Part shown: piece after piece, positions 1-12,983 of the stretch
Layout of the letters: each line of letters opens with the position of its first letter
Position numbering within the stretch: the first letter of the stretch is position 1
Virus record (IMG/VR): IMGVR_UViG_3300013285_000009
Location: 1 to 12,983 of that record
DNA from: a virus
Lineage: Duplodnaviria > Heunggongvirae > Uroviricota > Caudoviricetes
Direction: 5' to 3' (one strand)
DNA length: 12,983 nt
Notes under the pieces: generated by a model
Told to the model about the DNA's origin: nothing
What the model saw: only the letters and a program-made list of their open reading frames with translations
Databases searched by the model: none
Translations under genes and position numbers: made by a program

Positions 1-448
1 ATCATCTGCTTCATTGGCTACGTTCGCAACAACAGCAAACGCAGTAGCAGGAGCTAACGTAAGCGGTACAGTATCATCTGCTTCATTGGCTACGTTCGCA
101 ACAACAGCAAACGCAGTAGCAGGTGCTAACGTATCGGGTGCAGTCGCATTCGCAACAACAGCAAACGCAGTAGCAGGTGCTAACGTAAGCGGTACAGTAT
201 CATCTGCTTCATTGGCTACGTTCGCAACAACAGCAAACGCAGTAGCAGGTGCTAACGTAAGCGGTACTGTTGCAAGTGCAACCGTAGCAGCTTCTGCGAA
301 TGCAGTAGCAGGTGCTAACGTATCGGGTGCAGTCGCATTCGCAACAACAGCAAACGCAGTAGCAGGTGCTAACGTATCGGGTGCAGTCGCATTCGCAACA
401 ACAGCAAACGCAGTAGCAGGTGCTAATGTAAGTGGTACGGTAGCCCTT
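1..448 (+). repeat. In-frame coding tandem repeat array with 72-, 63- and 54-nt units
   Basis: The core ttcgcaacaacagcaaacgcagtagcagg starts at 23, 95, 149, 221, 338 and 392, with diverged units at 284 and 446. Spacings are 72, 54, 72, 63, 54, 54, 54 nt. Confidence 0.95.
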
Positions 449-910
449 GCTACGTCGGCAACAAGTGCAGGTAGTGCAACTACCGCAGGTACTGTCACAA
501 CAGCAGCACAGCCAAACATTACTTCAGTTGGAACATTAAGTATAATGACTTCTAGTGGTAACGTTACAGGCGCGAACGTAATTGCATCAACGTATACTAT
601 ACACGGTGTTACAACTGGTATCTCAGCATCGGGTTCTACTCAAGGCACCGGTACTATATTGACTAAACAGATCAACGTTGTGCCTACTGTAGCAGCAGGA
701 CAAGGGGTTGTGTTACCAGTGGCAGTAGCAGGTATGATTATCTTCATTACCAATACTAGTGCGAACACATTGTTAGCATATCCTCCATCAGGTGGAACAA
801 TTAATACGCTTGCAGTGAATGCGGGATTATCTATGCCTCCTGGTTCTACGTTGCAATACCTGGCACCTACTACATCACAGTGGTATACAGTCGGAGCTAC
901 ATACGCTTAA
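2..910 (+). CDS. Putative tail fibre/virion fibre protein with Ala/Thr/Val/Asn-rich tandem repeats (5'-truncated by the window edge)
   Basis: The frame is open from position 2 (tca tct gct tca ttg...), so the TTG at 14 in the ORF track is an internal Leu of a repeat. Repeats FATTANAVAGANVSG, then a TAAQPNITSVGTL segment and a beta-rich C-terminal domain ending QWYTVGATYA; TAA at 908-910. It lies upstream of other structural-looking genes. The fibre function is inferred. Confidence 0.65.
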   Translation, partial: SSASLATFATTANAVAGANVSGTVSSASLATFATTANAVAGANVSGAVAFATTANAVAGANVSGTVSSASLATFATTANAVAGANVSGTVASATVAASANAVAGANVSGAVAFATTANAVAGANVSGAVAFATTANAVAGANVSGTVALATSATSAGSATTAGTVTTAAQPNITSVGTLSIMTSSGNVTGANVIASTYTIHGVTTGISASGSTQGTGTILTKQINVVPTVAAGQGVVLPVAVAGMIIFITNTSANTLLAYPPSGGTINTLAVNAGLSMPPGSTLQYLAPTTSQWYTVGATYA

Positions 911-922
911 TAAAGGAACATT

Positions 923-1546
923 ATGAATATCACTTTAGAATTACTTCAGGCGGTGTGCCCCGGTACACACGTTGCTACTCTTGATCATTTTGTAGCGCCA
1001 CTCAATCAAACGGCTGAGTACTATGACATAACGCAAACGCCGGCTAGGGTATCGGGATTCATTGCTCAACTTGCTCACGAGAGCGGAGGCTTCAATGCTA
1101 TCAAAGAGAATCTAAATTACTCCAGTCAAGGTCTTCGTAACACCTTTGGAAAATACTTCACATCAGATGAATTAGCTGATCATTATGCTAGAAATCCCAT
1201 GATGATTGCTAATAGAGTATATGCTAATCGTATGGGTAACGGTGATGAAGCATCGGGCGATGGTTATAAGTATTGCGGTAGAGGTTTGGTACAGCTTACT
1301 GGTAAGAATAATTACACCACTTTCGCAGCAGCACTAAGTATGAATATAGACGAGTGTGTTGCCTATATGGAAACACCTGATGGTGCTTGCGCGAGCGCCG
1401 GATGGTTTTGGGATCAGAATCAATTAAATACATATTGCGACTCAGGTGATTTTACAGGGTTGACAAAACGCATCAATGGCGGAACTAACGGGTTAGATGA
1501 CAGACTACATCGTTATGAAATTGCACTAAAAATGTTACAGGGATAA
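923..1546 (+). CDS. Glycoside hydrolase family 19 (chitinase/lysozyme-like) peptidoglycan hydrolase
   Basis: Motifs FIAQLAHESGGF (catalytic Glu codon at 1079-1081), ANRVYANRMGNGDEASGDG, GRGLVQLTGKNNY, SAGWFW and TKRINGGTNGLDDR match phage GH19 lysins. SD-like aaagga at 914-919. Confidence 0.93.
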   Translation: MNITLELLQAVCPGTHVATLDHFVAPLNQTAEYYDITQTPARVSGFIAQLAHESGGFNAIKENLNYSSQGLRNTFGKYFTSDELADHYARNPMMIANRVYANRMGNGDEASGDGYKYCGRGLVQLTGKNNYTTFAAALSMNIDECVAYMETPDGACASAGWFWDQNQLNTYCDSGDFTGLTKRINGGTNGLDDRLHRYEIALKMLQG

Positions 1547-1548
1547 TT

Positions 1549-4032
1549 ATGGCTCAGCCAATTTGGAACACAGCTGCCGGGTCAGTGGGGTCATTCCCGG
1601 CTAGTATATTACTATCAATACAGTTGAATGCTACAGCCCAACCACCGGCTATTAGTGTAATATATACCTTATTAAGCGGCAACTTACCAACCGGGTTACG
1701 CATTAATGCAGCAGGACTAATCTATGGTACACCTGATCTACAGACAAATGCTACGGTGAGCACATTTACTGTTCGGGCTACTGATAATTTAGGTAATCTG
1801 CGCGATAGAACATTCAGCATGAGTATATCAGGCGCATCTATTCCGCAATTTACAACACCCGCCGGCAATTTACTTAGTACACAGGATAGTTATTGGGTTC
1901 GTCTACCAATCGGATATTCAAATCCAGACCCGTCTAACATAGCATATGTTGAACTAAAAGAGGGGATGCTTCCTCCTGGTCTAGAGATTAATGAACTTGG
2001 CATTATTCAAGGTTATCCTCAGCCCCCTATCGTAAGTATTACTTTACCGTTGCTTAATACAGTAGCATCTGCAACCACATCAACTACTAATATAATAACT
2101 TGTTCTAGCACAGTTGGATTTACTATCGGTCGACCAGTTATATTTACCGGTACAGTATTCGGTGATATAGTAGCTGGTACTACGTATTATATAAAAACAA
2201 TTAATACTACAACTAGCTTCACGGTATCAGCCACACAAAACGGATCAATGATCAATCTAGTTAATGCGACAGGATATATGACAGTCTCGTTACCTGATAC
2301 AGCAGTAGGTGCCCCTACTATTAGAACATATACATTTACTTTAGTATTAGTTAGTGTAATGGGCGGTGACACTGTAGTCTATTCAATGACGATTATTAAT
2401 CAAAATACCCCTGTTAGCCAAGGGGGCCCGGGCAAAACGCCTAATTCACGTATACCAACTCTACTTAACACTAGACCACTGACTTATAGATTAACTGATA
2501 CTGATTCATACTTTGGTTATTATATATTGCCCCCGGTAGAACCCACTGAGAGTGCATTTATGGGTACTGCTATTAGTGGCGACTATTTTGCATTTAAAAT
2601 GATTGGATATGACTTTGATAATAATCCAACCCAATACTCATTTTCAGGATTACCTTTAGGATTAGTAGGTGATCCAGTAACTGGGTGGATTACAGGTACT
2701 CCAGTATTAACATCTGAGGGTATTAGTAACTATAATTTTAGAGTAAGTGTATATAAAGTATCGAACCCCGGACTTACTAGTGGTTATTTTAATTACTCAC
2801 TTAATATCAGTAACAATGTATTGGGTTATATTACTTGGGTGTCGCCCGCCAACTTGGGAACAGTATATAACGGTACGATCAGTACCTTAAGTGTGTCAGC
2901 TACTTCTGATGTTGCACTTTCATACAGAATTTCAACTGGATCGTTACCTCCTAACTTAGAATTACTTACTAATGGTGAAATTATCGGCAGAGTTGCAGAC
3001 CAACCTACTAGTTCATTCTTGCAACAAGGAGCTGTAACTCCATTTACTTTCACTGTACTTGCTTACTCGGCTGATTTCTCGATAATTTACTCTAGCAAGA
3101 CATTTACGATTGATGTGTTACAGCAATATAGTCAGCCCACTGATGTGTTGTATATTAAGGCTAGTCCTAGTGTTAATGATAGACAGATTTTAGCCACATT
3201 ATTAACTGATACTGCTATTATTCCAACAGATGATTTATATAGACCGGCTGATATTTATTTTGGTAAAGCATCGAGTATTGTATATGATCATGCATACGGA
3301 ATCTATGCAAGCGAAATAGCAACTTATCTTGCAGCAGTAACTGAAAATCATTATTGGAGAAACATTACATTGGGTGAGTTAAAAACGGCTGTTGCTAAGA
3401 ACGAAGCCGGCGACATTATCTATGAAGTAGTATATAGTGAGGTCATTGATAATTTAGTTAACCCGTATGGTGTTAGTATTAAGAGTCCGATATATTGGAA
3501 TAGACCAATCGATCTGGGATTAGGACCGTGGTATACAAGTATTACCGATATTTATACTAGCTATGACTTTGAAATCAATGGCCTACCTACATACTACACT
3601 AGTTTATCACCCGGCTATGCTAGGGTGTTGTATCCAGCAAGCTTATATAACATGCGAAATAGAGTTGCAGCTATAGTGGGACAGGAATATGATTCTAATC
3701 TATTACCTAGTTGGATGACTAGCCAGCAACCAAACGGAAGCACATTGGGTTATACCCAAGCCTGGGTTATCTGTTATACAAAACCCGGAAAAGCAGCAGT
3801 TATTAAGAATAATATTAAAACAATGTGGCAGTACTCGCTGAACCAGATTAATGTCAATATCGATAGATTTACGGTAGATAAGAGTACGACATATGACTAT
3901 GACAACAAACTATCACCGCCCGCTTGGATTGATTTACCTAGTGGTCAGCCCGTACCCGATCCACTAGATGGTGAAGATTTTTATGTATTGTTTCCTAGAA
4001 AAACAATTTTACCCGATCAAACCCAGTACTAA
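1549..4032 (+). CDS. Large putative virion protein with about four putative-Ig (He_PIG-like) repeats; possibly baseplate or tail associated
   Basis: 827 aa. Four LPxGL/LPPNL...G.I.G units at about 1672-1734, 1957-2019, 2644-2703 and 2932-2994, each followed later by a T/Y-F-T-V/L or YNFRV strand. It starts 2 nt after the GH19 stop. Confidence 0.7.
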   Translation: MAQPIWNTAAGSVGSFPASILLSIQLNATAQPPAISVIYTLLSGNLPTGLRINAAGLIYGTPDLQTNATVSTFTVRATDNLGNLRDRTFSMSISGASIPQFTTPAGNLLSTQDSYWVRLPIGYSNPDPSNIAYVELKEGMLPPGLEINELGIIQGYPQPPIVSITLPLLNTVASATTSTTNIITCSSTVGFTIGRPVIFTGTVFGDIVAGTTYYIKTINTTTSFTVSATQNGSMINLVNATGYMTVSLPDTAVGAPTIRTYTFTLVLVSVMGGDTVVYSMTIINQNTPVSQGGPGKTPNSRIPTLLNTRPLTYRLTDTDSYFGYYILPPVEPTESAFMGTAISGDYFAFKMIGYDFDNNPTQYSFSGLPLGLVGDPVTGWITGTPVLTSEGISNYNFRVSVYKVSNPGLTSGYFNYSLNISNNVLGYITWVSPANLGTVYNGTISTLSVSATSDVALSYRISTGSLPPNLELLTNGEIIGRVADQPTSSFLQQGAVTPFTFTVLAYSADFSIIYSSKTFTIDVLQQYSQPTDVLYIKASPSVNDRQILATLLTDTAIIPTDDLYRPADIYFGKASSIVYDHAYGIYASEIATYLAAVTENHYWRNITLGELKTAVAKNEAGDIIYEVVYSEVIDNLVNPYGVSIKSPIYWNRPIDLGLGPWYTSITDIYTSYDFEINGLPTYYTSLSPGYARVLYPASLYNMRNRVAAIVGQEYDSNLLPSWMTSQQPNGSTLGYTQAWVICYTKPGKAAVIKNNIKTMWQYSLNQINVNIDRFTVDKSTTYDYDNKLSPPAWIDLPSGQPVPDPLDGEDFYVLFPRKTILPDQTQY

Positions 4033-4040
4033 ATAGACAT

Positions 4041-5081
4041 ATGAGCACAATAAACACTTCAGGCGTGAATGTCAACTATCCGGTTCCTGGCATTAACAAT
4101 AACAGTCAGGGATTCCGCGACAACTTCACTGCTATTAAAACTAATTTAGATGCAGCTAGTGTCGAGATTACAGACCTACAAAACAAGGTCATCGTAAAAT
4201 CTGCCCTTGCTAACACAACGTTGAATAATGACATGGCTAATACGCTAATGTCTAATACATTAACTCGCAGCTTCAGAGCGACCACATACAATCTAGGTAA
4301 TGCATTATCTGGCACGGTATTAGTAGATGCTTCTTTGGGTGACGTACAATACGGTACAATCGCAGGTAATGTCACTTTGCAGTTTGCAGGTTGGGCACCG
4401 TCAGGCACGCAAAGTAATGTCCAATTGCAATTAGCTGTGTCGAATGCAAGTGCGGTAGTTTCATTCCCTTCATCAATCTCAAGCAACGCATGTTTGGGCG
4501 TAACAACTTTGGAAAACTATGCCAATGTCGCAAGTATAGCGACTGTTAGTGTTCCTTATGCAGTATGTCAGTTAGATTATCGTCTTAGTACCGTAGACTG
4601 CGGAGCTAACGTTTTAATCGAACCATACAATAGACCAAGAAAAGCTACCGAGATTAGAACTCGTACCCCTTCCCCCGCAGGCTTTCAGGGTGACGTAGCC
4701 GGCACAGTAACAGTAGATGCTAATTATTTATATGTCTGCACCGATACATTTGATGCTAACGTATCGAATACTACAACAACATTGGCAACTTCTACTACAA
4801 CAAGTACTAATCTTATTGAAATCGGTAATACTGCTAATGTAGCATTGAATGCACCTGTAATCTTTACAGGAACTACCTTCGGTGGAATTATCGCTGATAC
4901 CGTGTACTATGTCAAGTCTATCCCTACCCCGGGGGTTGGCGGGACCATTACTATCAGTGACACTCGCACTTCAGGTACAGCAGGATCAGTAGTGCCATTA
5001 TCTACCGCATCGGGGTCAGTGACAATTACGTGCTATAAAGGCACGGTTATTTGGAAGCGCATTGCATTGACTGCTTGGTAA
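4041..5081 (+). CDS. Putative virion structural protein: helical N-terminus, beta-rich middle, C-terminal DANYLYVC...WKRIALTAW fibre-type motif
   Basis: 346-aa ORF. The N-terminus (YPVPGINNNSQGFRDNFTAIKTNLDAASVEITDLQ) looks coiled-coil-like. The C-terminal motif resembles short tail-fibre terminal motifs. TAAATA at 4030-4035 lies just upstream. Confidence 0.6.
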   Translation: MSTINTSGVNVNYPVPGINNNSQGFRDNFTAIKTNLDAASVEITDLQNKVIVKSALANTTLNNDMANTLMSNTLTRSFRATTYNLGNALSGTVLVDASLGDVQYGTIAGNVTLQFAGWAPSGTQSNVQLQLAVSNASAVVSFPSSISSNACLGVTTLENYANVASIATVSVPYAVCQLDYRLSTVDCGANVLIEPYNRPRKATEIRTRTPSPAGFQGDVAGTVTVDANYLYVCTDTFDANVSNTTTTLATSTTTSTNLIEIGNTANVALNAPVIFTGTTFGGIIADTVYYVKSIPTPGVGGTITISDTRTSGTAGSVVPLSTASGSVTITCYKGTVIWKRIALTAW

Positions 5082-5087
5082 ACTATT

Positions 5088-5324
5088 ATGATGGAACATC
5101 CCTTCGTAAACAACTTGTCAGATAAGTCTTTGGAAGACTTACAGACTGATATATCATCGCTAACCGGTAAGTTAAACTTTGCTTACCGAATGAGCAATCA
5201 GGCGTTAGTGCAGCAATTGCAAATGGCTATCAACAGCTACCGATCAGAGTATGGTCGCAAAATGGATACCATGATGGCTAAGCAGAACATGAAGGAACAA
5301 ATTAGCATCCAAAAAGATAGCTAA
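5088..5324 (+). CDS. Small helical hypothetical protein
   Basis: 77-78 aa (tandem ATG at 5088 and 5091), 6 nt after the previous stop. Amphipathic, heptad-like sequence (LSDKSLEDLQTDISSLTGKL). Confidence 0.75.
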   Translation: MMEHPFVNNLSDKSLEDLQTDISSLTGKLNFAYRMSNQALVQQLQMAINSYRSEYGRKMDTMMAKQNMKEQISIQKDS

Positions 5325-5339
5325 TTTATCCCGAATACG

Positions 5340-5368
5340 TTGCAATCTGTCAACGTTTGTGTTATACT
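5340..5368 (+). promoter_or_regulatory. sigma70-type promoter with extended -10, probably giving a leaderless transcript
   Basis: TTGCAA (5340-5345), 17-nt spacer, TATACT (5363-5368), TG at 5360-5361. The ATG at 5375 is 7 nt after the -10 and no SD is present. Confidence 0.75.
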
Positions 5369-5374
5369 AGTCGA

Positions 5375-5881
5375 ATGAAAATAGATATGTATGGTCAGCA
5401 AATCTTCAATGAAGACGATTTGTGCAATTTAATGATGGGTGATCCTCAGGCTCAAGCCGAGCATGTACTTGTCGATCAACCCATCAGATTCGCCGAGATA
5501 CTATCTATTCGGAACGTACCAAACCTTCAAGTTTATAAATCATCTACGTTATCTGTAGATGCCTTTGATAAGGCAAATCAAGATAATTGGGCAATGCCTA
5601 ATGAATATAAAACGATGGATATTGCAAAATGGGTACTAGACCAGTGCAAGACGGAAGACGAACTACAGCGAGCCGGTGATGAACTTCTTAAATTTCATGA
5701 CCGAGACATGTTTGTATTGTTACAATATCTCAAATACCTAGTTGATACTATGCGTGAGCATAATATTGTATGGGGTGTCGGTCGAGGCAGTAGTGTGGCA
5801 AGTTTCGTATTGTTTCTTATCGGAATTCATAAGATCAATAGCCTGTATTACGGGCTTTCAATCGATGAATTTTTAAAATGA
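5375..5881 (+). CDS. dnaE: Stand-alone DNA polymerase III alpha (DnaE)-like fragment lacking the catalytic aspartates
   Basis: The C-terminal half RAGDELLKF...LKYLVDTMREHNIVWGVGRGSSVASFVLFLIGIHKINSLYYGLSIDEFLK aligns with the DnaE segment [35 protein letters not shown], without gaps from the GxGRGS motif onward. ATG 5375 is preferred over TTG 5357, which lies inside the promoter. TGA at 5879-5881. Confidence 0.82.
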   Translation: MKIDMYGQQIFNEDDLCNLMMGDPQAQAEHVLVDQPIRFAEILSIRNVPNLQVYKSSTLSVDAFDKANQDNWAMPNEYKTMDIAKWVLDQCKTEDELQRAGDELLKFHDRDMFVLLQYLKYLVDTMREHNIVWGVGRGSSVASFVLFLIGIHKINSLYYGLSIDEFLK

Positions 5882-5922
5882 CCGGCATAAATCACATTAA
5901 ATAATCTAACAAGGAGAAAATT

Positions 5923-6306
5923 ATGGCAATTCACAGAACAGCAATGGGTAAGTCAGTAGATATGGCTTCACTCTCTAGTAAAAATGAACTCACCCGAGCA
6001 GTCGGTAACATGAGTGTTAATGCGCGAGGTGACACGATTGATGCACACGGTCGTATCACTCAGTCTGCTACTACCAAAGTCAATGAGTTGTACTCACAAA
6101 CTGTAGGTAATAGATCAGCACAAGTTCGATCACGAGTCAATACAACACCGACCCCGGATGTAGCACCAGTGGCACCGGCGATTGACCCAACTGAATTAAA
6201 TGCAATCGAACTAGAGTTAGATAGTAACCTAGATGAAGAGCTTGAAATTGAAGCTATCAAGGCAGCAGAAGTAGATGTTGCTAAAACTAAACCAGCTAAG
6301 AAGTAA
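5923..6306 (+). CDS. Hypothetical protein with a Pro/Ala- and Glu-rich C-terminal half and a Lys-rich tail
   Basis: 127-aa ORF with a strong SD (aaggag 5911-5916) and TAAATA at 5898-5903. Confidence 0.8.
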   Translation: MAIHRTAMGKSVDMASLSSKNELTRAVGNMSVNARGDTIDAHGRITQSATTKVNELYSQTVGNRSAQVRSRVNTTPTPDVAPVAPAIDPTELNAIELELDSNLDEELEIEAIKAAEVDVAKTKPAKK

Positions 6307-6309
6307 TAT

Positions 6310-6678
6310 ATGACAAGACCGGCATACTCACCCACCCAAGTACGTAGTTTCAAACCGCTTGGTAAAACTATTGTAGTATCTGATATGAACTTTGATGAAC
6401 GTATTACTGCGAACGGTATTGTTCTATTAAACGATGACAAAAAATCTGCGGGTATCCGTCCTCGTTGGGCTAAGATTTACGCAGTTGGTCCGGAGCAGAC
6501 TGATGAGGATCTTCAAGTAGGTAAATATATTCTTATTAGTCACGGTCGATGGACACGCGGCATCACGATTGAAGATGAAACGGGTAAGCAGACATTGCGT
6601 AAAGTTGATCCTGATGATATACTATTAGTAAGTGACGAACCCGTCTCTGATGAAACAATGAGTACACAGGTATATTAA
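6310..6678 (+). CDS. groES: GroES/Cpn10-like co-chaperonin
   Basis: FKPLGKTIVV (GroES N-terminal strand), mobile loop RITANGIVL (GIVL at 6415-6426), AKIYAVGP, LQVGKYIL and DDILLV follow the GroES motif order. Confidence 0.8.
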   Translation: MTRPAYSPTQVRSFKPLGKTIVVSDMNFDERITANGIVLLNDDKKSAGIRPRWAKIYAVGPEQTDEDLQVGKYILISHGRWTRGITIEDETGKQTLRKVDPDDILLVSDEPVSDETMSTQVY

Positions 6679-6679
6679 T

Positions 6680-6997
6680 ATGAAATGGTTTGACAATTGG
6701 ATAGCAAGATGTTTGCAACGCCATCACCAAAGACACAATAACGAGTGTGAAGCAATGCCCGCAAGTCGTTATTCAAACACGCTCACCGGTTCTAAACGCG
6801 CCAATGCAAACGAATCTTTGCGAACTCGCGGTATGAACTTCAGCATTCATCCTGCATCCGGTGGTCATGTCTTAGAATATAATTCGTATAATAATAACAC
6901 AGATGAATACGAAAATACGCTGCATCTTATTCCCAGTGATGAAGATTTAGGTCAAACAATCGGTCATGCTATAACTTTAGAAATGTTGAGAAAATGA
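6680..6997 (+). CDS. Hypothetical protein
   Basis: 105-aa ORF starting 1 nt after the groES stop; its TGA overlaps the next ATG (ATGA 6994-6997). Confidence 0.75.
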   Translation: MKWFDNWIARCLQRHHQRHNNECEAMPASRYSNTLTGSKRANANESLRTRGMNFSIHPASGGHVLEYNSYNNNTDEYENTLHLIPSDEDLGQTIGHAITLEMLRK

Positions 6998-7923
6998 AAA
7001 GTAAATTGTGGGTAGAAAAATATCGTCCTTCAACAGTTGCAGATTACGTCTTTGTGGATGATAGACTAAAGCAACAGGTTGAGGGTTGGATAAAAGACGG
7101 TATGATACCTCACTTGCTATTGTCAGGTGATCCGGGCACAGGTAAAACCACCCTCGCTAAAGTTCTTATCAACGAACTGGGCGTGTCAGACTATGATGTG
7201 ATGGAAATTAATGCAAGTCGTGAACGTGGTATCGATATTGTCAAGAACAAGATCAACACCTTTGCACAGACGATGCCTTTCGGTCAGTTTAAGATCATTC
7301 TATTAGATGAGGCAGATTACACTACACCGGACTTCCAAGCTGCATTGCGTAGTGATATGGAAGCGTATGCTGATACAGTTCGATTTATTCTTACATGTAA
7401 CTATGAAGTAAAAATCATCCCTGCATTGCGTGAAAGTCGTTGCCACAAGATTCGAATCACTAAGCCAGATCGTAATGAATTTACGGCACGAGCAGCAACT
7501 GTACTGGTAACTGAGAACATTGAGTTTGACTTAGACACACTAGATAGCTATGTTCGGGTCTCGTATCCTGATTTGCGTAAGTGTTTGAATCAATTGCAAG
7601 TGAATAGCAGTACAGGTACATTGCTTCCACCGCAAGCGGCTGGTACTGGTGAAAGTGAACTACTAGTTGAAGCAACAGTGTTGTTTAAGGCAGGCAAGGT
7701 TCTCGAAGGAAGACAACAGTTGCTGCAATATATCGCATTATACCCGACGAGAATCGAAGACACCTATACTTGGATGTATCAGAATCTAGATTTGTGGGGT
7801 AAAGCACAGGAAACACGTGATGCAAGTATTGTCATCATCCGTAATGGTTTAGCATCGCTTCCACTAGTTGGTATAGCTGAGATATCACTGGCAGCAACTT
7901 TAGTGGAGTTGACTTCACTATGA
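6994..7923 (+). CDS. Sliding-clamp loader AAA+ subunit (RFC small subunit / T4 gp44-like)
   Basis: LWVEKYRP (RFC box II), Walker A GDPGTGKT (7126-7149), EINASRERGID, Walker B IILLDEAD, arginine-finger ESRC, sensor DLRKCLNQLQ. Confidence 0.95.
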   Translation: MKSKLWVEKYRPSTVADYVFVDDRLKQQVEGWIKDGMIPHLLLSGDPGTGKTTLAKVLINELGVSDYDVMEINASRERGIDIVKNKINTFAQTMPFGQFKIILLDEADYTTPDFQAALRSDMEAYADTVRFILTCNYEVKIIPALRESRCHKIRITKPDRNEFTARAATVLVTENIEFDLDTLDSYVRVSYPDLRKCLNQLQVNSSTGTLLPPQAAGTGESELLVEATVLFKAGKVLEGRQQLLQYIALYPTRIEDTYTWMYQNLDLWGKAQETRDASIVIIRNGLASLPLVGIAEISLAATLVELTSL

Positions 7924-8189
7924 GGTATTTACTAATTACCTTTCTCCGCAAGCCAGGTGGTCAGATTGATGAACAAGTTGCTATGTCCAAGCGAGTTAAA
8001 ACAACAGACATACAAACCTGTAATGTAATTTTGGACTATGTTAAAAAGAATGTAGACAAATGCGTTATCGAAGGTAACAAGGTTGATACTGACTGGAATC
8101 GGATGAATGAATATTATAGAAAAATCTATCCTACCATGATTGCCCAGCTAGAAAAAGAAGCACTGATCACGGCTAAAGTTAAGAAGTGA
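7920..8189 (+). CDS. Hypothetical protein
   Basis: 89-aa ORF with an ATGA overlap upstream (7920-7923) and a GTGA overlap downstream (8186-8189), consistent with translational coupling. Confidence 0.78.
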   Translation: MRYLLITFLRKPGGQIDEQVAMSKRVKTTDIQTCNVILDYVKKNVDKCVIEGNKVDTDWNRMNEYYRKIYPTMIAQLEKEALITAKVKK

Positions 8190-9103
8190 GCATATTCAAA
8201 GTATCTTTCACCGCCGGCATCTCGCTAGAATATACCCTAGCGGATACTGAGATAGTCGAGTTATGGAAGACCTTAATCATAACTCGAACTAAAGATGATC
8301 TATGCAAAATTAATCACTACGTCGGGAATGCTACTGAATCTGCGTGTATTGCTAAAATTACTCGGTTGTATGAGTTAGCTGATATCATCAATGAGTTAGC
8401 AACTGACCGTGTCATTAAGGTAGAAATCAACCATACTACTTGGCAGAAGGCCCTACATGGAATGCATGTTCACTTTCCTGAGTTAAGAGCCAATGCACAA
8501 TGTTCTAGTGTCTGGCCATGCTTAACGGAGTATAATGACATTATACATTGGTTAGAGGCCTCGTTGCCTCGTATTTGGGGTAATCATCGGGTTGAGTCAG
8601 ATCATAGTTCATTTAGAATTACATTTGATTTTAATAAAGTACCGAACATTGTGTTGTTGCCAGTTCCGGAAAGTGCGTATGAATCATGCGATCCTTTTCT
8701 TTGGTTTGGTCAGTTGGCGCTTCATTATACACATGTGGGAAAACATACCATGGAATTATTTACTAATAATGACTTGATATGCCCCAAGGATCAGTACGTG
8801 CCACAACGTAGATTTGCGTCAAGTGTACGCCTCGGGTTTACTGATAATTTTCATTTAAGTGAAATAGATCGTGCTGAAATGATTGAACGATGGAAACTAT
8901 TCTATGAAGCACGTGGTGGTAAAGATTTTTGGGAATATGATATAGATGACCCTGCAATAGCATTTGGGTATATCAATATCGGTAGACTCACTAAGATAAG
9001 CGTCGATGGTGCAGTAGTTCAGCTGCCGCTTTCTATTCCTGATATGAATTCCTTTCGAAAGAGGTTAAGCAGCACCGCAGTAATCGATTGGGTTATTGAA
9101 TAA
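8186..9103 (+). CDS. Hypothetical protein with His-containing motifs
   Basis: 305-aa ORF with a GTG start overlapping the previous TGA; it ends just before the terminator. No family was recognised. Confidence 0.75.
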   Translation: MSIFKVSFTAGISLEYTLADTEIVELWKTLIITRTKDDLCKINHYVGNATESACIAKITRLYELADIINELATDRVIKVEINHTTWQKALHGMHVHFPELRANAQCSSVWPCLTEYNDIIHWLEASLPRIWGNHRVESDHSSFRITFDFNKVPNIVLLPVPESAYESCDPFLWFGQLALHYTHVGKHTMELFTNNDLICPKDQYVPQRRFASSVRLGFTDNFHLSEIDRAEMIERWKLFYEARGGKDFWEYDIDDPAIAFGYINIGRLTKISVDGAVVQLPLSIPDMNSFRKRLSSTAVIDWVIE

Positions 9104-9106
9104 AGC

Positions 9107-9131
9107 AAAAACGGGACATATGTCCCGTTTT
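9107..9131. terminator. Bidirectional intrinsic (Rho-independent) terminator
   Basis: Perfect 24-bp palindrome AAAACGGGACAT/ATGTCCCGTTTT (9108-9131). The CGGGAC-ATAT-GTCCCG hairpin has a T-run on each strand and sits between two convergent genes. Confidence 0.88.
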
Positions 9132-9146
9132 CACTATATGCCTGAT

Positions 9147-9977
9147 TTATGAATACATCCTCAATACATGTTCGATAATCTTGTGACGCTGAACATCACG
9201 TAGTTCGAATTTACAAGACTTAATGCCCGGTACATCACGCTCTTCGAGTCTGTATAGCAAGTCTAACAACCCATTATCCGCATTGCGTCGATCTGTTTGT
9301 TCGATATCCCCTGTGATTACAATTTTACTGCCTACGCCGATTCGAGTCATAATCATTTTCATTTGACTCGGTGTAGCGTTTTGTGCTTCGTCTAATACGA
9401 TCCAGCTGTGTTTGAAATTTCGACCTCGACAAAATGCTAGTGGCGCGATTTCCACGATTTGTTCTTCTAGCATGTGGGCTATTTCTGCGGCTGAGTAATA
9501 TTCACGTAATACATCTAATAAAGGCCTTGTCCAAGGCTCCATCTTTTGGTTTAAGTCTCCGGGTAAGAAGCCGTGCTTTTCATCATCAACAGCTACTGCC
9601 GGTCTAGTCAATATGATTTTATCACATTCACCTGAACGCATTGCTTTGATAGCTGCTTGCATAGCTAGATAGGTTTTTCCAGTTCCTGCAGGACCAGATA
9701 CGACTACGATATCAGTATCATTGTCTAGTAGTGCGACAATATACTTCTCTTGATTTAATGATTTAGGTATTAGTTCTACGTTTTTAGTACTAACCCTGCT
9801 TACTTTTGGACCAGGTGGTTTGGCAAAATCTATTGTTTTTGACTCGTGTAGGTAAAAAGTTTTTGCATCAGAAATTTTCTTGATGTTGGAGAATCGCGGG
9901 TCGTGCTGCTCACGTATATCACGAGGATCACGTTGAGAGCGAGGTGCACGGGAATTGCTGGATTTATGTTTGCTCAA
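9147..9977 (-). CDS. phoH: PhoH-family ATPase
   Basis: PKSLNQEKY, Walker A GPAGTGKT, IILTRPAV, HGFLPGDLNQKMEPW, PLAFCRGRNF, LDEAQNAT, TGDIEQTDR, DVQRH. TTG start with SD AAGGAG (complement of 9984-9989) 6 nt upstream. Confidence 0.96.
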   Translation of the reverse strand: MSKHKSSNSRAPRSQRDPRDIREQHDPRFSNIKKISDAKTFYLHESKTIDFAKPPGPKVSRVSTKNVELIPKSLNQEKYIVALLDNDTDIVVVSGPAGTGKTYLAMQAAIKAMRSGECDKIILTRPAVAVDDEKHGFLPGDLNQKMEPWTRPLLDVLREYYSAAEIAHMLEEQIVEIAPLAFCRGRNFKHSWIVLDEAQNATPSQMKMIMTRIGVGSKIVITGDIEQTDRRNADNGLLDLLYRLEERDVPGIKSCKFELRDVQRHKIIEHVLRMYS

Positions 9978-10022
9978 TTATTTCTCCTTTTGAAGAGCAT
10001 GAGCACTCATAATGCTCACATT

Positions 10023-10028
10023 TATTTA
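10023..10028 (-). promoter_or_regulatory. TAAATA late-promoter-like motif upstream of phoH
   Basis: Plus-strand tattta at 10023-10028 is TAAATA on the minus strand, 45 nt upstream of the phoH start. The same hexamer occurs at other gene boundaries. Confidence 0.4.
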
Positions 10029-10074
10029 CTACGATGTCCCTACTGTAATATAGTGTAGTTATTGAATTATTTTT

Positions 10075-10152
10075 AATGATAAATATTAGGCTAAGGGTAA
10101 CTCTTTCAAAATCATAGAATCATTGCAATCAGATACAGAATGATAAATACTA
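10075..10152 (+). promoter_or_regulatory. Tandem AATGATAAATAYTA motifs (late-promoter-like) upstream of the 10154 gene
   Basis: aatgataaatatta at 10075-10088 and aatgataaatacta at 10139-10152: 13 of 14 identical, 64 bp apart. Confidence 0.55.
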
Positions 10153-10153
10153 T

Positions 10154-10756
10154 ATGGAAGATAACAAAGCAGATAATTTTTTCAAAGATATTGACTACAC
10201 CAGTATCATCGACACCGTTAAGGGCATCTTTACTAGCGACGGTTCTATTTCCACGCTTCTAGACTTTGAACGTGTATTAGATGAAGCCGATCTTTATGCA
10301 TTTAAGAACTGGGAATTGGGTGAACTAGTAGATGGACCCGAAGTCAAGAAATACACCGTGGTGTGTATGTTCATGTACCCATACAAATTGATGCCTGATC
10401 CTAGGGCAGCAAAGCGCCTTATATCAGTAGGATGCAAGGTTAAATTCAAGAAAACTAAAATCAAGGTACCAGTTAAAGTAGATGATTACAATGACTTTGT
10501 CCCTGGTACAAAATATCCAAAGATGGCTTCTAAAGCAGTTTGGTTAGTTTCGATTGAAATGCCAAATAAACTAATGGGCGATATTAGACAGGGTTCTATC
10601 GACTTGGCTGACCAAACGATTGACCTTGAAGAGCTTGATGATTCGTATGATGAAGACCTCGATCAAGACGAGGGTAATGAAGATGATGGTGAAGATATTC
10701 AAGCCGGCCCTGCCGCCGGCGCAGCACAAATGGGCGGCGCCCCGCTAGCAACTTAA
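10154..10756 (+). CDS. Hypothetical protein with a strongly acidic C-terminal tail
   Basis: 200-aa ORF with a globular-looking core (LLDFERVLDEADLYAFKNWELGELVDGP...MPDPRAAKRL) and the tail LEELDDSYDEDLDQDEGNEDDGED. Confidence 0.82.
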   Translation: MEDNKADNFFKDIDYTSIIDTVKGIFTSDGSISTLLDFERVLDEADLYAFKNWELGELVDGPEVKKYTVVCMFMYPYKLMPDPRAAKRLISVGCKVKFKKTKIKVPVKVDDYNDFVPGTKYPKMASKAVWLVSIEMPNKLMGDIRQGSIDLADQTIDLEELDDSYDEDLDQDEGNEDDGEDIQAGPAAGAAQMGGAPLAT

Positions 10757-10770
10757 ACCAAATACGAATT

Positions 10771-11334
10771 ATGAATAAAAAACTCTTATCCGAAGGCCTT
10801 GATTATCATGATCTGGAAGGCCAACTGCTATCTGTTGTTAGCATTGATGAATATGCAGCACATATGGGTGAAGATAGTGAAATTGTAACGCTTGCCTTTA
10901 CTGTTCGTAGTGAAGCCGCTGGATCAGACTTAGCTGACTGGTTTGAACGCGGTTACGATTGGGTGCTAGATGCTGAAGTAAGTGAAGGTGAAGTTGCGCC
11001 CGGCAAGTACATTGTGTTTGTTGAAATCGTACGCCGCTCTAATTCCCCTGAACGTATTATTGAGTTGCTAACTGACTTAAACACTCTGGCAAATATCCCA
11101 TTAAGTGATTGGACTGTCTCTATCGATAAAGAAGACTTCAATGCAGATGTGGAAGAACTGCGTCAAGTTATCACTATATCCCCTCATGAATATCGTGAAG
11201 ATAAAAACGAAGAAGATACGGCTGATGAAGAAGAGTTAAATGAAATGCGTGAAGCTGCCGGATTACCTGTCAAGAGATTATACCAATCAGATGATGCAGC
11301 CCTTAAGGCATTCAAAGCTCTAGCGGGGTTGTAG
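10771..11334 (+). CDS. Acidic hypothetical protein
   Basis: 187-aa Asp/Glu-rich ORF starting 14 nt after the previous stop; TAG at 11332-11334. Confidence 0.82.
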   Translation: MNKKLLSEGLDYHDLEGQLLSVVSIDEYAAHMGEDSEIVTLAFTVRSEAAGSDLADWFERGYDWVLDAEVSEGEVAPGKYIVFVEIVRRSNSPERIIELLTDLNTLANIPLSDWTVSIDKEDFNADVEELRQVITISPHEYREDKNEEDTADEEELNEMREAAGLPVKRLYQSDDAALKAFKALAGL

Positions 11335-11338
11335 TCCC

Positions 11339-11944
11339 ATGATCCTGCCTGCTAAAACACCGGGCACTCCTATAGCAGCAAACGATGCTGTACATGCTAC
11401 TCTAGTGAACGACCCGGCTATTACGCAATTTACCCCGACAACACCTGTTGCCCAACCTCTTTCGACTCCGCCCTCATCTATAATAACGGCACCGGTCAGC
11501 TTCGGCTCACCGATGAATTCAGGATTCGGTTCTCCTTCCTCTAGTAGCTTCGGCTCACCGATGCCCGGGGGCTTCGGTGGACAACCCGGCATGCCGGGAA
11601 TGAACGGGCAACTCGGAATGGGTATGAATTTAACTTCTGCGTCCCCTATGAATGCAGCCAGTGATGCAGAAGTATTAGTAAAGAATGATGCTGAATCTCG
11701 GCACTGGATTAACAGTAAATGGCGCCCTGCAATGGGATGGTTATATATGGCAACTTGCGCATTTGACTTTATTATTTTTCCTATATTATGGTCAGTATTA
11801 CAAGCTATTAGTAAAGGCTCAGTAACTAGTCAGTGGCAACCAGTCACATTACAAGGCGCCGGATTATATCATATTGCAATGGGTGCAGTTTTGGGTATTG
11901 CAGCATACGGTAGGACAAAAGAAAAGGTCTCCGGATCTGCATAA
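11339..11944 (+). CDS. Putative holin (resembling the GTA 3TM holin type) with a long low-complexity N-terminal extension
   Basis: The C-terminal ~80 aa has hydrophobic helices and the motifs WINSKWRPAMGWLYM..C.FDFIIFP and LYHIAMGAVLGIAAYGRTKEK. The WRP..GW and LG...GRT.EK pattern recalls the 3TM holin family. The exact start is uncertain because no SD is visible. Confidence 0.6.
   Translation: MILPAKTPGTPIAANDAVHATLVNDPAITQFTPTTPVAQPLSTPPSSIITAPVSFGSPMNSGFGSPSSSSFGSPMPGGFGGQPGMPGMNGQLGMGMNLTSASPMNAASDAEVLVKNDAESRHWINSKWRPAMGWLYMATCAFDFIIFPILWSVLQAISKGSVTSQWQPVTLQGAGLYHIAMGAVLGIAAYGRTKEKVSGSA
11498..11563 (+). repeat. 24-nt-period coding repeat (xFGSPxxx three times) with an exact 18-nt direct repeat
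   Basis: agcttcggctcaccgatg at 11498-11515 and 11546-11563, with a diverged middle copy ggattcggttctcct at 11522-11536. Confidence 0.85.
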
Positions 11945-11948
11945 TTAC

Positions 11949-11977
11949 TTGACGTAGAGTAATAATCATGCTATAAT
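11949..11977 (+). promoter_or_regulatory. Near-consensus sigma70 promoter with extended -10, probably giving a leaderless transcript
   Basis: TTGACG (11949-11954), 17-nt spacer, TATAAT (11972-11977), TG at 11969-11970. The ATG at 11984 is 7 nt after the -10 and no SD is present. Confidence 0.88.
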
Positions 11978-11983
11978 TGCTGC

Positions 11984-12766
11984 ATGGATCATTACTCTAA
12001 TTTAGGTGTGGATAAAACTGCTACACCGGACGACATTAAAAAAGCTTATCGAAAGTTAGCAAGCCAACATCACCCTGACAAGGGCGGCAATACTGCTAAA
12101 TTTCAAGAAATACAAACATCATATGATACACTAAGCGATCCTCAAAAACGCGAAGAGTATGATAATCCTTCGCCGTTCGGTCCTCAATTTGGATCCCAAC
12201 AAGCGAATCCGTTTGCGAACATGCAGGACATATTCGGGCACATGTTTAGACAACATACACACCGGCCACAACAGCAGCAAGTTTACCGAACAAGTGTTTG
12301 GATCACACTTGACCAAGTCTATTCAGGTGGGAACCAAGTACTTAAACTACAAACACAAACCGGTACACATAACGTAACAATCGGCATACCTGTGGGTATT
12401 CAAGACGGTGGTCAAGTTCGGTGTGAAAATGTAATAGACGGTGCATCATTGCTAGTTGAATTTAGAATATCACCTCACTTAATTTATACTCGTAAAGGAA
12501 ATGACTTAGAATGTAATCAATCTATATCGGTGCTTGACTTAATTGTCGGTACATCATTCGAGTTTACTACACTGTCAGGTAAGACATTAGAAGTAAAAGT
12601 TCCACCGAAGACCCAGCCGTATGTACATTTAAAACTTGCAGGTTACGGACTACCTATCTTAAATTCAAATGCGTTCGGTGACCAAATAATCTTGCTAAAA
12701 TTGTTTGTACCGACTACAATAGATGATAGGATAATTTCTATCATCCTAGAATCTCAAGCTAAATAA
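11984..12766 (+). CDS. dnaJ: DnaJ/CbpA-like co-chaperone (J-domain plus C-terminal substrate-binding domain, no zinc finger)
   Basis: DHYSNLGVDKTATPDDIKKAYRKLASQHHPDKGG...FQEIQTSYDTLSDPQKREEYD is a J-domain with HPD. A G/F/Q-rich linker and a DnaJ_C-like region (IPVGIQDG, RKGNDL, GYGLP, GDQII) follow. No CxxCxGxG repeats. Confidence 0.93.
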   Translation: MDHYSNLGVDKTATPDDIKKAYRKLASQHHPDKGGNTAKFQEIQTSYDTLSDPQKREEYDNPSPFGPQFGSQQANPFANMQDIFGHMFRQHTHRPQQQQVYRTSVWITLDQVYSGGNQVLKLQTQTGTHNVTIGIPVGIQDGGQVRCENVIDGASLLVEFRISPHLIYTRKGNDLECNQSISVLDLIVGTSFEFTTLSGKTLEVKVPPKTQPYVHLKLAGYGLPILNSNAFGDQIILLKLFVPTTIDDRIISIILESQAK

Positions 12767-12785
12767 TTTAAAGGATAATATAACA

Positions 12786-12983
12786 ATGAATAACTCCCCT
12801 GAGATTGAGTCAATCATCGAACAGGCAATTACTTTTGCCAAAGCTCGTAAACATCAGTATTGCACCACAGAGCATTTATTGCTTGCACTAATAAGTCATC
12901 CACCGTTTAAGAAATGTTTAATTGGTTTCGGTGCCGACTTAGATAATCTCACCAAAGAAGTAGCTGCGTATTTAGACAGCCTT
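12786..12983 (+). CDS. clpA: ClpA/ClpB-family AAA+ chaperone, N-terminal domain (3'-truncated; absent from the ORF track)
   Basis: Manual translation gives MNNSPEIESIIEQAITFAKARKHQYCTTEHLLLALISHPPFKKCLIGFGADLDNLTKEVAAYLDSL, a Clp_N motif (A..A...H.Y.T.EHLLLAL). SD-like aaagga at 12770-12775; TAAATA at 12760-12765. ClpA versus ClpB/C cannot be settled from this fragment. Confidence 0.85.
   Translation, partial: MNNSPEIESIIEQAITFAKARKHQYCTTEHLLLALISHPPFKKCLIGFGADLDNLTKEVAAYLDSL

Follow-up and report, generated by a model that had tools for sequence, protein, structure and literature searches.

A freshwater phage gene very likely encoding the N-terminal half of a split minimal DNA polymerase III alpha subunit

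A gene near the left end of the viral contig IMGVR_UViG_3300013285_000009 resembles the bacterial replicase DnaE and stops just short of the residues that carry catalysis in that enzyme, and the question it raises is whether its product is one piece of a polymerase, a molecule that imitates or regulates the host replisome, or a broken remnant. The window analysed here, a stretch of 12,983 nucleotides, forms the left end of this 117,351-base contig, for which CheckV gives a completeness of 34 %, and its gene content is that of a T4-related jumbo phage (Table 1). The original prediction, made from the sequence alone, proposed either one part of a C-family polymerase divided into polypeptides which assemble without splicing, or a non-catalytic mimic or regulator of the host replisome, and took the locus for the best candidate for an undescribed system. 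As the best explanation, the gene, hereafter half 1, very likely encodes the N-terminal half of the split minimal Pol III alpha of the group 2.2 (Rak2 / PA5oct / Atu_ph07-like) jumbo phages, and there can be little doubt that it belongs to the split minimal Pol III family.

The predicted properties of the reading frame were confirmed on the sequence, including the 168-amino acid gene running from ATG 5375 to TGA 5879-5881, the position of the GVGRGS motif and the IDEFLK end. Readthrough of the stop codon would indeed add only two codons, with the TGA followed by CCG GCA TAA, and the next gene has the Shine-Dalgarno sequence of its own that had been ascribed to it (AAGGAG at 5911-5916, ahead of ATG 5923). 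ATG 5375 was taken as the true start because the homologues open with the same M-K, and a longer frame beginning at TTG 5357 is not needed. The statements that the gene has neither an intein-like end nor a full PHP domain also hold, with PF07733 being the only family found by Pfam in half 1, and with no PHP domain at all on the contig.

A profile search that did not hit the DNA_pol3_alpha family had been named as a result that would refute the original prediction. The search returned PF07733 (DNA_pol3_alpha) above its curated cut-off (E 2.2e-8; 34.5 bits; cut-off 23.9), with half 1 residues 88-167 aligned to profile positions 15-94 of 260 only. An alignment without gaps had been reported for the last ~35 residues; the absence of gaps stands, while the extent does not, as the likeness covers ~70 residues by sequence and ~100 by structure. 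In a gap-free alignment, the profile built from 57 homologues covers E. coli DnaE 322-392. The GVGRGS of half 1 falls on the GPGRGS of the E. coli enzyme, and the position of E. coli R390 is held by the conserved Glu of the ...EFLK end. The Glu noted at the R390 position in the original prediction is thereby a conserved acidic residue across the family.

Structural comparison extends this likeness further towards the N-terminus. Residues 69-168 of the AlphaFold (AF2) model (pLDDT 92.7) could be superposed with VIA-align on E. coli DnaE 277-393 (Z 9.3-10.8; rmsd 2.5-2.9 Å; 93-99 residues aligned) and match M. tuberculosis DnaE1 306-413, with the Pol III alpha structures of E. coli, M. tuberculosis and Thermus together giving Z 9.3-11.7 and rmsd 2.4-2.9 Å over 93-99 aligned residues. 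The best 16 rows of this search are all C-family polymerases, and the next unrelated row has a Z of 2.5. Foldseek alone gave E-values above 0.001, yet its best 18 rows are likewise all C-family polymerases, and the match was settled with VIA-align. As modelled, half 1 is the whole first palm subdomain, from just past the expected end of the PHP domain to the loop before the catalytic strand. The chain ends ahead of all three catalytic Asp residues (E. coli D401, D403, D555), and it contains the GRGS loop, by which the nucleotide triphosphate is bound in published DnaE structures. For residues 1-68 no DnaE counterpart was found by Pfam or by the structural match of the whole protein.

The length and the end of half 1 are shared widely. 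The family phrog_11127 matches half 1 from end to end (E 1.3e-40; residues 3-168 on profile positions 9-171 of 171), and an exhaustive search of 1.8 billion representatives yielded 654 clusters of homologues at E<=1e-10. Among the best 150 of these 654 clusters almost all are of 150-200 amino acids, and most end at query residue 168. Conservation of the breakpoint in relatives, which had been proposed as a check, is evident from the 57 aligned homologues, all of which end in ...[FY][LFM][KR] with 0-3 further residues, and from the gene copies extracted, 73/76 of which have an ...[FI][KR]-stop end. This common end corresponds to E. coli DnaE residue 392/393. G134, G136, R137, G138 and S139 are invariant in the 57 homologues. 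Amino acid identity is at most 47 % to the copies of isolated phages and 47-70 % to the best IMG/VR relatives. The dN/dS ratio, a further proposed check, was determined by the Nei-Gojobori method among the IMG/VR relatives and indicates purifying selection rather than neutrality, with most of the pairs of dS<1 falling at 0.06-0.14; when all pairs of dS<1.5 are taken together the median is 0.23, a figure inflated by saturation. A single metatranscriptome run contained only a 34-nt piece of the half 1 gene, with 4 differences, and provides no evidence of transcription.

The original prediction had advised a search for frames which begin near a (P)DIDxD motif. Three complete relatives, namely Sinorhizobium phage Phosso, Pseudomonas phage MIJ3 (PA5oct group) and Klebsiella phage fENko-Kae01 (Rak2 group), were searched whole. 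Each has one PF07733 match over the cut-off, ending at the same profile position; a weak further match in fENko-Kae01 at 62 kb (E 0.02), which contains stop codons, was set aside as chance. The Pol III finger profile, which matched weakly, led to frames of 191 and 210 amino acids opening with DIDIDF and DVDIDV, and the sought-for partner (half 2; ~190 amino acids) was in this manner found in the relatives. The gene following half 1 had been considered as a continuation of the palm, since the PF07733 alignment of fENko-Kae01 ran through the stop codon; this candidate was dropped when the DxD-bearing gene was found elsewhere, and the protein encoded downstream of half 1 has no Pfam family match. 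The search for PHP and finger pieces, also proposed, had a divided outcome. No PHP domain (PF02811) was matched on the contig itself or in the three complete relatives, with a control matching in 14/14 genomes, and the finger pieces are represented by half 2 only, weakly.

The half 2 family comprises 7,811 clusters at E<=1e-5, with lengths of 186-218 amino acids among the 120 listed. Its invariant residues (D6/D8/D10, H37, G40, K69/D71, R139/P140 and K168/H171/Y175) make up a DxDxD motif, an H..G element, the K-x-D with the third catalytic Asp, an R-P motif and the K..H...Y of the KSH finger motif. The family is colinear with M. tuberculosis DnaE1 at 412-424 (DIDIDF), 567-663 and 773-788. In the model of half 2 from the nearest relative (pLDDT 93.5), residues 1-187 match E. 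coli DnaE 397-776 (Z 8.2-8.5; rmsd 4.7-5.1 Å; 177-179 aligned) and Thermus 458-833 (Z 9.2; rmsd 4.4 Å; 184 aligned), with the next unrelated row at Z 3.1. Together the two halves tile E. coli DnaE 277-776, minus ~190 internal residues which are absent from half 2 and which, judged by their position in the DnaE alignment, would be the thumb and much of the fingers. By alignment, the parts of DnaE before 277 and after 776 are absent from the pair. Half 2 begins 3-10 residues before the DxD, and Pfam detects no intein domain in it. No intein fits between the two, because half 1 ends on a residue homologous to DnaE and half 2 starts just before the DxD.

Several lines of evidence indicate that the two halves belong together. 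Co-occurrence had been suggested as a check, and half 2 is present once in 8/8 large or complete relatives, that is, once per genome in the 3/3 complete isolates and exactly once in 5/5 IMG/VR relatives of 180-360 kb, as well as in 2/5 smaller fragments. A curated phage collection contains 99 records with half 1 and 96 with half 2, and the counts per genus are almost the same in both sets. The two genes are not neighbours, with half 2 found within 3 kb of half 1 in 0/80 loci and half 1 within 2.5 kb of half 2 in 0/80 other loci. The distance between them is 37-42 kb in the three nearest relatives with both genes, and in the nearest of these, whose half 1 is 68 % identical, the half 2 gene is on the same strand, 42 kb upstream of half 1. 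Co-folding of the pieces, another of the proposed checks, was performed with half 1 of the window and half 2 of this nearest relative, and gave an ipSAE of 0.92, versus 0.01 for the best of three controls; this mark was reached by 58/80 solved complexes and by 2/110 mismatched pairs. This pass may partly reflect the model's memory of solved full-length DnaE, and it pertains to the partner of a relative rather than that of the phage itself. The partner has a pLDDT of 92 in the co-fold, and the runs agree in at least 96 % of the contacts. Half 1 residues 129-142, which include the GRGS loop, are placed against the DxDxD strand of half 2 (residues 3-12), and the N-terminal residues 3-11, 28-31 and 61-74 of half 1 also contact the partner.

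On the 117-kb, 34 %-complete contig itself, the half 2 of Phosso as query found nothing at E<=1, phmmer --max with two half 2 proteins against all six-frame ORFs of the contig gave nothing better than E ~1, and a scan for D-x-D-x-D motifs returned only unrelated acidic stretches. By synteny, the half 2 of this phage most likely lies beyond the left end of the contig. Half 1 is situated 5.4 kb from that end, so that the expected place of its partner falls off the contig and the searches come back empty; as the contig represents a third of the genome, they are no evidence of absence. For this phage the pairing is thus inferred from its relatives.

The expectation of an undescribed system proved wrong, for the same split minimal Pol III alpha is presented, as a phage-specific enzyme of the group 2.2 jumbo phages, by Iyer, Anantharaman, Krishnan, Burroughs and Aravind (2021, Viruses 13:63; PMC7824862). 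According to the part of that paper drawn on here, the two genes lie far apart in a genome with no other Pol III domain, the same phages carry a family-B polymerase and an RFC-type clamp loader, the C-terminal unit is the Mg2+ and template-binding one, and the split minimal form may resemble an ancestral form. The N-terminal unit is the phrog_11127 protein that half 1 matches end to end, with the same breakpoint, and the group 2.2 setting is also the same, with a T4-like family-B polymerase and an RFC-type clamp loader on the contig. Nothing essential differs from what is described there, the copy here coming from an uncultured freshwater phage and having no partner gene on the contig. Neither a leaderless-type promoter nor a DEDD exonuclease gene beside half 2 was found in the same part of Iyer et al. 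2021 (PMC7824862). In GenBank, several phages have the two halves annotated as DNA polymerase III alpha or DnaE-like. The literature searched yielded no bench study of the enzyme, and genome papers go no further than naming a DNA polymerase III gene. The split arrangement is thus real, conserved and known from sequence since 2021, and the window holds one more, incomplete member.

With bacterial DnaE and PolC (PDB 2hnh, 5lew, 2hpi, 3f2b), half 1 shares the palm fold and the GRGS loop, and its partner the catalytic Asp residues of the DxD and KxD motifs and the RP and KSH finger motifs. The phage enzyme differs in consisting of two pieces, with chains of ~168 and 190 amino acids as opposed to ~1,160, in lacking a PHP domain and, by alignment, the thumb, clamp-binding and OB parts and the tau-binding tail, and in the acidic residue at the R390 position of half 1. 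Other divided polymerases exist. In cyanobacteria (Synechocystis and Nostoc DnaE-n and DnaE-c) a C-family polymerase is likewise encoded by two distant genes, the break there lying much further along and split-intein parts splicing the halves into one full-length chain. In the phage protein, by contrast, the break falls at the equivalent of E. coli residue 393, with no split-intein halves at the junction. The family-B polymerases include split forms as well, with gp43 encoded by two genes in some T4-like phages and a split PolB in some archaea; these polypeptides assemble without splicing, keep the full domain set and are usually encoded by genes close to each other. The phage Pol III likewise consists of two unspliced polypeptides, of an unrelated fold and family. 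Striking in the phage system is a bacterial replicase catalytic core cut to ~360 residues over two genes and under strong selection, the selection persisting in a very large phage group which already owns a different replicase. The split Pol III halves account for thousands of protein clusters in metagenomes, and the mini enzyme could show the minimum that a C-family polymerase needs to work.

In the preferred reading, half 1 would contribute to the Pol-beta-type palm its helices and the GRGS loop that binds the triphosphate, while half 2 (~190 amino acids) would supply the DxDxD strand with two catalytic Asp residues, the third Asp of KxD and the finger motifs RP and KSH. The break falls in the loop which connects the helix behind the G-S motif to the DxD strand, leaving neither chain with a complete active site, and the two chains must assemble into one active site non-covalently, given that there is no intein and no room for intein parts at the junction. 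Since the nucleotide- and metal-binding residues are invariant on both chains, the pair is probably an active nucleotidyltransferase, and the retention of the finger motifs argues for a DnaE-like handling of the incoming nucleotide. Beside the family-B replicase, the heterodimer may serve as a low-processivity DNA polymerase that takes part in repair, fills gaps or extends primers. The chances of the pair being a template-directed DNA polymerase are evenly balanced, and a low-processivity enzyme of this type which assists the family-B replicase is the most likely role, at roughly an even chance. Against this explanation were counted the absence of a PHP domain and, by alignment, of thumb, clamp-binding and OB parts as well as much of the fingers, together with the absence of the partner gene from the contig and the conserved acidic residue at the R390 position. 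Of the two possibilities raised in the original prediction, the C-family polymerase split without splicing is supported by the half 2 starting at DIDxD, the common breakpoint, the purifying selection and the co-fold.

The main rival explanation takes the same assembly for a specialised, non-replicative nucleotidyltransferase of Pol-beta fold, with activities such as untemplated addition, the making of a nucleotide product, or action on RNA or modified DNA. It draws on the pair's lack of what DnaE uses to hold DNA, namely the thumb, the clamp-binding and OB parts and much of the fingers, on the complete family-B replicase and clamp loader which the phage already has, and on a gene of the Rv2179c-like family, named in Pfam as a 3'-5' exoribonuclease, which half 2 abuts in one subclade. 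However, the RP and KSH finger motifs, which in DnaE deal with the incoming nucleotide and the template, are invariant, the fold match spans half 2 from end to end with only C-family polymerases scoring, and the exonuclease linkage is confined to that one subclade; a specialised transferase is considered unlikely. Very much less probable is that half 1, without a partner and without catalysis, serves as a mimic or decoy of the host replisome or regulates it, the second possibility of the original prediction. Half 1 by itself has no catalytic Asp, a promoter-like site of its own precedes it and the partner is not on this contig, all of which would suit such a role. A mere binding mimic would not need the nucleotide-binding loop, which is nevertheless invariant, and half 2 with its invariant catalytic triad is found in 8/8 large or complete relatives, with the co-fold burying the GRGS loop against the DxD strand. 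The invariance of the catalytic and nucleotide-binding residues in both halves disfavours the mimic, as does the presumed absence here of all the parts by which DnaE binds epsilon, beta and tau.

A fragment of a normally ~1,160-amino acid protein on an incomplete metagenomic contig might be suspected of being what decay has left of a full-length dnaE, or the product of a frameshift or of faulty assembly, and sequencing error had been named as a possible refutation of the split reading. The same length and end recur in hundreds of clusters, dN/dS is ~0.1, and no further piece of DnaE was found in the complete relatives. In two other freshwater samples, contigs show only substitutions over most of the gene, with no insertions or deletions in the parts covered and one contig crossing the stop codon; of the in-gene substitutions listed for run X2, 10/14 fall at third codon positions. 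Sequencing error and decay are thus excluded as the source of the short frame.

Modest additions to the known system are provided by a conserved promoter, a fixed gene order and an exonuclease gene beside half 2 in a subclade. The last is a DEDD 3'-5' exonuclease gene (Pfam Rv2179c-like; E 1.5e-30; L105:944-1498, plus strand) which overlaps the start of half 2 (L105:1495-2058) in the relatives closest to the window, with a similar arrangement in L100, L102, L103, L104 and many of L107-L186. It occurs within 2.5 kb upstream of half 2 in 58/80 loci and abuts or nearly abuts it in 33, while in other loci 200-900 nt separate the two genes. Phosso, MIJ3 and fENko-Kae01 yielded no Rv2179c-like gene, and one complete IMG/VR relative has the exonuclease gene 47 kb from half 2; the linkage was thus rejected as a general trait, being confined to the freshwater subclade of the window. 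In this subclade the two-piece mini Pol III and the exonuclease could conceivably form a three-protein, alpha-plus-epsilon-like proofreading polymerase, devoid of PHP, thumb and clamp-binding parts, which might extend primers or fill gaps beside the family-B replicase, although this is regarded as improbable.

The putative sigma-70-like promoter before half 1 ends 6 nt before the ATG. Considered alone, the consensus scan does not exceed chance, with 6 sites versus 4.4 expected. A -35/-10 pair close to the half 1 ATG is, however, kept in 44/76 sequences (the window and 75 relatives from loci L019-L098) under a strict rule allowing 4-10 nt to the ATG, the distance being 6 nt in most, and the spacer sequence has diverged among the relatives which keep the pair. 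There is no room for a Shine-Dalgarno sequence between the putative promoter and the ATG. Because the promoter ends 6 nt before the ATG, a leaderless or nearly leaderless mRNA is predicted, and the conserved pair suggests that such a half 1 transcript would be made by the host RNA polymerase.

The gene order around half 1 is fixed, with the 78-amino acid gene followed by half 1, the 127-amino acid gene, the groES-like gene and the clamp loader, and the order GroES-like to clamp loader is common to Phosso, the PA5oct group and the Rak2 group. In three cultured phages a small gene occupies the place of the 127-amino acid gene, and in fENko-Kae01 it is annotated as detected by LC-MS/MS. No PHP or Pol III finger profile was matched on the contig.

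Table 1. Features at and around half 1; positions refer to the window, except where a record prefix is given
Feature	Position	Strand	Basis or remark
Putative sigma-70-like promoter: TTGCAA, 17-nt spacer, TG-extended TATACT	5340..5368	+	consensus scan
78-aa gene directly upstream of half 1	5088-5324	+	kept in 78/80 relatives; weak PHROG match only
Gene very likely for the N-terminal (nucleotide-binding) half of split minimal DNA Pol III alpha (half 1)	5375..5881	+	168 aa + TGA
Phage-specific N-terminal extension, residues 1-68	5375..5578	+	outside the Pfam match and outside the structural match
First palm subdomain as modelled, residues 69-168 = E. coli DnaE 277-393	5579..5878	+	VIA-align and family profile
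GVGRGS, G-S loop of the Pol-beta-type palm	5774..5791	+	in frame with 5375; residues 134-139
127-aa protein, conserved N-terminus, acidic tail	5923-6306	+	phrog_14844; after half 1 in 79/80 relatives
GroES/gp31-like co-chaperonin	6310-6678	+	Cpn10 E 2e-5; phrog_931
RFC/gp44-type clamp-loader subunit	6994-7923	+	phrog_168 E 7e-72
Family-B DNA polymerase	G000:113908-115176	-	PF00136 E 2.8e-37

The remainder of the window encodes tail-fibre-like proteins with Ig-like repeats as well as PhoH, and a GH19-type lysozyme is matched weakly, short of the Pfam cut-off. An Ala/Thr/Asn-rich protein with imperfect repeats of ~18-20 amino acids and without a Pfam match is encoded at 1-910 on the plus strand and is probably a fibre; the long antisense ORF at 1-519 on the minus strand seems to arise merely from the composition of the repeats. 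On the plus strand at 11339-11944 a protein with a three-transmembrane, holin-like C-terminus (GTA_holin_3TM; E 3e-7) is encoded, and adjoining it, at 11984-12766 on the plus strand, is a gene for a full DnaJ, with both the J domain and the C-terminal domain.
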